From assembly GCA_018015315.1 (NCBI GenBank), contig GCA_018015315.1_3629.1: DNA of 64,000 nt. The stretch is one strand, 5' to 3'. Position 1 is the first letter of the stretch. The number at the start of each line of letters is the position of its first letter. The stretch comes from a phage. A program made the position numbers and the translations under genes. Of the stretch, positions 1 to 64,000 are shown one piece after another. Below the pieces are notes generated by a model that was not told where the DNA came from, did no database searches, and saw only the letters and a program-made list of their open reading frames with translations.

Positions 1-660
1 ATACTCACCTAGAGGGTGTGCGGCATTAAAGATGCACAGTGGACGGCTGACGTAATAGTCTCCGGGTGTATAAAAATTGTTGAGGTCTTTCACTAGAACA
101 TTCTTATCAGTCACTTCATTTATAACATCATGCATATCGCACATCTTTATATGTTTGAGGATTCCATCCCCCGTCACAAAATAAAAACTTGCTGAGACAC
201 TTTCGGCATAGATCTTACTAGATCCGTTGTAGTTGTATTTTACTCGGATGCTAACGGGGGTTTTTCCTGTCGCGTTAGCCATCATCCAAAGAAATGGCAG
301 CTCATACTTCTCCTCTGAGGAAACAAAAGGTGAGGTAGCCAGAGATCGAAAACCTCCAGAGAAGTTGAAAGTTACAGAACCGCTCCGGCGGTATGATACC
401 GCGTATTCTACTTTTATATCGACGTACCCATTGGAATAGGTGTGTCCTTCATTATCTAAATATGTCCACTTATCAGACCCAGATACCAATCTACGCTCAA
501 TAACCTTCATCACTACAGGAATTAGTGGGTTGGTACAAACCGCTTTTGAAGTAGCTTTATCATCTAAAGCCTCGTAAATTGCAGAAAGGATGTCCCCAGC
601 TGAAAGATTGGTTGTTATGTCCTGTTTCCACCGCGTACTAAAACTGTTAAGATTTGCCAT
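1..660 (-). CDS. hypothetical protein, 5' part only (continues past window start)
   Basis: Reverse-strand frame open for all 220 codons from ATG at 660 to the window edge; AGGAG-like RBS upstream at 667-671 on the minus strand. Not in the ORF track because no stop lies inside the window. Confidence 0.5.
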   Translation of the reverse strand, partial: MANLNSFSTRWKQDITTNLSAGDILSAIYEALDDKATSKAVCTNPLIPVVMKVIERRLVSGSDKWTYLDNEGHTYSNGYVDIKVEYAVSYRRSGSVTFNFSGGFRSLATSPFVSSEEKYELPFLWMMANATGKTPVSIRVKYNYNGSSKIYAESVSASFYFVTGDGILKHIKMCDMHDVINEVTDKNVLVKDLNNFYTPGDYYVSRPLCIFNAAHPLGEY

Positions 661-736
661 GAGGGAGTGCTCCTATGTTAGTTTTATTTCTAATGGGTGC
701 ACTATATCGGAGATTTAGAGTAAAGTCAACACGTTT

Positions 737-1780
737 TTGATGTTGACATCTATTGAAACAATTGATACGATTTCTTCACTTACAGAGCACGAGAGACAAC
801 TCATGAATCTTGAAAAATATTATACACCAGAAGAGTTAGAGCGCCTGCTCAAAAAATATAGACGCAAACAGAATAATGCACGGAAACGAGATATAGAGTT
901 CGACCTGTCATGGGAAGAATACCTCCTATTTGGTAAAAAACTTTTAGGAGATGGAGTATGCGACTATACCCTTATACCTTTTGACATGCACACAGATGAA
1001 AACGGGCTGGGAAATCCTTTCTACCCATCTCTGGAGCGGATAGATGATGAAGGTCCTTATGCGGTTGATAACTGTTGTGTAGTGGGATTGAGATGCAACT
1101 CTCTAAAGGACTGTCTGGTAGATAAAAAGACTGCAGTCTTGATTAAAGACGAAACTGATCGAAAAATTGTCCAGCAGATGATGCTCCACCTGAGCGAAGA
1201 GCGTATGGAGAAATTGAAAGGTGATTATACTTTTGAAGATTTCATCTTGCAATATGGAACGGAAGAGGATAAACTAGCACTCTTTGACGAAGAAGAGGAG
1301 GAAGATATGCTACCGATGTCTAAAGTTACTTATCGTGCACCCAAGAAGCACATTTCCGACATTGTAAACGAGCCTATCACAGAAGAGATTGAAGAAATGA
1401 CGCAACAGGTGCATGAAGAGGAAAAAGAGACTCAGGAGGTCGAAGAGGAGCTTACAGAAGAGGTTCCTGCACTACCTGATGATGTTGAGATTGCCAAAGC
1501 TTACACTTTCTATTGTCAAACGTTCTACGATGTAGGTATGAAAGTTGATCTGTCGTTCAGCCAATTTAAGAGTTCGTATATTCGCAAATGCTGTGCTTTA
1601 ACTGGTGAACGTCTTGGAGCTGGACTTAAACCCCTGTTGGTGACCGACTGGAATAAAGGTTTCACTAAAGGAAACTTTATGGTAGTATCTCCAATTATGG
1701 AGAAAGCTATGACAGATCTTATGAAGACCACCCGCATGACAATGACCGAGTTGGCAGGTATTTTCAAACACGTTAAATAA
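737..1780 (+). CDS. hypothetical protein with an internally duplicated Cys-containing domain and acidic linker
   Basis: 347-aa ORF; N-terminal segment (FDLSWEEY...GVCDYT) and C-terminal segment (VDLSFSQF...KCCALTGE) look like two copies of one domain, separated by an E/D-rich stretch. Exact start uncertain. Confidence 0.5.
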   Translation: MMLTSIETIDTISSLTEHERQLMNLEKYYTPEELERLLKKYRRKQNNARKRDIEFDLSWEEYLLFGKKLLGDGVCDYTLIPFDMHTDENGLGNPFYPSLERIDDEGPYAVDNCCVVGLRCNSLKDCLVDKKTAVLIKDETDRKIVQQMMLHLSEERMEKLKGDYTFEDFILQYGTEEDKLALFDEEEEEDMLPMSKVTYRAPKKHISDIVNEPITEEIEEMTQQVHEEEKETQEVEEELTEEVPALPDDVEIAKAYTFYCQTFYDVGMKVDLSFSQFKSSYIRKCCALTGERLGAGLKPLLVTDWNKGFTKGNFMVVSPIMEKAMTDLMKTTRMTMTELAGIFKHVK

Positions 1781-1792
1781 TGACAGGGGCCA

Positions 1793-3274
1793 ATGGCCCC
1801 TTCTGGAGTTTTAATGGATATCAGAAGTTCAGAAATCATTGCCTCACAAAAAGATGATGCCCTGAGAATGTTGCAGGCTGCACGTATGTATCTCCTTGAA
1901 AAGCTGCCGTTTTATGGCACACTGCTGTCAGGATTGCAGTTCGTAGAAAACCATACATGGTGCTCCACCATGGCAACCGACCATAAACGCATCTATTACA
2001 GTCCTGAGTTCATTATGGGGTTGGCTGATGAACGTAAGGCTATTCTTAAGGCTTCTCTAACTGACGAGCAGTTTGAGATGGCTGAGGTTTTCTATTCCCC
2101 CAAATCTGTGAAAGAGGTGGCCTTTCTTCTGTCGCATGAGGTGGGGCATATTATCTGTGATCACCTGGTCCGTGGTAAAAGCTTTGAGCCGGAACTGTTC
2201 AATATTGCTTGTGATCACGTTATCAACACAGGACTTGTGGTTGACTTTAGCAAGCCTCCTTGTGTTTTCTTCCCGAAGGGGAAAAGCACTACGTTCGTGA
2301 AAGGTAAGCCTTTTGGCTTCTTAGCCAGCTGCTACTGCGATATGAAGTTTCATGGATGGATTGCTGAGAACGTTTATGCAGTTCTTGATAAGCAAAGAGA
2401 TCAGAATAACGGTAAAAGTAAGAACGGTAAAGGTGAGAACTCTCAAGGTGATAAGCGACAAACAGATGATCACATGAGTGGGAACGGTGGCACCAGTGAT
2501 GATCTTGGAAAAGCTATAGGGTATGATCAGCCACAACCTGTAATCAGCCAATCTGATAAAGATCAGGCCATGCAGGACTCTGGTGATATGCTGGAGGCAG
2601 CAATGCAAGCGTCCGGAGGCCGTTGCCCCGAGGCGGTGCGTGAGTTTGTCAAGAACAGAGGTAAGCCTGTAATCAACTATATAGACATCATTAAGCAACG
2701 CATGTTGTCTAAACGAAAGGCTGAACTGACCTACAGAAAACCTGGTCGCCGATCTGGGTCTTTGACCAGCACAATGCGAAAAGTTGGGGCTATAAACAAG
2801 AACCAGCACGTTATTGTTCCTGGTCGTAATCCGGAAAACACTATAGATATTGTGGTGGCTTTAGACGTTTCTGGCTCGATCTCTCAAAGAACTTTAAAGA
2901 AAATGTTCAATGAAATCACCGGATTGTGCAATCTGTATAAAGAGTTTAAGGTTACAATGTTCTGTTGGTCAACTGAGGTTGGAGAGGTTAAAGTATACAC
3001 TCGCGGCAACATAGACGAGATGATTAACTATGAGGTCCACTCAACATGGGGCACAACAGCTGCTTGCGTGTTCGAGTATCTGGATGCCAACATACCGAAT
3101 GCAAAAGATGTCATCGTCCTGACCGACCTATACTTTGAGCATAACTTTGAACAAAAGGTTGTTGACAACAAGTGGAAAAAGTACGATACTTTATGGGTTC
3201 TAACCGAAGGGTATAATAAAAATTATATCCCGAGCTTTGGGAAAACTGTGGAATTAATCGAGTACGCTAAGTAA
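1793..3274 (+). CDS. putative Zn-metallopeptidase / von Willebrand A domain protein
   Basis: HExxH motif (SHEVGHIICDH) in the N-terminal half; vWA MIDAS-like motif DxSGS (LDVSGSIS) in the C-terminal half; 493 aa. Confidence 0.7.
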   Translation: MAPSGVLMDIRSSEIIASQKDDALRMLQAARMYLLEKLPFYGTLLSGLQFVENHTWCSTMATDHKRIYYSPEFIMGLADERKAILKASLTDEQFEMAEVFYSPKSVKEVAFLLSHEVGHIICDHLVRGKSFEPELFNIACDHVINTGLVVDFSKPPCVFFPKGKSTTFVKGKPFGFLASCYCDMKFHGWIAENVYAVLDKQRDQNNGKSKNGKGENSQGDKRQTDDHMSGNGGTSDDLGKAIGYDQPQPVISQSDKDQAMQDSGDMLEAAMQASGGRCPEAVREFVKNRGKPVINYIDIIKQRMLSKRKAELTYRKPGRRSGSLTSTMRKVGAINKNQHVIVPGRNPENTIDIVVALDVSGSISQRTLKKMFNEITGLCNLYKEFKVTMFCWSTEVGEVKVYTRGNIDEMINYEVHSTWGTTAACVFEYLDANIPNAKDVIVLTDLYFEHNFEQKVVDNKWKKYDTLWVLTEGYNKNYIPSFGKTVELIEYAK

Positions 3275-3289
3275 GAGAGGAGGTTATTT

Positions 3290-3553
3290 ATGGCAACAGA
3301 GTTAAAATTTGCATCAAACCGTAAAACTAAGAAGTATCTGTCCTCAGTAGCTCCAGGCACTGTGGTGATGTTTGTTGATGAACTTGGGGATGTGAATACA
3401 GCACTTGTTGTAAAATCACATCCTGCAAACATATATGTTGGGGTATTTGACCTGTTCAGAAAGGTGTTTGTAGAACTACCTCACAGTTTGGTTGTTACAG
3501 AAATGGATGCCTGCATAGAAATTCTTGGCGAAGTTATGGTGGAGGAACAATAA
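3290..3553 (+). CDS. small hypothetical protein, paralog 1 of a tandem array of four
   Basis: 87 aa; GAGGAGG RBS upstream; shares size and motifs (GTVV..., V.E.D..I.ILGE) with the next three ORFs. Confidence 0.6.
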   Translation: MATELKFASNRKTKKYLSSVAPGTVVMFVDELGDVNTALVVKSHPANIYVGVFDLFRKVFVELPHSLVVTEMDACIEILGEVMVEEQ

Positions 3554-3819
3554 TGGCTACTAGCATTGTATTCAATTCTAAGGTGAAGAACAAAAAGCGT
3601 GCAGACAGTTTTCCGTGTGGGACCGTGGTAAGTTGCGACGGAGACGGCATTCAAAACATAGTTATGATTGTCAAAACAGGAGAACATTGTGTGTGGGGGT
3701 TCGATTTAGAAAATAATGAGTTGTACGATCTGCCGCCAAACATGAAAGTTACAGAGCTTGACACCAAAATTACCATCCTTGGAGAGGCAAGCTATTCAAA
3801 AGAAGGAGGAGAACAATGA
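3553..3819 (+). CDS. small hypothetical protein, paralog 2
   Basis: 88 aa; start overlaps the previous stop (ATAATGG); same motifs as paralog 1. Confidence 0.6.
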   Translation: MATSIVFNSKVKNKKRADSFPCGTVVSCDGDGIQNIVMIVKTGEHCVWGFDLENNELYDLPPNMKVTELDTKITILGEASYSKEGGEQ

Positions 3820-4079
3820 CCACAAAAATCACTATCGCAGAACCGAAAGCTAACACTCAACCTATCGAAAAGTTTAAGTGCGGTGAGGTGGTAACATTCA
3901 CACCAGATAATGAAGATGCTAAGATTTTCGCAATGGTCACAGCTGAGTGGATGTGTGACAACACCACACAGGTTCTGCGTTTTGACACCTATCTTACCGA
4001 CGAAATCAGGAACGACAAGATCGTGACTGGTGTGGATACTGAGATTGTTTTCTACAAGAGCTTTTTAGAGGGTTTCTGA
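3816..4079 (+). CDS. small hypothetical protein, paralog 3
   Basis: 87 aa; ATGA start/stop overlap with paralog 2; CGEVV motif in the same position. Confidence 0.55.
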   Translation: MTTKITIAEPKANTQPIEKFKCGEVVTFTPDNEDAKIFAMVTAEWMCDNTTQVLRFDTYLTDEIRNDKIVTGVDTEIVFYKSFLEGF

Positions 4080-4080
4080 T

Positions 4081-4314
4081 ATGGCAAAAATTCGTAAATT
4101 ATCCAGCAATCAGGTTGTGAAAGACTTTGAATCTGGAGAGATTCTGTATGTTCGTGATGCAGATGACGAATGTGAAGATCTTGTTATGTTGGTGGGGCAC
4201 GCTGAGGACGGATGCATCCAAGCTGTTTTTCTTGAAACAGCTATGGTGCACTGGATAGAGCTGGACCTGAAAGCACGAAAACCTAAAGCAGAAATCCTGA
4301 TTTACGAAGATTAA
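4081..4314 (+). CDS. small hypothetical protein, paralog 4 (more diverged)
   Basis: 77 aa; similar size and acidic character, weaker similarity to the other three. Confidence 0.5.
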   Translation: MAKIRKLSSNQVVKDFESGEILYVRDADDECEDLVMLVGHAEDGCIQAVFLETAMVHWIELDLKARKPKAEILIYED

Positions 4315-4330
4315 CAAAAAGGAGAGAGCC

Positions 4331-4780
4331 GTGTTGAGCAAACGTGAATGCGACAGCATTAGCCTGAATTCTTATAAGAAACAATGGTTTGGAGTGGAAG
4401 TTTGCCGACTGCGGCTAGGCTCCTACCTGAACTTCGTTTATTATGAAAGCGATAGTCGTATCGTTTCTTATGAAGTGTTCTACACTAAGAACACCTTCGA
4501 ACTGCGCCGTAAAGTGGATGGTGGGAGAACTACCCCCCAGAATAATTGGGAAACTATCCTACCTACAGATGTTATAGGAAGTCCACTGAATGTATCTGAA
4601 GATGAAAATCTTATGGTTCATGCTATGATGGGACTTGACAGCTTAGAGCTGGCGATCTATGATATGTCCATCGAAGCAGTTAAGCTGGACTACATCGAAA
4701 ACACTTTAGAGGAAGGTATCAAGAAGTTTCTCAGTGAGAAATTAAAAGACCACTTTCATAAGGAGCTATACCTGTTATGA
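4331..4780 (+). CDS. hypothetical protein
   Basis: 149-aa ORF, GTG start with AAGGAGAGAG RBS; same strand and tight spacing as neighbours. Confidence 0.5.
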   Translation: MLSKRECDSISLNSYKKQWFGVEVCRLRLGSYLNFVYYESDSRIVSYEVFYTKNTFELRRKVDGGRTTPQNNWETILPTDVIGSPLNVSEDENLMVHAMMGLDSLELAIYDMSIEAVKLDYIENTLEEGIKKFLSEKLKDHFHKELYLL

Positions 4781-5022
4781 AGACCCGTAAAGAACGTAAC
4801 AAAATTTTACCTGGAGCTCTAGAACACCTGATGAAGTGCAGATCTATTTGGCACTCTGCCAAGGAAGGGCAGAAGGTGGTTGTGGTTAGTGACAATACCA
4901 ACCCGTTTGGAGATTATACCACTATGATGGCCCCGTATGTCCGTGATGGTGTTGTGGAAGTGGTCCCTTACAACGGTCTGCATGAACGGCACTTTGAAAG
5001 CACTTTGCTAGTGGAGCTATAG
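4777..5022 (+). CDS. hypothetical protein
   Basis: 81-aa ORF with start/stop overlap to the upstream gene. Confidence 0.45.
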   Translation: MKTRKERNKILPGALEHLMKCRSIWHSAKEGQKVVVVSDNTNPFGDYTTMMAPYVRDGVVEVVPYNGLHERHFESTLLVEL

Positions 5023-5024
5023 TC

Positions 5025-5591
5025 ATGGCGGTCAATGTGGCTTACAACACAGGAAAGCTTGACAGAGACATTGGGTGTCTTGTCCTTTCAGATACAGAAG
5101 AGTATTGGGGTTATGGGTTGCTGTCAGACCCACACCCGAGCAACCTTGTATCAACAGTGCTATACCGCTACGACCCTGTGCCAACGGTACACGACAAAGA
5201 CATTCACGACCTCCGGATCAAGTGTCTGGAAGATCTGCTGAACAATGGTTGCAACGATCTGCGGGTAGCCAAAGAGAAGCTTACAAACATTCACAAAGAG
5301 GAAGTGATGAGCACCCTCAGTAAGAGATCAGTGCACAAAAAGATGATGCTGAACTTTGCAATGGGTATCTACATGGACGGGTATAAGGGAGGTGATCCGA
5401 TTCTCAAGCTTCGCTGCCCAACACTGTGGGAAAGAGTGGTTGACAGTAAGGACGGTACTGCCCTGCTTGAGCTACACACTGCAGGTTGGATTTGGAGGTA
5501 TGTGGACGGATACCCTCTGTGGGCATGTGGACCTGGGGAATTTGTTGACAGACCTAGCGCGGTGGTGGACTTACTATTGCAGTTTGAATAA
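5025..5591 (+). CDS. hypothetical protein
   Basis: 188-aa ORF in the operon frame series; shorter overlapping ORFs in other frames judged spurious. Confidence 0.5.
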   Translation: MAVNVAYNTGKLDRDIGCLVLSDTEEYWGYGLLSDPHPSNLVSTVLYRYDPVPTVHDKDIHDLRIKCLEDLLNNGCNDLRVAKEKLTNIHKEEVMSTLSKRSVHKKMMLNFAMGIYMDGYKGGDPILKLRCPTLWERVVDSKDGTALLELHTAGWIWRYVDGYPLWACGPGEFVDRPSAVVDLLLQFE

Positions 5592-5648
5592 AAAGGTGAG
5601 TTATAAGGTATTCATACACCTACCAACAATACAACAGGAGAGACTGAG

Positions 5649-5924
5649 ATGACGAAAGAAGAGGCCGACGTATTAGATTTTGCACTAGAGGCTACGCAGG
5701 AGGCTTTGGTGTTAGCTTGGAAAATGAACCAGCGTGCTGCAGAATGCAACCGCCGCATCAATGAGATTCTGGGCATGTCCATGTATGATTTCACTATGCA
5801 TGCTGGAGAGATTCCTGAATTAACTGCAGAGATGAATGATCTTGACAATAAGATTAATATCATTCTGAAGACAGCAGAAACAACTCACCAAACCGCCCGT
5901 AAATTTATCAACGAGAAGGTGTGA
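5649..5924 (+). CDS. hypothetical protein
   Basis: 91-aa ORF; AGGAGAGA RBS upstream. Confidence 0.5.
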   Translation: MTKEEADVLDFALEATQEALVLAWKMNQRAAECNRRINEILGMSMYDFTMHAGEIPELTAEMNDLDNKINIILKTAETTHQTARKFINEKV

Positions 5925-6400
5925 ATATGGACTACAGCTACTGCGGGGAAGAAGTTCCTTTTAACTACAGCAATCTTACCACGAGCAATCCATATGAGAC
6001 TCGCCACGGCACACACATCATTGCCATTGACTTTGATGGAACGTTTAATGCGAGCCCTTTCATCTTCTCCCGCCTGATCAGGGATCTGAAGAAGGAGAGG
6101 TGGACAGTCTACCTTGTGACTTCTCGGTTCATCACTCAAGACAACGTGGACATTGAATATTGGCGCAAGGAGCTTGATGTTGGGGTGTTTTATACTGGCG
6201 GTGTTCAGAAGGCAGCCTACCTGGCGCAGTTTGATATCTACCCAGATATCTGGATTGATGATTCTCCGGCATGTATTCCGGCTAAAAATCAGTTAGAGTT
6301 TGCAATGAAGGAGATTGAGTACAAGTCTGATGCTAAGCGGAACGGATGGCCCTTTATTATTGAAGATTACCCAGACCCTGAGCCGGAGAAAGAGCCATGA
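5921..6400 (+). CDS. HAD-superfamily phosphatase (putative nucleotidase or 3'-phosphatase)
   Basis: HAD motif I DxDGT (IAIDFDGTF), motif II (VYLVTSR), motif IV (IWIDDS); 159 aa. Confidence 0.65.
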   Translation: MNMDYSYCGEEVPFNYSNLTTSNPYETRHGTHIIAIDFDGTFNASPFIFSRLIRDLKKERWTVYLVTSRFITQDNVDIEYWRKELDVGVFYTGGVQKAAYLAQFDIYPDIWIDDSPACIPAKNQLEFAMKEIEYKSDAKRNGWPFIIEDYPDPEPEKEP

Positions 6401-6567
6401 AACGAAGATATCATTACCTGATGTGGAAGTTATATCATGGTGCTGCTAAAGCTTACCGCACCGTGTTTAGCAATGACAATCACTGCATTATGTTACACCT
6501 TACCGCCATTAAACATCACAATGAGTGGATTCGTGCAATCGTGATAGGTGACAAAGACTTTAAGTAA
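6397..6567 (+). CDS. small hypothetical protein (56 aa)
   Basis: ATG overlaps the stop of the HAD gene (ATGA); open to TAA at 6565-6567; below the track size cutoff. Confidence 0.3.
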   Translation: MKRRYHYLMWKLYHGAAKAYRTVFSNDNHCIMLHLTAIKHHNEWIRAIVIGDKDFK

Positions 6568-6618
6568 GGTATGCCTCAAAAACGTAATAGTGTGGCTTTC
6601 TAGATGGAGACTGACTAA

Positions 6619-6999
6619 ATGTGCAAGTGTAAATCATATAATTGGAAAGTGAAAGGTGCCAAGCATCCAAATGTTATCGTTGATGTGCCTAAAAAGCTCC
6701 GTGACGGCAAAAAACGTGTGTGCCTTGATAAGTGCATGGCTAAACCTATCATGAGTCTATGGGCGGCAGGATTGAAAACTCTAAACTGCTGCTGTGGTCA
6801 TAACAAAGATGTTCCAAGCATCATTATCCCAGAAGATGCAGATCCTAAAGCTTATGCCAAAATACTGACCCGCTATCCCAGCACCTTCCTGATCGGAAAA
6901 TGGTGTCACGATGAACTTCAATGGTGGATAGCCTATGGTAGTATAGGCACTACTTTTGGCTTCCCAGCTTTGTCAGAGCGCTATGTCAAAGTGTCATAA
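6619..6999 (+). CDS. Cys-rich hypothetical protein (possible Zn-binding)
   Basis: 126-aa ORF with CKCK, CLDKC and CCCGH cysteine clusters. Confidence 0.5.
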   Translation: MCKCKSYNWKVKGAKHPNVIVDVPKKLRDGKKRVCLDKCMAKPIMSLWAAGLKTLNCCCGHNKDVPSIIIPEDADPKAYAKILTRYPSTFLIGKWCHDELQWWIAYGSIGTTFGFPALSERYVKVS

Positions 7000-7007
7000 T
7001 AGAATTT

Positions 7008-7028
7008 AAGGCCTCAAACGAGGCCTGT
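7008..7028 (+). terminator. putative hairpin terminator after the 6619..6999 gene
   Basis: AGGCCTC-AAAC-GAGGCCT perfect 7-bp stem; downstream T-tract is weak. Confidence 0.35.
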
Positions 7029-7103
7029 GCCTTCATAAATTGCCCCACCCTATGTGATTGCCTTCCTGAAACAAACACCCTCTTAAATCGCTTAAAATTA
7101 AGC

Positions 7104-7132
7104 TTGACATCAACGCAGAATTTTTATATGAT
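7104..7132 (+). promoter_or_regulatory. sigma70-like promoter
   Basis: TTGACA (7104-7109), 17-bp spacer, TATGAT (7127-7132); about 30 bp upstream of the 7163 start. Confidence 0.55.
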
Positions 7133-7162
7133 TATCCCACCAACCAAGCAGAGGAGACTGTC

Positions 7163-7570
7163 ATGGATAATCTTACAAATATAAAAGTCGAAATTGTTAA
7201 GCTAAAATTCTTAGGCTTTCGAGACCCCAGCTCTATAACAGCTATAATCATGGATACCCATTTTACAGCAGGCAAGGAATACACTGCCGTCCGTTATACT
7301 TGCGGGGATCATAAATCTGCCTACAGTGTTAATACAAACCTCGGTGAGGGATATTTTATCCGTGATATTACGGATCATTTGTGGGGAATGTGGGAGTTGG
7401 TGAAGGAAGAGGGTAACTCACTCCCCAAAGAGATTTGGGTGCATACCTTCCACACAGGTAAGTTTGGAGGCACGGAACATAAATCTATTCACTACGATGA
7501 AGAAAGCGCCCTCAAGCAACAAGCTGTTCTTGGCGGGTCTGTAGAAAAATTTATTAAATGCGAGGACTGA
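7163..7570 (+). CDS. hypothetical protein
   Basis: 135-aa ORF downstream of the promoter; AGAGGAG RBS. Confidence 0.55.
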   Translation: MDNLTNIKVEIVKLKFLGFRDPSSITAIIMDTHFTAGKEYTAVRYTCGDHKSAYSVNTNLGEGYFIRDITDHLWGMWELVKEEGNSLPKEIWVHTFHTGKFGGTEHKSIHYDEESALKQQAVLGGSVEKFIKCED

Positions 7571-7573
7571 TAA

Positions 7574-7774
7574 ATGGCTGATTTTTGTAAAGACTGTTCT
7601 GAAGAGTTGTTTGGTCACGATTGCGGAGATCTGGAAGGACTAATCACAGAAGATCAGTGGAAGGAAGGTTATGCAGCACCTGTTATCTGCGAAGGTTGCG
7701 GCTATATCTACGTTGACCACAAAGGTAAACGCGTCCAGCCGTCTGAAGATGGGTCGTGTTGGGAATATTATTAA
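7574..7774 (+). CDS. small Zn-ribbon-like protein
   Basis: 66 aa with CxxC...CxxC (CKDC, CEGC). Confidence 0.5.
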   Translation: MADFCKDCSEELFGHDCGDLEGLITEDQWKEGYAAPVICEGCGYIYVDHKGKRVQPSEDGSCWEYY

Positions 7775-7786
7775 TTATAAAAAGAA

Positions 7787-7810
7787 AGGGGCCGTTTGGC
7801 CCCTTTTTAT
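7787..7810. terminator. bidirectional rho-independent terminator between convergent genes
   Basis: AGGGGCC-GTTT-GGCCCCT stem flanked by A-tract on one side and T-tract on the other, so a U-run follows the hairpin on both strands. Confidence 0.7.
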
Positions 7811-7820
7811 TTACCCTCCG

Positions 7821-10800
7821 TTAACGAGAGAAAGTTGCATAAGCTTCAAGATCATACTGCTGATCACCAGGAAGCATGGCACCTATGGAGCCAAACCCCA
7901 TGACCCTGCCTTCTACTGCCAACTGCAGTCTGAACCCTACCCATCCGGAACTTCTTGCAGCCTCGATGTTATCGCTATACCCGAAAGTAGCAAGCTCGTC
8001 AACTCCAGATCCGAACAGCAACTGGATCTGATTTCTCGGAAGCCCTATAATTTCAGGAATATATGCTCCGAAGTACACCATTTGCCCTACTTTAGGACCG
8101 CTGCCATACTCCATCGGTCTGCTTGCAGAGAAAGTCTTCATTCCTGAAGTCCCTGCCGGATTTGGGTATGCCCCGTTTGTTGCTCTGCCTATCCACATTC
8201 TCCACTGTGGTGTCATCTGTTTGACAGTGAAAGATGTTGAAGACGTCTTGCGGCCTGCATCATCCGTAACTACAAACGTTATGTTGACATTACCGGGCGC
8301 TTTAAATGTTACCAGTCCTGTGTTAGCATCAACAGTTGCTATGCCAGTATTACTACTTTCCCAAGTCTTTCTGATCCCTGTTACGTTGGAAGGGGTGATA
8401 GAGGGTTCCTGCATCTGCAGTTTACCGCCAACAATACCTATGCCATTGCCAGGGTTATACAACACCCCAACCTCATCTACAATATTCCCAGCCTTGAGGC
8501 TGTATTTTCTTGAGAAGTTGTAGGTTCCGTTATAAGTATGTGTCCCTGAGAATGTGACATCGGCCTTGCCGTGGGAGATGCAAACCAAAGCATACTTCCT
8601 GTCAGGCAATGTAGCCCCGGTCTCTGGGTGAGTTTTACCCACTTGGAACACGCCAGGATCGGTAGAGTCGTGGCTATCCCTGATAGAGCTTGGACCACCC
8701 ATTAACTGAGACAAGCAATCCCTTACCCACGTCCAGTTATTATCACTGGAGAAGTCAACAGTCAAATCAAACACAACCCACTCGTTAGGCTTCCAAACAG
8801 GTGTTGTAATAGACTTGCCTACGCCACCACCCTGAAGGGTAGATGACTGCTCAGTGATCAATGCTGCATAAGCCAAAGTCCCTAAACGCAAGGTCTGGCT
8901 TGCGGTTCTCACCACCTTAGAATCGGCATCTGTGAAGTTGTTGATAACCTGGAAGGTGCCATAAGTGTTTTTACAGGTGATTCTTGCATTCAGTGTGTCA
9001 ATCTTTCTCACATCTGCCATGGCAGTGTTAGACACAGAGAAGTCAGAAGCTTTGGCTGAGTTTGCTGCAACAACCGGAACAACGTTAAGAGTTGCGTTGA
9101 ACTGGCAAGCAGGAGTAACCAGCAGCCTGTTATCACCTATTTGCTTCCATGAAACACTTTGAACAGGTAGATTCCATTTGATACCTGAGAAAACTTTAGC
9201 AACCCTTGGTCCCAGAGCTCCAGTCCTGTTGTCTTTACAACACATAGACATGGTGATCGTTGACGGAGTGGCCTGACCAAACAATTGCTGTGCTTTTGCA
9301 GAAGACATGGTGTAGAAATTGTCCTTAACAAACTCATCAGCTGCTAACGATCCGTCAGATTTCCACCACTGCACCTGATACCCTGTCTTATCCCAGCCCC
9401 CAACCTGCTTCAAGTCTTCCCAAGAGATTTCCAGATCTCCCGTGGTAGGATTGATTGCAGCAGTCCCTGGTGTGCCGGATGACCACAATGGAATATCGAA
9501 CCACGCTGGTTTAACAGATTGCACTGCGTTAGGACCTATTGCAGCAGCAAGTTGTTGGCCCATCAATACGCGAGCATCTTTTACCAGACCCCACTCAATC
9601 ATGGATCCAGAGTAACCTTCTTTCTTGTAGGCCGAGGATCCGTTTAAGTGGATAAGTCTGCTTGTGCCGAAGTTATACGCTCCACCACCGTTGTCGTCTG
9701 CAAAGTTGTACACAATTCTATCCCTGGTGTCTTTCCACGCTCTACCACCTATTTCATAGTTGTGGTCATAGCAACGTTGCAGTGTTGTCCAGCAAATGAT
9801 AGCCATCCTTCTGCCATTGCTGAAGCCGAAGGCATTATCGTTAAGCTCTCTCCACAAATAGCAGTTGGTAGTCCACATGGCTCTGTGGATGTTAAACCAG
9901 TTGACAGATCTTGCAGCATTGTTGTAGTCGGTTCCCTCTAGAGTAGGCCACACTGCATTAACCAGCATGTCTTCTGTCCCCGCATCCATCAGGAATCCTC
10001 TTACCTTTTTACCCATTCCTACTCTGTCTTTAGCAATCCAGCTGCCAAACAGTCTCAGTTTGGGGCCAATAACAGTTTCCTCCGGATGCTCAAGAGAAAC
10101 ATATTTCAAGTGTACTGTAGGATCACCATAGGTGCCATCGCAGACACTTTTGTGCATGTTTTCACCAAGGTCCAGACGAATACCTGTAAGAGTTTTTGTG
10201 TTGTCTGTGAGTTTGTCTGTCAAGTCAAACTCATACCACCACCATCCAGCACCTAACAATACCTTCTTACAACGCTGTGCATCTGTATCAGATATTCTCT
10301 TATCCCCTGCAAAAGGCGAATCTGCAAATTGGTAGTGCAGAGCAATTTCAAACGGGTGTGTTGATGTTCCGTTTTCAGCAGGAACTTGCTTACCTATCAG
10401 GTCGCACTTAATGATCATCACGACACGTCTGTATCCATTGGCTACCGGAACGTCGAACGGATACTTCTCTCCGTTCATATTTGCATGGACAGACGAGAAG
10501 ACTATATACGGGTCAACAGCATTACCCAGGGTTTCAGGACCAGGGATCATTTTGTATTTCTTGACTTGCCCCATAATATAGTCGCTGCCATAGGTTGCAG
10601 CCTCGAAGCAAGATCCCCCGTTAGGTAGTTCCCCCGGACCCCAGAAAAATGCGCCATAACAGTTATAAAACCACTTGTTAGGGTCGTATTTGTTCTTGAA
10701 GGTCTGAACCTCGTTGGCCTGTTTTGTCAAGAAAACCTGCGTATCTGTGAAGATTGCAGGGTTTACTCTCGCCTGACGCGGAGGGTAACCTGTAGTCTGG

Positions 10801-13457
10801 TTAAACCACTGATTACAAGAGATATCTCTCATATAGTCATAATCGGAATATTTGTTTGCATCTTCGTTCCAACACAGGTTCAGGTTGGTGCCGCCCATGC
10901 ACACAATATATTCTGTGACATATTTATCACTTCTGGTTGGGATTCCTATGAACCATCTGTTAACAGGCTCGTCCCAAGCTGTCCGCTCATCTTTAACGCA
11001 GATAGCGATCCAGTCATGTGTTCCTGTTTTCTTGCACACATCGCGCTTCATACCATAATAAAACTCTTTAGTATTTGGCTCAGGTGCATTTATCAGGTAA
11101 CTCCACGCCTGATTTGCATAGGTTCCATTGGTGCGAGGATCATGGTCAAAGGCATACATGATGATCCTTTCTCCACCAAGATGTTCACCGAGGGTAACTT
11201 TGATGTTTACATCACCGTAACCGTTACGAACTATATCCATATTGTCAATAGAGATGCCTCTAGGGGTGTAGGCAATTTTCAGAGAACTATCTTCACTGGT
11301 ACCACCCAGAGTAATACCTATATTGTTTGTTGTTCCATCAACATATTTTACTGTAGCTTCCCAACGTATCCCGAAATACCCTGCGTTGTGGCTAACAACT
11401 TTCAGTGTGCGAGCACCTGGGTGAGGCTTACCAGGATCAGGCCATGGATCAGCATGCTCGTGCACTGTTAACGATGTTCCGTTCTGCTCGTTAACCTGCA
11501 GCATCTTCCCGCCTTTGCCGTTAGGGTTGAACTCCCACAAGGCTTGTGTTTTCACAAGATTGTCATAGATACTGCGTCTCTGGTCGTAGATCTCCTGGGT
11601 CACATCATACGTGGTAGATCCGGCATCTTGCCTGTGAAGCCTAACCATATATGCTGTATCGCTTTCTGGAGCAGGCTGAGAGCCGTTAAGCCCAAAGTAT
11701 ACAGTATCGTTTACATGGAACTGTTTCTTCCTGCCAACAGTGTGCCATTTGCCGTCTGACGGATATGCAGGAACTATAATGTTCCAGTTTAAGTTTCGTG
11801 TGGTGTGGGTTCTTCCAGCGCCATGTTTATCATGATAGGTGATCTTGACAGAATACAGACCGCGTCTGTTGATGTTACGGTTATGCTGGGTAACCACAAT
11901 CTCGTTAGCACCGCCATGGTTCCAGTTAGTAGAGAACTGATAGTTTGCATCTGTAACAACAGTACCTGCAGCGTTCACGAGCTCAATCTTGTCAATAATG
12001 AACGTAGCACCCTCCGGTTGAGGTTTCAACTTCATTTTGACAGTGTCGCCAATGTATATATTGCTAACACTGCTTACACCATTGACATCAAAGATGTCTT
12101 CGATACTCCAGCTATCTACCGGAACATTTTTATACCAATTCTCAGGAATCTCTGTGAACCCTTGGCTGTTAAGTCTGCCGCCGAACAGGTTATTAGATCC
12201 TGAAAAACTACCACGTGGTATTCCTGACCACCAAAGCTTTCCATTTACCACACAGAATGTGCCTAAGAAACCTTCCCTGTGGATCCCTTGAAAATAAACG
12301 CTTTCTGTCCAGCTTACTGGCTCTGTCTGTTCAACAAACTTAGCTGTTGCCAGCGCTCTGTAATGAATAAAATTGGCCCTAGGATTATTATTAGCAGATT
12401 GAGCACCAATATCGTTACACAGGTTTCTGGAGAAACCACGGTACTGTTTTGTACCATTATTGAAGAAAATTCCACTAGTCCCGTACCCGCGAGCCATAAT
12501 TACTTCATGGGTATAGGTGATGTTAAGGCTTCTCCACGTGTCGTCACCCCAAACATCCTGACCATAAAACACATTAACAAGTTGTTGGTCATCAGGTTTG
12601 TGCATCCTTTCTGTGGCTATAATTGCCCCGTTAGGACCACACATAAACCCTTTCCACTCCTCATCTGCAGGAATGCCTCTCAAATCGTTACGAGTAATCT
12701 GCACAGGAGGCCAAACAAGGTCGTTTCTATTGTTATTTCTCAGAAAGTCGTATCCAGCAATCCAGAAACCTCTAGGACCACCGAAAATAACAGAGTTGTC
12801 ATGCACCTCGCAGTTGATGCTTGGGTTTTTCCAAGGTCCTGTTTCAGGATTTTCCGATGTCTCACCAATCTTTACAGGGGTTGCATGCTGATTTTTATCT
12901 ACATGCAAAGATCCGTAGGTGTTGTTACCAGATCCATATAGGTTAAGTATGCCAGTGCCTTCTGCCTCTGCAATAACCCAGACAGTGTTGTTAATACCAC
13001 CCATCACCTCAATAAGGCGCTCTGGGTGGGTGTCAAGGTGCAACCCTTTAACAATCTGTTCCGGAAGAGGTGTCCACTCGTTTACGCAAACATCATTACC
13101 GCCTGCCGCAGTGGATCCGATAAGACCTGCAGTGCAGCCGATGTAGAAAAACTGGTTATCAAAAGTCCGGATCACAAACGCACGGTCTGCTCTCCACACA
13201 TGATCAACATTCCAGGCTGTTTCGCTTGGGTAGTTTATAGGGTTACGATCCCCAGTGCGACACTCCCCGAACTTGTTATAGCCCGTAATATTAAGCTGAC
13301 CATCATCAAAAAGTATAGCTAAGCTATTTACATAGGATACTGTGTTGCTTGTACCATCACTGTTGTCTATTGGGTATGACAGAACAGCAAGTTCCTTAAT
13401 TCCACCCCTCTTATCGAGGAAATGACGACCAAGTTTTAGCAAAGGGATTGGAAGCAT
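7821..13457 (-). CDS. giant tail fiber / virion-associated protein (1878 aa)
   Basis: 5.6 kb ORF at the distal end of the tail-fiber block; bacterial Ig-like segment near the C-terminus; GGAG RBS upstream. Confidence 0.65.
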   Translation of the reverse strand: MLPIPLLKLGRHFLDKRGGIKELAVLSYPIDNSDGTSNTVSYVNSLAILFDDGQLNITGYNKFGECRTGDRNPINYPSETAWNVDHVWRADRAFVIRTFDNQFFYIGCTAGLIGSTAAGGNDVCVNEWTPLPEQIVKGLHLDTHPERLIEVMGGINNTVWVIAEAEGTGILNLYGSGNNTYGSLHVDKNQHATPVKIGETSENPETGPWKNPSINCEVHDNSVIFGGPRGFWIAGYDFLRNNNRNDLVWPPVQITRNDLRGIPADEEWKGFMCGPNGAIIATERMHKPDDQQLVNVFYGQDVWGDDTWRSLNITYTHEVIMARGYGTSGIFFNNGTKQYRGFSRNLCNDIGAQSANNNPRANFIHYRALATAKFVEQTEPVSWTESVYFQGIHREGFLGTFCVVNGKLWWSGIPRGSFSGSNNLFGGRLNSQGFTEIPENWYKNVPVDSWSIEDIFDVNGVSSVSNIYIGDTVKMKLKPQPEGATFIIDKIELVNAAGTVVTDANYQFSTNWNHGGANEIVVTQHNRNINRRGLYSVKITYHDKHGAGRTHTTRNLNWNIIVPAYPSDGKWHTVGRKKQFHVNDTVYFGLNGSQPAPESDTAYMVRLHRQDAGSTTYDVTQEIYDQRRSIYDNLVKTQALWEFNPNGKGGKMLQVNEQNGTSLTVHEHADPWPDPGKPHPGARTLKVVSHNAGYFGIRWEATVKYVDGTTNNIGITLGGTSEDSSLKIAYTPRGISIDNMDIVRNGYGDVNIKVTLGEHLGGERIIMYAFDHDPRTNGTYANQAWSYLINAPEPNTKEFYYGMKRDVCKKTGTHDWIAICVKDERTAWDEPVNRWFIGIPTRSDKYVTEYIVCMGGTNLNLCWNEDANKYSDYDYMRDISCNQWFNQTTGYPPRQARVNPAIFTDTQVFLTKQANEVQTFKNKYDPNKWFYNCYGAFFWGPGELPNGGSCFEAATYGSDYIMGQVKKYKMIPGPETLGNAVDPYIVFSSVHANMNGEKYPFDVPVANGYRRVVMIIKCDLIGKQVPAENGTSTHPFEIALHYQFADSPFAGDKRISDTDAQRCKKVLLGAGWWWYEFDLTDKLTDNTKTLTGIRLDLGENMHKSVCDGTYGDPTVHLKYVSLEHPEETVIGPKLRLFGSWIAKDRVGMGKKVRGFLMDAGTEDMLVNAVWPTLEGTDYNNAARSVNWFNIHRAMWTTNCYLWRELNDNAFGFSNGRRMAIICWTTLQRCYDHNYEIGGRAWKDTRDRIVYNFADDNGGGAYNFGTSRLIHLNGSSAYKKEGYSGSMIEWGLVKDARVLMGQQLAAAIGPNAVQSVKPAWFDIPLWSSGTPGTAAINPTTGDLEISWEDLKQVGGWDKTGYQVQWWKSDGSLAADEFVKDNFYTMSSAKAQQLFGQATPSTITMSMCCKDNRTGALGPRVAKVFSGIKWNLPVQSVSWKQIGDNRLLVTPACQFNATLNVVPVVAANSAKASDFSVSNTAMADVRKIDTLNARITCKNTYGTFQVINNFTDADSKVVRTASQTLRLGTLAYAALITEQSSTLQGGGVGKSITTPVWKPNEWVVFDLTVDFSSDNNWTWVRDCLSQLMGGPSSIRDSHDSTDPGVFQVGKTHPETGATLPDRKYALVCISHGKADVTFSGTHTYNGTYNFSRKYSLKAGNIVDEVGVLYNPGNGIGIVGGKLQMQEPSITPSNVTGIRKTWESSNTGIATVDANTGLVTFKAPGNVNITFVVTDDAGRKTSSTSFTVKQMTPQWRMWIGRATNGAYPNPAGTSGMKTFSASRPMEYGSGPKVGQMVYFGAYIPEIIGLPRNQIQLLFGSGVDELATFGYSDNIEAARSSGWVGFRLQLAVEGRVMGFGSIGAMLPGDQQYDLEAYATFSR

Positions 13458-13469
13458 TGTGTTCTCCAG

Positions 13470-13497
13470 ATAAGAAAACCGCCCCGTCAGGAGCGGT
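13470..13497 (-). terminator. rho-independent terminator after the 581-aa fiber gene
   Basis: 7-bp stem with one G-U pair, UGAC loop, then UUUUCUUAU on the minus-strand transcript. Confidence 0.5.
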
Positions 13498-13505
13498 TAG
13501 ATATA

Positions 13506-15251
13506 TTAACGTTGTGCAATTACTACGTCTACAATATCACCAACACCACAATACGTTAATTGCAGCAAGGTAACACTGTTAGCCTTGTTGTTAATAACAG
13601 GTGTTGCCGACAGGATAGCATACTTATCGTGCAAAGTCACGTTGTGACCTACAGCATCCTGAATGACATAGATAACTGCAGTGAATGGATAAGGTTTATC
13701 TTCCGCTGATGTCCCAGGCCACTGACCTATTGTAAAATCCCCTTTAGCGTGGACAACATACATACTGGCCTGCCCGTTAGGTGTCCATGTCCCACTGGAC
13801 GCGTCAACCTCCTCTAAATCAAAATCTACCTTTCCTGCGTGGAAAGTAGGGGCAGTAATGGTTTTACCCGCCTCAATTTCTTGAGAGGTGGTTATCTTAC
13901 CGCTGGAGTTAATGCCATTACAAACAAAGTTGACATTAGAGAAGTCTGGCAGCCACCCAGTCACTGTGCCGGATATTTCAAGGTTGTGAAGGTAGGTGGT
14001 TCCCGTACCTGCTGCGTTTAAACTAACATCTCCATTTACCTGCAAGTTTCGGGTAACGTTGCAGTTTTCAGAGTTTGCAGTTGTTGCAGTTAAAGTGGTG
14101 GTTGTCAGCTCGGTAATTGTACCTTTATTAGCTGTAAGCCCTTCTCCTTCAAAAGTTGCACGCTCATTAACTCTTAAGGTATTCAGAGCTATGTTTTGGA
14201 TAGAGGCCGTACCTCGAATAACTACAGACCCGCCAACCTCCAAATCGCCATTTATCAATGCATCACCAGTGCTTTCAATATAGCTAGGGTAGATCATGGT
14301 GCCATCGACAGAGTATGTTATCCCTGTAACGGTACCTGTCACCTCAAGGTTCTTAACCCTGGTGGTCCCATCGACCTGCAATGTCGGTTCGGTTGCTGCC
14401 TTCATGGCATTACCACGAATGTACACGTAGTCAAAAAAGTTATTACCCAGACCATCAAAATGCACATCGTTATTATTAGCCACTGGTTTCCCAGAAGTTA
14501 TAGTGTCAGCTATAACCCTGTGGGTGGACACTTCATGAGGTTGCAGCTCTGTACTTCTCCAGTCTGCATGCTTAGGATCGCTCCACGCAAAAGTAAGTGT
14601 AGAAGTATTTGCCGTGAGGATTAGATTCCTAAAGCGTGCAGTAGAATCTGCCCCATTAACAGGTCCATGTAAGGTAAGGGTGCCACCAACTATGGTGTTA
14701 GCAAGTTCTGTAAGACCTTTTACCACCAAAGACCCTACAGTAACCTTCATCCCCTCCATAGCTTCAAATATGCTATCTACATAGTCAACAACAAACTCTG
14801 TGTTTGCTATAGACTCAGACTTATCGTCCATTGGAGGCGTAGGTACTCGCGGGTCACCTTCGAACCTTGGGCTGTTAAGTTTTGCGTAGTATTTTGCCAT
14901 TACTGCAGAGTCGGTATATAATCTCCAGTTTGGAGATTGTGAAGGATCTGCTGGCATTCTAACCGGGTTAGATTTTGATGCTGCGGGAGCGTACCACCAC
15001 TGAGGGCCTGTGTCCCCTTTAAACTCATATAGCTGGTTAAAAACTGTTGTGGATGCACCATACGCCCAAGGGATCGGCGGCGTTTTAAAATAAAGGGTGT
15101 CAAGCATGGCTTTTCGTACCGTAGGGATGGTGGTCCCATCCTCTACGACAACTTCATCCACAGCGTTACCGTTGACAATCAGGTGCAAACGTTCAGAATC
15201 AACAATTACTTGATCTACCGCCTGCTCAAAGCTTGTCATGTCTTGCGCCAT
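13506..15251 (-). CDS. tail fiber protein
   Basis: 581 aa; Thr/Gly/Asn-rich repetitive beta-strand-like sequence typical of fibers; sits in the fiber gene block. Confidence 0.6.
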   Translation of the reverse strand: MAQDMTSFEQAVDQVIVDSERLHLIVNGNAVDEVVVEDGTTIPTVRKAMLDTLYFKTPPIPWAYGASTTVFNQLYEFKGDTGPQWWYAPAASKSNPVRMPADPSQSPNWRLYTDSAVMAKYYAKLNSPRFEGDPRVPTPPMDDKSESIANTEFVVDYVDSIFEAMEGMKVTVGSLVVKGLTELANTIVGGTLTLHGPVNGADSTARFRNLILTANTSTLTFAWSDPKHADWRSTELQPHEVSTHRVIADTITSGKPVANNNDVHFDGLGNNFFDYVYIRGNAMKAATEPTLQVDGTTRVKNLEVTGTVTGITYSVDGTMIYPSYIESTGDALINGDLEVGGSVVIRGTASIQNIALNTLRVNERATFEGEGLTANKGTITELTTTTLTATTANSENCNVTRNLQVNGDVSLNAAGTGTTYLHNLEISGTVTGWLPDFSNVNFVCNGINSSGKITTSQEIEAGKTITAPTFHAGKVDFDLEEVDASSGTWTPNGQASMYVVHAKGDFTIGQWPGTSAEDKPYPFTAVIYVIQDAVGHNVTLHDKYAILSATPVINNKANSVTLLQLTYCGVGDIVDVVIAQR

Positions 15252-15260
15252 GATTTCTCC

Positions 15261-15527
15261 TTAAGCTTTTTGCTCTTCGTTTTTAACGTGGTCAGGGTGC
15301 TGGCAACCCCACCGGAGCGAGATGAATTTGCTAATAAGCTGGGGGCAGGCTACTGAAGGTGCATATATCCACGCATACCATTCAGGAAGCGTATCATTAT
15401 ACCCCATATGAATAAACACCCCAGTCATCACCGCCATGCCTATGTTCGACCATAGCTTAGATTGGGATACTTTCGTAGGGTCATCAGATGCCGCAACCAG
15501 TCCCCATAAAAACTGAGTTAGTTTCAT
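15261..15527 (-). CDS. small membrane protein (candidate holin-like or fiber-associated)
   Basis: 88 aa; hydrophobic segments (LWSNIGMAVMTGVFIHMGY, WYAWIYAPSVA) and charged C-terminal tail (HVKNEEQKA). Confidence 0.4.
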   Translation of the reverse strand: MKLTQFLWGLVAASDDPTKVSQSKLWSNIGMAVMTGVFIHMGYNDTLPEWYAWIYAPSVACPQLISKFISLRWGCQHPDHVKNEEQKA

Positions 15528-15538
15528 TTACCCTCTTT

Positions 15539-16585
15539 TTAAGCATAAGATATAGTGATCCATTGACCATTTACAAGTTTTTGGATAGCACCTGTCCAGT
15601 AGTCACCTTGATAAGGGTGTTTATAAGCGTAGTTACCAGAGCACATCACATGTCCAGGGTAGACTCTTGACTCTCTGTAGGTGGTTTTGAAACGGTTTGC
15701 TATCCTTACATCATCAACCCCTCTGCTAGGCATAGGAATAGTAAGGTTACCACTACTGTCTGCGCCGTTACCATTTACCCTGCGGACCACGTTTCTTCCA
15801 CCAACTGTTGCATATTGGCCCCTGACGGTTTCATCGTTACAATCAACTCTTCCACCTATTTGAGCGCTTCCGCAGGATTGTTGTCCATTAACAGTGGCTC
15901 TTGGTATAGTAACTGCATTGGCATTTGCAGAGGAACTTTTTGCATCGTTGCATTCAAGATTTCCTTGGATAGCCAGTCTTGCACGGTTGGCAGTTATAGC
16001 ATTGAGCTTCATAGCCGAAAACACAGGATGCCCACCAGAAGGTTGAAATCTCCAACGGAACCCGTCTATTTGGTGAGAAGGATCATCAAGGTCTGTGCCG
16101 TCAGCACCGCCGATGTTGTCCATAATCCAGAAGTCCATAGTCGTCTTGTCTGGAGTTATGGTGGTATATATTGCCGCATTGTCTGTTGACGCAGATGCAA
16201 ACTCGATTCTTTGAAGACCTAAAGTTTGAGTCTGAGTCATTATGTCTCCAGACTTGTCAACATACAGATCGTCCATTTCTTCAGGCGAGTATACATTGAG
16301 AACTTGACGTGCAGCAGCTTTGTCTGGAACGTCTGCTAGATTATTAGTGACCCTTAAGAATCTATTGTCCCATCCTGGGACAACATCCTCTGTTAAATGC
16401 TTTAACCACGCAGAAAGCATGTGAAGTTCAAAGTTAACAACTTCACATGCCACTCTTTGTGTCATATCCCAACCTTTCAATCTCTCTTCTTTTTTTGGTT
16501 GAGATTTATTCAACTCTCCCGTATTTTCAAGCACAACATCCTGATTGGCCCAAATATCAAGAGGGATAACTGGTTTAGTCATCAC
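15539..16585 (-). CDS. tail fiber protein, paralog A
   Basis: 348 aa; N-terminal region and C-terminus (QKLVNGQWITISYA) paralogous to 17597..18637; KSGDxMTQ motif like the GDTMTG motif common in phage fibers. Confidence 0.65.
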   Translation of the reverse strand: MMTKPVIPLDIWANQDVVLENTGELNKSQPKKEERLKGWDMTQRVACEVVNFELHMLSAWLKHLTEDVVPGWDNRFLRVTNNLADVPDKAAARQVLNVYSPEEMDDLYVDKSGDIMTQTQTLGLQRIEFASASTDNAAIYTTITPDKTTMDFWIMDNIGGADGTDLDDPSHQIDGFRWRFQPSGGHPVFSAMKLNAITANRARLAIQGNLECNDAKSSSANANAVTIPRATVNGQQSCGSAQIGGRVDCNDETVRGQYATVGGRNVVRRVNGNGADSSGNLTIPMPSRGVDDVRIANRFKTTYRESRVYPGHVMCSGNYAYKHPYQGDYWTGAIQKLVNGQWITISYA

Positions 16586-16671
16586 GTTCTCCTGAGAAAA
16601 TTCCTTAGGACTATTTTAACACTTTAGGGAACAAAATGCAAGAACGGAGTCCTTTCCGTCCTGACCTTTGT

Positions 16672-16986
16672 TTACCTTTTACTATGCTCTACAAGCATGT
16701 GCAAAATCTTTTGTACATCAGCTCTGATGCCGGAGACATCTGTCCTAACATCCTGCTTAAGGTCGTTAATATCGGCCTCTAGCTTGCTTAACCGAGTCTC
16801 GATAATAGAATCAAGTTTATCTTTTGTAACCATACTGTTTTTCACTAAGATGAGGTCTTTCTCCAGTTCATCCAACCTCTTGGAAATGCCTTTCCATTTG
16901 GTGTGCCACTGGTTGAAAGCCCATACACAGATCGGGACAACGGTACCCATGCAGATACCGTACAATGCCGCCAAATCCAACTCCAC
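16672..16986 (-). CDS. membrane-anchored coiled-coil protein
   Basis: 104 aa; one N-terminal hydrophobic helix (LAALYGICMGTVVPICVWAF) followed by heptad-like charged sequence. Confidence 0.4.
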   Translation of the reverse strand: MELDLAALYGICMGTVVPICVWAFNQWHTKWKGISKRLDELEKDLILVKNSMVTKDKLDSIIETRLSKLEADINDLKQDVRTDVSGIRADVQKILHMLVEHSKR

Positions 16987-16997
16987 AACACCTCCTC

Positions 16998-17582
16998 TTA
17001 GAGGGTAGGTCGCTCCGGGAAGAAAATGTCAGGGGCTTTAGATGTATCTATTTCAAGAAGTTTTACCCTGTACATTTTCAAATCTCTGATGTTACGTTTC
17101 TGGTCATCAGTAAGATCATATTCAAGGTCAATCATGTCTTGATAGGCACCAATTCTAGCAGTAGCCCAAGCAAGTTCTGTCTCTATGACACCCTCTGCCT
17201 GTTGAACAAAGAATTCATTGTCTGTGACAAATTCATCACCAACTAAACGCAAAGCGTCGTGGTGAAGCATAATGTTTTCTGGTACCTCTTCTTTTTTGGC
17301 GATAACCACACGAAGACCTGGAGCAGGCCATAGGGCATCAGGTTCTTCTGTAGATGTCTTAAGAATTCCCTTCTCGTCAACAAGTAGGAAGATACAACCA
17401 GGATTTTCTTGTCGTAATGTTCGTGACTGCACATACCAATCGCCATCATCATTACGTAAAAAATACCCAGTGTATGCGGTGTAATCCTCAACCTCTTGAG
17501 GGGTCAGCTCCTTGGTTCCCTTGTTGGGGAGGTATTCGCCAGATCCCGGTTGGTAAAGTTTAAACTCTTGAAGTATTTTCAT
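16998..17582 (-). CDS. tail fiber assembly protein (Tfa-like chaperone)
   Basis: 194 aa; C-terminus (LKMYRVKLLEIDTSKAPDIFFPERP) matches the conserved C-terminal signature of tail-fiber-assembly proteins; directly downstream of a fiber gene. Confidence 0.7.
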   Translation of the reverse strand: MKILQEFKLYQPGSGEYLPNKGTKELTPQEVEDYTAYTGYFLRNDDGDWYVQSRTLRQENPGCIFLLVDEKGILKTSTEEPDALWPAPGLRVVIAKKEEVPENIMLHHDALRLVGDEFVTDNEFFVQQAEGVIETELAWATARIGAYQDMIDLEYDLTDDQKRNIRDLKMYRVKLLEIDTSKAPDIFFPERPTL

Positions 17583-17596
17583 GCTAGTCCTCCGAT

Positions 17597-18637
17597 CTAT
17601 GCATAATTAACAGTGATCCATTGACCATTTACAAGTTTTTGTAAAGGTCCTGCCCAGTAGGTTGAACCACGCATCTCTTTTTTGTCACCGAAATGCCAAC
17701 CTGTGACAACGTAGCCGTTGCGAATTGGAGATTCGGAAACGCCGTCAACAAGTCTTGCACCGATTCTGATGTCTTGCACACCTGTCTGCGGGATAGTGAT
17801 CGTTACATCACCGTTGCCGTTAGCTGTCACTCCATTCACGGAGCGCACCACATTTCTGTTACCGACAACACAGTGCTGGCTTCTTACAACCATACTGTCA
17901 CAACTTGCACCACCATTAATATATACTGACCCAGCCGTCAACTGACTAGCCACATTACAGTTGGTGAATGTTGCTGTATTGCTGATAGTAAGGTTATTGC
18001 ACCTCATGTTATCGACAACTTCAACATTGCCTACCACTTTCAACAGCGCACGGTTAGCCGTGATCGCGTTAAGGTACATCAAAGTGAACTCTGGATTAAT
18101 ATCCGGCTGAGTTGGCTGGAATCTCCAACGAAACGCATCTACTGTAGATGTACCACCATCATCAAACGACCCAATATTATCACTTAACCCGAAGTCGAGA
18201 GTTGTCTTATCTGGGCCAATAGTTGTCTCTATCCAAGCCTTATCTGTCTCGGCAGCTTTAAAGTTGATACGTTGCAAACCCAATGGGCCTGTCATTGTAT
18301 CACCTGTAACTTTTACATACCTGGCGTCTGCCTCTTCCTTAGTAATAATCCCAAGGTTTCTACGGGCAACAGGAATGTTCAAAAGATCACTCAAGTTATT
18401 ATCACGTACCAGATAACGGCCTTCTTGAGCGGGGATCTGCTCGTCAGCAATGTATTTTGCCCAAGTTCCGAGCATATTGAAAATATAGTTAAGTTCTTCA
18501 CATGAGGGCTTTTGACCAAGATCCCAACCTTTTCTCCACAAATCATCAATCGGGCGTAGCCTGTTCTGTCTGTGGGTGTTAGGCAGAACCTGATCCTCCT
18601 CTGCCCAAATCTCTAATGGAAAACTAGGTTTTGACAT
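17597..18637 (-). CDS. tail fiber protein, paralog B
   Basis: 346 aa; VTGDTMTGPL motif; C-terminus QKLVNGQWITVNYA nearly identical to paralog A. Confidence 0.7.
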   Translation of the reverse strand: MSKPSFPLEIWAEEDQVLPNTHRQNRLRPIDDLWRKGWDLGQKPSCEELNYIFNMLGTWAKYIADEQIPAQEGRYLVRDNNLSDLLNIPVARRNLGIITKEEADARYVKVTGDTMTGPLGLQRINFKAAETDKAWIETTIGPDKTTLDFGLSDNIGSFDDGGTSTVDAFRWRFQPTQPDINPEFTLMYLNAITANRALLKVVGNVEVVDNMRCNNLTISNTATFTNCNVASQLTAGSVYINGGASCDSMVVRSQHCVVGNRNVVRSVNGVTANGNGDVTITIPQTGVQDIRIGARLVDGVSESPIRNGYVVTGWHFGDKKEMRGSTYWAGPLQKLVNGQWITVNYA

Positions 18638-18649
18638 TTTATCTCCTGA

Positions 18650-20722
18650 TTATGAGAAGTCTGGCGGGACAACATCCTCTACATACCCTTTCAGAGCAAC
18701 CTGCCCCATATGAAGCACGGTAGAATCTCTAGCGGTAACAGTGATGCTGTCAGACATTACTTGCGGATATGCCCACACATACTGTTTTACCTCAGGGTAT
18801 CTATACTCTATAGTTGCCATGTTTCCGCAAATACATCTCCATAAAAATTCTTGGTAATTCCTGGTTGGGTCGTAGCCATATACCGGAGCAAGCTCTTTAC
18901 TAGGAACGAACCCTGCAAGGTATTGTATTTCAGACGGTTGCCAACCTAACTTAACGATAGGTATGTTTACAGACTCTTTTGCCTTTTCAATACCTCCCTG
19001 CATCACCCAATCGTAGCACTCAGTGCAGAAGAAATCAAGAGCACCTGCTTCCTTTTTATATTGGTCAGCAAGGTTCAGCTTTTGCGTAAGCTCGGTTTCC
19101 ATAATGGTTGGGAAAAACAGCAAAGCTGTCATCTGAGCTGATGCAGCGTGTGCTTTTATTGCCTTTGAAATAGCAGCAATACGAGCGCCAAGCTTACCAC
19201 GACAAAATGCTACATACTTGTCGTAAACACCGCCAGTTTTAGGATCGTCAATAGTCCCAATATCTAAGGCATACTCTCCTGTCTCATCATAAAACGCCTG
19301 TTTTGTAGGGTAATCATAAATACAAGGTCTACGAGTATCGGTATTGTACCACCACCACGGTTCACCAACCTGCATAATCACTGGCAGGTTGTTTCTCATA
19401 GCGACTGATGCAAAATTCTTAAATACTGCAGTAAGGAAATTCATACCCTCTTCAATGGTTGGAGACAGGAGGTAGCTACAAGGTGTATATCCTGTTTTAG
19501 CGTAGTTATCATTCCAGTCTCTTTGGGTCCATTCCAACGGGCAGGCATCGCTGTAAAGCTCAAAACTTACAGACTGCATAACGTCGAAGTTATGTCGTTT
19601 GGCATTGTACATAAAATCATCATGCCATTTATAAGCTGCAGCGTTTAGCGCCCCTGTTCTGTTTATAGACCATTGGGTTCCTGACCATGTGTAGTCATAA
19701 TAATGACTCATACCAACATAATGGTTTATGGTTCCGGTATAGCCCAGACGCTTGATATTGTTCAACACCCTTAAAGGAGATACGTTCCACATATCGTCAT
19801 ATGCGGTGCAGATCCCAACGTCGTGCTCTTTAACCTGAATATTGTTAAGTTGCATCATTTTCCAGCCCGTGTCTGGCTGAAGCAGATCTAGGCGCAACTC
19901 ACACTCTACATTTTCCGTTCTCGGGTCTGTGCTATTACTTACCCAGTCTTTAGGCATGAGCGGTATTAAAATTCTTCTCACCTGTCGAGGATCAACACCC
20001 ATCATGTTGTTGTTCTGATCCATCCCGACGCAGTCCTCGAAATCAATATGAATCTCTGCAACATTCTTATCCTCTGAGATGCTGACAGCATATTGAGCTA
20101 AAGGAACATAGATGATTGTACCATCAACAAGGTCTACAGTCATAATCATCTTTTCAGGAGTGGAGAAGTTGCTGGCATTGGTTATTGACATTCTGAACCA
20201 AAGCTTGGTGTTTCTCATCTCATAGTGATCATCAAACCCAATACCGAAATGGTCATACTTGTCAACTGTTTCCCAAATGCACCCAGCCATACCTCCATAT
20301 GTTCTTGACACTAAACGGTTAATACAACAGTTGTCATCTGCAACAATACAGGTACTTTCAGTCTGCTGAGTGGTTGTAACCCAATATCTTGGGTGAAACA
20401 TTCTCTCCTCGACAGTATCCCAAGATATTCTGTCAAGATTCTCATCTGAAACTATTGTACATTTCGCCCTTTGTGTCCCAATCATCACCCCTTGAGATTT
20501 TGATGAAAACTCCATAAAGAAGCTTCTTGGTAACCTGTTGGGTAATTTGTCAACAATTTCCACTGGGATTTCAATACTGGTTGCCCCAACTGGGATAGTT
20601 ATATCGCCCTCAACATGATCATAATCCCTACCAGGAACGGCAGTATCCTGAACTGTGCGGTAATGAAACCGTGCAGCCATTGTAGAGTAATCACGGTAAG
20701 GTTTAAAAACAGCTGTTGCCAT
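18650..20722 (-). CDS. tail-associated protein with Calx-beta-like N-terminal segment
   Basis: 690 aa; N-terminal DYDHVEGDITIPVGATSIEIPVEIVDK resembles a Calx-beta repeat; Trp/Tyr-rich remainder suggests a carbohydrate-active fold. Confidence 0.5.
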   Translation of the reverse strand: MATAVFKPYRDYSTMAARFHYRTVQDTAVPGRDYDHVEGDITIPVGATSIEIPVEIVDKLPNRLPRSFFMEFSSKSQGVMIGTQRAKCTIVSDENLDRISWDTVEERMFHPRYWVTTTQQTESTCIVADDNCCINRLVSRTYGGMAGCIWETVDKYDHFGIGFDDHYEMRNTKLWFRMSITNASNFSTPEKMIMTVDLVDGTIIYVPLAQYAVSISEDKNVAEIHIDFEDCVGMDQNNNMMGVDPRQVRRILIPLMPKDWVSNSTDPRTENVECELRLDLLQPDTGWKMMQLNNIQVKEHDVGICTAYDDMWNVSPLRVLNNIKRLGYTGTINHYVGMSHYYDYTWSGTQWSINRTGALNAAAYKWHDDFMYNAKRHNFDVMQSVSFELYSDACPLEWTQRDWNDNYAKTGYTPCSYLLSPTIEEGMNFLTAVFKNFASVAMRNNLPVIMQVGEPWWWYNTDTRRPCIYDYPTKQAFYDETGEYALDIGTIDDPKTGGVYDKYVAFCRGKLGARIAAISKAIKAHAASAQMTALLFFPTIMETELTQKLNLADQYKKEAGALDFFCTECYDWVMQGGIEKAKESVNIPIVKLGWQPSEIQYLAGFVPSKELAPVYGYDPTRNYQEFLWRCICGNMATIEYRYPEVKQYVWAYPQVMSDSITVTARDSTVLHMGQVALKGYVEDVVPPDFS

Positions 20723-21408
20723 TAACCCTCCTGTCTAGTTGCGTTTACTGTAATACTTTCACAATAAATGGTTGTGGTGTCCCAATCAGGTCTTACGTCA
20801 GGAACATACAGCAAAGTAGCCAGCCCACCAACTCCGAATTGGTTTTCTTCCCACACTGATCCGAAGCCAAGAGCTGCAGAGTCACCTTCAAAACCAAAAG
20901 CTTGCCCTTGCGATTCTGTAAGACGCAAATGACAAGGCAGTGGTAGCATGTCTAAGATCTGATCAATAGACTGCAATATGTCAAAGCAAGTTTTTCTAAT
21001 ATTTATGTCAAACCTGAAGTTGTCTCCTTTCCACGTATCGAAATTGTTTCTTCCGAACAATTGTCGCAAGGTGGAGATGACATCTTCGCGAGTCCCGCCC
21101 CTTGATGCTGCGGCCTGCTGAATAATTAGTGTGGCACGAAAATCAGCATCTGAAAGTCCATTCCTAAGAATACCGAGTTGATTACCAACTTCGTCAAGGT
21201 ATCTTCCGCTGGCATTATTAAGCAATCTTCCTTCAGCCAAACCTACCAGCATCTTATCAACATCCTCCAACCTTTTAAGGTACACGGTTAAGAATGTGAC
21301 TAAATTAACCTTCTCAGCCAGAAAATCTCCAGGCAGGTAGTCAAGACCTCCCTGAACAAAATCTGGCAGAGTGTGGATGTGGTTAACATCCGACTTAATC
21401 TCTGCCAT
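20722..21408 (-). CDS. hypothetical tail/baseplate protein
   Basis: 228-aa ORF, start/stop coupled to the downstream gene. Confidence 0.5.
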   Translation of the reverse strand: MAEIKSDVNHIHTLPDFVQGGLDYLPGDFLAEKVNLVTFLTVYLKRLEDVDKMLVGLAEGRLLNNASGRYLDEVGNQLGILRNGLSDADFRATLIIQQAAASRGGTREDVISTLRQLFGRNNFDTWKGDNFRFDINIRKTCFDILQSIDQILDMLPLPCHLRLTESQGQAFGFEGDSAALGFGSVWEENQFGVGGLATLLYVPDVRPDWDTTTIYCESITVNATRQEG

Positions 21409-21419
21409 ATCTCGCCGCC

Positions 21420-22910
21420 TTAAATAGTTTGTTGGAAAGTTATATTACTTTCATCGAGGTCAAACACCTCGGTCATGTTTGCAACAATATCGTTTGCAGT
21501 GTAAGCTTCATCAGAAGCCCCCACAGGTTTAACTTGAATTACCAGTCTATTAAATCTACCTATCGACACAGCAGCAGATGCAGCACCAACCAATTGGATA
21601 TTGTACAACGTATCTGCAACATCCAGTCCGTTAACAACCTGCAAAAGAGCCTCTACAATGGCATCTTTTTCGGTTGTGGAAAGCGCAGCACCGGAGTAGG
21701 TAATTCTTACATCCAGGCGGTAGGTATTTGCCTTGGAATAATAAATTCTTTCAGTTTGACCGTCAGATGTAGTTACATCGTAGAAAATATTACCATAAGT
21801 TCTGTTCGTACAGGCTATAGTTTGGTAAAGTGCTTGGCAAATGTCCTCCGTTGCACCACCAAACACAACCACTTGGAACTTGTAAGGAGGTATACCTTTA
21901 GCATCAGTTTTATCGGTGTTGTTGGAGAACACTCTCACTTTCTCAACACCTTTCACCTCGCTTACCGCGCTAAGGATTGCAGGACGGGTAGCCTTCGATG
22001 TTAACTGTTTAGTGCTGGAAGCTCTTAAGCGATACTCGGAATCTTTCTCAACATCCCTGCCCTCGTTGAATCTTTCGCGGTTGGTAAGCTTGATAAATCC
22101 ACTGGGAGTAGGTGACATTGTTGTCACGGTTTCTGCCTCTCTTGACAGCTCACCAGCCTCGTTAGCGATAACATCCAAGGTGATGGTTCTTTCCCCTACA
22201 ATCGGGGATACTCTGAAATCTACCCTACTATTAAGTCCAACTTGATCAAGATTCGAATTGTACCCTATCCACAACGTTCCTGTCAACATATCGATCTGAA
22301 TCAAATCGTCGTTCAACAGGGTTGTATTATCGACAATGAATTGCTTAATCTCTCCGTAAAAGCTTGGCAGATCAGAAGAGTCCAGAGCCTTATCTGTTAA
22401 AACCAAACTTTTTGTTTTGATACTTCCATCTGTCTGGTTGGTAATTTGAAAGTTGTATTTACCAATCCTTAGGTCTGGAGCATTTATTCTGTGGGCAATA
22501 AGATTCCCTGCCACTTGCACATCATTACTAAGAACAAAGTTGCCACTATCCAGCGTATAAGTTTTGGAATCATAAATCATATTGTACGGCACAGTTGTGT
22601 TGATCGTCAACTGGCAGGTACCTGATGATTTAGAACGGCCTCTTCGGTAAATACCTTGTCTTCCAAGAAGTTCGTCTAGGTAAATACCTTCTGCCCCATA
22701 CAGCGTCTGTGATGCGTATACAGATGCTGCCATAAGAATAAGTTGATACTCTCGCTCGTTGAAGATAGTGGTCAGCTTATCTGCAACGGAGTTACTCTGT
22801 ACGTTGAAGTTTTCGCCAAAAGCACGGATCAGGCTTTGCTTAGTTTCAACGATTAGGTCATTTAGGGTTGGTATAACGAAACCAGCCTCTGTCAATCCAT
22901 ACTTAGCCAC
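21420..22910 (-). CDS. putative baseplate or tail fiber structural protein
   Basis: 496 aa; GTG start with GGAGGAG RBS just downstream of a strong promoter; first gene of a fiber sub-operon. Confidence 0.5.
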   Translation of the reverse strand: MAKYGLTEAGFVIPTLNDLIVETKQSLIRAFGENFNVQSNSVADKLTTIFNEREYQLILMAASVYASQTLYGAEGIYLDELLGRQGIYRRGRSKSSGTCQLTINTTVPYNMIYDSKTYTLDSGNFVLSNDVQVAGNLIAHRINAPDLRIGKYNFQITNQTDGSIKTKSLVLTDKALDSSDLPSFYGEIKQFIVDNTTLLNDDLIQIDMLTGTLWIGYNSNLDQVGLNSRVDFRVSPIVGERTITLDVIANEAGELSREAETVTTMSPTPSGFIKLTNRERFNEGRDVEKDSEYRLRASSTKQLTSKATRPAILSAVSEVKGVEKVRVFSNNTDKTDAKGIPPYKFQVVVFGGATEDICQALYQTIACTNRTYGNIFYDVTTSDGQTERIYYSKANTYRLDVRITYSGAALSTTEKDAIVEALLQVVNGLDVADTLYNIQLVGAASAAVSIGRFNRLVIQVKPVGASDEAYTANDIVANMTEVFDLDESNITFQQTI

Positions 22911-22943
22911 GTCACTCCTCCGGTATGAAAATCTCTACAAGGT

Positions 22944-22972
22944 ATTTTACCAAATTTTGTAACAATAGTCAA
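22944..22972 (-). promoter_or_regulatory. sigma70-like promoter
   Basis: Minus strand: TTGACT (22967-22972), 17-bp spacer, TAAAAT (22944-22949); followed by GGAGGAG RBS. Confidence 0.55.
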
Positions 22973-22983
22973 TCTGAGCATAA

Positions 22984-23008
22984 AAATAAACCCCGCCGAA
23001 GCGGGGCT
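22984..23008 (-). terminator. rho-independent terminator after the 1279-aa gene
   Basis: CCCCGC-CGAA-GCGGGG perfect stem followed by UUUAUUUUUAU on the minus transcript. Confidence 0.7.
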
Positions 23009-23015
23009 TTAAAGG

Positions 23016-26000
23016 TTAGTCGTGAGACTCGTTCCAAGGTCCCTGGAAGCTGGAGTTAGAACGACTAACAACCACAGTAGGACAGGATATTGTAATACCT
23101 GTCACGTTTGACGTTGACCACGGGGTGTAGATTTCAATAATAATGTCTATAGTCTGTTCACCTAGACCTGTTATCCCAACTGCACACATGCCATCGTTGT
23201 CGTTTCCGTACTTCTTGCCAGCAAGGAGTTGATGACCAGCTATCCACGCATTTAGTTGGGAGTTGGCACGAGTACCGTTCAGTTTAAAGAAGAATGTTAC
23301 GTTCTTACCTTGACCTGAAACGTTATCTACGTATCTCCACCTCCAACGGCAAACCCTCTGCTGGGAGTTATATACTGGAGCACAATCTCCGTAAGTCCTG
23401 TGTGCAACAATTGCACCTTCAAACTGGTTAGCACGAATAACAGAAGCTTCTACACGACCACGGAATGTACCTCCGGTTGCATCTATGGTGCCTCTAAAGC
23501 TACCATTATTGGCATAAACATCTCCACGGAAGGTACCACTAGTGGCGTTAACTGCCCCTGTGAAGTTACCAGAACTGGCGTTAATGTTGCCTTTCACCCA
23601 CACATCCATAAATTGGGCATGCCCGTTCTTGTTAATATACCAACCGTATTTATGGTACCCGTTGCCATCGTAGTTGTTTGACGAAATTTCTTGTGCAATC
23701 TTGGCAGAGGAGATCGTGCCATTCTCTATAAAAGCGTCTTTCAAGAACGCTTGGTTGTTCTTGATTGCGAAAGCAAGGGTTGCTGTTCCGTTTCCGGGGT
23801 TGTATACCGCAAAGTTGTTTGCACTAACCATGAAGTATGATTGAACTTGTCCCCCAGACCCCTCCATGCCCAGCTGGATACCTGCAACATACTTATTCCC
23901 TGCGGAGTCTACCTGTATCTTTGTTCCCCATTGAGCATTTACTTTGCCCTCTAAGTCGGTTACAGCCTTAGATGTTGTAGCTACTGCAGCTCTAAGCTCA
24001 GATACATCACCAACATCATCAATTATTTCCTGTTTAGCAACCGCAAGTTCTTGGCGAATAGCTGACGCGGTACCGTTAATAAGATCCACAGTGGCTTTAT
24101 TAGTATCAGAAATTGTAGCATCAAGTGCTGTTTTTGTGGAGGTAAGTTTCCCATCCAAGTCCTTAATTGCCTGCTTGTTGGTAGAGATCTCTCCACGGGC
24201 AGAAGTTATCTGCTCTGACAGTGCAGATGTTTTCTGATTCAATAAATCTGTGGTGGCCTTATTGGTATTAGCGATCAAAGTATTGAGATCAGTTTTTGCA
24301 GTGGTTATCTTACCATCTAACGTGGTATAGTTCTTAGATACCGTCACATTTGTCTGACTGATCTTTTGATCCAGGGTTTCAGAGGTCTTGTTCAAAAGAT
24401 CCACTGTTGCCTTGTTGGTGCTTAGGATACTTGCATCAAGCTCTGTTCTCTGAGTATTGATCTTGCCATCTAGAGTTTTATCTCCAGCAAGGTATCCGCT
24501 CTCAACACCCCCTATTTGCTCTACCAGCTCACCCTTGGCGGCAACCAATTTTTCATCTAAAGCCTCTGTCTTTTTGTTCAAAAGATCAGTAGTTGCTTTA
24601 TTGGTTGTCTCGATCAGGGATGCCAGTCTACCACTTTCAGTGTTCAGGTCGTTAGTAAACTTATTTTGTGCAGCAACAAGTTTCTTATCCAGTGCTGTAA
24701 TGTTACCATTGACATCCTCAAACTTCTGAGTTGTCTCTGTAACTACCGCGCCTATCCTATCCCCGAGTTGCTGGAATGCTTCATCTACCCTACCATCCAT
24801 GTATTTATTGAGCTCTGTGACCCGATTTTCAACCTCTTCGATAGAGGAATCTAAAGTGCTCATCAACTCTTTATAAGTTTCTGTCTTTTTAAATTCAGCA
24901 TCTATCTGAGGCATCAGATCTTCAATGGATGTATAGCAGCGTGCAGCGCATTCTACAAACTGAGAACTACCAAAAGCGTTTGTGGTTCTAATGTACCAAT
25001 AATAAATCTTATCGTTCTGCAGACCTTCAGATGTCCAAGTTGAACCAACACCCATACGCGTGGCTTTTGAAGTAACGGTTGCATCACTGGTATCTGGCAA
25101 TCTTGTCATCCCAGATGTCCAAAAGTCGTACTGGGTGCTTACACTAGCCAAGTCTCTGCTGTGCGGGATCAGGGTAATAGCAAAGTATCCCTGTTTAACC
25201 TCCACAGAAACAGGAGCTTCAGGTGCCTGAATGTTGAACTCACAATATGCTTCCGGAGATACACCACCTTTATAAGATGTTGCAACAACAGTGGCTGTGT
25301 AGAATCCTTTAGTCAGACCCTCAACACGGACAAACTGCTCAACTGTCTGTGCTGTCCAAACAATCTCTCCGTTCTTTCTTACCTGCACAATATTTTGAGC
25401 GTATGTCCCAACGTTGTCCCAAGCCAAAACACCGTGAGTTACTTCTCCAGCTTGGAGAACGGAATATCTGAAGTTTTGCGGTTGAGCTACACCAGATGGA
25501 GATATTGGAATATCTACATCGCCAGAATCCGGAAGTTGCCCTGTGGCATCATTCCACTCTTTAGCATCTTGACGAAGTTTTACCTTGACACCGCCCTTTT
25601 TAGTAAACTCCCATTCAAGAACTCTCATTTCTTGGCCCACTATACCAATACTTGGGAGGTCCATTGTAACGTAACGACCAGGTTTAAATTTGAAACCTCG
25701 CATATTGCAGGTGACTTCAATAATCCTGCCAGCTCTGGCACGTCTTAGGAAGATTGCAGAAACACGCTGAGCTTGATAAGGACTGGTAACAAAGCGATAG
25801 TCTATATCGATTATCTTTCTTTCTCCATCCTTCTCTATCCACTCTGGGACAAACACTGATGGAAAATCTGTTTCAGAATACCCTTTGGTCGGACTAGTGA
25901 ATCTGCCAGTTATTGTGTTGGATCTTTTGTCAAATGAGGCTTCCGGATAGATCTTAACCTCACCACAGACACAGTCCTCACTCAATGTCATTGTTGCCGG

Positions 26001-26855
26001 ACCATAGTATGCACCAACCAGCAAACCATACTTACCAGCAACATAACTAAGGTCTGCACCGCAAGCTTTCAGCATTTCTGCCATAATACTTGCTGGGGCC
26101 TCATCCATGTCAAACTCACCGTTAATGGTGTAACGTCGCTCACTGGTTCCGTCAGCGTTTTTTACTGCCTCGTCGCATATGTTGGCAGCCTCCTTAAAGG
26201 ACTCCCAGTTGATGGTTTCGTCAGGACATTTAAGGTACGTTCTTAAATAGTCTAGGATCACCAAGGCAGCGTTATTGGTATACACCTCTTTACTGATACG
26301 AGGATCATAGCATTTTTTACCAACCTTGACAAGTGTAACGTTTGGCAACCCAAAAGGAAACTTGTTAGGGTCAAACCTGAAGCTGGCACGTAGCCAACTG
26401 ATCCCTCTACCTATCATGTCTGGTGACCATGATGGGCAGTGTGTACCCATGAAAGGATCAGATGTTTTTCTGTCGTTATGTAGCTCCCACGATACCAGAT
26501 CTCCATACGAGGAAATAGGATTACCGTCGATAAGTATATCTTCTATACCTTCCAGAGGGTGATTGGCAAGAACAATAGCACAATGGAGGGTTCTGTCGCT
26601 ATCCTGCTCCAAAAACGCAAGCAATCCGGATGTGCGTGTCTTCCCATACACTACAGAGCAGGGTGCAGCAGAAGATCTGAGAAGCTTTTGTCTATCTTGC
26701 TGACTTCTGTAAGATTTGTTGCCCTCAAAAATCTTATCCAGAGTTCTGGTGGTAACAGTGTTCAGGCTGTCAGCCAGAGCTGCCTTGGATGCGTTCCAGT
26801 CATAACTTGAAGATCTTGCAGAAGCAACGATGTTATCAATCATTGCAATTGGCAT
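23016..26855 (-). CDS. central tail fiber / host-specificity (J-like) protein with internal tandem repeats
   Basis: 1279 aa; about five ~38-aa repeats (TNKATTDLLNKKTEALDEKL and variants) in the middle; C-terminal Gly/Asn/Thr-rich fiber-like region. Confidence 0.6.
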   Translation of the reverse strand: MPIAMIDNIVASARSSSYDWNASKAALADSLNTVTTRTLDKIFEGNKSYRSQQDRQKLLRSSAAPCSVVYGKTRTSGLLAFLEQDSDRTLHCAIVLANHPLEGIEDILIDGNPISSYGDLVSWELHNDRKTSDPFMGTHCPSWSPDMIGRGISWLRASFRFDPNKFPFGLPNVTLVKVGKKCYDPRISKEVYTNNAALVILDYLRTYLKCPDETINWESFKEAANICDEAVKNADGTSERRYTINGEFDMDEAPASIMAEMLKACGADLSYVAGKYGLLVGAYYGPATMTLSEDCVCGEVKIYPEASFDKRSNTITGRFTSPTKGYSETDFPSVFVPEWIEKDGERKIIDIDYRFVTSPYQAQRVSAIFLRRARAGRIIEVTCNMRGFKFKPGRYVTMDLPSIGIVGQEMRVLEWEFTKKGGVKVKLRQDAKEWNDATGQLPDSGDVDIPISPSGVAQPQNFRYSVLQAGEVTHGVLAWDNVGTYAQNIVQVRKNGEIVWTAQTVEQFVRVEGLTKGFYTATVVATSYKGGVSPEAYCEFNIQAPEAPVSVEVKQGYFAITLIPHSRDLASVSTQYDFWTSGMTRLPDTSDATVTSKATRMGVGSTWTSEGLQNDKIYYWYIRTTNAFGSSQFVECAARCYTSIEDLMPQIDAEFKKTETYKELMSTLDSSIEEVENRVTELNKYMDGRVDEAFQQLGDRIGAVVTETTQKFEDVNGNITALDKKLVAAQNKFTNDLNTESGRLASLIETTNKATTDLLNKKTEALDEKLVAAKGELVEQIGGVESGYLAGDKTLDGKINTQRTELDASILSTNKATVDLLNKTSETLDQKISQTNVTVSKNYTTLDGKITTAKTDLNTLIANTNKATTDLLNQKTSALSEQITSARGEISTNKQAIKDLDGKLTSTKTALDATISDTNKATVDLINGTASAIRQELAVAKQEIIDDVGDVSELRAAVATTSKAVTDLEGKVNAQWGTKIQVDSAGNKYVAGIQLGMEGSGGQVQSYFMVSANNFAVYNPGNGTATLAFAIKNNQAFLKDAFIENGTISSAKIAQEISSNNYDGNGYHKYGWYINKNGHAQFMDVWVKGNINASSGNFTGAVNATSGTFRGDVYANNGSFRGTIDATGGTFRGRVEASVIRANQFEGAIVAHRTYGDCAPVYNSQQRVCRWRWRYVDNVSGQGKNVTFFFKLNGTRANSQLNAWIAGHQLLAGKKYGNDNDGMCAVGITGLGEQTIDIIIEIYTPWSTSNVTGITISCPTVVVSRSNSSFQGPWNESHD

Positions 26856-27280
26856 TAATACCTCCAGACATCAACAACGATAGAATCTTTCATGTCGAAC
26901 ATAAAGACCCCTTTATCACCTTTCGCCCAAATCTGGTTGTTCCAGAACACACCAGCGGTGAGCCCGTTCAGACCTTCGAAAATGACAATATCTCCACGCT
27001 GAACCTGTTTAGGAGTATCCAGCCGAGTCATAAAGAGATCAAAAATAGTAGGCAGGTGTGTGGTTTTGAAACGGAGCATGCACCATCTTTTGCTTTCCAA
27101 CTCTGTTTTATACGTTCCTTCGAAGTTAGAAAGAAAATCTGTTCCGTACTGGGCATCAACACACTTAGCTGCAAAGGTGCAACAATCGTGGAATCCCCAT
27201 TCAAAAGGTATGGTGGCCTCTTCGTCAAACACTTTCCACAATCTTTCTTGCCAATCCACTAAACGAGGGTGTGTGCTCAT
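26855..27280 (-). CDS. hypothetical tail protein (possible peptidase-like fold)
   Basis: Start moved to the second ATG (MSTHPRL), which has a GGAGG RBS; HDCC and GDIVIF motifs faintly resemble NlpC/P60-type proteins. Confidence 0.45.
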   Translation of the reverse strand: MSTHPRLVDWQERLWKVFDEEATIPFEWGFHDCCTFAAKCVDAQYGTDFLSNFEGTYKTELESKRWCMLRFKTTHLPTIFDLFMTRLDTPKQVQRGDIVIFEGLNGLTAGVFWNNQIWAKGDKGVFMFDMKDSIVVDVWRY

Positions 27281-27846
27281 TAAACCTCCCAAATGATCGG
27301 GCGGCTCGCCACCTGATCCACATATTTAAAAAATCTGTCATTATCGTTTCTTGAGCTGTGGCTTTCCTCCGTGTACCTATAAGGAAAACCTCTTAACCAA
27401 CTGTTGAAGATGGAAGAGATGGATATGGACAAAGCACTATTCTCACCTGTCTGAATAGCCATATCTGTTATAAGGCCGTCAAACAAGCCATTAGTTGTAA
27501 CAGGCAGACCATTCTCCATAGCGGTAATGTACAACGTGGCACGACAACCAGAATACTCCGTCTTCAGCAGATCACCAACATACTTAGGATCAAACCCGTT
27601 CAATGTTGCTACCACAGATCCGAAGTTGGTGGCATCTTTCTCAGACACAGCAGTTAATGTTGCTGATCCACCTATCCCTATAAAATGTTGCCCCTCAATT
27701 ACTACAACACCAGTGCCTGAGCACACCCTGACAGTTCCTGTCGGTAGCTCCAGCTTTGCAGCAATTAAGATCTCAACACCATCAAGCTCCAGCTTTTCAA
27801 GAAATAAATTATCTAATGGCGCTCTGATCATCTTAGAAATCCTCAA
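27280..27846 (-). CDS. hypothetical tail protein
   Basis: 188-aa ORF; coupled to neighbours. Confidence 0.5.
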   Translation of the reverse strand: MRISKMIRAPLDNLFLEKLELDGVEILIAAKLELPTGTVRVCSGTGVVVIEGQHFIGIGGSATLTAVSEKDATNFGSVVATLNGFDPKYVGDLLKTEYSGCRATLYITAMENGLPVTTNGLFDGLITDMAIQTGENSALSISISSIFNSWLRGFPYRYTEESHSSRNDNDRFFKYVDQVASRPIIWEV

Positions 27847-28423
27847 AGAAGTTGATAACTATATTATCACCTTTTTGCATAGCATCGACTTTTTGCTTAA
27901 TTTTATAAATATCTCTGATATGAAACCTACCCTTTGGGGATTGAGTTATTATCTTCATAGTATCCCCTGCGGCAATAGGTTTCCTAAGTCTTGGAGATAT
28001 GCTTATAACAGCAGCCCCAACACCATCGCTGCGTACTGGAGCTGTTACTACTTTCAACTCATCGTTCACAGATATTTTATCACCAGCTCTGGCTATGTCT
28101 CTGTTTGGCTCCCACCCGACCGTCTTCAAAAAATCGTCGTTACCAGTAGGCCCAAGAGCGATTGGCTCATTAGCTGTTACCGAGTGACCGTAAGTTTTAA
28201 TGAGAAATATGTTCCCATCTTTATATACCTGATCAACAAAGCTCTTAAGCTCTAACAACTGTGACTCGCTGATATTGGAAACCGTCAAAGTGCCTTTCCA
28301 GTTAGGTGTGGCATAGGTTACTTTTTGCGTTTTACCTGTAAACGGACTTTTAAACGTAACAATATCTGCTAGCAGCTCCAATCTAATATCTGGAAGGTAT
28401 CTAGGCCTTTCCCATAAAAACAT
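27833..28423 (-). CDS. hypothetical tail protein
   Basis: 196-aa ORF; GGAGG RBS; preceded by a promoter-like element. Confidence 0.5.
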   Translation of the reverse strand: MFLWERPRYLPDIRLELLADIVTFKSPFTGKTQKVTYATPNWKGTLTVSNISESQLLELKSFVDQVYKDGNIFLIKTYGHSVTANEPIALGPTGNDDFLKTVGWEPNRDIARAGDKISVNDELKVVTAPVRSDGVGAAVISISPRLRKPIAAGDTMKIITQSPKGRFHIRDIYKIKQKVDAMQKGDNIVINFFEDF

Positions 28424-28454
28424 TGTGCCTCCAGGTTAAACAATCATGATAGTT

Positions 28455-28483
28455 ATTTTACCAGATTTTAAGTTAATACGCAA
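28455..28483 (-). promoter_or_regulatory. candidate extended -10 promoter
   Basis: Minus strand: TGG-TAAAAT (-10 at 28455-28460) with weak -35 TTGCGT 17 bp upstream. Confidence 0.35.
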
Positions 28484-28485
28484 TA

Positions 28486-28515
28486 TAAACAAAAAGCCCC
28501 CGCCGAAGCGAGGGC
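28486..28515 (-). terminator. rho-independent terminator after the 110-aa gene
   Basis: 8-bp stem with one G-U pair, UUCG loop, then UUUUUGUUUAU. Confidence 0.55.
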
Positions 28516-28520
28516 AATAC

Positions 28521-28853
28521 TTAAAATACTTCCAAGGTAGACGCTGGAGGGTCGAACATGTTCAATTTCATCGACTCTACAACTTTTCCGCTTTTTGAGA
28601 TAATGTTTTCTGCACCTTCGTCCAGAGTTAAAACATTAACATAAAACAATTCGCTTTTCTCACAAACAGGATAGACAACCATGTTGCCAAACTCATCTTC
28701 TGCCTCATAGGTATCTCCCGTCTCTGTGTAAACAAAGCCAGCAACCTCTACAAGAAGTGTGTTTTGCAACACCTCATTTTCGTAAAAGCCGATTTCATCC
28801 ATGAAACCGTTAAAGTCCTCCCTGTCAGTGAACCCGAGGGTAAAGGTATTCAT
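28521..28853 (-). CDS. small acidic protein (possible tailspike chaperone)
   Basis: 110 aa; ATGA-coupled to the 1479-aa gene upstream. Confidence 0.45.
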   Translation of the reverse strand: MNTFTLGFTDREDFNGFMDEIGFYENEVLQNTLLVEVAGFVYTETGDTYEAEDEFGNMVVYPVCEKSELFYVNVLTLDEGAENIISKSGKVVESMKLNMFDPPASTLEVF

Positions 28854-31800
28854 TATTCAACACTCTCCATCATAAGTTGGGTATCTGTCAGCGCAGAGTT
28901 CCAAACTCTTATGTCCTTAATATGACCAAACAAATGTCTTTCTCCTGTTGCCGTTTGACCACCGATACGGATGAAAGCTCCTCCTGCCAGGAACTCCCAA
29001 GAAGACTGTGTTTCAGTGCTCACCAGTCCGTTAGCAAAAGAGCAAGTTTTACCGTCTTCTTTTATCCTGAACCCCATCTTCAGTTTACGCGCTTTAGCCA
29101 TCTCGTAGACACGTCTGTTTGACCCTCCAATATCGCAGTATGGATACCCATCCTCTGCAATATTTGTTGCAGAACCAAACCCGAGAATAAAAGCTGCGCT
29201 CGTCTGGTGTCCTTCTGTGTCTATAACCCTAGGGGCTGCGTTAGGAGCTTTGCCCCAACCTCTCCAGTTAGCATCCACAGTAGCGGCGATAGTGAACGGT
29301 CTAGGTGCTAAGTTATCCGTCATCGGGAATTTGCAAAGGTCTGCCGCTCTAGTTACAGGTGAAGATCCTGTGGGAATAAACGAGGACTCGCAAGAACCTA
29401 ACTCAAATTGAGGTATTGCAACATCAACCCAATCCCCTACAACATGCTGAGCACCTTCAGGTGGAGAAATCTGGAACTGGCACCCGATATTCTTGTCAGA
29501 GGCCACTGCCTCAAACGTAGCGGCAATCCTTACCCAAGCAGGTCCGGCTGTTTGCCATCTCTCAGCTTTTACTTTAATTCTCCCAGCTGCACCACCTGTT
29601 GTTTTAACTTCAAGTGTTGACAGGTTAACATAAGCGTCACCTTGGAATACTGTGGTGGATCCGTCATACATGTCGAATCTTACACGTAATCTCTGGTTCG
29701 CTTTACCTCCCCTTGCAATAATAGACCCAGTACAGAATTTCTCAGCACCTGTCACATCGGCACCTCTGGTGGCTGGAACTGTAGCAAGGTTTAACGCTGT
29801 TGTTTCCACACCGGATGCAGTGTTTACTGTAAATCTTGCACCTTTTGTGCCGTTGGTGTTTGTTACAGTACCACCAACAGTAATCTGTTGACTGGCTCCC
29901 CACTTGCTAGGATCTTCACTGTTGAGCATCAGGTTTGTCCTTTGCCCTTCAATGAGCAAACCATCTCTTTCGAAACGAGGTTGGTTAGCCTGTGCAACAA
30001 CCATAACACCACGTTTAGTGAAATAGGTCGCTGTAGACGGTCTGGAGAACACCATCTCACCTTCACCTAATACAGGTTTCAGGTTAGAAGTCAAAGGCAA
30101 CCACAAGTCAGGCATCACCGGAGCAGTTGTGCTTTCTGGGAAGCTTGTTCTCTTCCACTGGCTCCAAGCCATTCCGTTTCCAATGTTATTGTAATACCTT
30201 TCCCATGTTCCGCCAAGATACATCTTGTAGATCTGGATACAACCAGTGCCTTCGTTAGCAGAGTTTCTCAGCACGATCAGTGTGCCAGCCATCTGCTGTC
30301 CCGGCGGGTAGTTTCTTTCCGCTGTGGCGTTGGCATTTGCCTCTTGATGGTAAATACCTTCACGATCTGCCTTGTAATCGTTAAGGTTGTTAGTTCCCAA
30401 TCCTTGACCACGGTGCTGAATAACCTTGTTCCACGCTCTGTGGTTTCCCTGCTCTATGGAACGGGTATACAACTGGTCTAAACGACCTGCGATCTGGAAG
30501 GCATAGTTTCCAGAGAATGCCACAGACAACCCACCAACAACCATCGAACCTTCAGGTCCGTTGACATTGCCAGCCATTATTTTGGACGGGTTATTGTTGC
30601 CGAACTGGTTGTTCCAGTCAGCCCCTGTGTGGCATACAAAACCACCAGGTGCAGAGAAAGTGCCGTCTTTGTTGAAGTTATAGAATCTATGAGCAGAACC
30701 TACAACATCACGAACAATAACTTGACCCGCTTCTGGAGTAGATCTAAACTCCGCTTGACCTTTGAGATCAGCACCATTACCACATTTAGAGGTAAACGTA
30801 CCGTTAGTTAGATCCTCTGTTCCATCCGATGCACACTGGAATCCTGCATTAGAGAATAACGCCTTTCTAGGACTTCCGTAGCACAGATAGTCAATACCGT
30901 CTGCCCAGAGCTCAACTTTAGGCATGTTCATTTTGCTCATCACCGCATAGCGTTCAGCTGAGCCTATATAGTGCCACTGTGTGCCACCACCAGTGTAGAA
31001 TCCAGAGGTACCTTTGAAGTCAACAATAGGTCTGGTGTTGGTATTGTTATCTCCAAGAACAGCAAGATTCAAATCTGCCGACTGGAGAGGTGCAACAAAC
31101 TTAACCCCGTCCTGATTGTTTGTTACAGAACCAACCTGGTAGTCTTGTTCTTTGGTAAACACCTCTAAAACATTTCTACTTGCGTATATGCTGACAGGGA
31201 AAGCACGCGCCTCTGCATAGAAAGCAACATATTCTTGTTTACCCCTTGTTGGAGCAACCATCCCAAGAATTGCTTTTTCATTCTGGTAGAAATTTACTAC
31301 TCCGTAGAAAGAGTCCCCTCTATCTGTCCACCCACCAGTTCTATAATGACACTGTAAGGTAGCACAGTTCATGGGGTCACCACCAGATGACGACCTAGTA
31401 ACTATGGTAATATCGGTGCCAGTAGCTGGAGCATAATACGGATCTGTTCTAACTATAATTGGGTAGTATTTCCCATCTTCCATCCCTGCGGTTCTTGGCA
31501 GCGTTAAGAAATCTTTTACGCCTGCAGCTATAGGAACTCTAAACAGATTCTGAGCCTCTGCCAAAGTTGTAGCCCCAGTACCACCTGCGGCTTGCGGTAA
31601 AGGTTCCCACTTGGCCTTCCGGTTGTTATAAACACCCCATTCCAGAGTGCCGTTACCGGATTCATCCATCCCGCCATCCCAGATGACCATCTTGGCGGCT
31701 TTCTTGGATCCCCAGAAGCCTCTTTCTGCTCCTGAACTACGGATCCACTCTCCGAGTCCCCAGTTTGTCAGCTGACCAGTAAGATCCCCAACCTGCATGT

Positions 31801-33292
31801 ATTTAGGGCAGTCTAGCACGCCGTCTTCGCGGAAACCTAAATATCTATGGGTTTCAGATCCTTTTGCACCTTTGTGCAGGTGGATTGTCAACCAAGCCTT
31901 ATTGTCGTTTCTTACCTCAGAATAGATCCTATAACCATGCTCAAGAACACCATCAGTATTATATTTATCTCCATGGAGAATACCTGAGGCAGATTTAACA
32001 TCTCCAGAGTATTGAGCTAAGTAAAGGTGCCCGAAGGCTGGTGAGTTGTTTTTACCAAGGCCGATATGAGATCTGAAGGTATCATCGTTACGAGGTCTGA
32101 CCATCGGCTGCCATGCAGTCCACTGATTTGTGTTGGCCTGATAGGTTCTCAAATACCAAACATCTACGTTAGAGAATGGATAGTATTCCTGACGACAACC
32201 TGCACCGCCGTTAGCATTGTTCTGCCAAACAATCAGGTGACCAGCACCAGAACCTGCTGGGTAACCATTTGCCTCGGTGGCATTGGCAGTCATGGGCTGG
32301 TAGTATACACCATCCTGATTGCCAGTCAAATTGTTAATATTGAAATTTGCCTCAAGGGCTGCACGTTGTTTATAAAAAGTTCCTAAATTAATACGTGCAC
32401 CTGCGGCATCTCTGGCACCTGTACCACCTTGCTCTATAGCAAGAGGTTGCCATGAAGATGTCTGTTGGTTCCACATGCCCCAACGACCTGTTGCATCAAG
32501 CTGCAAGTACCCGGCTGTGTTTACATCATCACCAGCACGAATAACGGTTCTTGTTGGGCTGTTTGCCTCTAGGCGTTTAAATTCATCACGAAGTGCTATT
32601 CTTTTTGTTGTTGCTACACCGTTGGTTACTGCAATGGTGTACATAGCTCCGGAGGTAGCGCCACGGAAAATACCATCAACAGTTGTAGTATCACGACGAG
32701 ATACCACACCGTTCAGGAATTTTTCACCAGCTGCTACAGAAGGGTAGTTAGTAGTTCTTCCCTCTTCAATAACTGCAGGGCCAACAAAATTGACAAGGTG
32801 AATAACATCGCCTACAGTGTGCACGGTACCAAAATCTACCCGCTGTGCAAGTGCTTTAGCATCGTTGGCGGTCTTAACTGTAACATCCATTACATCCTGG
32901 ACAGACTGGCCTTCAGCTGTCATAATCATGGATGCGCCAATAGTTGATTCCAGCTCCTCTCTTAATGATGGATCTGTATATACCATCCATGCAGCATCAG
33001 TAATCCCACCATCGGAGTACGGTGAAGATAGTGCAGGAACGGTGTGCGGAAATTCGCCTTTCCAACGCAGGTAGAGGTCTTCCTCTTCGAAGTAGGCAAA
33101 ATCCATTGGGCCGTTTAACTTACCACCTTCCTTAAAGGAGATTACATGAGAAACAGTCCCATCCACATGGACAACATCGCCAATTTTTACACGACGGGTC
33201 AGGTCTGGTTGTTGAACAACCAGGTAATCATCCTCTGTCACTGCGGTAGTGGCAGGAAGAGATTCAATTCTGACAACTTTAATATCAGCCAT
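28853..33292 (-). CDS. large tailspike / tail fiber protein (1479 aa)
   Basis: N-terminal ~100 aa homologous to the 222-aa protein at 35927..36595 (DDYLVVQQPDLTRRVKIGDVV / FKEGGKLNGPMDFAY); long Gly/Thr/Asn-rich body. Confidence 0.65.
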   Translation of the reverse strand: MADIKVVRIESLPATTAVTEDDYLVVQQPDLTRRVKIGDVVHVDGTVSHVISFKEGGKLNGPMDFAYFEEEDLYLRWKGEFPHTVPALSSPYSDGGITDAAWMVYTDPSLREELESTIGASMIMTAEGQSVQDVMDVTVKTANDAKALAQRVDFGTVHTVGDVIHLVNFVGPAVIEEGRTTNYPSVAAGEKFLNGVVSRRDTTTVDGIFRGATSGAMYTIAVTNGVATTKRIALRDEFKRLEANSPTRTVIRAGDDVNTAGYLQLDATGRWGMWNQQTSSWQPLAIEQGGTGARDAAGARINLGTFYKQRAALEANFNINNLTGNQDGVYYQPMTANATEANGYPAGSGAGHLIVWQNNANGGAGCRQEYYPFSNVDVWYLRTYQANTNQWTAWQPMVRPRNDDTFRSHIGLGKNNSPAFGHLYLAQYSGDVKSASGILHGDKYNTDGVLEHGYRIYSEVRNDNKAWLTIHLHKGAKGSETHRYLGFREDGVLDCPKYMQVGDLTGQLTNWGLGEWIRSSGAERGFWGSKKAAKMVIWDGGMDESGNGTLEWGVYNNRKAKWEPLPQAAGGTGATTLAEAQNLFRVPIAAGVKDFLTLPRTAGMEDGKYYPIIVRTDPYYAPATGTDITIVTRSSSGGDPMNCATLQCHYRTGGWTDRGDSFYGVVNFYQNEKAILGMVAPTRGKQEYVAFYAEARAFPVSIYASRNVLEVFTKEQDYQVGSVTNNQDGVKFVAPLQSADLNLAVLGDNNTNTRPIVDFKGTSGFYTGGGTQWHYIGSAERYAVMSKMNMPKVELWADGIDYLCYGSPRKALFSNAGFQCASDGTEDLTNGTFTSKCGNGADLKGQAEFRSTPEAGQVIVRDVVGSAHRFYNFNKDGTFSAPGGFVCHTGADWNNQFGNNNPSKIMAGNVNGPEGSMVVGGLSVAFSGNYAFQIAGRLDQLYTRSIEQGNHRAWNKVIQHRGQGLGTNNLNDYKADREGIYHQEANANATAERNYPPGQQMAGTLIVLRNSANEGTGCIQIYKMYLGGTWERYYNNIGNGMAWSQWKRTSFPESTTAPVMPDLWLPLTSNLKPVLGEGEMVFSRPSTATYFTKRGVMVVAQANQPRFERDGLLIEGQRTNLMLNSEDPSKWGASQQITVGGTVTNTNGTKGARFTVNTASGVETTALNLATVPATRGADVTGAEKFCTGSIIARGGKANQRLRVRFDMYDGSTTVFQGDAYVNLSTLEVKTTGGAAGRIKVKAERWQTAGPAWVRIAATFEAVASDKNIGCQFQISPPEGAQHVVGDWVDVAIPQFELGSCESSFIPTGSSPVTRAADLCKFPMTDNLAPRPFTIAATVDANWRGWGKAPNAAPRVIDTEGHQTSAAFILGFGSATNIAEDGYPYCDIGGSNRRVYEMAKARKLKMGFRIKEDGKTCSFANGLVSTETQSSWEFLAGGAFIRIGGQTATGERHLFGHIKDIRVWNSALTDTQLMMESVE

Positions 33293-33327
33293 TCTTTCTC
33301 CTGAAAGGGGGCAAACAGCCCCCTATG

Positions 33328-35925
33328 TTAAAGGTACAATCCACGGTATTGAGCATAAAGGCCCAGACCGCGAAGGATTTCGCCAGAGTGATAGCCCACC
33401 GGATCAGAAACTGCCCAGCAGCCGTTTAAAACATTATCCCCATTGATGAAGTGGTGCTTTTGCAGTAGCTTCATACAGGCTTCTACAACAATGTCTATTT
33501 GAGGTATTGTCTCTGAATACCCGCACAGACCTAGCCAGCAGCAACCTGCAAGCCATTCACCTACCACCCACATCCTGTCCCCTCTGTCTTGATAAGAATA
33601 TCCCCCAGAGGTGTTAAAGTCTGTAGGCAGATTTCCTGAATGAGATGACTGGAATCTGTTGAGGAACCATGCCCATTTCTGGCAGAACAGGAATAATCTT
33701 TCATCAACAGGTTCTTTATGTTTCTTGAGCTCATAGATTGTGCGGCACGCAGCAACAAAAGATCTTGACTGGAGCTTAGAGTTATCTACCATCTCCCACC
33801 AACCAGTCAGCCCTTCATTACCTCTCTGCCATACATAACGCGAGGCAACTGGACCCTCTGTCTTAAATGTATTATTATACCAGACTTGAGCGTCATACAG
33901 AAAGCCTATTGTATTTGACAATCTATGGCGATCTATGTTTTCTGCACCCATGCAGTATACTGCTGGGTATTGCATGCCAGGGTAGGGCCAATTTGGCTTT
34001 TCCTCTAAGAGATAGTTTTCCTTATCTATCACCTTTCCGGCAGGGAACACACCTGGTGTGTGCCTGTATGCACCTTGCTTGTAGTTTCTGACATAGCAAT
34101 CACCAACCTTAGCGGTTGATTCTGTCTTGCTTGCCATCCATACGCTAAACCATATTAGATAAGCATCCCTATCTGCAATATAGAACTGCGGCAGCGTGTT
34201 TACGCAGTACAGATCAAACAAGCCATTACCTATCTGCCTGTCGCTTAGGCTGAAATCTACAGAGGTGAGCCCCTTAGGATTAGCAAAGAAAGGTTTAATC
34301 TCTTCTTCGGTGTGATGAGGTTGTGTCGGATCTAGTTTGAAATCTCCTAGAGTAAGAGTTTCTGTTATCCATTGTCCATTAGTGGCATATAGATCAGCAT
34401 ACCATAACCACCTATCTTTGTCAAGAAATTTGACCCTTACCATCTCATCATCTGATCGATAAGTTACTGAGTTTAAAGAAATCTCTCTCCCAAAATTGAA
34501 AGTTACTTTACCTCTTGCTATATTACAACGGGTGAAGTTGTCAGAGTGGTTGTAAATGTCGGTATCATACTGCATACTAACACTAGCGCCACCGCTTACG
34601 ACAATGTTTTCCTCTTTAGGTAAGAGATACGGATTACCGTCTTTACCAACTACCTCTACGAAATCAGTAACCTTGGCAACTATTTCTGTTACCTCTGCCC
34701 CTCCAAAAGGAACCCCTATCCTGTACTGTTTTTTGTTATTGTTGCCATCATTAAGGATGAAATGTGGCTGGAACAGAACCCCTTCTCCTCCGAAATTCAT
34801 AACAATTTCAGCATCTCTGCCTATTTTGTATGTAGTCCCTTTTTGAATTATTTCGCAAGGCTGGCGTGCGTTCATTCTAAAATTGATATACCCGTCACTG
34901 TCCCTGCTCATGGCAGGAACTGTTCCTGCAACAAGGCAAGTACCATCTGTAAACGGTGCCTTAATCAACGTGGTCTTCCTAAACAGTTTGTCGTAGGCGT
35001 TTATATCACTGAAATTAAGCAATTTGTTGTAAGACTGTTTAAACGCGGTGTAATACTTTTCCTCACCTGTCAAGGTGTAGAGTTGATAACAAGCGTCACA
35101 CCACATTTCTTCCCCGTCCAACTCTGGGGCCTGATTATCTGCAACCACGTTTATAGGATTTACAATTACAGGGGATCCTGCAGGTATCACCGATCCGCCC
35201 TGCTCTTGAGGTAATCTTACACAATAGGTCACCTTGTGGCTGCCTGTAACACCCTTATCTTGTAATTGGATTGTGCCGAACTCTACAGACGTATGACCAC
35301 TGTCGGCTATGCTACCGTTAGCCCAATAGCGGTTACCATCCCATGCTATGTACCACTCAACCCACCAACTTAATCCGGATGTTGTCCAATCTGGGTTAGC
35401 ATCTGTGCCACCGTAAACATCAGAGTCTACAGTGTTTCTTCCTAACACACCGTTATACGCTTGGAATGCCTTGTCAAGGTATTCCCCCCATGTCGGAGAT
35501 CCAGCTGGGATTTTTCCTCTACCGTTGGTAAAAGACACCACCACATCTTTAAACCCACCATGTGATGGAACCCCATCTGTGGATAGAGGGTAGTGGGACA
35601 ATCTTTGCATTTTACTTTCTACTGCATATGCACCCAGAAGATGGCTATTGTAAGCTTCCCAAGCATCTTTTGCCCTATCCAGATAGAAATCGCTTTTCGA
35701 TGCCCTGTATGCTTCAATGTATCCCAGAATCAACACAGCTTGGGACTCATGCATTGCCCAATCATTATTTATCTTATTACCTGCCCACCCTGCAGCTATA
35801 AGACCATCAGGGTTTACTAGCTTATTTTGTGTAGAGGTGTTGGTAATACCTGTGTTGTTATCGAGGCACTTCCTGTGCCCCTCAATCATCTGAAATACGT
35901 TATCAATGTTATGTTGAATACGCAT
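33328..35925 (-). CDS. virion-associated putative glycoside hydrolase / depolymerase
   Basis: 865 aa, rich in aromatic residues; lacks the shared N-terminal anchor domain; coupled 1 nt after the 222-aa gene. Confidence 0.5.
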   Translation of the reverse strand: MRIQHNIDNVFQMIEGHRKCLDNNTGITNTSTQNKLVNPDGLIAAGWAGNKINNDWAMHESQAVLILGYIEAYRASKSDFYLDRAKDAWEAYNSHLLGAYAVESKMQRLSHYPLSTDGVPSHGGFKDVVVSFTNGRGKIPAGSPTWGEYLDKAFQAYNGVLGRNTVDSDVYGGTDANPDWTTSGLSWWVEWYIAWDGNRYWANGSIADSGHTSVEFGTIQLQDKGVTGSHKVTYCVRLPQEQGGSVIPAGSPVIVNPINVVADNQAPELDGEEMWCDACYQLYTLTGEEKYYTAFKQSYNKLLNFSDINAYDKLFRKTTLIKAPFTDGTCLVAGTVPAMSRDSDGYINFRMNARQPCEIIQKGTTYKIGRDAEIVMNFGGEGVLFQPHFILNDGNNNKKQYRIGVPFGGAEVTEIVAKVTDFVEVVGKDGNPYLLPKEENIVVSGGASVSMQYDTDIYNHSDNFTRCNIARGKVTFNFGREISLNSVTYRSDDEMVRVKFLDKDRWLWYADLYATNGQWITETLTLGDFKLDPTQPHHTEEEIKPFFANPKGLTSVDFSLSDRQIGNGLFDLYCVNTLPQFYIADRDAYLIWFSVWMASKTESTAKVGDCYVRNYKQGAYRHTPGVFPAGKVIDKENYLLEEKPNWPYPGMQYPAVYCMGAENIDRHRLSNTIGFLYDAQVWYNNTFKTEGPVASRYVWQRGNEGLTGWWEMVDNSKLQSRSFVAACRTIYELKKHKEPVDERLFLFCQKWAWFLNRFQSSHSGNLPTDFNTSGGYSYQDRGDRMWVVGEWLAGCCWLGLCGYSETIPQIDIVVEACMKLLQKHHFINGDNVLNGCWAVSDPVGYHSGEILRGLGLYAQYRGLYL

Positions 35926-35926
35926 C

Positions 35927-36595
35927 TTAGATAGCTCCTGCGATAATCAGTGCCCCGTACCAAGTTAACCCGTTGTCGTAGGTTTCCAACTTGAAAATAT
36001 CTGTTGCACCAGCTGTAAATGTTAGGATAGGATCTCTTCCGTAGGACCATTTAACATTACCAGGCCAATAGACTTTGTTGCCGCCAGAGGTCTGAGTAAT
36101 GCATACGGTTATAGTTCTCGCCACCCCTTCAAGACCTTCTGTTTGATTTTCAAAAGAGATTGTGGTATTTGAAGTTAGTCGAACCTTAAAGGTATCCGCA
36201 ACTTCAAGATCCATATCAAGCTGACCACCGATAGATCCGTAATCAACTATTCTGCCAGAAGAAGTTGCAGCAAGCTCACCAAAAACAGACCAGGCATTTG
36301 CAGACACGCCCCCAGCACCCTCTACGGTGGAGTCTGGGAGGATTATTTTAGGATAATCCCCGTTCCACGTGTAGTAGCGCTTAGTCTCTGGGTCATAAGC
36401 AAAGTCCTTCTTGCTCTTAAGATAACCACCCTCTGTGAAATAGACTATCTTAGTAATACTAAGATCGTTGACAACATCGTCAATCTTAGCCTTTCTTGTC
36501 CCATCAGTCTGGTTGACAACCAAGAAGTCATCACTCAGGACTGTTTCTGCATCTTCAAGATCTGGAATTGGTATTGTAGGATAAGCTACAGCCAT
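35927..36595 (-). CDS. tailspike N-terminal anchor-domain protein
   Basis: 222 aa; N-terminus homologous to that of the 1479-aa tailspike. Confidence 0.55.
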   Translation of the reverse strand: MAVAYPTIPIPDLEDAETVLSDDFLVVNQTDGTRKAKIDDVVNDLSITKIVYFTEGGYLKSKKDFAYDPETKRYYTWNGDYPKIILPDSTVEGAGGVSANAWSVFGELAATSSGRIVDYGSIGGQLDMDLEVADTFKVRLTSNTTISFENQTEGLEGVARTITVCITQTSGGNKVYWPGNVKWSYGRDPILTFTAGATDIFKLETYDNGLTWYGALIIAGAI

Positions 36596-36604
36596 GATTT
36601 CTCC

Positions 36605-37321
36605 TTAGTTAACATCAATAGCACGACCAGACTGGTTGGCAATAGCCTCATCATTGGAGGTAGCAATAACACCAGAGTATTCGCGCTCATCTGGAGCAAG
36701 CGTCCAGGTATTGCGGTTAATGGTTTGTTCTGCCTCAGTCATCAGCAGATCTTTATCCTGAGTCAACAGAGAGCCTACAGGGATCGGGTTTTCCATCTCA
36801 GGGCCAGCATACTGGTTCCACCATGTGGCATCTCCTGTTCTAGGCAATCTGAAGTTGATCAGATAGTACAGTTTATTAGCCCACTTAATCCAACCCTCAT
36901 CATCACAGAGAGAGGTTGTCCCAGAATCAGGCTGTGGGTAGGTGAACTGATCAAGACCTACGAAAGCCAGCCTTACAATCTCGTTCTCTTTGGTAACAAC
37001 CTCAAAGAACGCTTGGTATGTTCTCGATCTTCGATCCATGGTAGACTGGAAGTTTATGATGTTTAGCACATCCGGCTCTTGTCTTGCCACTTCCATGATC
37101 TTGTTATCAAGAACAGTCTTCATGACCTTCTTACTGAGAAAGTCCATATAAGGGAAGCCAAACAACTCGTCAAAGTACCAGCTCCCCTTCCACGTATTAA
37201 ACCTCATCCACAAGCGCTGGCGCAGACTTACCTGGTTTGAATCTATCAACTCAAGACCTTTGTCTATCGCCAAATCGCCTGTCTGTGGGTCCATCAATAT
37301 ATCACTATAAAGCGTAGCCAT
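36605..37321 (-). CDS. baseplate wedge protein (gp25/GPW-like N-terminal domain)
   Basis: 238 aa; N-terminal GDLAIDKG...LRQRLWMRFNTWKGSWYFDELFGFPY resembles the GPW/gp25 family signature. Confidence 0.55.
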   Translation of the reverse strand: MATLYSDILMDPQTGDLAIDKGLELIDSNQVSLRQRLWMRFNTWKGSWYFDELFGFPYMDFLSKKVMKTVLDNKIMEVARQEPDVLNIINFQSTMDRRSRTYQAFFEVVTKENEIVRLAFVGLDQFTYPQPDSGTTSLCDDEGWIKWANKLYYLINFRLPRTGDATWWNQYAGPEMENPIPVGSLLTQDKDLLMTEAEQTINRNTWTLAPDEREYSGVIATSNDEAIANQSGRAIDVN

Positions 37322-37333
37322 GAAAGCCCTCTA

Positions 37334-38011
37334 TTAGTGCGGTCCACTTGTCTCGCCATCAGGGCAAGAGTGGGTATGACCTTTATATTCTGCATAGAAT
37401 GAATCCAAATCCACGCCAGCAGCAGTTATAATTCTACCAGATGGGTCTATTGTAGCACCATTCATTCTGATATTTCCATCCACAGCAGCTCGCAAATTGG
37501 CAGCACCGTTAGTGAAAGAGAACTCTCCGCTGCTGTCGCACCGTAATGTCCCACCAGGTGTTTGAAGCTCAAAATCACCAGAAGGTGTCAGTTTAAAATA
37601 AACCCTATCATTCCATAACTCTACGTTATCAGGATCGATCTGTAAAGCGTTTGAGTCTGAATGAACAGAGGTGATTGCCCACCCAGGAAACAGGCCGTGA
37701 GTTTGTTGATCATCGTTATTGTTTTCATTTCTCTCTGAAAACTGCAATCCTACAACATCTCCAGCCTTAATAGGAAGTGTTAACCTTGCCTTTCCGCTGT
37801 TTGCAGACATCACCTGAATTGGAACGTCATAGATAAGAGGGTATCTCTCCACATCCCCGTCATCAAACGTGGTTTCAGCAATTGGCTGCACGGCTGCAGA
37901 AGGGATACTGTAGTCTACACTGACAACTCTGGCCCTGATACTGGTGTGGTAGTCCCTCATTATTTTTTCTATGAAGGATCTTACAGCAGCATCTTTCCTA
38001 TTTATTGCCAT
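37334..38011 (-). CDS. putative baseplate central spike protein
   Basis: 225 aa; position in the baseplate block; C-terminal HTHSCPDGETSGPH suggests a metal-binding apex. Confidence 0.45.
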   Translation of the reverse strand: MAINRKDAAVRSFIEKIMRDYHTSIRARVVSVDYSIPSAAVQPIAETTFDDGDVERYPLIYDVPIQVMSANSGKARLTLPIKAGDVVGLQFSERNENNNDDQQTHGLFPGWAITSVHSDSNALQIDPDNVELWNDRVYFKLTPSGDFELQTPGGTLRCDSSGEFSFTNGAANLRAAVDGNIRMNGATIDPSGRIITAAGVDLDSFYAEYKGHTHSCPDGETSGPH

Positions 38012-39015
38012 TATACCTCCTCAGTTTTGTCAACAACTCCACCCACTGTTTCCCCAAGGCCAAGCTCTGTAGTGTAATCACCACCTTCTATGGTGCCCTT
38101 ATGATGCACCGTGATCACCTTATAGAAGCCTGTATATTGCTTGCTTTTAAGATAAATAGTGGACTCTGGGAGGATAGCTCCGTTAAGGCATGTGGTTACA
38201 GTAAGGCCAACATCCTCTCTCGGGTTTTTCTTTTTCTTTTTAGATGTCGAACCACCTTTGGCAGCAGCTTTAGCTTTTCGTTTTTTAGCAGGTTCTGGGT
38301 TTTTAGGGGTAGGAGACCCGTGCATCCCAGACTCTGCACTTATTTCAAACACAGAGTCTTTGAACCTTTTTCCAACCTTGGTCCAATACAAAGCCCCATC
38401 CTGAACGCTAAATGTGGAGTTGGTCAGCCTTGCAAACCTGCGGAGGTTCTCTGCAGTGTTTCCAGAGAAAGCCATAGAGTATTGCAAAGTCTGGTTTCCA
38501 AAACCAACAACCCTACCTTTTGGCAAGTTCATATCCTTCAGCAGGTCATTAAGCACAGAGTTCAGAGGTGTGCCTTTCTGATAAGATCTTGTGCTTTGGC
38601 ACTTAATGATGTTCTCAGTGCCATCCCCGAAGATGAACTTAGTTTTTCTGGTCGGACCTTCCCATCTGTCTTCAACAAACTCCACAGTTCCGGAGAATAT
38701 TAACTGGTTCTCATCATCATAGCCAGCCTCAAACATAACTGCAAGGGCATCAGCCTGATGCATATCCAGATAGTTAACTGTATCGTCAGACAGGTTGTAA
38801 ACTGTCACATAACCTTTGTTTGGCTCTTTGGTATTGTCCTTTTGTATGTCAAACTCTATATTGGCAGCACCAGTGTCTGAGCTAACTTCATAAACTCCGG
38901 AATCACTCTCCCCTTTCTTTTCAACAGATTTTGGGATATTGGTTTTTGATTTACCACCATGCTCTACCGGACGACCAAACAATAATCGCCATGTTCTACG
39001 TCTGTACTCTGCCAT
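38011..39015 (-). CDS. putative baseplate hub protein
   Basis: 334 aa with a Lys-rich linker; ATGA-coupled. Confidence 0.45.
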   Translation of the reverse strand: MAEYRRRTWRLLFGRPVEHGGKSKTNIPKSVEKKGESDSGVYEVSSDTGAANIEFDIQKDNTKEPNKGYVTVYNLSDDTVNYLDMHQADALAVMFEAGYDDENQLIFSGTVEFVEDRWEGPTRKTKFIFGDGTENIIKCQSTRSYQKGTPLNSVLNDLLKDMNLPKGRVVGFGNQTLQYSMAFSGNTAENLRRFARLTNSTFSVQDGALYWTKVGKRFKDSVFEISAESGMHGSPTPKNPEPAKKRKAKAAAKGGSTSKKKKKNPREDVGLTVTTCLNGAILPESTIYLKSKQYTGFYKVITVHHKGTIEGGDYTTELGLGETVGGVVDKTEEV

Positions 39016-39395
39016 TATTCTAACCCTTGCTGTTCCTTGTAAAGATCAACCGGGGTGCCGTATACAAGTTGTAGCTCAGATCTCGCCCCAAGGTTATATC
39101 TTCCAACTCTACCCCAATATTGATCGTCTTTAAACGACAGCACCATCAGTCTTCCTTTCGGTAAATCATCTCTGTAATGCAGTCCGTCTAAAATATCTTG
39201 GCAAGCTGTTACTTTTCTGGTTACTAAAGGGCTATCACCTACTGGACCAAGAGATAACCACCAGGACTCATCCCTCTCATTCCATTGCATACGCATTTCA
39301 TACGTTTCATTGTCTAAAACAACACGCATGGTTTGGTCAGGAAAGCCGTCAATGTCCCACACAAAGGTGATTATGCACCAATCTTTAAGCTCCAT
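39015..39395 (-). CDS. hypothetical tail protein
   Basis: 126-aa ORF. Confidence 0.45.
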   Translation of the reverse strand: MELKDWCIITFVWDIDGFPDQTMRVVLDNETYEMRMQWNERDESWWLSLGPVGDSPLVTRKVTACQDILDGLHYRDDLPKGRLMVLSFKDDQYWGRVGRYNLGARSELQLVYGTPVDLYKEQQGLE

Positions 39396-39407
39396 TATAC
39401 GCTCCCC

Positions 39408-40319
39408 TTATTTCCCGTTAACTTTGTTGTAGTTTCCCTGCTCAGATGGGACTATGGTAGAAGGTCTTCCATATTCCTGATAATACCAATCCGCAGCCGA
39501 TTGGGTAACACCGTTTTCATCTGTCCACATCATAGATTTGTATGGCTGCCACTCCTCTGCAGCGTTTGTGGATGCAGTGTCTGCGAATGCTCCTGTGTCC
39601 CTCTTGTTACCTACGTTACTACCATTCTTACAGTCGTTGACAGCGCCTTTTTGTTGGGTCTTGCCTACTTTCTTAGGATTGCTGTATACAGTTGCATTAA
39701 CAACCTTATTCAAGTAGAATGTGCGGAACTCTGTAAGTTCTACATCAAACACCATTGCAGCGCCTTCACCAACAGACTTGTTGGCAGAAAGACTGGTTAT
39801 GATGTAGTTCTCAAGAAGTCTCTCCTCGGTAACCAAAGAAACCAACTGTCGCTTATTGATAATCTCAGTCAAAGCCTCCAATGCAGCGCCTGGTCGCATA
39901 GATGCTGCAGGGTTTTTAGAGTCAGTATTCCTATCAATGTAGTTTTGCTCATAGATTATGTGTGGGGATGTATTTACCCTACCAGTAAAAGAAAATACAC
40001 CATCTTTAATTACAGCGTGGTCTGACAGGGTAGATTTATCTTCCACCGCAAACCCAGTCTTATCAACAGAATGTTTGAAAGAGTAATTCTCAACCTGATC
40101 GAAGATAATGGCAAGATCGTTAGTAAAGTTTTTACCCTTCATCTCCGTATTGCGACCGCCATAGTTAAGACCGCTGACAAACATAGTGTACTTTACATCG
40201 CTTTCAGTTTGCTGCTCTGCCTTTTCAGCCTTTGGAGATTTAACCTCTTGAGGCTTGTACAGGTCTTTTTCATCAACTATATTGCTTGGCATAACCTCTC
40301 CAGGACACTCCGATACCAT
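39408..40319 (-). CDS. hypothetical tail protein (distal tail)
   Basis: 303-aa ORF immediately downstream of the tape measure gene. Confidence 0.5.
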   Translation of the reverse strand: MVSECPGEVMPSNIVDEKDLYKPQEVKSPKAEKAEQQTESDVKYTMFVSGLNYGGRNTEMKGKNFTNDLAIIFDQVENYSFKHSVDKTGFAVEDKSTLSDHAVIKDGVFSFTGRVNTSPHIIYEQNYIDRNTDSKNPAASMRPGAALEALTEIINKRQLVSLVTEERLLENYIITSLSANKSVGEGAAMVFDVELTEFRTFYLNKVVNATVYSNPKKVGKTQQKGAVNDCKNGSNVGNKRDTGAFADTASTNAAEEWQPYKSMMWTDENGVTQSAADWYYQEYGRPSTIVPSEQGNYNKVNGK

Positions 40320-40361
40320 CTAAATATTGTATCATAAAATAGCCGTTTTTACAACACCGAT

Positions 40362-40386
40362 AAAATAAAGGGGGCCGGAGCCCCCC
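40362..40386 (-). terminator. intra-operon hairpin terminator/attenuator after the tape measure gene
   Basis: GGGGGC-CGGA-GCCCCC perfect stem followed by a U/A-rich run. Confidence 0.45.
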
Positions 40387-40397
40387 TGCACAGTTTA

Positions 40398-42734
40398 TTA
40401 CCAAAGGTCGGTAGACATGAAGTTGATATCTTTATTGTTCTCCCACTCAAGTTTTGCATCAAATATTTTGTTAAACTCACCCTCATCTATTGAAATCGTG
40501 ATTTTCCCATCACTGATCTCTAAAGGTAGCATTTCCATAGTTCTTAATTGAGAAGCAAAACCAGGGCCACCCGGCAACGGAAGAGTCCCGCCAGGCAAGG
40601 TGTCCAAAGGATTAACAAACCCGTTACCTCCCGATATGATATCTTTGCGAATCATATCGCTGATAGTATCCAGCTGCTGATTTCTTTCACTTAGTGGGTT
40701 GTAACGGTCATTAAATAATTCCCCGGCGCTTAGTATTGTACCGATAATACCCAGCTTACCGAGCAGACCAACTTTGCCACCAGGTGTCTTGAGGCCACCT
40801 CCACCTTTTCCTGCCGGAGCTCCACCACCAGACCCTTCTGTAGTAGCGGCACCCGCTGCTCCAGCTGCACCCCTTAGAGAGTTAAGGAATTTAAAGGTTT
40901 TTACAAGCATGGATGCCATGACAAAACCTTTTGTTAGGGCGTTGACTACCAGCATGATGGCAGCAGCAAACCCTGCCCATTTAGCATAGCTAAAGGTGTC
41001 ATGAAGCTCTTCAGAATATTCCTTCGTCTTAGCTGTTATGAATCCCCATTTAATCCCCCATTCAAGGAAAAACATGCGGATCTTGACTATAGTGTTGTTT
41101 AGTTCACCAACTACCCAGTTAAGGCCTCTCACAAACCCGCTAACAAAATCACCAGAGGCATCCCACACAAATTGCAGAGTCTCACCAGTGCGGATTAGTG
41201 TATAATAGAACTCTGTTAGTTCGTCAGACCAACGGGTGAACAGTTTCTGACGAGTCAGTTCGATGAAGGTTTTCAGTCTGTTTTCTGCCAGCACGTTAGA
41301 CTTCTGCATTCTTTCATAACCAGCTGCAGATGCCTCGTTCATGTACTTAGCCACATACTTCATGATCTTGGCTGTTTTAACCTCACCTTTCTTCATCATG
41401 TCCATGAACTGATCCATGGAGAGTTCAGAAAGACCAAAAGCCTCTTTGGTGGCCTTGATAAAAGGTTCGTATGCACCAGGCAATGCTTCAGCAAGTTGTT
41501 GCTTCAGTTCTTCGGACATTACTTGTCCCTTGCCAAGCATCTGTTGGATTGCCATAATACCGCGCTGGTATTTTACCTCATCGGCACCATAAGCAGCAGC
41601 ATACTGGGAGTATGCAGAAAACAGCTCATGCACTTCCTGATTTGTCATCTGGTTTTTGGCGTTTACCGACATCTGGGCGTAACCTTGAAGACCAGATTTG
41701 AGATCAAAACCAAGACGCATAGCCTCTTGCTGGACAAACGCAACCTCACTGTTAGCTTTGTTTGGATCTCCAGTAACAGCTGTAAGAGCAGCACTTGCCC
41801 CCTCCATCATGTGACCGGATCTGTTAACCGCAGCAAATCCAGAAAAAGCCGTATACGCAGCTGTTGCATTAATAACAGATCTACGTAGGTCTCTCATGGC
41901 ATCGCCTAGTGTAAGCGTTTGGCTGGTGGCGCTTTTAAACCCAGACTGCAGCGCTGACAGGTGGGCGTTAAAGGTTGACTTCTTCATCTCCCCGCGAGCA
42001 AACCTGGACTCTAACTCTGAGTATCCTGGCAAGCTTCCACGGAATCCGGCCCCATACTTGGCAGAAAGTCTTATCGCTGAGTTGTAGAGGTGGGTTCTCC
42101 TTGCCTCACGATCCGACATAAGCCTATTATCCATACCAGCTTTACTGTCTCTTCTTAGCTGTCTATGATAACGATTCATAGCGGCTGTCTGAGCTTTCAC
42201 AAGGTTAGGGTCGGAAGCCACACCACCCATATTAGGGTTACCGGGGATATATTTGAAAGATTTGGCATTAGCCAAAACTCTTGCCTTAGGTGCCTTATAA
42301 CCACCGTAAGACACTGGTGCAGATTTGGCAGCCTTTTTGGCCTCTTTAGCTTGCTGCTGGTAGAACTTACGCATCCTAGCCATTTCTGGATTTTTAGCGG
42401 TAAGATTACCTACAGCTTGTTTACGTCTCGCATTCTCCCTACGTTCTATTGCAGCCCTTACTGCAGCCTCTTTCTTGGCCTGTGCTACGCTCTCTCTGTG
42501 CAGTTTAGCATTTGCCTGAGATTGCTGTCTGGCAACCCTCTGCATTGTCTGCTGGGTTTTAACAGCTACCGCCTGCCATCTACTCATGGGGTTGGATGAG
42601 TTAAAATCCTCGCCCAGTTTCCTGAACTCCCTCCCAATACTGCGAATTTTCTCTACAGCTTTTTTGTAGGAGGAGTTCTCTATCTCAAAGCCAATCTTGT
42701 TGACTGTTGTGGCAACTATTTTGTTTGTAGCCAT
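40398..42734 (-). CDS. tail tape measure protein
   Basis: 778 aa; Ala/Lys/Gln-rich helical N-terminal half, hydrophobic segment, Gly-rich stretch; directly downstream of the chaperone genes. Confidence 0.8.
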   Translation of the reverse strand: MATNKIVATTVNKIGFEIENSSYKKAVEKIRSIGREFRKLGEDFNSSNPMSRWQAVAVKTQQTMQRVARQQSQANAKLHRESVAQAKKEAAVRAAIERRENARRKQAVGNLTAKNPEMARMRKFYQQQAKEAKKAAKSAPVSYGGYKAPKARVLANAKSFKYIPGNPNMGGVASDPNLVKAQTAAMNRYHRQLRRDSKAGMDNRLMSDREARRTHLYNSAIRLSAKYGAGFRGSLPGYSELESRFARGEMKKSTFNAHLSALQSGFKSATSQTLTLGDAMRDLRRSVINATAAYTAFSGFAAVNRSGHMMEGASAALTAVTGDPNKANSEVAFVQQEAMRLGFDLKSGLQGYAQMSVNAKNQMTNQEVHELFSAYSQYAAAYGADEVKYQRGIMAIQQMLGKGQVMSEELKQQLAEALPGAYEPFIKATKEAFGLSELSMDQFMDMMKKGEVKTAKIMKYVAKYMNEASAAGYERMQKSNVLAENRLKTFIELTRQKLFTRWSDELTEFYYTLIRTGETLQFVWDASGDFVSGFVRGLNWVVGELNNTIVKIRMFFLEWGIKWGFITAKTKEYSEELHDTFSYAKWAGFAAAIMLVVNALTKGFVMASMLVKTFKFLNSLRGAAGAAGAATTEGSGGGAPAGKGGGGLKTPGGKVGLLGKLGIIGTILSAGELFNDRYNPLSERNQQLDTISDMIRKDIISGGNGFVNPLDTLPGGTLPLPGGPGFASQLRTMEMLPLEISDGKITISIDEGEFNKIFDAKLEWENNKDINFMSTDLW

Positions 42735-42747
42735 GGTTTCCTCATAA

Positions 42748-42786
42748 TAAAAAGGGCCAGATCCCAGAAAAGGAATCCGGCCCTTA
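42748..42786 (-). terminator. hairpin (terminator or RNA-stability element) just upstream of the tape measure RBS
   Basis: 9-bp stem with one G-U pair, then UUUUUAUUAU, then GAGGAA RBS and ATG. Confidence 0.4.
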
Positions 42787-42788
42787 GA

Positions 42789-43037
42789 TTATCCTCTCCT
42801 GCGCTTAGCTTTCGCAGCAGCTGCGGCAGCCTTCTGCTCCCGCTCCATTTCCCTGTTTTGGACGGTATCTAGGAATTCTTCAATATCAAGATACTCACAG
42901 AGCTTCAGGAAATACGCCATATCTGCAAGATTTAGCGATTCAAAATTTTCCCCTTTGAAATTCTTGAGCACCCTGCACCAAAGAAAGTCGAACCAGTTGA
43001 GTGAACTGTTCTTGGCTGCCCACTCACTGGCCCTCAC
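42789..43037 (-). CDS. putative tail assembly chaperone (second ORF)
   Basis: 82 aa, GTG start; sits between the first chaperone ORF and the tape measure gene, as lambda T-like ORFs do. Confidence 0.4.
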   Translation of the reverse strand: MRASEWAAKNSSLNWFDFLWCRVLKNFKGENFESLNLADMAYFLKLCEYLDIEEFLDTVQNREMEREQKAAAAAAKAKRRRG

Positions 43038-43048
43038 AACAACCTTGC

Positions 43049-43522
43049 TTATTCCTGCTCTTCCGGAGTCTGATCCAGGTTGTTCACCTGCTGAATCATA
43101 CCCATCTGCTGTAACATCTCCAGAAGGCTTCCTAAACCGTCTTGTGTGAAAAAACAGCCGTAGTTAACCTCCAGAACCTTACCTGCCAGCTTAATCATCT
43201 CCAGCAGATGCCCCGCAAACACAACATCCGGGTTAAGCTTATCCACACCATCTACGGTAATATCTTCGAACAAGATTTTAAATAGCTCTTCAATAGAGTT
43301 ATCATCAAGTTCTTGGAACAGGTAAGCCAGAGCAGTAGGAAGGACCTCTGCCATGTTCTGACCGCCTGAGATAATAGATCCACCGATAGCACCTAGCGGG
43401 ACAGCCACAATCTTACCGATTTTAGGCATGTTTTTCATTGCTTTCATCGGTCCCCAATGGGTGATCACAAAGTTGTGCCCTGCTAAATCAATCTCTGTTG
43501 TAGGTCTAAAGTTTATAGCCAT
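43049..43522 (-). CDS. putative tail assembly chaperone
   Basis: 157-aa acidic protein between the tube and tape measure genes. Confidence 0.5.
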   Translation of the reverse strand: MAINFRPTTEIDLAGHNFVITHWGPMKAMKNMPKIGKIVAVPLGAIGGSIISGGQNMAEVLPTALAYLFQELDDNSIEELFKILFEDITVDGVDKLNPDVVFAGHLLEMIKLAGKVLEVNYGCFFTQDGLGSLLEMLQQMGMIQQVNNLDQTPEEQE

Positions 43523-43635
43523 TTTATAGCATCCTTATTAGTCATGTTGTGCACCATATTTGTGTATTTTACCATGATTAGGGTGCATTGTCAATTTAAC
43601 CTTTCAAGCAATTCAAGAACGTGTGTCAAAACCAT

Positions 43636-43668
43636 AAAAGCAAAAAGCCCCACCCGAAGGTGAGGCTT
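43636..43668 (-). terminator. rho-independent terminator after the tail tube gene
   Basis: Stem with UUCG tetraloop followed by UUUUUGCUUUU. Confidence 0.65.
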
Positions 43669-43683
43669 ATGCTAAAGTTGCCC

Positions 43684-44157
43684 TTAGATAATACCTGCAA
43701 GACCTGCTAGGCCAGTAAGAGCACCAGTGATGTTATCACGGTTGAGCCATGCATCCAGAATACCGATATCCCAGTCCAGTTGACCTACTTCGGTTCCGTA
43801 AGTCAGGTCAGGCTGTTTCTGGATCCAACCGATTGTGGAAATACCAGGACCCTGGCTACCTTCCAGCAGAACCGGGAAGAATACCAGACCAGTAATCGAT
43901 GCCTGTTTCTGCCAGTCAGAAAGGTAAGCGTTCCATACAGAAGTGTTCTGCAAAGATACAGTCATAACACCAGATTGGTTACGAGACAGGGCCGCAGACA
44001 TTTCGCCATCCACACCAACGTGAGGGTAGATGTTGTCTTCGTTTCTTGAAACAACGATCTTGGTGTCAGCAGCGAAGCCAGTGACACGCTGCTGCATCAG
44101 GTACAGTTTGACCTTTTTAGGATCATAAGCATAAGGAGTTAAAATTTGAGTTTCCAT
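43684..44157 (-). CDS. tail tube protein
   Basis: 157 aa, directly downstream of the putative sheath gene and followed by a strong terminator. Confidence 0.6.
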   Translation of the reverse strand: METQILTPYAYDPKKVKLYLMQQRVTGFAADTKIVVSRNEDNIYPHVGVDGEMSAALSRNQSGVMTVSLQNTSVWNAYLSDWQKQASITGLVFFPVLLEGSQGPGISTIGWIQKQPDLTYGTEVGQLDWDIGILDAWLNRDNITGALTGLAGLAGII

Positions 44158-44167
44158 CTAGTCTTCC

Positions 44168-45544
44168 TTATTCAGTCATTGCAACAGCATTGGTGGATTT
44201 AGAACCAACTTTGTCCAGAAGGACGTTGATCCGGATACGAACGAAGTGCAGGGCGTTGTTATACACCAGTTCTACTTTCACACCTTCCAGAACACGAGCA
44301 GCCAACTGATTGGTTGGAATCTCTGCACGTTTAGGAACTGTGATGATCGGGTCGTAGAACACATTGTTGTCTTCGTCAAAACCTGTCAGGATCGCACCAT
44401 TCTTAATGCCAGTGTTGATTGGGTTGTTCATCAGGACAGACTTGATAACCGGAAGATCATCATCAGACATCTTCATGCTTAAACCCATGTTGGAGCGACG
44501 ATGCATGTACCCAAACATAGATTCTTCAGATCTGAACTTGATCCAGTGTGCAAAACGAATAGCGTCTGCATACTGACCTGAAGCACACTTACCTTCCCAG
44601 AAAGCACCAACACCGTTAATCATTCTGTAGAAGTTAACGTGGTTTTCCCAAATAGCCATACGCTGAGTTAAAGTCAGAGACGGTGCAATCACACCTGGCA
44701 TCTGTTTTAAGTGCAAGCTGTCGCCGTAAGACGGATCGTTGGATGCCATAGCACCTATGATACCACCCTCCGGGAAGTCCTTATCTGCACGAGGATCGTA
44801 CATGCCGACACTGTCATATTGTGCAGCTTTCAGTTTGGTGGCGATGTTATTATCTTTACCCGTCACATCTTCTGCAGTAGAGTAGACATGCAGCTTGTAG
44901 TTAGCCTGAGCCCACTTAGCACATGCTTCAATGTCGGTGTGGTCTTCATGGCACAGGAAGTACCAATTGTCACGCTCAGCATTGATCTTATCAACTACTG
45001 TAGAAGGTTTTTCAGCATTGGCGATATTTTTGATTGTATAGTTACCAGTATGGTAACCAACAGTACAGTCACCAGTGATGGTGAGAACACCTTCAGAAGC
45101 CTCTACAGTGATATCGTCCAAGTTATCATCTGCTTCGATTTTAGTCTTCATTGACTCTGCAATCTGAGTTGCAGCTGTTCCACCAGAGATAGGGACTATC
45201 AAAGAGGTATTGTAGCTACCTTTTGCAATAGTCATTACGACATCGGTATCAGCTGCGGCAGCAATACCTTTAAAATCTACAGTGGTCTTTTCTTTGGCCT
45301 GTCTGCCGATCATAACGTATTGTGGAGGGAATACACCACCAAAAGCTTTTGCTGCAAACTCATACGCTGCAGAGCCTTGTGCGAAACCATCTTCCACCAT
45401 CTGATCCAGCTCTGCATATACGCGAGCTCGCTCAGTAAAGTTGTTGTGGATAGCGATGAACAGGGGAGTTTCGAAACCTACAGTGTCAATAGGCTGGGTT
45501 CCGAGGTTAACTGTAACATCTACCACTTTATCTAAATATGGCAT
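44168..45544 (-). CDS. tail sheath protein
   Basis: 458 aa; sheath-tube-chaperone-tape measure gene order. Confidence 0.6.
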   Translation of the reverse strand: MPYLDKVVDVTVNLGTQPIDTVGFETPLFIAIHNNFTERARVYAELDQMVEDGFAQGSAAYEFAAKAFGGVFPPQYVMIGRQAKEKTTVDFKGIAAAADTDVVMTIAKGSYNTSLIVPISGGTAATQIAESMKTKIEADDNLDDITVEASEGVLTITGDCTVGYHTGNYTIKNIANAEKPSTVVDKINAERDNWYFLCHEDHTDIEACAKWAQANYKLHVYSTAEDVTGKDNNIATKLKAAQYDSVGMYDPRADKDFPEGGIIGAMASNDPSYGDSLHLKQMPGVIAPSLTLTQRMAIWENHVNFYRMINGVGAFWEGKCASGQYADAIRFAHWIKFRSEESMFGYMHRRSNMGLSMKMSDDDLPVIKSVLMNNPINTGIKNGAILTGFDEDNNVFYDPIITVPKRAEIPTNQLAARVLEGVKVELVYNNALHFVRIRINVLLDKVGSKSTNAVAMTE

Positions 45545-45616
45545 TTGTTTCCTCTTAATATCTGTGCACGGATATCAAACACGCAGTGTAATCATTACAC
45601 TACACAATTATAACGA

Positions 45617-46168
45617 TTACTGACCACTGTCTGTAACCGCTTTACCAGAATTGGGTGAAGGGAAGTGTGTGGTTATTTCAGCCTTAATTCCCTGAAGATC
45701 CTCAAAAGCCCCAATGTCTGTTTCAACAAACCTTACGTTAAATGTCAGCATCACAGTGGCTCTATTTTCATACGTCTGCTTATTCAACGGCACTCTTTGA
45801 GGTGAGATTGTTGAATTGTTAGAGTAGGCAAAGCACGATCCCAGAGGGAAATACTTGTCATAAAACATTGGAAGGTTTATTGCTTGCAATACTCTGCTAA
45901 GTGCAGCATATGCCCTGCCACGATAAGCTGTTAACAGATAAGTAACAGTGTAGCTGTGGGTGACGTAAGCATTACCCTCCGCATCTTGAAACTCATTATC
46001 TTCCCAAGTGGTGGGATTGATCGCCAAGGTTTGTAAAAGCACAAACTCACCTTCCGGCTTCGGTATGGTAGAGCTTTCTGCCAGAACTACAGTTCTTCCT
46101 GTGGCAACCTTGACAAGCTTAGCAATGATTGTTTCAAGATCAGAAAAAACTTTTTCGAAAGCTTCCAT
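45617..46168 (-). CDS. putative tail completion / terminator protein
   Basis: 183-aa ORF between head and tail genes. Confidence 0.4.
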   Translation of the reverse strand: MEAFEKVFSDLETIIAKLVKVATGRTVVLAESSTIPKPEGEFVLLQTLAINPTTWEDNEFQDAEGNAYVTHSYTVTYLLTAYRGRAYAALSRVLQAINLPMFYDKYFPLGSCFAYSNNSTISPQRVPLNKQTYENRATVMLTFNVRFVETDIGAFEDLQGIKAEITTHFPSPNSGKAVTDSGQ

Positions 46169-46593
46169 CAGTCTTCTCCTTCAGGCTCTTCTACCACAAA
46201 AAATCTATATCTCCCACCACCAGAGGTAACATATGCATCGCATTTTAAAACGGTAAACCATTTCAAGTCACCACGGATGTCAGGCAGCTGAATTTGATCA
46301 GCCATTGCATATGTTCCTTCATCTGGACTATACAACTTGGTTGAGGAGTAGACTGTAAAAGCCTCGTACTGTCTGTCACCTTCTGGATTTATTTGAGAGG
46401 AGTAATCTTTAGCTGCCCTTCCTGTCAACGGCTGCACAACACACTCTAAGACATCAAACTCTTCATACTCAAGTTCTAACCCCTCGTTAGCAAAAGGACC
46501 ACCAACTGTTTTGTTATACACTCTGTGGCGACCTTTGAATGTTTTACGGGGTATTAGCCTGTTCTTTCCTATCAGCTTATAACCTGCTGCCAC
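46168..46593 (-). CDS. putative head-tail joining protein
   Basis: 141-aa ORF, ATGA-coupled. Confidence 0.4.
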   Translation of the reverse strand: MAAGYKLIGKNRLIPRKTFKGRHRVYNKTVGGPFANEGLELEYEEFDVLECVVQPLTGRAAKDYSSQINPEGDRQYEAFTVYSSTKLYSPDEGTYAMADQIQLPDIRGDLKWFTVLKCDAYVTSGGGRYRFFVVEEPEGED

Positions 46594-46602
46594 TCAACCC
46601 CC

Positions 46603-47079
46603 TTATTTTTGCTGTCCAATTTTAAAGGTTGCAGATTCCAGCAGCACATCGTAATGCCGCATAGCCTCGTTGAAGCCCTTCTCTTGTGCCCACTGCTCAC
46701 TAACAGTAGGGTTACTAAACTGACCAGCCTCAATAACAAACTGGATAGCTTTGGCCCCTGTGTCCCCCATCTGCTTAAGAATAGCCTCTGCACTTGATCC
46801 TCTAGCCATAGCTCTCAACAATTTTTCTGTCAAGGTCTGTAGTTGAGTGCTGTGAAATGCAAAAGCTGTCTCCATGAAATTGCGAACAGGCAGCCCGTTC
46901 CAACCGAAGTTGTGAATGGCTGCCAATGTTGCCATATTTAAGCCTGACGGGTGAGGTTCGTCATAAAAGCCGTAGGTTATTGTTTTACTTTCAAGTCTCA
47001 CAAGTTCTTTGTAGAAGCGATCTAAACGCTTTAGGTTGAACCTTGTTTGACATTTAACCTTTAGCATTATATCTCTCAC
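46603..47079 (-). CDS. putative head completion / connector protein
   Basis: 158-aa ORF in the head-tail joining block. Confidence 0.4.
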   Translation of the reverse strand: MRDIMLKVKCQTRFNLKRLDRFYKELVRLESKTITYGFYDEPHPSGLNMATLAAIHNFGWNGLPVRNFMETAFAFHSTQLQTLTEKLLRAMARGSSAEAILKQMGDTGAKAIQFVIEAGQFSNPTVSEQWAQEKGFNEAMRHYDVLLESATFKIGQQK

Positions 47080-47120
47080 TAATGTATTTTACCACAAAGA
47101 TACATCAAAAGCAACAATTT

Positions 47121-47741
47121 TTAAAAACTGCGTTTGCGTCTTGGGTGGCGAGGAGGTTGGTTATTTAGACCGCTGATAGGTGTAATCCCCTGGACATCGA
47201 ACGGTCCGTTGCTGTTTTCATTAAATTTAACCCGAATTCCTTCGTCTACACGAACACCACCAATGATAATCATTCTGCTGTAAGCATCTAGCTCAGAATC
47301 TACATAATCTGGGTGTGCCAGCAGCCAATCAAGAAAATCTTTCCACTGAGCGTAGGAAGATCCACCACGAATCTCTATGGTCTCATCACCTATTTTTTCC
47401 AGACGAGAAGTTATACTTGCATTACCGCTGGAAACTTCCTGCATCATCAGCCACCGCACAAGCTGCACAAGCACATTGTACTTAAGCAGGGGTAGCTTAT
47501 CAGGGTCTGCCGGATAATTTAGTTTCAACTTCTCCATGTCAAGGAATGTTTTAATTACCCCATCAGGGAGTGTTTCCTCATCAACATTTCCAAGCAATAA
47601 CCTCATAATATCAATAAGAGGTTGGTCTGGATCAGGTTCTGGGGGCACAGGATCTTCTTTTGGTGGTTCTTCTGGGGTATCGACTACACCATCATGGTTA
47701 GGCGGTGACGGGATAATCTCTTCATCTTCATACCATGCCAT
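47121..47741 (-). CDS. hypothetical virion protein with Pro/Glu/Asp-rich N-terminal linker
   Basis: Start set at the internal ATG (MAWYEDEE); the longer track ORF would run through the terminator hairpin. Confidence 0.45.
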   Translation of the reverse strand: MAWYEDEEIIPSPPNHDGVVDTPEEPPKEDPVPPEPDPDQPLIDIMRLLLGNVDEETLPDGVIKTFLDMEKLKLNYPADPDKLPLLKYNVLVQLVRWLMMQEVSSGNASITSRLEKIGDETIEIRGGSSYAQWKDFLDWLLAHPDYVDSELDAYSRMIIIGGVRVDEGIRVKFNENSNGPFDVQGITPISGLNNQPPRHPRRKRSF

Positions 47742-47754
47742 TTGAAAATACCTC

Positions 47755-47790
47755 GTAAAAATAAAGCCCCATTCCTGATTTGGAAGGGGC
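47755..47790 (-). terminator. putative terminator
   Basis: GCCCC...GGGGC stem with a bulge, followed by a U-rich run. Confidence 0.4.
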
Positions 47791-47800
47791 CTTAACAAAA

Positions 47801-48655
47801 TTATGCCAGTGCAGCCTCAAAATCTTTCATCATATTTTGGAAAGTTTTTGCCTTACTTAAGGTAACACCGTGCTCTTTAGCGAAGGTTTGGAGTGCATCT
47901 TTCGAACCACTTTTGTCATCTTCGTTGTTAAGAGCTGCGGCTTGGTGCAGTATGGCATCAACATCGCCGTGAGAAGATCTTGATTCTTGTGCCTGCTCAG
48001 GATCCTGTTCAGTACCTTCCGTACCCTCCTGTGCGGTCGGGCCTGGTGATTCCTCACTGCCACCACCAGGTTCAGTAGGGCCTACAGGTGGCTCCGGCTC
48101 TGGTTCAGGTTCTGGGGCTACTGTAGAAGTCAGCCCAAGATTTACAACCTGAGAACGTTTCTTAGGCCACTCAATGGTGAAAGTCTGGGTATCTTCTGCA
48201 TAAGCAACATCGCATTGCTCATCGTTTATGGTCACTTTTTTGGGCATCCCTTCAGGGTCCCACAGATGGCCCTCTGCCACTGAAACTTTGAAAGCGGCAT
48301 CTACCTCTTTAAACACTGACGGGGTGAGTGTGATATTGACATCACCGCTTTGCAGTGTTAAAGTGCTTTCATCAAGGTTCTCTGTGAAGAACAGAAGAAT
48401 AACACCCATACGGATAGTTGAGATACCAGTATCAATTGGCAGGCCTGTGTGTTTTGCAATCTTCTCGAAGAAGTCTACAATCGTTCTGCATGGATAGTGA
48501 ACACTTCCAATAACGAACTCTGTTGGTGGCAGCAGGGCTGATAAACCAACATTGATTTCTGGATTGTATTGTGCTAAAAATTGATAAAAACTTAACTGAT
48601 TGTTGAAAACTCTTAATAGAGGATCATACTCGACTGGATATACAACTCTATTCAC
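47801..48655 (-). CDS. hypothetical head-associated protein with PEPEPEPEP linker
   Basis: 284 aa; two domains joined by a Pro/Glu repeat and Gly/Glu/Thr-rich region. Confidence 0.5.
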   Translation of the reverse strand: MNRVVYPVEYDPLLRVFNNQLSFYQFLAQYNPEINVGLSALLPPTEFVIGSVHYPCRTIVDFFEKIAKHTGLPIDTGISTIRMGVILLFFTENLDESTLTLQSGDVNITLTPSVFKEVDAAFKVSVAEGHLWDPEGMPKKVTINDEQCDVAYAEDTQTFTIEWPKKRSQVVNLGLTSTVAPEPEPEPEPPVGPTEPGGGSEESPGPTAQEGTEGTEQDPEQAQESRSSHGDVDAILHQAAALNNEDDKSGSKDALQTFAKEHGVTLSKAKTFQNMMKDFEAALA

Positions 48656-48680
48656 GGGACACTCCTGTTAAACCCTAATA

Positions 48681-48713
48681 AATAAAAAGGGGAGGGGGAG
48701 AACCCCCTCCCCA
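48681..48713 (-). terminator. strong rho-independent terminator after the capsid gene
   Basis: Perfect 10-bp stem GGGGAGGGGG/CCCCCTCCCC with AGAA loop, followed by UUUUAUUUAUU. Confidence 0.75.
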
Positions 48714-48736
48714 TATGGGATGAATCACCTTAGTGA

Positions 48737-49753
48737 TTAGTCACCACCTTTCAGAGTTGCTTTAACAACCAGCTCTGGACGGGTGTTAACTGCCAGCATA
48801 GAGGTTTCAGATTCGATTTTCTGTTCTCTCAGGTAGGCAGAGTGTTTATACCACATATACAGCTCTTGAGCTGGGGTATTTGCATCTTCCACAGTGTCAG
48901 CCGGGGCAAAGTGCAGCTGGAACATCTGATCGATACCCATAGGCATCAGGCGAGCCTCACCGTCCGGAATGTTGCCAGAAATATCTTCGATAAAGGTCAT
49001 ACCCTTGTGTTCAAACACACGGTAAATGCTTTGTTCGCCACCTGCACCCAGACGACGACGCAGCGGTTCCTGAGAAGAGCTGTAGTAGGTGTAGGCCAGC
49101 TCTACCAGTGGGTGATGAACCAGTGCAGAGAAGAATTTCGGAGAGCACAGCGCGATGATGTTATAAGCACCAGCGTTGTCACCAGCCTGCAGAGCAATGT
49201 GCAGACGTGCATCTTCGATTACTTCCATCGGGTCCTGTGCTGCATTTTTAGGATCGATTTCGATAGATTTCTGAGAAACGCCCCACAGCGTGTAATAGTC
49301 ATACTGGCAAGTTTTGTCACCAGGTGCATAGGATTTACCCAGAATTGCAGAAAAAAGAGCTTTTTCACGCAGGGTTTCGTGGCTCAGACGAATACGACGA
49401 ACTACACGAGTAACCACGTCTTGCACAGTTTTCGGTGCATCTGGGGTGAAGTAGCGACGAAAGTTCTGAACGTCCGCAGCAGTAATGCCCTTATCCAGCG
49501 GGAAGAACGGGATGTTCAGGTTTTTGATCTGTGCACGTTCGCTATCAACGTAGTTACGTTCACCACCACGACGGCGAGCGGCGATATCACCAACCACTTC
49601 ATCAACACGTTCGATCTGTGCGATTGTTGAGGTGCCGAGATGGGTTTCAAACAGATCCATACCAGTGATCAGGCGATATTGGCGCGGAACCAGTTCAAGA
49701 GTAGCACCTAAATCAACAATACCAAAATCATCTTTACGCATTATTTTCTCCAA
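48737..49753 (-). CDS. major capsid protein (putative)
   Basis: 338 aa; follows scaffold and decoration-like genes; flanked by the strongest terminator in the window. Confidence 0.65.
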   Translation of the reverse strand: MEKIMRKDDFGIVDLGATLELVPRQYRLITGMDLFETHLGTSTIAQIERVDEVVGDIAARRRGGERNYVDSERAQIKNLNIPFFPLDKGITAADVQNFRRYFTPDAPKTVQDVVTRVVRRIRLSHETLREKALFSAILGKSYAPGDKTCQYDYYTLWGVSQKSIEIDPKNAAQDPMEVIEDARLHIALQAGDNAGAYNIIALCSPKFFSALVHHPLVELAYTYYSSSQEPLRRRLGAGGEQSIYRVFEHKGMTFIEDISGNIPDGEARLMPMGIDQMFQLHFAPADTVEDANTPAQELYMWYKHSAYLREQKIESETSMLAVNTRPELVVKATLKGGD

Positions 49754-49787
49754 ATAACTTTAAAATTTGTTTCCCAAAGATCTAGGA

Positions 49788-50162
49788 TTATTCCTGAACT
49801 TTGTTGCCTTTGGCTTCGAGAGCTTCCAGAACTGCAGCAGGTGCAGCTTCGCCGCTGGCTACTTTCAGGTGTTTTTTAGCGAAAGTAACGCCACGAACAG
49901 CAACGACTAATTTGTATTTCTGACCCACAGTCAGAGGCTCTGCCAGATTAACTTTGCCAGCAGAGTCCGGCAGAAGTGCACGGTCAACCAGAACACCAAA
50001 TGTGTCTGTACCATCTTTGTTAGCCAGAGTGCCAGTTTTGGTAACTACTGCGCCAGCAACGTGATCAGCAGTAAGGGTAATTTCAATCTCTTTAAAGTTG
50101 AAACCTGCATCGCTTGCATCTACTTTGCCGAGCACGATATCAGAATATTGAGTGGTGATCAT
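49788..50162 (-). CDS. putative head decoration / stabilisation protein
   Basis: 124-aa Ala/Val/Gly-rich protein immediately upstream of the capsid gene. Confidence 0.4.
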   Translation of the reverse strand: MITTQYSDIVLGKVDASDAGFNFKEIEITLTADHVAGAVVTKTGTLANKDGTDTFGVLVDRALLPDSAGKVNLAEPLTVGQKYKLVVAVRGVTFAKKHLKVASGEAAPAAVLEALEAKGNKVQE

Positions 50163-50183
50163 TATTTTCCCCTATTAAGCAGA

Positions 50184-51164
50184 TTATTTATTAGATTCTT
50201 TACGTGCACGAGCCAGAGCTTTAGCGACGTTTTCAGCAATAATATCTTCAGCAGATTTAGCAATGTCATCTACTACGACATCACCATCTTTGCCTTGCTC
50301 GGTGGTTGCGAACTCTTCTTTAGCTTTTTCAACTTTAGCTTCCAGTTCAGCAATACGAGCTTGAGCTTTTTCCAGCAATTCAACAACAGGAGCGTTAGCT
50401 TTATCCAGCATGAATTCGACCAGAGATGCGTGGTCTTCTTCAGTGGTGAAGCTTAACGCCTGAGCTTTTTCCAGCATTTTAGCTTTTTCAACTTCTACCT
50501 GAGCCTTGATGATTTCTTCAGCTTTTTCATTGGTAGCTTTCAGTTCTTCGAACTGTTTCAGCAGGTCCAGGTACTCTTGAGACTTGGTTACGTCTTCCAC
50601 CGGATTCTCCTCGGTATTTGCGGATTTATCAACATTGTCCACAGCGTCTGTAACAACTTCTTCTGTGGTTTCCTGCGCCGCTTTAATAAGTTTCCCTTCT
50701 TCATCGAAGAGATCAGCGGTCATCTGCTCAAAAACTTGTTGGGTTTTCAACAGAGTGTATTGGTCAACAATACTTAAATCTTTACCTTCTTTAGCAGCTT
50801 TGTGAATGGTTACGTTATCACAACGTTCTTCTAACCACTGCACACAAGCCTCTGCATCAGCCTGTGCCCACTCCCAATCTGGGTGTTCTTTTGCCCAAGC
50901 TTCTTCCTCAATCTCGAACCCAAGCAGGTGAGCCAGTGCCTTAGCATCGTCATACCACATATCGAAAAAACGACGCAGGTATTCTTCAAAACTGAGCTCC
51001 ACAGTAACTTGGCGAAGTGCCTTAACAATATCGTCTGTTAACTGCTCAGGCTTAAGATCGCTCTTCATTAAAAGAGATACAGGCCGATTGTTAGCGCTAT
51101 AGCCTTGCGCCTTATGGCACAGGGCAATACCCTTCTCTTTAATAGTGATTGTTTTTTCAGACAT
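50184..51164 (-). CDS. scaffolding protein
   Basis: 326 aa, highly acidic and Ala/Glu/Lys-rich; located between the protease-position gene and the capsid gene. Confidence 0.6.
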   Translation of the reverse strand: MSEKTITIKEKGIALCHKAQGYSANNRPVSLLMKSDLKPEQLTDDIVKALRQVTVELSFEEYLRRFFDMWYDDAKALAHLLGFEIEEEAWAKEHPDWEWAQADAEACVQWLEERCDNVTIHKAAKEGKDLSIVDQYTLLKTQQVFEQMTADLFDEEGKLIKAAQETTEEVVTDAVDNVDKSANTEENPVEDVTKSQEYLDLLKQFEELKATNEKAEEIIKAQVEVEKAKMLEKAQALSFTTEEDHASLVEFMLDKANAPVVELLEKAQARIAELEAKVEKAKEEFATTEQGKDGDVVVDDIAKSAEDIIAENVAKALARARKESNK

Positions 51165-51595
51165 TATTCATTGCCCTCTTCTACAACACTGATCCCGAAA
51201 TTTACATTGGTAATTTCGCCCGTCTCTTCATCAACATTACCTGTTGCCTGAATGCTTAGGCCACCAACAATGCCAGCCTTCTTAGCTTCCCATAATTCAG
51301 GATTATTGTATTTAACTTTAGCAACCCAAGAGCCAGCCTTGATGACCTGCTCAGTACCAATTACTACAACATCAAACTCTTCTTGAATCCACGTCTTTTC
51401 AATAGTGAAAGCATCTGTAGAGGTCAAGTGGAAAAGGTTTTCAGAAACTAGGCCTGCGGCGTATGCTGCGTCCCAATTATCTTTAGCCTTTTTGATGGTG
51501 TCTTTACTCATCCACTCACCGTGAGCGTCTTTAGTGTCCGGTTCGTAGATGATTTCGTAGGAAATCATTTCTTCCTGTGGCATCTTATTCCCCAT
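51164..51595 (-). CDS. putative prohead protease / head morphogenesis protein
   Basis: Sits in the portal-protease-scaffold position; the track ORF (start 51736) overlaps the portal gene by 85 nt, so an internal ATG start is assumed. No catalytic motif identified. Confidence 0.35.
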   Translation of the reverse strand: MGNKMPQEEMISYEIIYEPDTKDAHGEWMSKDTIKKAKDNWDAAYAAGLVSENLFHLTSTDAFTIEKTWIQEEFDVVVIGTEQVIKAGSWVAKVKYNNPELWEAKKAGIVGGLSIQATGNVDEETGEITNVNFGISVVEEGNE

Positions 51596-51650
51596 GTGGA
51601 TTATTTTATCACGCCAAAGGAGGTTTTGCAACCCCCTGTGTTGATAATTT

Positions 51651-53207
51651 TTAATTTTCCATGTTGGATATGGAATTATCTCTGGTTGATGACATCTTAG
51701 AAGTGCCGTTGCCAGCGGATCCTGCAGCCATTCCATCGCCAGCCCTACTGATGTCCTGGCCCAAGAGCTTCATTAGCTCTTCCTGATCCATGTCCTCGTC
51801 AAATCTTTCATCAAACCCACCTACTTCAAGAATCTTATTAATTACTGCAGGAGTTTTTGGCAAGTAACCTACAGCACCGATCCTCTGGACAAACTTGGAG
51901 AAGCTCTCCATGTCCACCTCTTCAATCAGGCCAGGTTTCAGTTTAGGCATATCATCATCTTCAAGGATGATACCATTCAATGCCAGAAGCTGTGGAATAA
52001 GATCTTTATTGAAGGCCTCAGTGATAATATCTATATCACGCTGAACAAAATGACCATGGATAGACTGTTTTGACTCAGACAGAGAGAAGGATCCGACGTT
52101 ATCGTTACCGAGGTTAATAAAGCCAGCACCGAAACGGTCAAGAATCGCCTTCTTACGGGCATCAATCAAATCTTTAGTTGAATACTGCTTGCCCATACCG
52201 TCAACCCCCTTCAGGGTCATGGAGTAAAGCTCTTTACCAGACTTATCTCTATCAGACGGAAGTATAAAGAAACTTTGCTCCCCACTATGGGCGTTTGCTG
52301 CGTCAAGCATAAGATCTGCAACCATTCTCCCTTCCATTGAATTCGGGTCAATACTGGCCTTGTTCAAAATATTGGAAGGAATTTTCAGCTCAAGCACACC
52401 ACCAAGGTCTTTGGAACAGCCAACAACCTCAAGGTTTTCAATCAAAACTTTCTCACGGAAAGATCTGTAGCAACCTATCATCGGTGACACACCTGCAGGG
52501 TTAGATTCTGTTCCTGACAGAGTCATGAGCATAAGCTTTTTAGCAGGGATGAAAATTTCAGGCTCATTAAAGCCTTTTGAAGGCATTGCAGCGAGAGGAC
52601 CAGCCCAGCGTGCATTCTGCGTGTTTAGAAATGCATTAGGTGATTGATAAATACCTGTCAGTGTTCTACTATTCTTGTCAAAGACAAACGGCTCTGATCT
52701 GGACAAACTGGCCTGTGGTCGGAACGCAATCTTATCAATAAGAAGCATCCCGGCGTATTTACCTTCTTTCTCTCTGCGGTATACTTTCTCAAACAGTGAA
52801 AAACCATACTCGTTAAAGGTAGCTGCGCTTCTTGCAATATCTCGAAGAGTTTGTTGGTTTGCCAAATTACGCAAAGAATACTCTATAAGCTCGGCAGCTT
52901 TCTTAGAGTCTTCACTTTTAACATTATAAAGGATCTTAAAATCATTAAATGCTTTCGTGATGAAAACATATTTTGTATCTAAGGCAGTAGCAACTGTGGA
53001 ATCACATTTCATAGTCTCCACTGTGGCAATCAGTTGAGGCCAACGCAATTCCTCAACCATCATAGATTGTGATTCTGCCATAATTTGGGAAAGTGCGCCA
53101 GAACCGATCTCACTCATACGAACATTATGAGTTGGTGCGCCTGCGTTCCCAGATTTATTCACAGTTTTGGCTGTGGCGTTGTGTTTCCTGCGGTTCTTTT
53201 TGGACAC
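51651..53207 (-). CDS. portal protein
   Basis: 518 aa, immediately downstream of the terminase large subunit gene; basic N-terminus and acidic C-terminus. Confidence 0.65.
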   Translation of the reverse strand: MSKKNRRKHNATAKTVNKSGNAGAPTHNVRMSEIGSGALSQIMAESQSMMVEELRWPQLIATVETMKCDSTVATALDTKYVFITKAFNDFKILYNVKSEDSKKAAELIEYSLRNLANQQTLRDIARSAATFNEYGFSLFEKVYRREKEGKYAGMLLIDKIAFRPQASLSRSEPFVFDKNSRTLTGIYQSPNAFLNTQNARWAGPLAAMPSKGFNEPEIFIPAKKLMLMTLSGTESNPAGVSPMIGCYRSFREKVLIENLEVVGCSKDLGGVLELKIPSNILNKASIDPNSMEGRMVADLMLDAANAHSGEQSFFILPSDRDKSGKELYSMTLKGVDGMGKQYSTKDLIDARKKAILDRFGAGFINLGNDNVGSFSLSESKQSIHGHFVQRDIDIITEAFNKDLIPQLLALNGIILEDDDMPKLKPGLIEEVDMESFSKFVQRIGAVGYLPKTPAVINKILEVGGFDERFDEDMDQEELMKLLGQDISRAGDGMAAGSAGNGTSKMSSTRDNSISNMEN

Positions 53208-53309
53208 AAGCTTTACCCCTCAAAACAGTATAACAAAATAGCCCTCGTGTTAGAGGGCTAGTATCTCCGATTAATCTATTCTACCACATCTAATTAAGAT
53301 TGGCAACAC

Positions 53310-54857
53310 TTAGATAAAACGCTTGAACATAGAAGGTGATGAGATTGATGGAATCACACAAGGAAGTGCTACCTCCTCTTTCTCCAGGAAATTAATTGCA
53401 GAAGCTACACAGTCAGCCCAGTCGTCTTTTCTGTTAAATGTTGATCTTTCCCCGTTGAATTTTTCAAGTTCGGTCAGAAATGCTTCCAGAGTATCAGGAT
53501 GGAAACTGGATTTTACAATCCTCACCATCCCTTGTTGGGCAAGATTGGCAAAAGGTGAGAACCTTGTCAGTTTAGACTTGTTGGAAGGCATTGGGTCTTC
53601 TTCAACCCTGAACCCTTCTGCGAGCAAGGATCTGGATGAGGTTAAGAACTCACTCTTACCTGCCTGACCAGGGTCCACAGAGAATACGATTATACAATCA
53701 TCACCATCAAACTGCGCCTGTTTCCTGATGATCACATCTCGTTCACCAGCCTTTTTACAGAACTTGCCTTCCAGACCTGTGGAATACCTCCCGTCATCCA
53801 CGTTTTCAGGACAATAATCCCCTGACAGGTAATAAAATCCGTCGCTATCTTTACTTACCTTAACACTGGCGGTAAAGTCAGGAAATTTATTACCGGAAGT
53901 TCTCTCGGTTCCTGCCTTATCCCATGCCCTGCAAGATACTGATCCAAGGGGTACTCTATCGGCATCACGAAGGAAAGATCTTTGAAAATAGTTTGCACCC
54001 TCAGGCTTTGCAAACCAGTTACCATGGAGAAGCTGAGCTTTTTCCAGCTCTGGTAGACCTTCGAGGAAAGCAAGGTATTCTGGGTTGTCTCTCAAACAGA
54101 CAGGATTATCGAATATTGTTGCGCCTATGAACGAGAATGACAACGGTCTTGGCTTGATCTCCACACCCAGTCCGTTAACCGTGGTGTATTTCTCTATCAA
54201 CTCTTCCTTAGAGTCTCCCCAAATAAATTCACCGTCGCGTCGGATAAAATATCTTTTCTTACCACATTTCTCCGGATCTGGATACCCTTCATCGTCCAAC
54301 CACCATCTAACCAGTTTGGCAAGCATGTGTTCTGAATCAGGGTTACAGCTGATAACCATCCTTGATGGATACTTTGACTGAGATCGCAGACGAGACATCA
54401 GGTAGTCTATCTGCTCCCATTCGAACTGCGTGCCCTCATCGAAGCAAACCATGGTGTACTCAAGCCCCTGATGGTTAAGCTTATCTTGTACATACTCCAT
54501 GTGGCAGTATTTTACAACAGCTCCCTTTTTGCTTCTATCCCACTTGCCAGTGCTCGGATCAAACCGTGGAAAAATGAACTTATGATCCTTCTCTCTAAAC
54601 TTTGGCTTAATGTTTTCAGGCAGATCACTATAAATAGCTACTGCTTTAGGCCATAGTCCACCCTCACCTTCCAACTGCGGGGTTGTTCTTCGGAACATAA
54701 CCACAGAGCTGTGGGGGTCATCAATAATTTTAAGCGGCATCAACTGCAAGAGGAACGACTTGCCAGACCCTGCGGCACCGCCGATTACCAAAATATCTGC
54801 ATCGTTTTCGAGGATCATCTTCTGCTTTTCAGAACACGGTCCGTAAATCTTAGACAT
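53310..54857 (-). CDS. terL: terminase large subunit
   Basis: Walker A (VIGGAAGSGKS) near the N-terminus, Walker B-like hhhhDE (MVCFDEG), acidic C-terminal nuclease-like domain; 515 aa. Confidence 0.85.
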   Translation of the reverse strand: MSKIYGPCSEKQKMILENDADILVIGGAAGSGKSFLLQLMPLKIIDDPHSSVVMFRRTTPQLEGEGGLWPKAVAIYSDLPENIKPKFREKDHKFIFPRFDPSTGKWDRSKKGAVVKYCHMEYVQDKLNHQGLEYTMVCFDEGTQFEWEQIDYLMSRLRSQSKYPSRMVISCNPDSEHMLAKLVRWWLDDEGYPDPEKCGKKRYFIRRDGEFIWGDSKEELIEKYTTVNGLGVEIKPRPLSFSFIGATIFDNPVCLRDNPEYLAFLEGLPELEKAQLLHGNWFAKPEGANYFQRSFLRDADRVPLGSVSCRAWDKAGTERTSGNKFPDFTASVKVSKDSDGFYYLSGDYCPENVDDGRYSTGLEGKFCKKAGERDVIIRKQAQFDGDDCIIVFSVDPGQAGKSEFLTSSRSLLAEGFRVEEDPMPSNKSKLTRFSPFANLAQQGMVRIVKSSFHPDTLEAFLTELEKFNGERSTFNRKDDWADCVASAINFLEKEEVALPCVIPSISSPSMFKRFI

Positions 54858-55144
54858 TAACCTCTCTCCTTTGGAAACAGTGTTCTAATATAGTCTTGCA
54901 AAATGATCAATTTAGCTCTATCATTGCTACAAGACAAATTATTATCCCTCATAATGCCAGAATTTACTGCATCTGGAGCACCTTTCTTCAAAGGCATAGC
55001 TTTAGCAGGTGGTTTCATGGCACCTTCCGGGGGTTTAACAATCAACCTTCCTACATCTGGAGGGTCAATCTTGTATTCTCTCTCAACGCTGGTTGCACAC
55101 CCACATAATAACAAGCACACAATAAACAGTGTAGCAACTCTCAT
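54857..55144 (-). CDS. o-spanin (Rz1-like outer-membrane lipoprotein)
   Basis: 95 aa; signal peptide with lipobox LLLCGC; Pro-rich mature part; overlaps the i-spanin stop by 4 nt. Confidence 0.6.
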   Translation of the reverse strand: MRVATLFIVCLLLCGCATSVEREYKIDPPDVGRLIVKPPEGAMKPPAKAMPLKKGAPDAVNSGIMRDNNLSCSNDRAKLIILQDYIRTLFPKERG

Positions 55145-55539
55145 CTACCCTCCTGATTAATACTCTCATTATAAATATCTATAAGCTGATCAGGGAGTGT
55201 TGACTTCTTACCCTCAGGTGACTGGAGGTAAATAATCTGCTTTTCTTTACCTGCCTTCTCAGCCATATTTAATTTATCCTGTAGATCAGAAAGGGATTTT
55301 TCAAGGTTTTTAACCTCCTCTGCGTGGCCCATTTTAATTTTGTCGGCCTGCTTTTGTTGCTGATCAAGGATCCGTTCCCACTTTAACTCTGTTGCTGACA
55401 CACCTTCTTGGTAGGCATCATTAAGCTTAGAGTTAAACCAATACACGGCCCCAAGATAAGCTGTACCTATCGCAGCTGCAAAAACTAAACCTTTTATGAT
55501 CCCTCTATACCTGCTCAGCCATGTTAAAACTGAAATCAT
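55141..55539 (-). CDS. i-spanin (Rz-like)
   Basis: 132 aa; N-terminal TM helix (GLVFAAAIGTAYLGAVYWF) followed by coiled-coil-like charged sequence. Confidence 0.6.
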   Translation of the reverse strand: MISVLTWLSRYRGIIKGLVFAAAIGTAYLGAVYWFNSKLNDAYQEGVSATELKWERILDQQQKQADKIKMGHAEEVKNLEKSLSDLQDKLNMAEKAGKEKQIIYLQSPEGKKSTLPDQLIDIYNESINQEGR

Positions 55540-55554
55540 TTTAAGGCTCCAGAA

Positions 55555-55590
55555 ACGAAAAAACCCCGCAGCTATACAGCTAACGGGGCG
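55555..55590 (-). terminator. rho-independent terminator
   Basis: CCCCG...CGGGG stem with structured loop, followed by UUUUUU. Confidence 0.5.
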
Positions 55591-55644
55591 GGTTAAAATT
55601 GAGTAACCTAAATAGATCGAAACTAACTAAAAGGAGACTAATAC

Positions 55645-55914
55645 TTATCGAGGCACTCGGTGGATGATTCTAACAGTAACTGCATTTTCATTCATCAAGT
55701 ATGCATCTACATCTCTGTAAATATAAAACTTCTGCTCACTATCAACAACACAAGCTACCGCCCCTTCAGAGTTGTCTTCAAAAAAGACCACCACTGCATC
55801 GCAGCTGAGTTCATGATATGACTCTCGAAGATTTACAGCCAGAGGATTGAAATCGTCACGAAAATCTACGGTATGGGTTGGATTTACACGCTCTACAATT
55901 TTAAGTGTATACAT
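55645..55914 (-). CDS. hypothetical protein
   Basis: Start set at the internal ATG (MYTLKIVERV); the longer track ORF would overlap tRNA-Pro. Confidence 0.45.
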   Translation of the reverse strand: MYTLKIVERVNPTHTVDFRDDFNPLAVNLRESYHELSCDAVVVFFEDNSEGAVACVVDSEQKFYIYRDVDAYLMNENAVTVRIIHRVPR

Positions 55915-55960
55915 TTTAAAGGTTCCTTTTGTTTGTATATGTTTAAAGTATAACTGAAAG

Positions 55961-56037
55961 TGGTCTCCACGGAGTGATTCGAACACTCGACCTCCTGATC
56001 CCAAATCAGGCGCTCTACCAAGCTGAGCTACGCGGAG
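55961..56037 (-). tRNA. tRNA-Pro (anticodon UGG)
   Basis: Hand-folded cloverleaf: acceptor CTCCGCG/CGTGGAG, D-stem GCTC/GAGC, anticodon stem CCTGA/TCAGG, loop TTTGGGA, T-arm GAGTG-TTCGAAT-CACTC, CCA encoded. Confidence 0.75.
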
Positions 56038-56048
56038 TATTTACTATT

Positions 56049-56123
56049 TGGTGGCCCTGGGTGGAATTGAACCACCGTCTGGCGATTATGAGTCGCTTGC
56101 TTGAACCTTCCAGCTACAGGGCC
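56049..56123 (-). tRNA. tRNA-Met (anticodon CAU; could be Ile-lysidine type)
   Basis: Acceptor GGCCCTG/CAGGGCC, anticodon loop CTCATAA, T-arm GGTGG-TTCAATT-CCACC, CCA encoded; D-stem only 3 bp. Confidence 0.65.
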
Positions 56124-56124
56124 T

Positions 56125-56200
56125 TGGTGCTGATGGCAGGACTTGAACCTGCAACATATTGATTACAAATCAATTGCACTACCAATTGTGCTACATCAGC
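56125..56200 (-). tRNA. tRNA-Thr (anticodon UGU)
   Basis: Perfect cloverleaf: acceptor GCTGATG/CATCAGC, D-stem GCAC/GTGC, anticodon stem ATTGA/TCAAT, loop TTTGTAA, T-arm GCAGG-TTCAAGT-CCTGC, CCA. Confidence 0.8.
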
Positions 56201-56205
56201 AAAAA

Positions 56206-56304
56206 GGTGCTAGGTGATGGAATCGAACCATCTATGTATTCAACGACTACCTCGTCTATTTTCAGGATTAAAAATCCTCGCCCTTGCCAAAGGGCTTACC
56301 TAGC
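56206..56304 (-). tRNA. atypical tRNA-like gene (possible anticodon UUU, ~30-nt extra region)
   Basis: Perfect acceptor (GCTAGGT/ACCTAGC), D-arm (GCCC-TTTGGCAA-GGGC) and T-arm (GATGG-TTCGATT-CCATC), but 4-bp anticodon stem and an unusually long region before the T-arm. Confidence 0.4.
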
Positions 56305-56402
56305 TCAGTATGTTGACCATGTTGCTAGTCGGCGATGACGACTGTAACATTTGATAATCCGGTTCTGCTTCCGGCTTTCGCTTAATTACAAGGTCAACAA
56401 TG

Positions 56403-56493
56403 TGGCAGAGGATAATGGAATCGAACCATCATCGAGTCATCCTCAACGGGACGGTTTTCAAGACCGCTTGAGCACCATTGCTCCCTACCCTCT
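56403..56493 (-). tRNA. tRNA-Ser (anticodon UGA), long variable arm
   Basis: Anticodon arm GCGGT-CTTGAAA-ACCGT, variable-arm hairpin, T-arm GATGG-TTCGATT-CCATT, acceptor AGAGGGT/ATCCTCT with one G-U pair, CCA encoded; D-arm spacing unusual. Confidence 0.6.
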
Positions 56494-56610
56494 TTTATTA
56501 TAAACAATACTGATAATGACACTGATTTTCGAGCAGTTAGTGACTAGTATAAACGACGATAAATACCAATGCCATTATCTGTATGATTTATGCATCTAAA
56601 AATATAAATT

Positions 56611-56697
56611 TGGTGGGGAGTGGTGGAGTCGAACCACCCGAGTCGCAATGACAATAGATTTACAGTCTACACCGCTACCTCTACGGGATAACTCCCC
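56611..56697 (-). tRNA. tRNA-Tyr (anticodon GUA), long variable arm
   Basis: Acceptor GGGGAGT/ACTCCCC, anticodon arm GTAGA-CTGTAAA-TCTAT, T-arm GGTGG-TTCGACT-CCACC, CCA encoded. Confidence 0.7.
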
Positions 56698-56701
56698 AAT
56701 T

Positions 56702-56776
56702 TGGCACCCCGTACTGGACTCGAACCAGTGTCAACGGCTTAGAAGGCCGCTGCTTTATCCACTAAGCTAACAGGGC
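56702..56776 (-). tRNA. tRNA-Arg (anticodon UCU)
   Basis: D-stem GCTT/AAGC, anticodon arm GCGGC-CTTCTAA-GCCGT, T-arm ACTGG-TTCGAGT-CCAGT, CCA encoded. Confidence 0.75.
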
Positions 56777-56872
56777 ACTGGGTGGCTTTCTTTTACACCT
56801 TAGCCGCCAGAAAAGGTGGGAGACCATGTTTACAATATTACACTGTTAAGCAAAGTTTGTCAAGAAAATATT

Positions 56873-57211
56873 TTAGCTATTGCTAACAGGCTGTATTTCT
56901 GTGGTGAATGGCATAAAAGGTGCTGGTTTTTCAGCCTCTTCTACTACCACCTCTTCCTCTTCACCAAACATCTCATCATATTCTTCCTGCATTCGGTCTG
57001 CCTTATCAAGAACATACTCTGCAATGCTTTGACGAATATTTTGTTTGGTTTTCGGGTCCAACATCAGCTCTCTTAGAACTTTGTGAGCTTCTGGAACCAT
57101 CGCTATAAAAGATTCCTTCATATCAAGGATGTTCTTCTCTAGCTGAATGGCGTTGGACTCCTCTTTCAGAGGTCTGCCTCTACGGCGACGCTTTTTAGTT
57201 GTATCCGCCAT
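56873..57211 (-). CDS. small protein with basic N-terminus and acidic C-terminus
   Basis: Start at the internal ATG (MADTTKKRRRRGRP) with GGAGG RBS, 25 bp downstream of a consensus promoter. Confidence 0.55.
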   Translation of the reverse strand: MADTTKKRRRRGRPLKEESNAIQLEKNILDMKESFIAMVPEAHKVLRELMLDPKTKQNIRQSIAEYVLDKADRMQEEYDEMFGEEEEVVVEEAEKPAPFMPFTTEIQPVSNS

Positions 57212-57239
57212 GTTTCCTCCATTATCACGTGATAGGTGG

Positions 57240-57268
57240 ATTTTATCATAGCAAATACTGATTGTCAA
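57240..57268 (-). promoter_or_regulatory. near-consensus sigma70 promoter
   Basis: Minus strand: TTGACA (57263-57268), 17-bp spacer, TAAAAT (57240-57245). Confidence 0.6.
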
Positions 57269-57555
57269 GTTCGCCGCAGGGTGGTATTCCCTGCGACTTG
57301 TCCAGCGTCCTGGACCAGCAAGACCCAACAAGTGGGTTACCAGAGCCCATTACCGCGCTTTGGCTAGACCTTATTACAGGTTGGCTGGGGTCACATCGTC
57401 ATGTGCTGGCTGCCCCTACCATTTTAAGTGTGGTGCACTATCAAGCTCTCTAAGGGGAACTCAGCCTTCTCCGAACCCTGTTTCAAAGCATCCGGAGATA
57501 AAGCCATCAAATTCATCTTTAAATTGGATATTCATCATGATACACGAAAACAACC

Positions 57556-57798
57556 TCATTGTAAAGCACAAATAAATAAAACATACTTAATTTGTTTGTT
57601 ATCAGGCTCAGGGTAGAAGTAGAAGATCTTGCTATCACCGATCTGAACACCACCATCCCAACAGCATAGCCCATAACCCGTATTCATACAAGCTAAGTCG
57701 TTGGCAAAATCTATTGCATCATCCAGTGCACGAAATTCACCTTCATCTTCTAAATAATCCTCATTCATGGAACGAAAAACGAGCTTAACCTTAAACAT
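57556..57798 (-). CDS. hypothetical protein
   Basis: 80-aa ORF. Confidence 0.45.
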   Translation of the reverse strand: MFKVKLVFRSMNEDYLEDEGEFRALDDAIDFANDLACMNTGYGLCCWDGGVQIGDSKIFYFYPEPDNKQIKYVLFICALQ

Positions 57799-57874
57799 AG
57801 CATTACCTGTAGACCTCGTAAGTTAAAATTGTATCACATCATATTGCAGATCTTATCAGGTAACATTATTTTTG

Positions 57875-58084
57875 TCAACAGATTCCGGCCTTATCTCGCC
57901 TGTCTGTGTATTCTTTAATCGCAACCTCATCTGCATTAGTGACCAGGTCTTCAAAGTAACTCTCAAGCTCCTCGTCAATGTCAGGAGACCAGCCCTTTTT
58001 CCTGTCAGTGTGAATCGCAGACTTGTTAAACTTAGTACAGTTCTTTGCTACCGGATTGTTCATTAAGCACCCCTCAGCGTTCAT
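57875..58084 (-). CDS. hypothetical protein
   Basis: 69-aa ORF overlapping the upstream gene end by 11 nt. Confidence 0.4.
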   Translation of the reverse strand: MNAEGCLMNNPVAKNCTKFNKSAIHTDRKKGWSPDIDEELESYFEDLVTNADEVAIKEYTDRRDKAGIC

Positions 58085-58652
58085 AGTAAATCTTATTTAA
58101 CATTACCTCATCCTTTGCAGAAAGGATATCTAGATATGCATCACCGAATCTACCTGCAACAACCTCTGCATGATACATCACTTCGTTAATATCGTCAAGA
58201 GTGATAACTGGATGACCGTATCTCTCTGAGTATTGTCTCAGAGTGCGATGTAGGGAGTCATCATCATAGGCAGACTTTTTAATATCACAAACACGACGAA
58301 TAGCCTTGATGTCGAAAAACCCTGTACGATACCAACCAAGAAAAAGGTTTCGTGCAGTGTCAACATCTACATCAATACCATTAAGAACCTTATCTACAAG
58401 ATAGCTGTCATCCTTTGGACCAGCTTCCTTAGTGCGAATGTAGTTGCCATCTTTTCCAGGTGACATCTCCTTCTCATCACCAACCTGCATGCCATCATTT
58501 GGCGGTGTTAGCCACTTATCCGGATGCTTACGATCACGAGCGTTAGAATGATTACGCTGGAAACCAGGCTTCCACTTGAAAGTTTTCTCCATCTGTTCTT
58601 CATTCTGATAACGTTTTGCAATCTTTTCACGGTCATCTTTGCGTGAACCCAT
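58074..58652 (-). CDS. hypothetical protein
   Basis: 192-aa ORF with GAGGAGG RBS. Confidence 0.55.
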   Translation of the reverse strand: MGSRKDDREKIAKRYQNEEQMEKTFKWKPGFQRNHSNARDRKHPDKWLTPPNDGMQVGDEKEMSPGKDGNYIRTKEAGPKDDSYLVDKVLNGIDVDVDTARNLFLGWYRTGFFDIKAIRRVCDIKKSAYDDDSLHRTLRQYSERYGHPVITLDDINEVMYHAEVVAGRFGDAYLDILSAKDEVMLNKIYYER

Positions 58653-58780
58653 AGCTGCCTCCTCTTCAAGTTATAGAAAAACTCACTGTATCACTTTGTA
58701 ACGAGCTTTTCTATCAAACTGGTGCGATTGCATTACCTGGTATAGTTTATATAGCTGTGGAGCGATTTAGGGGCCTTCTT

Positions 58781-59025
58781 GTCAGTTTCCACACATAAAC
58801 TTCATCCAAGCTCGCGCGGGAGACTCTCAACCGACTCCTTACGGCGCTGGCAAGCTTTCGTCGGTGGTCCACATCAGTGCTCGGCCTTTGGCCTGCGCTA
58901 TCGCTTCGCTCCCACACATGTTAACAGACCTGCATGTATGCACTTCTGTTATTGTGTGCACCAAGGAGGCCCGGCATCTCGCCCATCGTAGGCGAGTGCC
59001 AATGAAGGGCCGACACTACCTATAG
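58781..59025. ncRNA. candidate structured non-coding RNA (GC-rich island, strand unknown)
   Basis: About 245 bp of GC-rich sequence in an AT-rich intergenic gap; ends can pair (GGCCTTC...GAAGGGCC); several internal hairpins; no credible ORF or RBS. Confidence 0.3.
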
Positions 59026-59155
59026 TAAGTAATAATTTTAAAACATGGTACTTAGGATCTAGTATATTCTACATAAGTTAAGTATATGTACTTAGTACCA
59101 TAAGTACTAGATCTTTTATTTTTTATTATTTAGTTATTTTAGTTATATTCTTTAT

Positions 59156-59236
59156 GTGTCCGTATCACGGACAGTTAGTGTCCGTATTACGGGCAGATGT
59201 GTCCGCGTGACGGACAGTAGTGTCCGTATCACGGAC
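59156..59236. repeat. array of four palindromic iterons (TGTCCGT-NNN-ACGGACA)
   Basis: Units start at 59156, 59178, 59199, 59220 (21-22 bp periodicity); units 1 and 4 identical, 2 and 3 differ by 1-2 bases; beside an AT-rich stretch with inverted repeats (GATCTAGTA 59055-59063 / TACTAGATC 59104-59112). Confidence 0.7.
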
Positions 59237-59312
59237 AGTTACTGACCTCTGTTCCAGAGCGAACATAAAACATACGAATCCTTATAGTACAGATATTTAA
59301 GTTTTTACTGGT

Positions 59313-59663
59313 CTAACCAGTTGTTGACATTCGAATAACCTCTTCTGGTGGCAAAACTTTGGAAAATGTACATCTTTTACCTCTCCCTTGTGTGGATATT
59401 TCAACCACTCCTGCACATTCTAAAGTTTTAACGCACGCTGCTGCTTTTGTTTTCTTTATCCCAACATCTGCTGCAATTTTCCTTGTGCTTGGTGTGAAGC
59501 GTGAATTTCCTCCAAGCTTATACCAGTTGTGCAGGTAGCAGTATACGATCTTGTCATATAAGTCAAGAACAACAACCTCCCCAGTTGTGTCATTCAAAAC
59601 TTTTGACATAGACAGTATTTCAAGGGGGACTTTAAGATATAGCAGCTTATCCCCATCTTTCAT
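59313..59663 (-). CDS. putative helix-turn-helix DNA-binding protein
   Basis: 116 aa; HTH-like segment TRKIAADVGIKKTKAAACVKTLECAGVV; adjacent to the iteron array. Confidence 0.55.
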   Translation of the reverse strand: MKDGDKLLYLKVPLEILSMSKVLNDTTGEVVVLDLYDKIVYCYLHNWYKLGGNSRFTPSTRKIAADVGIKKTKAAACVKTLECAGVVEISTQGRGKRCTFSKVLPPEEVIRMSTTG

Positions 59664-59710
59664 ATCTCCTGATTCTCCTTGTGTGGCAATTTTCTTTAAA
59701 ATAGCAGGGA

Positions 59711-60265
59711 TTACTCCCCGCTGTCAATAGCAAGACTCATTGCAATAAGGTATGCCTCTTCTAATGGTAAGAGTCTCCCCCACACATCCCAACCGACATC
59801 AAACTGCCTGCCAAACAACTGCTGTGTGGTTCCGTGAGCATGACCGAACAGTTGGACTGATCCGTGAGGCTTTCTGTTCCACTTTGCAAACTGGTAATGG
59901 CTCATACAGATCAAATTCTTGTTGTGGCGAAGCTCGTAATAATCTACAACCTCATGACCGAACTCTTTCATAATTCTGACAGTCGTCCTTGTGTCATGGT
60001 TACCACGAACAAGAATAATATGTCCGTTCAACATATTTAGAACATCTGGGAGCAATTTGTTGATATTCTTATCATTAGTGCACGCAATATCTCCCAAGTG
60101 AAACACAGTGTCTGCAGGCGACACAACAGAGTTCCACTCGGCGATGATTCCCGCATTCATACTGTCAAGATTGTGATCATACTGAGATCTGTGTTTTTGA
60201 CATGAATCAAACTCCATGACCCGCTGGTGGAGAAAGTGTGTGTCGCTTGTTACAAAGTATTTCAT
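59711..60265 (-). CDS. calcineurin-like metallophosphoesterase
   Basis: Start at the internal ATG (MKYFVTSDTHF); motifs D-x-H (SDTH), GD (HLGDIA), GNHD (RGNHDT), GHxH (GHAHG). Confidence 0.7.
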   Translation of the reverse strand: MKYFVTSDTHFLHQRVMEFDSCQKHRSQYDHNLDSMNAGIIAEWNSVVSPADTVFHLGDIACTNDKNINKLLPDVLNMLNGHIILVRGNHDTRTTVRIMKEFGHEVVDYYELRHNKNLICMSHYQFAKWNRKPHGSVQLFGHAHGTTQQLFGRQFDVGWDVWGRLLPLEEAYLIAMSLAIDSGE

Positions 60266-60272
60266 ACATTCC

Positions 60273-60683
60273 TCATTTAAGTTTAATGCAGTTTTTAAGC
60301 TGGCGTTCCATACGATCCACAACCTTGTCTGGAACATCATGAATGCTTTTATTACCGTGGCGGTTTTCAACCACGATCACGGTATAACTATACCCATGAC
60401 TGATTGCCATGTCAACATATTCCTGCACATGTTTTTCTTTTGTAAACGTATTACTTACCACGATACGGTCGTATCCCATACGCATCATATCTTCTACGTT
60501 ATCTTTGCACCATTTTGCTGCGAGTGTTACTTTACTTGCATCCCAGTTGTAATTGCCGTCATCGTCATACCAGAACATATCGTTCTCAAAATGTGGATAC
60601 AGACCTTCTAAAGATAGCGCATTTGCCAGTGTTGATTTGCCAGACCCTGGCAGACCACGCACGATATATAGCATTTTAGACAT
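60273..60683 (-). CDS. P-loop polynucleotide kinase-like protein
   Basis: Start at ATG (MSKMLYIV) with GGAGG RBS; Walker A GLPGSGKST at residues 10-18; ~136 aa, the size of a standalone 5'-kinase domain. Confidence 0.65.
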   Translation of the reverse strand: MSKMLYIVRGLPGSGKSTLANALSLEGLYPHFENDMFWYDDDGNYNWDASKVTLAAKWCKDNVEDMMRMGYDRIVVSNTFTKEKHVQEYVDMAISHGYSYTVIVVENRHGNKSIHDVPDKVVDRMERQLKNCIKLK

Positions 60684-60711
60684 AGCAATCCTCCGTTTTA
60701 ATTTTAATGAT

Positions 60712-60740
60712 AGTATACCTAACTGTTTTGTTAATTTCAA
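60712..60740 (-). promoter_or_regulatory. sigma70-like promoter for the kinase/phosphoesterase pair
   Basis: Minus strand: TTGAAA (60735-60740), 17-bp spacer, TATACT (60712-60717). Confidence 0.55.
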
Positions 60741-60783
60741 GTGTTGACACTAGGTTATTTGTGTGGCAGGATAGACTGACAAA

Positions 60784-61719
60784 ATGACAAATGAGGAACG
60801 TATGATGAAGTATTTTAATGCAGATGACCTAGTAGACAAAGGTCTTGTAACCAGTCGGTATTATCCAGATCTTGGATTAAAGATCTATAAATATGCCAGA
60901 AAAGTATTCTACAACAATCTGTGGCATTTGTCTCCGCGTTTACTGGAGTGCCGAGGTATTGTTGTTGGCAATGAGGGGAATGTTGTGGCATGGCCTTTCA
61001 CAAAAGTATTCAACTTAGGAGAAAACTCCACCAACCTACCGGACAGTAAACTTGTTACTGCGGTAGAGAAAAAGAACGGATTCCTCGGTGTGGTATCATC
61101 TCATAAAGGTGAACTATTGTTCTCAACAACCGGGTCTCTTGATTCTCCATATTGTAACCTTGCAAAGGAAACCATCCAAGAGCAATGTGGTAATTTAGAT
61201 CTTATCAAGAAGGTTATGGGCAATGAAAACATGACATTCATGTTTGAAATTTGTCACCCTTCAGATCCGCATATTGTTCAAGAAGACCATGGCGCATATT
61301 TGATAGGTTGCAGATATAATGATTCTGGAATAATGCTACCAGAAGCAGCTTTAGATGGGATTGCCAAATACCTTGGTGCAAAACGTCCTCACACTGTGCG
61401 TGAAATCCCGTTCAGCTATGCAAAAGAATTAGCTGCAGAAACAAGGGGCGAAGGGTATATGATCCGTAAGCCTTACTACCCTTATGACCTGCAGCTGAAG
61501 ATCAAGTCTCCATACTATTTGGCACGGAAGGCCGTAATGAGAGGTAAAGCATGGAAGATTTGGGATGACGATATTTTTAAACGTGTTGACGAGGAGTTTT
61601 ACGGTATGGTAAAATTTATTCGTAGCAACTATACAGAAGATGTGTGGAATTGCTTATTAGAGCAGGAGCGTCGCGAGATACTGGACTGCTATTTCCACAA
61701 CGAGGACTACATGAAATGA
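60784..61719 (+). CDS. RNA ligase (Rnl-like nucleotidyltransferase)
   Basis: 311 aa; candidate motif I lysine in VEKKNGFLG (KxxG); divergent from the kinase/phosphoesterase operon. Confidence 0.6.
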   Translation: MTNEERMMKYFNADDLVDKGLVTSRYYPDLGLKIYKYARKVFYNNLWHLSPRLLECRGIVVGNEGNVVAWPFTKVFNLGENSTNLPDSKLVTAVEKKNGFLGVVSSHKGELLFSTTGSLDSPYCNLAKETIQEQCGNLDLIKKVMGNENMTFMFEICHPSDPHIVQEDHGAYLIGCRYNDSGIMLPEAALDGIAKYLGAKRPHTVREIPFSYAKELAAETRGEGYMIRKPYYPYDLQLKIKSPYYLARKAVMRGKAWKIWDDDIFKRVDEEFYGMVKFIRSNYTEDVWNCLLEQERREILDCYFHNEDYMK

Positions 61720-62066
61720 AGAAGTGGATTGTGTGGCTTGATGATTTTAGAGATCCGTCAGATTATGGACTCCCAGACGCTCTGTGGCTAAAGAATTCTT
61801 CTGAATTTATGGATTTTCTTAATGATAAGAGAAAGCTCTACAGACGCGTATCTGAATGGTATTTTGACAATGATCTAGGTGAAGTTCTTGAAGGGTACGA
61901 CTGCTTCTCTGCGCTAGAGGAGAAACTTGTATTCGGAAAGCCACCACTTATTGACAACGTGATTATTTTCGTGCATACTTCTAATCCATCGGCAGCTCGT
62001 AAATTTATGCTTGCTGCTGACTCATTCAAGAAGTTTGGAATAGAGATCAAACAAAACATCTACTGA
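61716..62066 (+). CDS. hypothetical protein coupled to the RNA ligase
   Basis: ATG overlaps the ligase stop (ATGA); 117 aa. Confidence 0.5.
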   Translation: MKKWIVWLDDFRDPSDYGLPDALWLKNSSEFMDFLNDKRKLYRRVSEWYFDNDLGEVLEGYDCFSALEEKLVFGKPPLIDNVIIFVHTSNPSAARKFMLAADSFKKFGIEIKQNIY

Positions 62067-62074
62067 GGACACTT

Positions 62075-62836
62075 ATGCGACGACTGATTATTATCTCCGG
62101 TGCTGGTTTGAGCGCTGAATCTGGTATTCCCACTTTCCGATCTGGTAGCACTGCAATGTGGGAGAATTTCAGCATCGATGAGGTGTGCAACATCCACACC
62201 TTTGCCAAGAACTACTATAAGGTGCATGACTTTTACAATGCACGTCGTGTAGCTCTGGGCAGTGTTGATCCTAACCTTGCACATCTTCGGATCGCTGAGT
62301 GGTATTCCCGCTGGTCTGGTCGTGTGATCAACCTTACCACCAATGTAGATGATTTGCTGGAGCGTGCTGGTGTAAAACATGAAGATATTTTACATGTCCA
62401 CGGGTATTTGCCTGAAATCACCTACGAAGATGCTGAAGGTAATGATGTAATTAAAAATATCGGATACACGGAGGTAGATACAGGCAAGTATACCTGGGTT
62501 AAGCCCAATGTAGTGTTCTTCGGTGAGGTTGCTCCTAAGTATACAGACATGTATGACCTGTTGACATCTCTCACAAGCAATGATATGGTGATCCTAGTAG
62601 GTTGTTCTAACACAGTTATTAATTTTAACTGGGAATTGTTTCCTGCTACTTGTAAAGGCACAAAACTGCTGATTGTAAACAAGTATGACTCGCAGAGTGC
62701 AGATGGAAGTGGCATTTCACGTAGCGACCTTTATCAATATGAGGATCGCGGGATCCCTGTATGGTTTAACGGTGCTGTTGACGCTTTCTCTGATAAAGCA
62801 TTTATTGAAACTGTAGAAAACTTTATGGAACTTTAA
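62075..62836 (+). CDS. Sir2-family (sirtuin-like) NAD-dependent enzyme lacking the Zn-ribbon
   Basis: Sirtuin motifs GAGLSAESGIPTFRS, FYNARR, TTNVDD, HVHG, VVFFGE, ILVGCS; the CxxC...CxxC zinc module is absent. Confidence 0.75.
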   Translation: MRRLIIISGAGLSAESGIPTFRSGSTAMWENFSIDEVCNIHTFAKNYYKVHDFYNARRVALGSVDPNLAHLRIAEWYSRWSGRVINLTTNVDDLLERAGVKHEDILHVHGYLPEITYEDAEGNDVIKNIGYTEVDTGKYTWVKPNVVFFGEVAPKYTDMYDLLTSLTSNDMVILVGCSNTVINFNWELFPATCKGTKLLIVNKYDSQSADGSGISRSDLYQYEDRGIPVWFNGAVDAFSDKAFIETVENFMEL

Positions 62837-62849
62837 AAGGAGACCTTTA

Positions 62850-63563
62850 ATGCTGAATACTAAACTGATCGACAACCTGGAAAAACTGTCTCAGCCTGAA
62901 AACTACCTTTGGTCTGCCAACTGGGTGGAAAACTGGAACCGTGTGGCAGCTAAAGTGAAAAAATCATACACACCATTCGAATTACAGCTTAGCTTCATTG
63001 AGGAAGAGTTCAATGAGGTTTTGGAAGAGCTGGAGAAAGGTGATGGTGGAGATCACCTGCTAAAAGAGGCCTGCGATCTTCACGTTGTCACAAGTTATGC
63101 CGCTTATCTTGTTAATGATAATCACGAAAAGTGGTCAAACCTGTTTGATAATCCACGAGGTCTTAAGTTCAAGATCGGTGAGTTCTATGATACACTGATC
63201 GCTGCGAAAAACACATCCAAGCAAAGAGCGTCAGCTTACCGCTTAGCGGAGTTGTCAACAGCTTTGCTGTTCCAGCTTCGCGGCGATGTGTGTGGGATGA
63301 TGCGGAAGGTTCTCAAATCTAATGACAGTAAGTTTGCACGGATCAACCATCTACGATATTCTCACAGTGCCAGTGCAGATATGTCTACTGAATTGCTCAT
63401 AGAGTTAGAGATTGAAGATCTTGAGCGTCGTTTTGGTGGTCGCTACGAAGGTTTCGTTGCTAAAGAGGAGTTCTACAACGGTAATAAAGTTATTATATTC
63501 CTTGACAGTAAAGGTAAGATTATGAAGCCTTCGAGCTTCAAGGATGTAACAGAGTATATTTAA
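62850..63563 (+). CDS. MazG-like nucleoside triphosphate pyrophosphohydrolase
   Basis: 237 aa; EEEFNEVLEELEKGD...KEACD acidic metal-binding motif typical of all-alpha NTP pyrophosphatases. Confidence 0.55.
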   Translation: MLNTKLIDNLEKLSQPENYLWSANWVENWNRVAAKVKKSYTPFELQLSFIEEEFNEVLEELEKGDGGDHLLKEACDLHVVTSYAAYLVNDNHEKWSNLFDNPRGLKFKIGEFYDTLIAAKNTSKQRASAYRLAELSTALLFQLRGDVCGMMRKVLKSNDSKFARINHLRYSHSASADMSTELLIELEIEDLERRFGGRYEGFVAKEEFYNGNKVIIFLDSKGKIMKPSSFKDVTEYI

Positions 63564-63625
63564 CAACATAGCCGGGATTACCCGGCTTTACTTATTATGG
63601 AAAGTATGCAGTGAGGTAGTTAGTT

Positions 63626-63934
63626 ATGTACAAGCATTCCAGAGATCTTGAAAAAGATGCTGTGTTTGGCGACCAGATGAAGGAGCTGATCAAACTTATA
63701 GGTAGAATGGAAGATAAGTTTGACACTAAAATCTACATCGATAGCAAGATCTTCAACCACAAAATATGGACAAATGTGTGTGTTGGGCTACATGGTGATA
63801 AAGATATTGTAAATTTGGTTGTAATAAAGTTCATAGTGTGGCAGAATAGGACTATACGTTATTCCGATCCACACTTACTTGTTTATCCTATAAAAGACCT
63901 ACTACAGAAGGAGGACTGCAATGCCGTTATTTAA
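63626..63934 (+). CDS. hypothetical protein
   Basis: 102-aa ORF. Confidence 0.45.
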   Translation: MYKHSRDLEKDAVFGDQMKELIKLIGRMEDKFDTKIYIDSKIFNHKIWTNVCVGLHGDKDIVNLVVIKFIVWQNRTIRYSDPHLLVYPIKDLLQKEDCNAVI

Positions 63935-64000
63935 TCTTGCTAAACCTGTAGAAGCACACCAGTTTGATGGAAGCTCTTCATCAGTATCTGATCTGCAACG
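63921..64000 (+). CDS. hypothetical protein, 5' part only (continues past window end)
   Basis: ATG at 63921 with AAGGAGGA RBS; frame open to the window edge. Confidence 0.4.
   Translation, partial: MPLFNLAKPVEAHQFDGSSSSVSDLQ

Follow-up and report, generated by a model that had tools for sequence, protein, structure and literature searches.

R.PacI (PDB 3LDY/3M7K) is a homodimeric type IIP restriction endonuclease of the HNH kind, built from a 142-residue chain; it has two active sites and as many Cys4 zinc sites. Passages of a review (PMC4081073) give the ligands of its catalytic metal as one Asp and one Asn and state that a Tyr replaces His as the general base, and N113 is named as a metal ligand in a passage of a further source (PMC3996161). 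The other described system that matters here is Srd of phage T4, which, in the relevant passages of the literature, accelerates host mRNA decay through RNase E (PMC4980113, PMC7430671) and binds the N-terminal half of that enzyme (PMC4980113, PMC13232886), the reported mechanism being one of protein binding. The T4 record in GenBank carries for the same protein the note “postulated decoy of sigma factors.”

A third point of reference concerns evolution. Single-chain LAGLIDADG homing endonucleases represent homodimers that became tandem-repeat monomers, the halves of which then diverged; the route is the same as the one considered below by analogy only, the fold being unrelated.

Here we describe a gene in the first 2 kb of a 64,000-nt stretch of phage DNA (GenBank assembly GCA_018015315.1, contig GCA_018015315.1_3629.1), which is referred to as the window. 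Its product consists of tandem, diverged, PacI-like HNH domains that lack the customary His and are connected through a helical extension followed by a disordered linker, acidic in this clade. Among HNH proteins this tandem arrangement is a new variation.

An early-region gene of rV5-like phages

The first 6 kb of the window (nt 1-6000) match 119 records and share 98% identity with the genomes of rV5-like Vequintavirus phages, JLBYU08, LL12, and Murica among them. Within this region ORF 737-1780 is a conserved early-region gene; it lies directly downstream of a divergent intergenic region and heads a rightward block of small genes. Early expression is suggested by the predicted sigma-70-like promoter immediately upstream.

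That promoter, which has 10 of 12 consensus matches in a consensus scan, sits within the 5′ end of the mechanical ORF, and for this reason the choice of start codon deserves some care. ATG 803 is probably the true start, and the 66 nt at 737-802 are probably noncoding, because the promoter lies inside them; because the record of phage Gotham annotates a promoter at the same site and the CDS at 803-1780; because the resulting 325 residues are the length of several proteins at NCBI; because distant homologues begin at about residue 23 of the 347-residue ORF; and because GAGAG stands 7-12 nt upstream of ATG 803. Inspection of the sequence upstream of 740 revealed no Shine-Dalgarno sequence, and residues 1-20 of the longer ORF reach an AF2 pLDDT of just 54-77. 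Residue numbers throughout are those of the 347-residue ORF.

The intergenic region has a feature of its own. An inverted repeat with an 8-bp stem, GTCAACATCAAAAACGTGTTGAC (725-747), falls exactly between two back-to-back sigma-70-like promoters, both of which are annotated in phage Gotham too, and it could be an operator or another regulatory site shared by the divergent early transcription units.

Full-length homologues are present in more than 200 phage records. The protein is found at ≥80% identity in about 118 records, compared with the 119 that hold the surrounding 6-kb region, and Proteus phage Mydo has a homologue at the same divergent-promoter position, with synteny kept. The gene is fixed, not sporadic, among its relatives. 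As an aside for users of the databases, 16 records named “Campylobacter phage,” for which the host is entered as C. jejuni, contain this E. coli rV5-like region at ≥90% identity; these look like mislabelled or contaminating rV5-like phages.

The product belongs to PHROG 3118, which it matches over its full length (E=8.3e-113; residues 25-346 on profile positions 2-286 of 287) and which is labelled “HNH endonuclease.” The N-terminal module also matches phrog_3322 (“endonuclease”), phrog_1035 (“endonuclease VII”), phrog_4592 (“decoy of host sigma70”), and phrog_1400 (“Srd”); the C-terminal module alone matches its own family and nothing else among the PHROGs. The sister families 3322, 1035, and 4592 share the N-type core, and some of their members have two intact copies. 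Pfam and NCBIfam gave no usable match for the protein or for 41+8 relatives, nor did PADLOC for the protein. The names that GenBank and NCBI give to members of the family conflict with one another, ranging over anti-sigma factor, anti-termination protein, HNH endonuclease, type II restriction endonuclease, and hypothetical protein. The gene is thus a member of a known but inconsistently annotated phage family with no characterised member.

Some observations on the neighbouring genes may be recorded here. Downstream of the stop codon (1778-1780) and ahead of the next gene there is a GC-rich hairpin, GGGGCC-AAT-GGCCCC (1786-1800), which includes ATG 1793. Since GGAG (1805-1808) stands 5 nt ahead of ATG 1814, the sequence suggests that the downstream gene starts at 1814, as in the Gotham annotation, and not at 1793. 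PHROG 1314 mislabels this gene, which encodes a DUF2201 fusion, as “HNH endonuclease.” In relatives a MoxR-like ATPase is encoded about 3 kb upstream on the other strand, and together the two look like a phage MoxR/VWA pair. Functional coupling of ORF 737-1780 with the DUF2201 gene was considered and rejected: the arrangement reflects synteny within the Vequintavirinae and is absent in Aeromonas phiA009 and Klebsiella FBKp34. Among the relatives compared, the DUF2201 gene and the MoxR-like ATPase co-occur with a homologue of ORF 737-1780 only within that subfamily. In the array of four small genes that follows, paralogy is clear for the first two (39.5% identity, E=5e-12), and the remaining pair resembles them in size and pattern, without significance by BLAST.

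Table 1. Coordinates of the gene, its modules, and its surroundings in the window
Feature	Position (nt)	Strand	Description
Divergent sigma-70-like promoters	701-729 and 743-771	- and +	-35 elements overlapped by the inverted repeat at 725-747
Mechanical ORF	737..1780	+	347 aa; starts TTG 737 or ATG 740
Sigma-70-like promoter (predicted)	743..771	+	TTGACA, 17-nt spacer, TACGAT, TG extended -10
Most likely CDS	803..1780	+	325 aa, from ATG 803
N copy, PacI-like HNH (beta-beta-alpha-metal) core, predicted	842..1126	+	Residues 36-130; pLDDT >90; PHROG and PacI profile matches
Putative active-site codons, N copy	1034-1039; 1058-1060; 1070-1072; 1097-1099; 1106-1108	+	E100-R101; Y108; N112; N121; K124
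Helical extension of N module, conserved	1127..1303	+	Residues 131-189; AF2 helices
Disordered linker core (predicted)	1304..1456	+	Residues 190-240; pLDDT <50
C copy, degenerate HNH-like module	1475..1777	+	Residues 247-347
C-copy segment homologous to N copy	1532-1744	+	Residues 266-336
Putative metallopeptidase (DUF2201_N) and VWA-like (DUF2201) fusion	1793/1814-3274	+	Pfam E=5e-28 and 6e-11; HExxH motif HEVGH
Tandem array of four small genes	3290-4314	+	77-88 aa each; stops and starts touching or overlapping

Two diverged copies of one domain

The original prediction, made from the sequence of this stretch, held that two related segments flank an acidic one, and profile methods bear this out, with modules at about residues 36-130 and 250-336. 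Profiles were needed for the purpose, because BLASTP with single sequences, in which the N half was compared with the C half, yields no significant match (best E=1.9). With a family alignment of 56 sequences (A2) as input, hhalign aligned residues 36-130 with 250-330 in a single consistent register over 79 columns, with a score of 23.4 and P=8e-4. The scores of 200 column shuffles had a mean of 10.8 (sd 2.2) and a maximum of 19.9, such that none of the 200 reached the observed value, and reversed profiles scored 7-10. Self-alignment therefore does reveal significant intramolecular similarity once family profiles are used, although plain BLASTP fails to do so.

Profiles from other members of the family point the same way. 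One made from the N-type copies of distant relatives, and from nothing else (A4), matches the window protein's own C module (266-336) with E=1.9e-6 and 17.2 bits, compared with 8.9 bits for the best of about 1800 shuffles and -1.7 for the reversed sequence. The C-type profile, in turn, cross-matches in register the N-type domains of remote relatives (P0224, 3e-15; P0235, 1e-9; P0239, 4e-9), and the N-type profile matches some downstream copies among the relatives, of which an exhaustive profile search returned 4118 at E≤1e-3. The hhalign result and these cross-matches confirm the duplication, and the product consists of two diverged tandem copies of one domain.

Structure prediction gives a matching picture. 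The AF2 model of the full protein has a pLDDT of 82.9, rising above 90 in both modules, and the C module modelled alone reaches 91.6. Each secondary-structure element of one module has its counterpart in the other, in the order long helix, short strand, helix, beta-hairpin, and helix. Those that would make up the beta-beta-alpha-metal motif are E97-101, E113-117, and H118-129 in the N copy and E300-302, E314-316, and H319-332 in the C copy. The extension of the N module is modelled as helices 139-151, 154-160, 166-173, and 176-189, and within the close family D141, I144, M148, L150, S153, L160, and Y164 are invariant in it.

Both modules are predicted to adopt the HNH (beta-beta-alpha-metal) fold. 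PacI (3LDY) heads the Foldseek list against the PDB for the full model (E=0.041, which is weak; TM 0.52 on target) and also for the C module alone (E=0.042, again weak; probability 0.97; TM 0.56 on query). It is followed in both lists by other HNH nucleases, among them Cas9 HNH, McrA, Gme HNH, pyocin/colicin DNases, Hpy99I, Cap5, and T4 endonuclease VII; the lists are almost purely HNH nucleases, yet with E-values that are weak throughout (0.04 and above). PacI is also the one chain that the N-type profile matches among PDB sequences (E=5.7e-4), a search in which single-sequence phmmer returned noise only. PacI is therefore both the top structural match and the sole sequence-profile match in the PDB.

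Full-length superposition on two-domain relatives from BFVD gives an RMSD of 17-34 Å and hence no sign of a fixed arrangement between the modules.

Active-site residues in the two copies

What, then, has become of the active site in each copy? By profile alignment, D92-R93 of PacI pair with E100-R101 of the N copy, Y100 with Y108, N104 with N112, N113 with N121, and K116 with K124. The two proteins thus have in common a D/E-R … GY..N … N..K pattern, with Arg where the canonical general-base His stands, and the N copy, as aligned, keeps every residue that pairs with the active-site region of PacI.

The assessment of conservation covered 245 N-terminal copies, among which 143 are representatives at ≤50% identity. 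Position 100 is E or D without exception, and R101, Y108, and N112 are each present in 100%. N121 is kept in 98%, the sole substitute being His, which is the other canonical HNH metal ligand; K124 is likewise kept in 98%. The position of the canonical general-base His is Arg in all 245, like R93 of PacI. On the strength of this alignment we infer that R101 (R93 in PacI) occupies the place of the canonical HNH His and that Y108 (Y100 in PacI) is the catalytic Tyr. The pattern of metal ligands, namely an acidic residue ending beta-1, a helix Asn or His, and a structural Asn, is present in the N copy (E100, N112, and N121) and not in the C copy.

The zinc site has fared less well. The PacI zinc ligands are C63, C66, C109, and C112; Cys stands opposite just two of them, C66 (C75) and C112 (C120), and the CxxC…CxxC arrangement was not found in the N copy; C75, kept in 99% of N copies, is the one aligned Cys conserved family-wide. 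The segments had also been described as Cys-containing, and Cys is indeed found at 75, 113, 114, 120, 126, 260, 285, and 286. As a defining trait, however, this is weak, for C75 in the N copy and its equivalent C286 in the C copy are the only Cys conserved family-wide. With the PacI zinc site mostly lost and C75 alone conserved, the Cys-containing aspect is best seen as a vestige.

Among 234 C-type copies, C286, D304, and N313 are retained. In place of the E-R dyad there is either a gap or hydrophobic residues. The Tyr has given way to F, V, I, or L, the equivalent of N121 varies, and at that of K124 the residue is hydrophobic. The C copy has therefore kept the fold and a few structural residues and has lost the residues equivalent to the catalytic ones. 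In 11 relatives both copies have a D-R..Y..N..N-K pattern, and this suggests that the ancestor was a tandem of two live domains.

C-type copies also have a helix signature of their own, L-P-D-D-V-x-[IV]-A-x-x-Y, at residues 247-258 (nt 1475-1510; P247, D249, V250, A253, and Y256 in the window protein). In the 234 copies A253 is present in 90%, Y256 in 94%, and D249 in 72%; N-type copies lack the signature, which recurs in some relatives with a single domain (P0224, P0235, P0239) and may serve as a surface for a specific interaction.

When the whole protein is set beside PacI, the two HNH units that are subunits in the restriction enzyme are tandem copies here. Unlike in PacI, a single chain carries both, few of the zinc ligands remain, and the active-site residues are retained by one unit only; moreover, the window protein is the product of a phage early gene, with no methyltransferase partner seen, and its identity to PacI is low.

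Proposed function and the alternatives

On balance, we lean towards the view that the protein targets host nucleic acid early in infection, binding and probably cutting it in the manner of an asymmetric HNH nuclease contained in a single chain. Where PacI-type nucleases are dimers, this protein would be the equivalent in one chain. The N copy would bind a divalent metal and cut, or at least grip, a nucleic-acid backbone (DNA or RNA), while the dead C copy would serve as a second binding surface and the linker as nothing but a flexible tether. Expression would come early, from the host-type promoter, in the service of host takeover, by direct attack on host nucleic acid and/or, in the manner of Srd, by channelling host RNA to RNase E for decay. 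That the C copy has decayed at the very positions that are fully conserved in the N copy is the pattern expected for an enzyme and not for a docking surface. Several points stand against a nuclease: the absence of the canonical His, with Arg in its place; the loss of most of the CxxC…CxxC zinc site; the weak Foldseek E-values; and the fact that Srd, the sole relative that has been studied, is reported to act by binding RNase E and not as a nuclease.

The last of these points leads to the main rival, an adaptor of the Srd type without catalysis, in which the N module, a pseudo-nuclease, docks on the catalytic N-terminal half of RNase E and stimulates host mRNA decay while the C module makes a second contact. 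We regard this as a real possibility, though one to be doubted; the two readings are not mutually exclusive. It draws on a clear homology. Residues 5-89 of T4 Srd (srd translated from NC_000866) match the N-type profile with E=1.4e-12, phrog_1400 (Srd) matches the N module with E=3e-10, and the N domain of Srd keeps the same residues as the N copy, namely C, E-R, D, Y, N, N, and R. In both proteins the N module thus has the pattern C..ER.D..Y..N..N..R/K, and both are encoded in the early regions of virulent coliphages. The binding of Srd to the N-terminal half of RNase E, as given in passages of PMC4980113 and PMC13232886, and the absence of the His and of most zinc ligands speak for an adaptor as well. 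The homology ends with the N module, however: the C-terminal half of Srd (about residues 100-248) is matched by neither domain profile, so these 150 residues are unrelated, and Srd is without a second HNH-like copy and an acidic linker. The part of Srd that binds RNase E could be either half, the shared or the unshared one. Furthermore, an adaptor does not readily account for a metal-site-like constellation that is fully conserved in the N copy and has decayed at the same positions in the C copy.

The acidic segment between the modules was the subject of the remaining claims of the original prediction. Its existence is not in dispute, since residues 166-246 (nt 1232-1474) hold 28 D/E and 6 K/R in 81 residues, for a net charge of -22. 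Its core (190-240) is predicted to be disordered. Its meaning was thought to be that of a bivalent binding protein or a nucleic-acid mimic. As to the former, two related modules on an acidic tether are a fair description, except that the modules are not generic Cys-rich binders but have PacI-like HNH folds by prediction.

As to the latter, a bivalent binder whose acidic segment mimics nucleic acid, as a decoy for a host protein, or autoinhibits the basic surfaces of its own chain, is in our opinion improbable. The charge itself speaks for it, as do the linkers of the sampled Vequintavirinae-like relatives, which are acidic as well; the basic helix 31-52 (net +5) could be masked and so autoinhibited by the acidic tail, and the modules of relatives are mildly basic (median +4 and +3) and hence maskable. 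Known DNA mimics, in contrast, present rigid charge arrays, and a structured, conserved acidic array was not found in this protein, where pLDDT falls below 50 at 190-240. Across 128 two-domain representatives of the family, the linker varies in sequence, in length (12-113 residues), and in net charge (median -1; 77 negative, 8 neutral, and 43 positive), from which it follows that a mimic is unlikely and that the strong acidity is specific to the clade. All of this fits a flexible tether with clade-specific acidity.

Many GenBank records call the protein an anti-sigma factor, or decoy of sigma-70, a function to which we attach very little credence. The support consists of database names that derive from T4 Srd. 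Comparison of E. coli RpoD with the protein by BLASTP and with both domain profiles showed no meaningful similarity; the RpoD matches span 29-35 residues at pairwise E-values of 0.003-0.03, and one of them, in an acidic low-complexity stretch, is gone with SEG masking. Similarity to RpoD was accordingly rejected. The only short RpoD-like stretch of Srd, residues 89-118, is outside the region that it shares with the window protein, and no anti-sigma model in Pfam or NCBIfam matches the protein. Given the lack of RpoD similarity and the conflict among names, with other records calling the same protein an HNH endonuclease, an anti-termination protein, or a restriction endonuclease, the anti-sigma label is inherited, not evidenced.

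A selfish HNH homing endonuclease, as an HNH-type fold in a phage genome and the label of PHROG 3118 might bring to mind, is highly unlikely, since the gene is fixed at the same locus in essentially all relatives as the first gene behind an early promoter, with no sporadic presence or absence among close relatives (about 118 records with the protein, against 119 with the surrounding region) and no appended DNA-binding modules of the homing type seen (no Pfam matches).

A broader proposal may be put forward tentatively, at odds as we believe with the better chance: that the whole Srd-like superfamily (T4 Srd together with PHROGs 3118, 3322, 1035, and 4592; more than 4000 proteins at E≤1e-3) consists of active, Tyr-dependent HNH nucleases of the PacI type, and not of sigma decoys or passive adaptors. 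Cleavage of the HNH type leaves 5′-phosphate ends, and RNase E prefers 5′-monophosphorylated substrates, which nicks in host RNA could thus supply unaided; a catalytic Srd family could for this reason, speculatively, explain the “stimulation” of RNase E by Srd. If the proposal is true, the window protein would represent a dimeric enzyme turned naturally into a single chain, with one copy live and the other dead.

It is worth setting out what these findings mean for the family. The Srd family is now tied to a structurally defined enzyme, PacI, and residues E100, R101, Y108, N112, N121, and K124 are candidates with which to separate a catalytic from an adaptor mechanism of host RNA/DNA decay. 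The unsupported “anti-sigma factor” label, which is found in well over 100 genomes of rV5-like and related phages, is now corrected. Lastly, a tandem of one live and one dead copy would illustrate cleanly how a dimeric nuclease can turn into a single chain with unlike halves.

Follow-up and report, generated by a model that had tools for sequence, protein, structure and literature searches.

A predicted metallopeptidase-vWA protein of rV5-like phages and its conserved pairing with a MoxR-type ATPase gene

We analysed a stretch of phage DNA of 64,000 nucleotides (the window) with focus on the gene at positions 1793-3274 of the plus strand, whose longest ORF encodes 493 aa. The gene is the orthologue of rV5 gene 12, and its product is similar to gp25 of phage N4. 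In the following, it is called the peptidase-vWA gene, and all residue numbers refer to the 493-aa ORF. When searching with window bases 1-8000 (megablast), 122 phage records were matched, 113 of which span 80% or more of the query with 90-96% identity. The matching records are Vequintavirus (rV5-like) myoviruses, e.g., Murica, LL12, JLBYU08, Gotham and EdH4. JLBYU08, Gotham and rV5 run co-linear with the window (about 96% DNA identity), such that position 6001 of the JLBYU08 locus (L001) is the counterpart of window position 1.

Transcription of the region is predicted to start from two back-to-back sigma70-like promoters. The rightward one (743-771, plus strand; TTGACA-17-TACGAT with TG) precedes the Srd-like gene, the peptidase-vWA gene and small ORFs and is also reported by PhagePromoter in the Gotham annotation. 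The leftward one (701-729, minus strand; TTGACT-17-TATAGT), likewise annotated in Gotham, serves an operon that runs off the window. This agrees with the bidirectional promoters described between rV5 genes 10 and 11 (PMC3606486). Of the leftward operon, the window holds the 5' part of the first gene (1-660, minus strand; rV5 gp10, 299 aa), which is cut by the window edge; in some records, this type of gene is labelled 'fucosyltransferase'. The rightward operon is the equivalent of rV5 genes 11-26 with the peptidase-vWA gene in second position. Its upstream neighbour within the same operon encodes an Srd-like putative anti-sigma factor (rV5 gp11; 803-1780, plus strand), as indicated by PHROG 3118, 4592 and 1400 and by the rV5 paper. 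Judged from these sequence features, i.e., the divergent sigma70-like promoters and the Srd-like neighbour, an early-region setting of the peptidase-vWA gene is plausible. The N4 homologues gp24 and gp25 have been described as middle genes (PMC4193335). Large tail-fibre genes start 4.5 kb downstream of the peptidase-vWA gene.

Between the stop codon of the Srd-like gene and the ribosome-binding site of the peptidase-vWA gene, we find a perfect 7-bp GC-rich hairpin, AGGGGCCAATGGCCCCT (1785-1801). The ATG of the longest ORF (1793) falls within this hairpin, a GGAG (1804-1807) precedes the ATG at 1814, and the shorter form of 486 aa is the one used both by P0001, which represents a cluster of 536 members, and by the Gotham annotation. 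The true start of the protein is therefore probably the ATG at 1814.

The original prediction had described the gene as a fusion of an HExxH metallopeptidase with a vWA domain carrying a MIDAS motif, and had named domain search and structure prediction as ways to check it. The domain search supports the fusion, as both motifs fall into Pfam domains that score above their cut-offs. DUF2201_N, which Pfam describes as a 'putative metallopeptidase domain', covers residues 95-321 with 98.9 bits (cut-off 23.2, E=5e-28). C-terminal to it, DUF2201 ('VWA-like') covers residues 353-488 with 43 bits (cut-off 26.4, E=5.9e-11). The N-terminal zincin-like domain spans residues ~9-335 (1817-2797) and contains HEVGHIICDH (2135-2164), the predicted metal-binding and catalytic motif HExxHxxxxH with H115, E116, H119 and H124; the HEVGH part corresponds to residues 115-119 (2135-2149). 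On the helix that follows the HExxH helix, A139-C-D141 (2207-2215) provides D141, from its sequence conservation a candidate third metal ligand or catalytic helper, such that there are two invariant candidates for the third ligand (H124 and D141). The domain further contains a Gly/Asp/Lys-rich low-complexity loop (residues ~206-250, 2408-2542), which is predicted to be disordered and whose length varies across the family as seen from alignment gaps. The C-terminal vWA domain (residues ~346-493, 2828-3271) carries the invariant DxSxS of the MIDAS in the form DVSGS (residues 358-362, 2864-2878; D358, S360, S362), which is completed by the likewise invariant T421 (3053-3055) and D445 (3125-3127). 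Both domains are connected by a conserved basic linker motif, ELTYRKPGRRSG (2723-2758; pLDDT 54-80). Its family consensus TYxRPxRR (residues 313-320) is near-invariant, with R or K in 193/203 members at R319 and in 199/203 at R320.

To this domain assignment one may oppose the annotation as HNH endonuclease, which is the label of PHROG 1314, matched end-to-end by our protein (E=6e-123), and which is also found in MiataMamis, KE22, YH30, the RefSeq entry of N4 gp25 and many further GenBank/RefSeq records. DUF2201_N and DUF2201 explain the whole length of the protein, the Pfam scan reports no HNH family, and the predicted folds are zincin-like and vWA. We thus give the endonuclease reading practically no probability; the label looks like a propagated mis-annotation, and via PHROG 1314 it spreads through phage records up to the RefSeq entry of N4 gp25. 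With regard to NCBIfam, no family was found for either the peptidase-vWA protein or the ATPase discussed below.

Conservation was assessed at several levels. Among the 58 homologues from a database search, DUF2201_N is present throughout and DUF2201 in nearly every case. In an alignment of 45 sequences (21-82% identity), T59, H115, E116, H119, H124, A139 and D141 are invariant in the N-terminal part, as are D358, S360, S362, G420, T421 and D445 in the C-terminal part; the same alignment shows extra helical and loop insertions in the zincin domain of the Vequintavirinae proteins. Of 203 family members, 195 have an intact HExxH, 198 an intact five-residue MIDAS and 190 both. The individual HExxHxxxxH positions are conserved in 195-201 members (196 for the general-base Glu) and D141 in all 203. 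That is, HExxH, H124, D141 and the full MIDAS are 94-100% conserved, and on this sequence evidence neither HExxH nor the MIDAS motif is a chance motif. The family itself is very large: in a profile search against 1.84 billion cluster representatives, it counts 33,421 members when E<=1e-3 is allowed and 14,252 when E<=1e-30 is required, i.e., more than 14,000 clusters at 50% identity for the stricter threshold. Overall, the protein combines a zincin-like HExxH domain and a vWA/MIDAS domain in one fused chain, and it belongs to the DUF2201_N/DUF2201 family of N4 gp25-like proteins, which also goes by the name 'predicted metal-dependent peptidase'.

Three of the 203 members are over-long. One of them has an N-terminal extension and a Gln/Gly-rich insert, the other two contain inteins with canonical Cys...His-Asn|Cys boundaries. 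One intein is inserted within the HExxHxxxxH motif (HEVLH|CVYEH); the other one, in P0125, is located at NQA|CD(141)YVIN and thus exactly at the A139-C-D141 site. In P0171, a LAGLIDADG_3 domain scores 47.7 bits, while Hint and intein-splicing matches stay below threshold. Inteins typically occupy functional centres; their positions therefore fit HExxHxxxxH and D141 as parts of the active site.

The full-length AF2 model has a mean pLDDT of 84.6, with values below 50 at residues 208-235, i.e., in the disordered loop. Fold searches with this model returned vWA matches only. The top Foldseek match of the vWA domain is the NorD VWA, and the MIDAS domain of Rea1 is also among the fold matches. As the vWA domain swamped the match list, we modelled residues 1-335 alone (pLDDT 86.2, pTM 0.80). 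Here, HExxH is placed on a helix (residues 106-122) after three short strands, and the fold neighbours, in great majority peptidases, include Wss1, deuterolysin, ArdC, ZMPSTE24, Spartan and botulinum light chains. In addition, the family profile weakly matches selecase, BepA and HtpX around the HExxH helix, i.e., minigluzincin and M48 peptidases, and a single-sequence search of the PDB with the protein gave nothing useful. According to the models, the N-terminal domain is a divergent zincin without close solved relative. An HExxH outside any peptidase fold would have spoken against the original prediction; in the predicted structure it lies on the active-site helix of a zincin-like fold. We infer that the zincin domain has peptidase activity.

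Compared to known small zincins, i.e., aspzincins (M35), the minigluzincins selecase and projannalysin, Wss1/SprT, the C-terminal domain of ArdC and M48/M56, the phage protein differs by the combination of HExxHxxxxH with an invariant Asp 22 residues past the second His, by large helical elaborations and by its disordered loop. With respect to spacing, this motif corresponds neither to that of metzincins (HExxHxxGxxH) nor to that of aspzincins.

Since HExxH-vWA proteins are usually partnered with MoxR-type ATPases in bacteria, the original prediction noted the lack of an adjacent AAA+ gene and considered that the phage may use a host ATPase or that the protein may act alone. Within the 64-kb window, we indeed find no AAA+ homologue (tblastn E>0.1, no match of the ATPase HMM), such that this part of the statement holds for the window. 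The co-linear relatives, on the other hand, carry an ATPase gene just beyond its left edge. JLBYU08 encodes a 394-aa 'putative MoxR ATPase' at L001 2978-4162 (minus strand), which translates to window coordinates -3022 to -1838. Seen from window position 1, the gene thus lies 1.8-3.0 kb to the left; its distance to the peptidase-vWA gene, upstream of which it is found on the opposite strand, is 3.6 kb, and Gotham shows the same layout. In the relatives, it is the 7th gene of the leftward operon, six genes past the rV5 gp10-type gene and therefore outside of the window. For rV5, gene 4 already appears as 'MoxR - ATPase' in Table S3 of Kropinski et al. (2013; PMC3606486), where gene 12 is given as conserved hypothetical with PF13203.

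Taken alone, the rV5-type ATPase stays below every Pfam AAA threshold, and a single-sequence search of the PDB gives only P-loop-level Clp matches. Its kinship becomes visible when comparing with other ATPases. With the AAA/AAA_5 protein of Sulfurivermis fontis, whose gene lies immediately upstream of the one for DUF2201, it shares 31% identity (E=7e-37), and with the ATPase that an N4-like Sulfitobacter phage encodes at the equivalent position, 29% (E=6e-18). It is 27% identical (E=2.8e-28) to N4 gp24, which directly precedes gp25; all of these ATPases belong to PHROG 1297. An alignment of seven ATPases shows invariant Walker A (GxxGxGKS) and Walker B (DE) motifs as well as invariant N146, R147, R164 and R220, which by their position in the sequence would fit sensor 1, arginine finger and sensor 2. 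Bacterial members match Pfam AAA_5 (3e-11) and bpMoxR (4e-5), and the best solved relative found with the ATPase profile is the AAA ring of midasin/Rea1 (E=1.9e-15). As tested on the relatives' proteins, the ATPase belongs to the MoxR/AAA_5 (helix-2-insert) group and has intact catalytic residues.

Among 14 retrieved loci with the peptidase-vWA gene, HMM scans detect the ATPase gene as well in 13; in the remaining case, the contig breaks off 570 bp upstream of the peptidase-vWA gene. In gammaproteobacteria, N4-like phages, Certrevirus and the jumbo phage SE_PL, the two genes are direct neighbours with the same orientation. A metagenomic marine phage contig (L011) has them on the same strand with a gap of about 1 kb, and in Vequintavirus and Seunavirus the pair is divergent at a distance of 3.6-4.2 kb. 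In N4-likes and jumbo phages, it is located among nucleotide-metabolism genes. Via tblastn, the peptidase-vWA protein is found in 632 phage records and the ATPase in 813. When requiring at least 95% identity, 119 and 118 records remain, respectively, compared to the 122 records that match the region. 'Rosetta-stone' fusions of both proteins do not occur among the 203 family members. The gene pairing is conserved across bacteria and four phage groups, in accordance with the expected partnership between this architecture and MoxR-type ATPases.

The idea that the protein acts alone or recruits a MoxR-type ATPase of the host, the phage lacking a partner of its own, draws on the AAA+-free window. 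Given that the relatives' homologous partner lies just past the window edge, the idea is most likely an edge artefact. The cognate ATPase in the co-linear relatives, together with the pairing elsewhere in the gene family, largely refutes it, and we consider it very improbable. In addition, the text of a Keio-collection host-factor screen with phage LL12, whose peptidase-vWA protein is 99.2% identical to that of the window, names neither ravA, viaA nor MoxR, which is weak negative evidence.

Instead, we regard it as fairly probable that the protein and the 394-aa ATPase (rV5 gp4) make up a MoxR-type AAA+/vWA machine of two proteins that the phage itself encodes, with the ATPase as motor and the peptidase-vWA protein as adaptor and effector. 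Support comes from the identity of the domains, the conservation of the catalytic and MIDAS residues and the gene pairing. The physical interaction, the proteolysis and the timing of expression we infer as follows. Both operons would fire early in infection from the back-to-back sigma70-like promoters; since both genes belong to units driven by these promoters, an early co-expression is plausible. The phage ATPase would form a hexameric ring on which the vWA domain docks in the manner of NorD with NorQ, CbbO with CbbQ, or the MIDAS domain with the Rea1/midasin ring. A divalent cation bound by the MIDAS may then grip an acidic residue of the target protein, ATP-driven movement would be transmitted via the vWA domain and the linker, and the fused zincin domain (HExxHxxxxH and D141) would cut the captured or remodelled target. 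In the NorQ/NorD system, which serves as the precedent, the vWA domain sits as a plug on the AAA+ hexamer and inserts a finger into its central pore, the MIDAS attaches to carboxylates on the target surface, and a linker within the vWA protein is remodelled through ATP hydrolysis (PMC9976466, PMC13036017).

The same precedent allows for another reading, i.e., that the pair is a chaperone or metal-insertion machine rather than a protease and would remodel its target as NorQD, CobST, BchID and CoxDE do. The HExxHxxxxH/D141 domain would then be a metal-binding or target-recognition module or an HExxH enzyme without proteolytic function. We consider this rather unlikely, given that 196/203 members keep the general-base Glu, that the structural neighbours are mostly peptidases, that Pfam places the domain among putative metallopeptidases, and that the profile matches, if weakly, M48 and minigluzincin peptidases.

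A role in the assembly of virions or other large complexes, in analogy to the MoxR ATPase and vWA proteins proposed for tail development of the archaeal virus ATV, also has to be weighed. The MoxR-vWA coupling in this tail system is cited in a passage of PMC7159879, structural genes are found near the gp24/25 homologues of roseophage RPP1 (PMC4193335), and the tail-fibre genes downstream of our gene would fit as well. Yet the gene resides in a non-structural operon together with the Srd-like gene, mass spectrometry provides no evidence of rV5 gp4 or gp12 as virion proteins (PMC3606486), the pair sits amid nucleotide-metabolism genes in N4-likes and jumbo phages, and free-living bacteria possess the same module. 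An assembly function thus appears improbable.

Returning to the adaptor/effector machine, we compared its parts with known systems. Closest are N4 gp24 (AAA ATPase) and gp25 (vWFA protein), which count among the core genes in N4-like phages (Schitoviridae) with no function given (PMC4193335, PMC2784036). N4 gp25 is matched by the family profile with E=1.8e-83 and by the window protein at 21.5% identity (E=5.5e-20), and HExxHxxxxH and DxSGS are common to both. The N4 genes are adjacent and co-directional, whereas the Vequintavirus-type pair is 3.6 kb apart in divergent operons with sigma70-like promoters. The bacterial AAA_5 plus DUF2201_N/DUF2201 module, e.g., of Sulfurivermis fontis or Thioalkalivibrio (Tgr7_2285, in 2013 the best match of rV5 gp12; PMC3606486), shares both the two-domain architecture and the partner ATPase family. 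It differs in being chromosomal, with adjacent genes in a conserved HSP15-thioredoxin-AAA-DUF2201-unknown-ferrochelatase neighbourhood, and its protein is only ~22-25% identical to the phage one.

NorQ/NorD, CbbQ/CbbO and RavA/ViaA likewise combine an AAA+ protein of the MoxR/AAA_5 group with a protein that bears a C-terminal vWA domain with intact MIDAS, and our protein probably belongs with these MoxR/vWA couples. In NorD-type proteins, the N-terminal domain is thought to give target specificity (PMC9976466). The N-terminal module of the phage protein is in contrast a zincin, and its vWA domain is minimal with ~145 aa. With midasin/Rea1, the phage system has in common the relationship of the ATPases. 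In Rea1, AAA_5-type modules are coupled with a MIDAS domain, which holds on to an acidic residue of the substrate. Midasin, however, unites six AAA modules in one giant eukaryotic polypeptide that lacks a peptidase, while the phage parts are two small proteins. FtsH and Lon also couple an AAA+ motor to a protease, which in FtsH is an HExxH zincin too. These enzymes carry the protease on the motor itself and thread their substrates through the pore, whereas in the phage protein it is the vWA adaptor that bears the zincin; for MoxR-type rings, threading of substrates is thought not to occur (PMC9976466). With regard to known defence systems, PADLOC shows no match for the peptidase-vWA protein and only P-loop-level matches (E>5e-4) for the ATPases, and we thus rejected membership.

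The gene, its domains and its partner are already annotated publicly and the finding is thus not new: DUF2201_N was recognised in 2013, many records carry 'putative metallopeptidase', and rV5 has its 'MoxR ATPase'. We found no functional study of the DUF2201 family, the rV5-type pair or N4 gp24/gp25 in the literature. In the CRISPRi-ART paper, for which the close relative EdH4 was used, the searched text contains none of the terms MoxR, vWA and metallopeptidase. Beyond the machine as such, it is possible, if doubtful, that the pair represents a split AAA+ protease of a new type, with the zincin placed on the MIDAS adaptor rather than on the motor, that is deployed early in at least four phage lineages, i.e., Vequintavirinae, N4-like, jumbo and uncultured marine phages. 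Cleavage would then be directed at proteins that are captured via an acidic residue and exposed by ATP-driven remodelling. Such a protease might destroy or process a specific host protein, be it for takeover or counter-defence, or mature a phage protein. An adaptor-fused, ATP-coupled protease would enlarge the repertoire of AAA+ proteases by a new design and provide a candidate tool of host takeover, in a pair that is a core module of N4-like phages and conserved in rV5-like and jumbo phages.

The DUF2201 peptidase-vWA family, to which the ORF at 1793-3274 belongs, is annotated inconsistently in public records. PHROGs lists it as 'HNH endonuclease' (PHROG 1314), and numerous phage records have taken over this label, e.g., NC_008720 gp25 (the RefSeq entry for N4 gp25), PP925834 and PP856721. 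Other records of the family carry the labels 'anti-sigma factor' or 'DNA repair ATPase'. Two over-long, metagenome-derived family members (P0171 and P0125) contain independent inteins that are inserted at invariant family motifs, i.e., at HExxH|xxxxH and at A|xD141 (numbering of the 493-aa ORF), and a LAGLIDADG domain is present in one of the two. The rV5 reference record DQ832317 (2013 annotation) deviates from its relatives: its gene 12 comprises just 441 aa and overlaps the 81-aa gene 13 behind it, while the relatives encode a single ORF of 486 or 493 aa. This discrepancy suggests that DQ832317 contains a frameshift or a sequencing error.

Within the window, a perfect GC-rich hairpin (AGGGGCC-AAT-GGCCCCT, 1785-1801) is located between the stop codon of the upstream Srd-like gene and the ribosome-binding site of the peptidase-vWA gene, and the in-frame upstream ATG (1793) is buried within it. 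The hairpin could serve in attenuation, in RNA processing or in translational coupling. Further upstream, both -35 boxes of the back-to-back divergent promoters lie within an inverted repeat whose arms are 8 bp long (GTCAACAC / GTGTTGAC-like, 725-747). This repeat may be an operator, or it may be a mere by-product of two TTGAC boxes that face each other.

Directly 3' of the peptidase-vWA gene, four small tandem ORFs of 87, 88, 87 and 77 aa follow on the plus strand (3290-4314). Sequence comparison identifies them as mutual paralogues: identity to the first ORF is 39%, 19% and 17%, respectively, and all share the motifs M-A-T, CGxVV and VTExD. They are assigned to PHROG 10698, i.e., a family of unknown function. 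A strong hairpin at 7785-7806 serves as the terminator that separates the convergent units, and the leftward structural block starts with a 1878-aa ORF on the minus strand (7821-13457; rV5 gp27) with Big_2/Ig-like domains. tRNAs for Pro, Met, Thr, Ser, Tyr and Arg are clustered at 55961-56776, also on the minus strand; within this cluster, at 56206-56304, ARAGORN additionally calls a 99-nt 'tRNA-???' whose anticodon has four bases (atcc).

In rV5-like phages (L001, the JLBYU08 locus, 58-4162) as well as in N4 (L015, 3939-14076), rIIA/rIIB genes are found within a few kb of the gene for the AAA+ ATPase partner. This proximity could reflect a loose synteny of early/middle genes or be a coincidence. 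The neighbourhood of the gammaproteobacterial AAA_5 + DUF2201 module is conserved among the loci L002, L003-5 and L012, with the gene order HSP15 (S4 domain), thioredoxin, AAA, DUF2201, an uncharacterised protein of roughly 370 aa and ferrochelatase.

Follow-up and report, generated by a model that had tools for sequence, protein, structure and literature searches.

Do the four small genes that follow one another at 3290-4314 of the analyzed DNA belong to one family, and what could such an array do for the phage that carries it? The window, that is, the whole stretch of 64,000 nucleotides that was analyzed, comes from a Vequintavirus, an rV5-like E. coli myovirus, and its bases 1700-6500 are 97-98% identical to isim, Murica and many other phages. 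A preliminary description of this DNA had reported four consecutive, translationally coupled ORFs and taken them for paralogs that arose by repeated local duplication and divergence, of a kind that often encodes host-takeover or anti-defence proteins under diversifying selection. The four ORFs were found exactly where it had placed them, all on the + strand, overlapping or abutting one another and encoding 77-88 aa:

3290-3553, + strand: W1, 87 aa, slot-1a paralog, phrog_10698, acidic, pI 5.0
3553-3819, + strand: W2, 88 aa, slot-1b paralog, phrog_10698, predicted SH3-like beta-barrel
3816-4079, + strand: W3, 87 aa, distant paralog, phrog_12861, genus core gene, very strongly constrained
4081-4314, + strand: W4, 77 aa, most diverged paralog, phrog_12046, acidic, net charge -8

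The same four genes were called by the GenBank annotators, all of them as 'hypothetical protein', and they are considered real genes because dN/dS was 0.01-0.11 in this frame. At the W1/W2 junction stop and start overlap by 1 nt (TAATG), at W2/W3 by 4 nt (ATGA), and W3 and W4 are separated by a gap of 1 nt between stop and start (TGAtATG). The starts of W2, W3 and W4 each have a Shine-Dalgarno of their own, which was read from the sequence within the preceding gene:

3275..3283, + strand: Shine-Dalgarno of W1, GAGAGGAGG, 6 nt before the ATG, with an RBS annotated at the same place in Murica
3541..3545, + strand: W2 Shine-Dalgarno GGAGG, located in the 3' end of W1, from the sequence and the Murica RBS annotation
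3803..3809, + strand: W3 Shine-Dalgarno AAGGAGG, located in the 3' end of W2, read from the sequence
4067..4072, + strand: W4 Shine-Dalgarno AGAGGG, located in the 3' end of W3, from the sequence and the Murica RBS annotation

Overlapping or abutting frames with internal Shine-Dalgarnos are compatible with translational coupling, and the stop/start overlaps fit the coupling proposed earlier.

The relationship between the four proteins was analyzed at increasing depth. By default pairwise BLASTP, W1 and W2 were aligned (40% identity, E=1e-12), and no alignment was obtained for the other five of the six pairs, all of them involving W3 or W4; profiles were therefore needed to test the 'shared motifs' of the preliminary description. 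Homologs were gathered from a collection of 5.8 billion proteins and alignments were built for each family. The slot-1 family and the W3 family were joined by hhalign at a probability of 89.9% and E=1.7e-6, the alignment extending over 79 columns in collinear order. Using the slot-1 HMM, W3 was the sole other match among the 401 window ORFs (E=4.6e-5), with a score that none of 2000 W3 shuffles reached. W4 was tested with a profile of 14 family sequences from which W4 sequences had been excluded, and it scored 22.1 bits (E=2.6e-6), the next window ORF being at E=0.34; the score was reached by 0 of 5000 shuffles, the best of which had 10.5. The same profile was aligned to 69 of the 77 residues of W4 by hhalign (86.4%, E=4.7e-6). 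Taken singly, the slot-1 family and the W3 family gave no direct link to W4 (hhalign probability of about 2%). P0044, a single-copy distant homolog, bridges the W3 and W4 types, because it was the top match for both the W3-only and the W4-only HMMs. No further family members were detected in the 64-kb window, where no other ORF scored better than E=0.3.

In the PHROGs database, W1 and W2 belong over their full length to phrog_10698, W3 to phrog_12861 and W4 to phrog_12046, with E=1e-40 to 1e-62 (8e-43 for W1). These are kept there as three separate families, all of 'unknown function'; whereas PHROGs has them unrelated, the profile and fold evidence unites them here in one superfamily. As judged from the sequences, the similarity between all members was significant, collinear and nearly full-length, which confirmed W1-W4 as true, very diverged copies within one superfamily. 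The proposed paralogy was upheld by the pairwise comparisons, with homology above chance for all four genes at very different depths, visible to BLASTP for W1-W2 and to profiles for W3 and W4.

Structure prediction gave a compatible result. The AlphaFold (AF2) models of W2 and W4, both of moderate confidence and the latter with a low-confidence C-terminus, were predicted as SH3-like (Tudor/KOW/Sm-class) barrels with matching strand order and the same PDB fold class (16 shared chains). The modelled fold is the small, five-stranded, strongly bent antiparallel beta-barrel of about 50-60 residues, it occupies the whole chain in both models of these 77-88 aa proteins, and an N-terminal helix is absent. 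All family members are acidic (pI 4.2-5.7, net charge -1 to -9). Among the PDB matches to the models, the protein-binding barrels of the Tudor, PWWP and BAH types outscored Sm; the likeness to Tudor/PWWP/BAH/KOW barrels is at the level of the fold only (4-17% identity), and the family differs from them by extra N- and C-terminal strands. Sequence searches of Pfam, NCBIfam, PADLOC and the PDB matched no library model or solved structure, and the sub-threshold hits (Kelch_HCF, aSelB_III, paraoxonase and LpxD) were discarded as noise. Proteins of about 72-87 aa from N4-like phages and Kuravirus (e.g., N4 gp21, in BFVD) have the same predicted barrel, with TM 0.6-0.75 to the W2 model, at a Foldseek E of only 1e-2 to 1e-3 and an identity of 12-22%. 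As in the window, these are small proteins of lytic phages, and a DUF2201 (N4 gp25-like) gene is present in the N4-like phages.

To determine the distribution of the family, 1.84 billion representative proteins were scanned exhaustively with HMMER, and seven matches were produced. One was spurious: in P0045, a 994-aa repeat protein, only a 16-residue motif was matched, eight times. The family thus appears to be essentially restricted to Vequintavirus, apart from a small number of metagenomic relatives. The relatives were compared using the conserved gene upstream as an anchor:

1793-3274: DUF2201 metallopeptidase/VWA gene, directly upstream of the array

Between this gene and a 149-aa gene, 0, 1, 3 or 4 copies were found depending on the genome. 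No copy is present in Seunavirus (GAP31), in Mydovirus (Mydo, AV124) or in Certrevirus (CR8). What follows the DUF2201 gene in these genera is a homolog of the 149-aa gene or some other gene outside the family, and the next gene directly abuts it in GAP31, Mydo and AV124. The ORFs of the DUF2201 loci of these three genera gave no match to the family HMMs, and the 86-aa genes that adjoin DUF2201 in Seunavirus and Mydovirus, being unmatched, were rejected as members. L004, a 123-kb metagenomic contig, has one copy, P0044, among neighbours that are fully syntenic and 45-67% identical. Three copies are found in rV5 (gp014, gp015 and gp016), and four in the window and in a diverged lineage, L016-L018. 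Copy number therefore differs at the same syntenic position. Parsimony suggests that one copy was gained and then expanded; the single copy of L004 could also be the result of loss, or the array could have been assembled from separately acquired homologs. Local duplication with divergence, as proposed before, was supported by the homology of the genes and by their varying number among relatives, cassette exchange being also involved.

Solo copies occur elsewhere: L007 has a gp014-like gene, P0043, and L019-L021 have a W3-like one. These solo members (neighbours at L007 1621-2052 and L019 2558-2986) directly adjoin homologs of the window ORF 6619-6999, a 126-aa gene located 2.3 kb downstream of the array, and this adjacency may be a recurrent association or merely shuffled synteny. 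In L004, an IS605 OrfB/TnpB-like gene (Cas12f1-like_TNB) was observed at 2119-3258, just upstream of the operon, together with two tandem homologs (6938-7531 and 7577-8128) of the 188-aa gene of the window (5025-5591), which are another local duplication in the same operon.

The variation within Vequintavirus is concentrated in what we call slot 1. Since a scan of IMG/VR gave two loci only, the population was surveyed by tblastn on the GenBank phages. Of 118 Vequintavirus records, 44 have the W1+W2 pair and 74 a single gp014-type gene, with no intermediates; W1 was found at an identity of at least 90% in 44 of the 118. W1, W2 and gp014 are about 40% identical to each other, an identity too low to tell whether gp014 arose by recombination between W1 and W2. 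The blastn homology between the window and rV5 stops at 3304, 14 nt into W1, and resumes at 3805, 11 nt before the start of W3 and inside its Shine-Dalgarno, with about 95% identity on both sides. The segment in between was defined as follows:

3305..3804, + strand: exchangeable slot-1 cassette, W1+W2 minus 15 nt at the beginning of W1 and 15 nt at the end of W2

This 500-bp two-gene cassette is replaced in rV5, as in 73 other genomes, by about 230 bp with one gp014-type gene, and the swap is bounded exactly by gene edges. Both haplotypes were detected within the ICTV species APECc02 (JeffSchatz single, MaxTheCat pair) and murica (Pr121LW single, Murica pair). The W1/W2 pair must be old, because recognisable orthologs of W1 (58% identical) and W2 (66-70% identical) are present in the L016 lineage.

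Two further observations were made in these comparisons. The 3' half of W3 (window 3939-4058) has 85% nucleotide identity to rV5 within surroundings of 95-100%; nearly all of the changes are synonymous, the W3 protein being 98.9% identical, and the dS of W3 between the window and rV5 is 0.48 vs 0.03-0.26 in neighbouring genes. This segment is a second small mosaic patch adjoining the slot-1 cassette. In addition, 16 of the GenBank records that carry the locus are named 'Campylobacter phage', with C. jejuni as the host in 15, among them MG065635, MG065644, MG065647, MG065654, MG065655, MG065658, MG065659, MG065661, MG065662, MG065666, MG065672, MG065674, MG065682 and MG065690. Their family proteins are about 97-99% identical to those of the E. 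coli Vequintavirus phages, and the host labels look doubtful, by contamination or mislabelling.

Selection on the array was assessed by pairwise Nei-Gojobori dN/dS within allele classes. The values were about 0.01 for W3, 0.03-0.11 for W4 and 0-0.10 for gp014, compared with 0-0.10 for the neighbouring genes. W3 and W4 are present in all 118 Vequintavirus records, and W3 is at least 95% identical in 117 of them. In L016, W3 is 97.7% and W4 93.5% identical, vs 37-82% for the flanking proteins, and the dS of W3/W4 is only 0.5-0.6, while the flanks are saturated at synonymous sites; therefore, the W3-W4 block must be strongly constrained and have been shared more recently than its flanks. By these comparisons, W3 and W4 are among the most conserved proteins of the locus. 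The diversifying selection that the preliminary description had assumed was not supported, because dN/dS was as low as in the neighbours (0.01-0.11) and W3/W4 are highly conserved. The pattern points instead to purifying selection and cassette exchange, and the variation is a whole-gene swap of old alleles at slot 1, not an ongoing diversification by point mutation.

In rV5, genes 11-26 have been described as one unit transcribed from sigma70-type promoters, with bidirectional promoters that lie between gene 10 and gene 11; paralogy is not mentioned in that work, and gp14-16 are not among the virion proteins listed in its main text (PMC3606486). A consensus scan of the window, which as a whole was not enriched over shuffles, gave a site whose position agrees with these promoters:

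743..771, + strand: candidate sigma70-type promoter, TTGACA-17-TACGAT with TG extension, 10/12 consensus matches

We infer that this would be the promoter of the operon to which the array belongs, and the array plausibly lies in the early region. Neither Vequintavirus transcriptomes nor an earlier mention of the paralogy of W1-W4 were found in the literature.

Several annotations in this operon deserve comment. For the Srd-like anti-sigma gene, two genes upstream of the array, the mechanical ORF begins at 737, whereas a start near 803 follows from the annotation of Murica; because the best promoter-like site (743-771) falls between these positions, the shorter model of the gene is the likelier one. 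A GC-rich perfect palindrome, AGGGGCCAATGGCCCCT, is located at 1785-1801 between the Srd-like and DUF2201 genes; it is annotated as a terminator in Murica, yet the operon continues, and the palindrome might act as an attenuator or as a site of processing. Where the window has one DUF2201 gene, the rV5 RefSeq record has two overlapping CDSs, gp012 and gp013 (L002 757-2218); the gene is continuous in the window, Murica and the BASEL phages, and the split is likely a frameshift or sequencing error in the record. The DUF2201 gene and the 149-aa gene at 4331-4780 appear to be mis-annotated under their RefSeq/PHROG names, 'HNH endonuclease' and 'tail protein', respectively.

Functional data are available from a HIDEN-SEQ preprint, in which transposon insertions were mapped in Bas54, a Vequintavirus with the three-gene layout (10.1101/2025.11.20.689424). 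The gene lengths and order of Bas54 are the same as in Bas55 JeffSchatz. The three array genes bas54_0054, bas54_0053 and bas54_0052, presumably the orthologs of gp014, W3 and W4 in that order, were classed as 'Non-essential' on K-12, with 17/17, 13/15 and 12/12 TA sites hit, and their log2FC on the clinical isolate CFE311 was +0.46, +0.33 and -1.32, none of these changes being significant (q=0.68 to 1.0) (10.1101/2025.11.20.689424). Since the orthologs could be dispensed with on K-12 and showed no significant depletion on CFE311, the array is regarded as accessory; this functional comparison covers K-12 and one other host, CFE311, and redundancy between paralogs could hide phenotypes. On CFE311, which carries DS-28, the Bas54 DUF2201 gene was depleted (log2FC -2.20, q=0.009), as was the MoxR ATPase gene bas54_0063 (log2FC -7.23, q<0.01), which is needed against the DS-28 defence system (10.1101/2025.11.20.689424). 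The latter gene is about 5 kb from the array, on the opposite strand, and was located in the compared loci as follows:

L001 1279-2463 and L022 1779-2963, - strand: MoxR ATPase gene, upstream of the array

The MoxR and DUF2201/VWA genes are probably a MoxR-VWA pair with an anti-defence role. In the version of Extended Data Table 8 of the preprint that was analyzed (sheets S6 and S7), the sheet for K-12 versus CFE303 repeats both the header and the numbers of the CFE311 sheet (10.1101/2025.11.20.689424).

Taken together, we favour the reading, with a probability of roughly 0.55, that the array is a duplicated, recombining family of early protein-binding adaptors or inhibitors. The members of this family are small (77-88 aa), acidic and soluble, each with one domain that is predicted to be an SH3-like beta-barrel; their genes would be transcribed together with the Srd-like and DUF2201 (VWA/metallopeptidase) genes upstream, and the reading frames from which they are translated overlap or abut. 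Local duplication would have raised the copy number from zero or one to three or four, and homologous recombination would reshuffle the array at conserved edges of the genes, formed on one side by the start codon with an N-terminal MAT and on the other by the tail that encodes the Shine-Dalgarno. Slot 1 holds two old exchangeable haplotypes, with W3 and W4 fixed in the genus and strongly constrained. The proteins would be non-enzymatic adaptors or inhibitors that bind other proteins and are made early in infection, W3 and W4 binding invariant partners and the slot-1 alleles a host-variable one, and partial redundancy would explain the lack of single-gene phenotypes. Non-enzymatic protein binding is the most likely mode because of the size, fold class and charge of the proteins and the lack of catalytic motifs, and acidic protein-binding adaptors are our best guess.

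An array of anti-defence genes, with every paralog inhibiting another immune system of the host and with an arms race that keeps the locus under diversifying selection, seems unlikely. Accessory, non-essential genes in a probable early operon would suit it, as would the conditional requirement for the nearby MoxR ATPase and adjacent DUF2201 genes of Bas54 on the DS-28-carrying CFE311, and a slot-1 dimorphism within species is expected if the target differs among hosts. However, positive selection was not seen within allele classes (dN/dS 0.01-0.11), and W3 and W4 are nearly invariant over 118 genomes and the lineage with saturated flanks, which argues for conserved targets. The three Bas54 orthologs were not significantly depleted on CFE311, a weak test with one non-K-12 host, and similarity to any library model is lacking.

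It is rather doubtful that the proteins are new phage Tudor-like host-takeover factors, with W3/W4 acting on invariant host machinery and slot 1 as a balanced polymorphism. RNA polymerase would be one candidate target of W3/W4, because the C-terminal Tudor domain of bacterial UvrD/PcrA binds RNA polymerase and the Srd-like anti-sigma gene lies two genes upstream. If this were true, the alternative slot-1 cassettes would correspond to different variants of a host factor or of a defence system, and slot 1 would be a swappable host-range or counter-defence module.

W1-W4 could also be accessory subunits, adaptors or substrates of the MoxR ATPase/DUF2201 VWA-metallopeptidase machinery, which we consider improbable. 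A family member lies 11-16 nt downstream of DUF2201 in the window+rV5, L004 and L016 lineages, and a W3-like gene about 2 kb upstream of DUF2201 in L019, but inherited synteny can explain this adjacency. Moreover, the sister genera keep DUF2201 without any family member, no DUF2201 gene is found within 1.3 kb of P0043, and the DUF2201 and MoxR genes of Bas54 were depleted on CFE311 whereas the array genes were not.

A role as RNA chaperones was considered through the closest published analog of W1-W4, the T4 proteins GoF and MotB.1 together with Frd.2, which are LSm-like (SH3-topology) early proteins, non-essential in the laboratory (PMC12152347). The two sets have in common small SH3/Sm-class barrels, the presence in one genome of several paralogs that have diverged beyond the reach of BLASTP, dispensability in the laboratory and a position in the region near rIIA and srd. 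In contrast, the T4 proteins (GoF 141 aa, MotB.1 119 aa) have an extra C-terminal domain (119-141 aa in all) and are dispersed, whereas W1-W4 are single-domain (77-88 aa), strictly tandem and acidic, and the architecture of a barrel followed by a variable C-terminal domain was not found in them. Comparison with T4 GoF and MotB.1, by the family HMM and by hhalign, gave a probability of 0.1-0.4% (E 0.16-0.66). The Sm/LSm (Hfq-like) arrangement of an N-terminal alpha-helix and a barrel with basic or aromatic RNA faces is not seen either, because the models have no such helix and all members are acidic. T4 Dmd was rejected as a relative: its HMM E=0.008 among 245 ORFs was matched in score by 8 of 5000 shuffles, hhalign gave 0.5%, and the sub-family HMMs did not see it. 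Nothing at W1-W4 points to RNA, unlike the T4 set, and an RNA chaperone is improbable given net charges of -1 to -9 that are unfavourable for RNA binding, the missing N-terminal helix, the better scores of Tudor/PWWP/BAH than of Sm barrels and the lack of sequence relation to GoF or MotB.1 (hhalign <1%).

Finally, that only W1 and W2 are paralogous, and W3 and W4 unrelated small genes with chance motifs, is most improbable and already largely refuted, since the blank BLASTP result for five of six pairs, the split into three PHROGs families and the direct hhalign value of about 2% for W4 are set against profile matches with independent controls and collinear, nearly full-length alignments, the top rank of P0044 with both the W3-only and W4-only HMMs, the fold class shared by the W2 and W4 models and the absence of any other window ORF near these scores.

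The W1-W4 array is an ordinary kind of phage accessory locus, and what can be gained from it will stay limited as long as neither a target nor a phenotype turns up. Three PHROG families of 'unknown function' are merged here into one superfamily with a predicted fold, and the array offers a clean natural case of phage accessory genes that multiply and are exchanged as gene-sized cassettes. The nearly invariant W3 and W4, together with the dimorphic slot 1, are concrete targets for the search for partners in Vequintavirus, a genus now under genome-wide genetics in the BASEL phage collection.

Follow-up and report, generated by a model that had tools for sequence, protein, structure and literature searches.

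The pair of genes described here lies in the early region of a phage genome, within a 64,000-nucleotide stretch of DNA (GenBank assembly GCA_018015315.1) that we refer to throughout as the window. The phage is a Vequintavirus, an rV5-like myophage of Escherichia coli. The first gene of the pair encodes a small HAD-like protein, which we call the mini-HAD, and the second a protein of only 56 residues (Table 1). Their neighbours in the window are early genes to which no function has been assigned. The setting of the mini-HAD gene is that of an early operon, with sigma-70-like promoters, a terminator and a promoter annotation in rV5. The rightward early block closes with a GC-rich hairpin and there meets a leftward tail-fibre gene; rV5 has terminators annotated for both strands at the equivalent position. 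Some 54 kb away, a separate cluster of RNA-repair and NAD-ADPr genes spans 59711..63563, the annotated counterparts of which are rV5 gp076-081. Although this cluster is outside the gene pair, it decides how the mini-HAD is read.

Table 1. The early gene pair, its surroundings and the distant kinase cluster in the window
Feature	Position	Strand	Evidence or remark
rV5 gp020 homologue, 91 aa	5649..5924	+	pN/pS 0.037; PHROG 12604; annotated in rV5; same early block, upstream of mini-HAD
Shine-Dalgarno-like GAGAAGG	5913..5919	+	7 nt spacing to ATG 5927; favours ATG 5927 over GTG 5921
mini-HAD gene, 157 aa, rV5 gp021 homologue	5927..6400	+	ORF, pN/pS, PHROG 4919, motifs, AF2 model
Coupling junction	6385..6400	+	Junction alignment of 13 relatives
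56-aa gene, rV5 ORF22/gp022 homologue, PHROG 12006	6397..6567	+	pN/pS, intactness, synteny, PHROG, AF2
rV5 gp024 homologue, Cys-rich, 126 aa	6619..6999	+	PHROG 12958, E=1.1e-89
GC-rich hairpin	7785..7806	-	Terminator scan; rV5 terminator annotation at equivalent position
Metallophosphoesterase (calcineurin-like)	59711-60262	-	Pfam Metallophos, 1.3e-5
P-loop kinase, stand-alone	60273-60686	-	Pfam AAA_33, 1e-10
Rnl1-family RNA ligase	60784-61719	+	Pfam RNA_lig_T4_1, 9e-15
cREC	61716-62066	+	cREC_REC, 9e-14
Sir2	62075-62836	+	SIR2, 7e-28
MazG-like	62850-63563	+	rV5 gp076-081 annotation

The mini-HAD gene is a real coding ORF under purifying selection, its in-frame pN/pS among 13 aligned relatives being 0.032. 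The original prediction had it beginning at GTG 5921, but ATG 5927 is the likelier start: the Shine-Dalgarno-like sequence at the right distance from it is identical in 13 of 13 aligned relatives, and ATG, not GTG, is the start annotated for the homologue in rV5. Two PHROG profiles recognize the protein, PHROG 4919 (phage proteins) over residues 25-147 (E=1.8e-51) and PHROG 4256 (2.4e-18), while its first 30 residues and acidic C-terminal tail are lineage-specific.

What kind of protein is it? All four HAD catalytic motifs are kept: D35xD37xT39 (motif I), T65 (motif II), K95 (motif III) and D111D112 (motif IV). Two residues, D35 and K95, never vary across 139 diverse homologues, while conservation is at least 90% at each of D37, T39, T65, R67, D111 and D112; D111-D112 is invariant within one subset of the homologues (A3). 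In the AF2 model (pLDDT 90.2, pTM 0.81), the strands of which span residues 31-35, 60-65, 86-89 and 108-110, motif I (D35-F-D37-G-T39) directly follows the first strand, T65 closes the second with R67 two residues on, and D111-D112 comes directly after the last. The modelled core is tiny, about 90 residues, with neither a cap nor a flap hairpin. Because there are only four strands and no flap, the fold assignment leans heavily on the motifs.

Database searches give a fainter picture. Pfam returned nothing significant for the window protein, NCBIfam HAD-IIB scored 12.8 bits (E=0.092) against a cut-off of 41.8, and none of the curated HAD models in these two collections reaches threshold on it. 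Among the 139 family members, the Cof-type HAD-IIB model matches 15 (best 2.1e-5), HAD-SF-IIB 14, the BT0820-family model NF046079 nine (best E 0.0027; the window protein itself is not one of them) and Pfam Hydrolase_3 one (1.9e-5). A profile of the family aligns with BT0820 (2OBB, 2obb_A) over the whole core, from DFDGT to IDD, with E=0.01. The best Foldseek matches of the model in the PDB are weak and mostly HAD enzymes, the P-domain of CopA, YrbI, BT0820, KDN9P phosphatase, AphA and T4 Pnkp being among the top ones. Sequence searches of the PDB, whether with the single protein or a six-sequence profile, gave chance matches only (a flavivirus E protein and a lectin), which we set aside. It is thus the motifs, the fold of the model and weak matches at the level of the family, not any curated model, that give the HAD assignment. 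Taken together, they make the 157-residue protein a probable minimal member of the HAD (DxDxT acyl-phosphatase) superfamily, and the complete catalytic set makes it a probable phosphatase. To that extent the original prediction of a HAD phosphatase is plausible.

The small ORF that follows had been put forward as a gene missed by annotation. It is indeed a gene. It was missing from the ORF track on which the prediction was based, but it is not new: it is ORF22/gp022 of rV5, and nearly all annotated relatives carry it as a 'hypothetical protein'. Scepticism is a reasonable starting point with an ORF of 56 codons, since chance ORFs of 30-60 codons are plentiful in all frames around it, Pfam and NCBIfam searches of the protein find no match, and a search of 5.8 billion proteins yields a mere eight matching clusters. 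Yet it is most improbable that the ORF arose by chance or through faulty annotation and is never translated. Across the 13 aligned relatives pN/pS is 0.22 in frame and 0.76-0.93 off frame, and variable sites fall 13/9/21 over the three codon positions, so that third positions vary most. The ORF is full length in 116 of 116 phage records even though amino-acid identity ranges over 77-96%. Its Shine-Dalgarno sequence is conserved. Homologues at 45-48% identity or lower, sharing a conserved N-terminal motif, sit directly 3' of a HAD-like gene in three further lineages (loci L029-L032, L110 and L111), and in related lineages the gp024 homologue always follows on their 3' side (L028, L110, L111). 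PHROG 12006 matches the protein over residues 1-56 of 56 (E=1.2e-40), and AF2 confidently predicts a two-helix hairpin (helices 2-24 and 27-50, pLDDT 82). rV5 ORF23, which runs over gp022 in another frame, has no coding signature; the off-frame values above apply to it.

The junction between the two genes has its own story. A GGAG at 6385-6388, 8 nt before ATG 6397, is present upstream of the small ORF in all aligned relatives, and in the window the mini-HAD stop and the small-ORF start share the ATGA at 6397-6400, as the original prediction had noted. That overlap is not a fixed feature among the relatives. Position 6389 of the window is polymorphic: an A here encodes Lys155, whereas a T in rV5 creates a TAA stop, so the overlap exists because a single T/A difference removes the earlier stop of rV5. 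The window, nomine, FV3, ECP26 and SYGMH1 read GAG-AAA-GAG-CCA-TGA; rV5 and many relatives read GAG-TAA, followed by a 5-nt gap. What persists is the pair itself: in four diverged lineages the two genes keep their synteny, whether they overlap by 4 or 11 nt or are separated by 5 or about 55 nt. Judged by this arrangement, the mini-HAD and 56-residue genes are a conserved and probably translationally coupled pair in the rightward early block.

Our best explanation of the locus as a whole, to which we give a little better than an even chance, is a coupled early pair comprising a minimal HAD phosphatase and a small hairpin partner. By analogy with T4 Pnkp, the residue roles of which (PMC3592404) serve as our template, and with other HADs, Asp35 would attack a phosphomonoester to form an aspartyl-phosphate, with Asp37 as the general acid/base, Thr65 and Lys95 holding the phosphate, and Asp111/Asp112 aiding Mg2+ binding; water would then release the phosphate. 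The 56-residue protein would be translated from the mRNA of the phosphatase through coupled initiation; on the simplest reading it would partner or modulate that enzyme.

T4 Pnkp brings us to the functional part of the original prediction, that the HAD protein could supply in trans the 3'-phosphatase activity that T4 fuses to its kinase. In full, the mini-HAD and the stand-alone 5'-kinase would between them make up the equivalent of T4 Pnkp and, with the Rnl1 ligase, repair tRNA. The two genes were said to lie far apart, and so they do, about 54 kb from each other, in different transcription units and with the kinase on the other strand. We regard this role as distinctly unlikely. In its favour, the domain has the full catalytic set and, like HADs acting on macromolecules, no cap, the mini-HAD and T4 Pnkp have in common a T/S-x-R signature after motif II (S211-G-R213 in the latter), several depositors have labelled the mini-HAD gene 'polynucleotide kinase', and both kinase and mini-HAD are found in the genomes of the Vequintavirinae and of Pseudomonas phage phiPsa300. 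Set against this is the company the kinase keeps. It adjoins a metallophosphoesterase, with cREC, Sir2 and MazG nearby, and this set has been taken to suffice for end healing (PMC9503650); Iyer et al. 2022 (PMC9503650) describe the neighbourhood of the kinase in phage V5 as a predicted system of RNA repair, and no HAD is part of it as published for V5-type phages. With phosphoesterase, Rnl1, cREC, Sir2 and MazG already flanking the kinase, a link to the mini-HAD is not needed to account for this genome. Kuravirus SU10, moreover, carries a mini-HAD with no detectable kinase or ligase.

The wider family tells us more. It comprises 1,498 clusters at 50% identity, and in our best explanation the mini-HAD represents this large, so far unnamed, mainly phage-borne family, whose members have a core about 90 residues long. 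An alignment of 139 sequences proved too diverse to search for loci, and a 72-sequence subset anchored on DIWIDDxP was used in its stead; the 80 viral loci it yielded are accordingly biased towards members with that motif. In none of these 80 loci, with that bias, does a kinase, Rnl1 or cREC gene lie within 6 kb of the mini-HAD. Links to RNA repair do exist, three among roughly 100 mini-HAD contexts examined. One member is fused to a cREC cyclic-phosphate domain, with metallophosphoesterase and NAD-salvage genes directly after it. Another, P0094, is fused to a P-loop segment and begins 2 nt past the genes for RtcB and an RNA ligase; it is the sole exception in the wider family to the missing linkage with a P-loop 5'-kinase in the window and the 80 loci, and no kinase family could be assigned to its P-loop segment. 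In a third (L086), RtcB is 0.7 kb upstream. An 'RNA ligase' neighbour at L077 proved to be only an HNH-like ORF of 106 residues. The mini-HAD, we conclude, is not a dedicated subunit of the distant kinase; a role as its partner is possible but is not favoured by the layout of this genome. What still speaks for the original idea is the capless domain and the rare cREC and RtcB links.

The commonest informative neighbours of stand-alone mini-HADs are genes of nucleotide metabolism: within 6 kb in the 80 loci we find ThyX five times, MazG eight times and class II ribonucleotide reductase (RNR) seven times. Could the mini-HAD be a (deoxy)nucleoside-monophosphate phosphatase that reshapes early nucleotide pools, maybe acting after MazG-type pyrophosphatases, with oligomers making up for the absent cap? 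Unrelated phages place it beside these genes and those for glutaredoxin, thymidylate kinase and DNA polymerase, and in Klebsiella phage BIS47 a MazG gene runs 4 nt into the start of the mini-HAD gene. Pfam 5-nucleotidase (PF06189) weakly matches the window protein (E=0.088) and four family members (best E 0.0014), two structural neighbours, YrbI and KDN9P phosphatase, lack a cap and act on small molecules, and tandem duplication of the domain in P0010, P0027 and P0056 suggests a dimeric unit. Such neighbours are, however, typical of any early or middle region of a phage genome, no nucleotidase family gives a significant match, and the fusions described below, together with the cREC fusion and RtcB placement, are hard to fit to a pool enzyme. 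We consider a nucleotidase unlikely, if well short of remote.

Those fusions join 13 of the 61 family ORFs from the 80 viral loci to proteins of the capsid interior, namely Phage_portal (3e-109), a lambda-type portal (5.5e-46) and prohead protease S78 (4.6e-25), and some also carry an ADP-ribosyltransferase (ART) domain (ADPrib_exo_Tox, 2.5e-11; DRAT, 3.3e-4). Two other signals did not survive scrutiny: a DEDD exonuclease in the C-terminal half of P0052, which neither Pfam nor PDB searches supported, and antisense ORF clusters (7, 16 and 17) in high-GC loci, spurious products of crude ORF calling that we ignored. Published work interprets fusions of this sort as effectors that are packaged and then injected (PMC9503650). 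Seen this way, the mini-HAD would be a counter-defence effector, early or virion-delivered, stripping phosphate from some host protein or immune signal, and the gene in the window does sit amid early genes of no assigned function. The Vequintavirus mini-HAD is nevertheless a stand-alone protein, and known anti-defence families do not match it. We find a protein or signalling-molecule phosphatase of any kind rather unlikely and this particular effector role quite improbable, although the latter is compatible with, and does not exclude, a substrate at the ends of nucleic acids.

Such a substrate is our own guess, the clues being the three cREC and RtcB contexts given above. Like the phosphatase domain of T4 Pnkp, the minimal HAD of the coupled pair may be an end-cleaning enzyme, here free-standing, that removes a terminal 3'(2')-phosphate from RNA or DNA or acts on an ADP-ribose-type nucleotide derivative; we put this somewhat short of an even chance. 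That the protein does something else altogether, or is inactive, seems a long shot. More tentatively, and with doubt outweighing conviction, we can imagine an undescribed, phage-wide family of minimal HAD phosphatases (core of about 90 residues, no cap or flap) deployed as infection begins, whether from an early gene with its own dedicated hairpin partner of 56 residues or from within the capsid as part of portal, prohead protease and ART fusions. These enzymes would clean terminal phosphates off damaged RNA or DNA ends, or off molecules derived from NAD or ADP-ribose, in opposition to host nucleases or immune signalling.

The finding of two genes here is modest, for both have long been annotated as hypothetical in rV5-like phages. 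The family is another matter: about 1,500 clusters of a very small HAD-like phosphatase with neither a Pfam model nor a studied member, and fusions (to portal, prohead protease, ART and cREC domains and to a P-loop segment beside RtcB and RNA ligase) that generate testable hypotheses about end-healing or counter-defence enzymes. rV5-like phages are in use in phage therapy and biocontrol collections, which gives practical value to assigning functions to their conserved early genes.

How does the mini-HAD measure up to systems we know? Among the comparisons made in this analysis, its model has the smallest putative HAD catalytic core. The C-terminal 3'-phosphatase of T4 Pnkp (PseT) has its residues in the same order, D165/D167 corresponding to D35/D37, S211 to T65, K258 to K95 and D277/D278 to D111/D112. 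Both are capless, phage-encoded and have an arginine two residues past the motif II hydroxyl residue. But the T4 domain is about 150 residues long and fused to its kinase, whereas the mini-HAD core stands alone, and T4 Pnkp is only at rank 27 among the weak Foldseek matches. Comparison of the family profile with the single T4 Pnkp sequence by hhalign, a test of low power, aligned motif I to motif II correctly at 1% probability. Pfam HAD_PNKP (PF25109) and PNK3P do not match the window protein at E<=1, and PNK-phosphatase families are absent from the matches of the 139 members in Pfam (E<=0.01) and among the 25 NCBIfam families listed (E<=0.05).

A different solution to end healing comes from Clostridium thermocellum Pnkp, where a metallophosphoesterase-type 2',3'-phosphatase module is found beside a 5'-kinase and ligase (PMC3675462). 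Its counterpart in the window is the metallophosphoesterase adjoining the kinase. With a binuclear metal centre and no covalent intermediate, this module is unrelated to the mini-HAD in both fold and chemistry; it is a competitor for the 3'-phosphatase role and not a relative.

The capless C0 tetramers KdsC/YrbI and KDN9P phosphatase (Foldseek ranks 3, 5, 6 and 8-10) have the same cap-free core as the mini-HAD but differ in their length of about 165-175 residues, their flap and their tetramer-built active site. In sequence the signal is very faint, the KdsC model matching two of the 139 members (best E 0.012), and no LPS or sialic-acid genes occur alongside. By profile, the nearest solved structure is BT0820 of Bacteroides thetaiotaomicron (142 residues, Foldseek rank 4), which is likewise small, single-domain and capless and has its S/T-x-R aligned with that of the mini-HAD. 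All the BT0820 scores are below curated thresholds, and BT0820 is bacterial where the mini-HAD family is mostly phage. The literature on BT0820/2OBB yielded nothing of relevance, nor did the polyvalent-protein paper as regards a HAD domain, and because BT0820 has no known substrate the resemblance is uninformative about function.

Finally, there are the 'Swiss-army-knife' HADs of Burroughs and Aravind, stand-alone proteins from RNA-repair systems of phages which, as cited in PMC7824862 and PMC9503650, are predicted to remove the linear terminal phosphates left after cyclic-phosphate opening. Pfam matches reported for the window protein and its 139 relatives are weak and to models other than HAD_SAK. 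Like the mini-HAD, the Swiss-army-knife HADs are predicted phage HAD phosphatases that stand alone.

The two overlapping ORFs are real genes, they form a conserved pair, and the larger very probably encodes a minimal HAD-type catalytic domain (mini-HAD) from a big, uncharacterised phage family. Their presence was already known from public records. Megablast searches with 5000-7600 and 5600-6700 matched some 117-119 phage records with identities of 91-95%; every one is a Vequintavirus (rV5-like Escherichia coli myophage), and some are named 'Campylobacter phage'. Around 15 unannotated 'Campylobacter phage' deposits (MG065635-MG065690) match this stretch of an rV5-like E. coli phage at 93-94% identity; their host labels look doubtful. 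The rV5 counterparts are ORF21/gp021 and ORF22/gp022, each a 'hypothetical protein', and nearly every annotated relative carries both, so the small ORF that the original prediction described as missed was absent from that reader's track only. Several records call the intact HAD-like gene 'polynucleotide kinase', despite its having no kinase domain. JLBYU08 (locus L002, 2422-2894) splits it into two CDSs, each a 'putative polynucleotide kinase'; since the aligned region is 1-2 bases longer there than in rV5-type relatives, the split probably reflects a frameshift or an error in sequencing.

Around the large gene's start the window reads GAGAAGGTGTGAATATG. The upstream gene stops at 5922-5924, and GAGAAGG at 5913-5919 is spaced 7 nt from the ATG at 5927, equivalent to the start annotated in rV5; spacing and annotation together point to a protein of 157 aa. 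At the other end, the predicted ATGA overlap of stop and start is there in the sequence (6397-6400), and an alignment of 13 relatives showed that a single base decides whether it exists. The window, nomine, FV3, ECP26 and SYGMH1 have GAG-AAA-GAG-CCA-TGA; rV5-type genomes have GAG-TAA, a 154-aa protein and a gap of 5 nt before the small ORF. GGAG lies 8 nt 5' of the small-ORF ATG in every one of the 13, and the pair is probably translationally coupled. The alignment also picked out residue 66 of the HAD-like protein (codon 6122-6124), next to motif II Thr65, which is Ser (VTSR) in the window and Phage 203 and Phe (VTFR) in 11 of the 13, and residue 58, Arg in the window and Gly in the others.

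Nei-Gojobori counts across 13 sequences gave the large gene a pN/pS of 0.032 (variable sites at the three codon positions, 8/5/75) and the small ORF one of 0.22 in frame (13/9/21), against 0.93 and 0.76 in its other frames. These off-frame values (0.76-0.93) lend no support to an equivalent of rV5 ORF23 (gp023), which would overlie gp022 in another frame. In 116/116 records tblastn recovered the whole of the small ORF, with 77-96% of its amino acids identical. It persists further out: four IMG/VR contigs (L029-L032), with HAD-like proteins only 58-60% identical to ours, carry a 60-61-aa homologue (45-48% identity) overlapping the HAD-gene end by 11 nt; an E. coli-labelled assembly (L110) has a 53-aa homologue, again with an ATGA overlap at its start; and in locus L111 the homologue follows some 55 nt after the HAD-like gene. 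The small protein, a predicted two-helix hairpin (AF2, pLDDT 82) that has a conserved M-[KR]-x-[KR]-Y-[YH]-[HY]-[FL]-M-W-K motif at its N-terminus, forms just 8 clusters among 5.8 billion proteins. Between it and the Cys-rich gene that always comes next, some relatives have an extra ~75-90 bp, for example Phage 203 (L013:1283-1371), whose ~1180-base match length is shared by slur16, rV5_ev147/158, WalterGehring and bov11CS3; others lack ~20 bp present in the window (about 6568-6590).

Curated libraries do not call the large protein a HAD. Its best Pfam match is 5-nucleotidase at E=0.088, NCBIfam offers HAD-IIB at E=0.092, its PHROGs (4919 and 4256) are both of 'unknown function', and we found no Pfam model for the family. 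A word-indexed search returned only 6 relatives; an exhaustive profile search with a cut-off of E<=1e-3 returned 1,498 clusters, in which most proteins are stand-alone and 90-130 aa long. D35 and K95 occur in every one of 139 diverse members, and conservation is 90% or higher at D37, T39, V64, T65, R67, W109, D111, D112 and P114; these residues make up the four HAD motifs, arranged in the canonical order. In the AF2 model (pLDDT 90.2, pTM 0.81) strands 31-35, 60-65 and 108-110 terminate at motifs I, II and IV, and K95 lies in the helix preceding strand 4. Foldseek against the PDB gave nothing at E<=1e-3; the top of its list is mostly HAD (CopA P-domain, mannosyl-3-phosphoglycerate phosphatase, YrbI, BT0820/2OBB, KDN9P phosphatase, AphA). 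The family profile aligns with BT0820 (2obb_A) from DFDGT to IDD at E=0.01, and members match Cof-type HAD-IIB (15, best 2e-5), HAD-SF-IIB (14) and BT0820-family HAD phosphatase (9) models. From sequence and predicted fold, we conclude that this is in all likelihood a HAD-superfamily protein of minimal size, which lacks both cap and flap but keeps its catalytic set intact.

Coordinates of the features discussed
Feature	Location	Strand	Evidence or remark
Large gene, as in ORF listing	5921..6400	+	GTG start, 159 aa
Large gene, start as in rV5	5927..6400	+	gp021 homologue
Small ORF	6397..6567	+	ATG start, 56 aa; gp022 homologue
rV5 ORF23 equivalent	6437-6544		rejected
Cys-rich 126-aa protein	6619-6999		rV5 gp024 homologue (MCKCKSY..., CCCGHN motif); PHROG 12958 (unknown function); no Pfam or NCBIfam match; 'methyltransferase TYW3' in one record
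Promoter-like sites, near-consensus sigma-70	4635-4663, 7104-7132	+	TTGACA-17-TATGAT, 11/12; inside early block
rV5 promoter P20 equivalent	about 5545-5577		annotated in rV5; missed by promoter scan
Hairpin terminator	7785-7806		end of early block
tRNA cluster	55961-56776		Pro, Met, Thr, Ser, Tyr, Arg
tRNA-like gene	56206-56304	-	ARAGORN, 99 nt, four-base anticodon (atcc); inside tRNA cluster; none annotated in rV5 at the equivalent place, between tRNA-Thr and tRNA-Ser
Calcineurin-like phosphoesterase	59711-60262	-	Metallophos E=1.3e-5
P-loop kinase	60273-60686	-	AAA_33 E=1e-10
Rnl1-family RNA ligase	60784-61719	+	E=9e-15; stop overlaps cREC start (61716-61719)
cREC (cyclic-phosphate-processing)	61716-62066		E=9e-14
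Sir2	kinase neighbourhood		E=7e-28
MazG-like gene	kinase neighbourhood		rV5 gp081
Portal/protease fusions	L095:1460-4048, L075, L076, L067:80-1714, L070:4216-6303, L062:2748-3722
Further portal/protease fusions	L063, L085, L101, L103, L106, L107
[mini-HAD + cREC], metallophosphoesterase	L112:6001-7270		NadM-Nudix and NAMPT genes downstream
RNA ligase, RtcB, [mini-HAD + P-loop]	L115:2348-5422		consecutive

The mini-HAD gene is one of a series of small, rightward early genes, a block with sigma-70-type promoters and a terminator at its end. The stand-alone kinase, for which it had been proposed to supply the 3'-phosphatase, does indeed lie far away, at 54 kb, near the tRNA cluster. It has a metallophosphoesterase beside it and so is not without a phosphoesterase of its own, in what is predicted to be a complete RNA-repair/NAD-ADPr cluster (59711-63563), in agreement with the neighbourhood published for phage V5 (Iyer et al., PMC9503650). 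We fetched 80 IMG/VR loci by the pattern DIWIDDxP, called their ORFs and searched these with seed proteins. Within 6 kb of the mini-HAD there was no kinase, Rnl1, cREC, Sir2 or T4 Pnkp (0 each), and one metallophosphoesterase homologue. Across the whole genome of Kuravirus SU10, where the mini-HAD gene comes after that for DNA polymerase, tblastn detected the mini-HAD and no kinase, Rnl1, cREC or Pnkp. Evidence in the opposite direction comes from rare relatives with additional domains. One (P0076) joins mini-HAD to cREC (E=2.7e-20), and at L112 such a protein is followed directly by a metallophosphoesterase; another (P0094) joins it to a P-loop segment, to which no P-loop type could be assigned, and begins 2 nt after RtcB, itself after an RNA ligase. 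The mechanistic link to the kinase is only partly supported: HAD motifs and the cREC- and RtcB-linked fusions favour it, and the kinase's own phosphoesterase and the kinase-free 80 loci speak against it. Terminal phosphates on RNA or DNA, or ADP-ribose-type molecules, are the leading, if tentative, candidate for the substrate; within that reading, partnership with this phage's own kinase is improbable.

Within the same 6 kb, the 80 loci yielded ThyX (5), MazG (8), class II RNR (7) and RtcB (1, at L086, 0.7 kb upstream of the mini-HAD). Annotated genomes give a like picture: ThyX, Grx, MazG and RNR are neighbours in Rhizobium phage RHph_N3_19, and in Klebsiella phage BIS47 a MazG gene shares 4 nt with the start of the mini-HAD gene. 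That the mini-HAD is a nucleotidase we consider somewhat unlikely. These loci gave 61 family ORFs, and in 13 of them the mini-HAD is fused to a capsid-interior protein, in the orders HK97-type portal (E=3e-109), mini-HAD, ADP-ribosyltransferase-like C-terminus (ADPrib_exo_Tox 2.5e-11; DRAT 3.3e-4); lambda-type portal (E=5.5e-46), mini-HAD; and prohead protease S78 (E=4.6e-25), mini-HAD. BFVD also returned fusions labelled 'XkdF' and 'head maturation protease'. Capsid-protein fusions of this kind have been interpreted as packaged, injected effectors (PMC9503650), which suggests that the fused mini-HADs are capsid-packaged phosphatase effectors; HAD domains and mini-HAD fusions go unmentioned in the polyvalent-protein survey. 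A protein or signal phosphatase is, on balance, an unlikely identity for the mini-HAD, and some other activity, or none, is slightly less likely again.

How does the mini-HAD compare with T4 Pnkp, the T4 polynucleotide kinase-phosphatase? No PNK-phosphatase model matches the window protein or its relatives, T4 Pnkp ranks 27 in the Foldseek list, and hhalign of the family against its verified sequence gave a 1% probability; the same alignment pairs DxDGT...SGR of T4 Pnkp with DxDxT...TxR of the mini-HAD. In T4 Pnkp, D165 is the nucleophile and D167 the acid/base, S211 and K258 contact the phosphate, and D165 and D278 are on Mg2+ (PMC3592404). By analogy, mini-HAD chemistry would follow these residue roles. 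The finding amounts to a divergent form of an enzyme kind that is already known.
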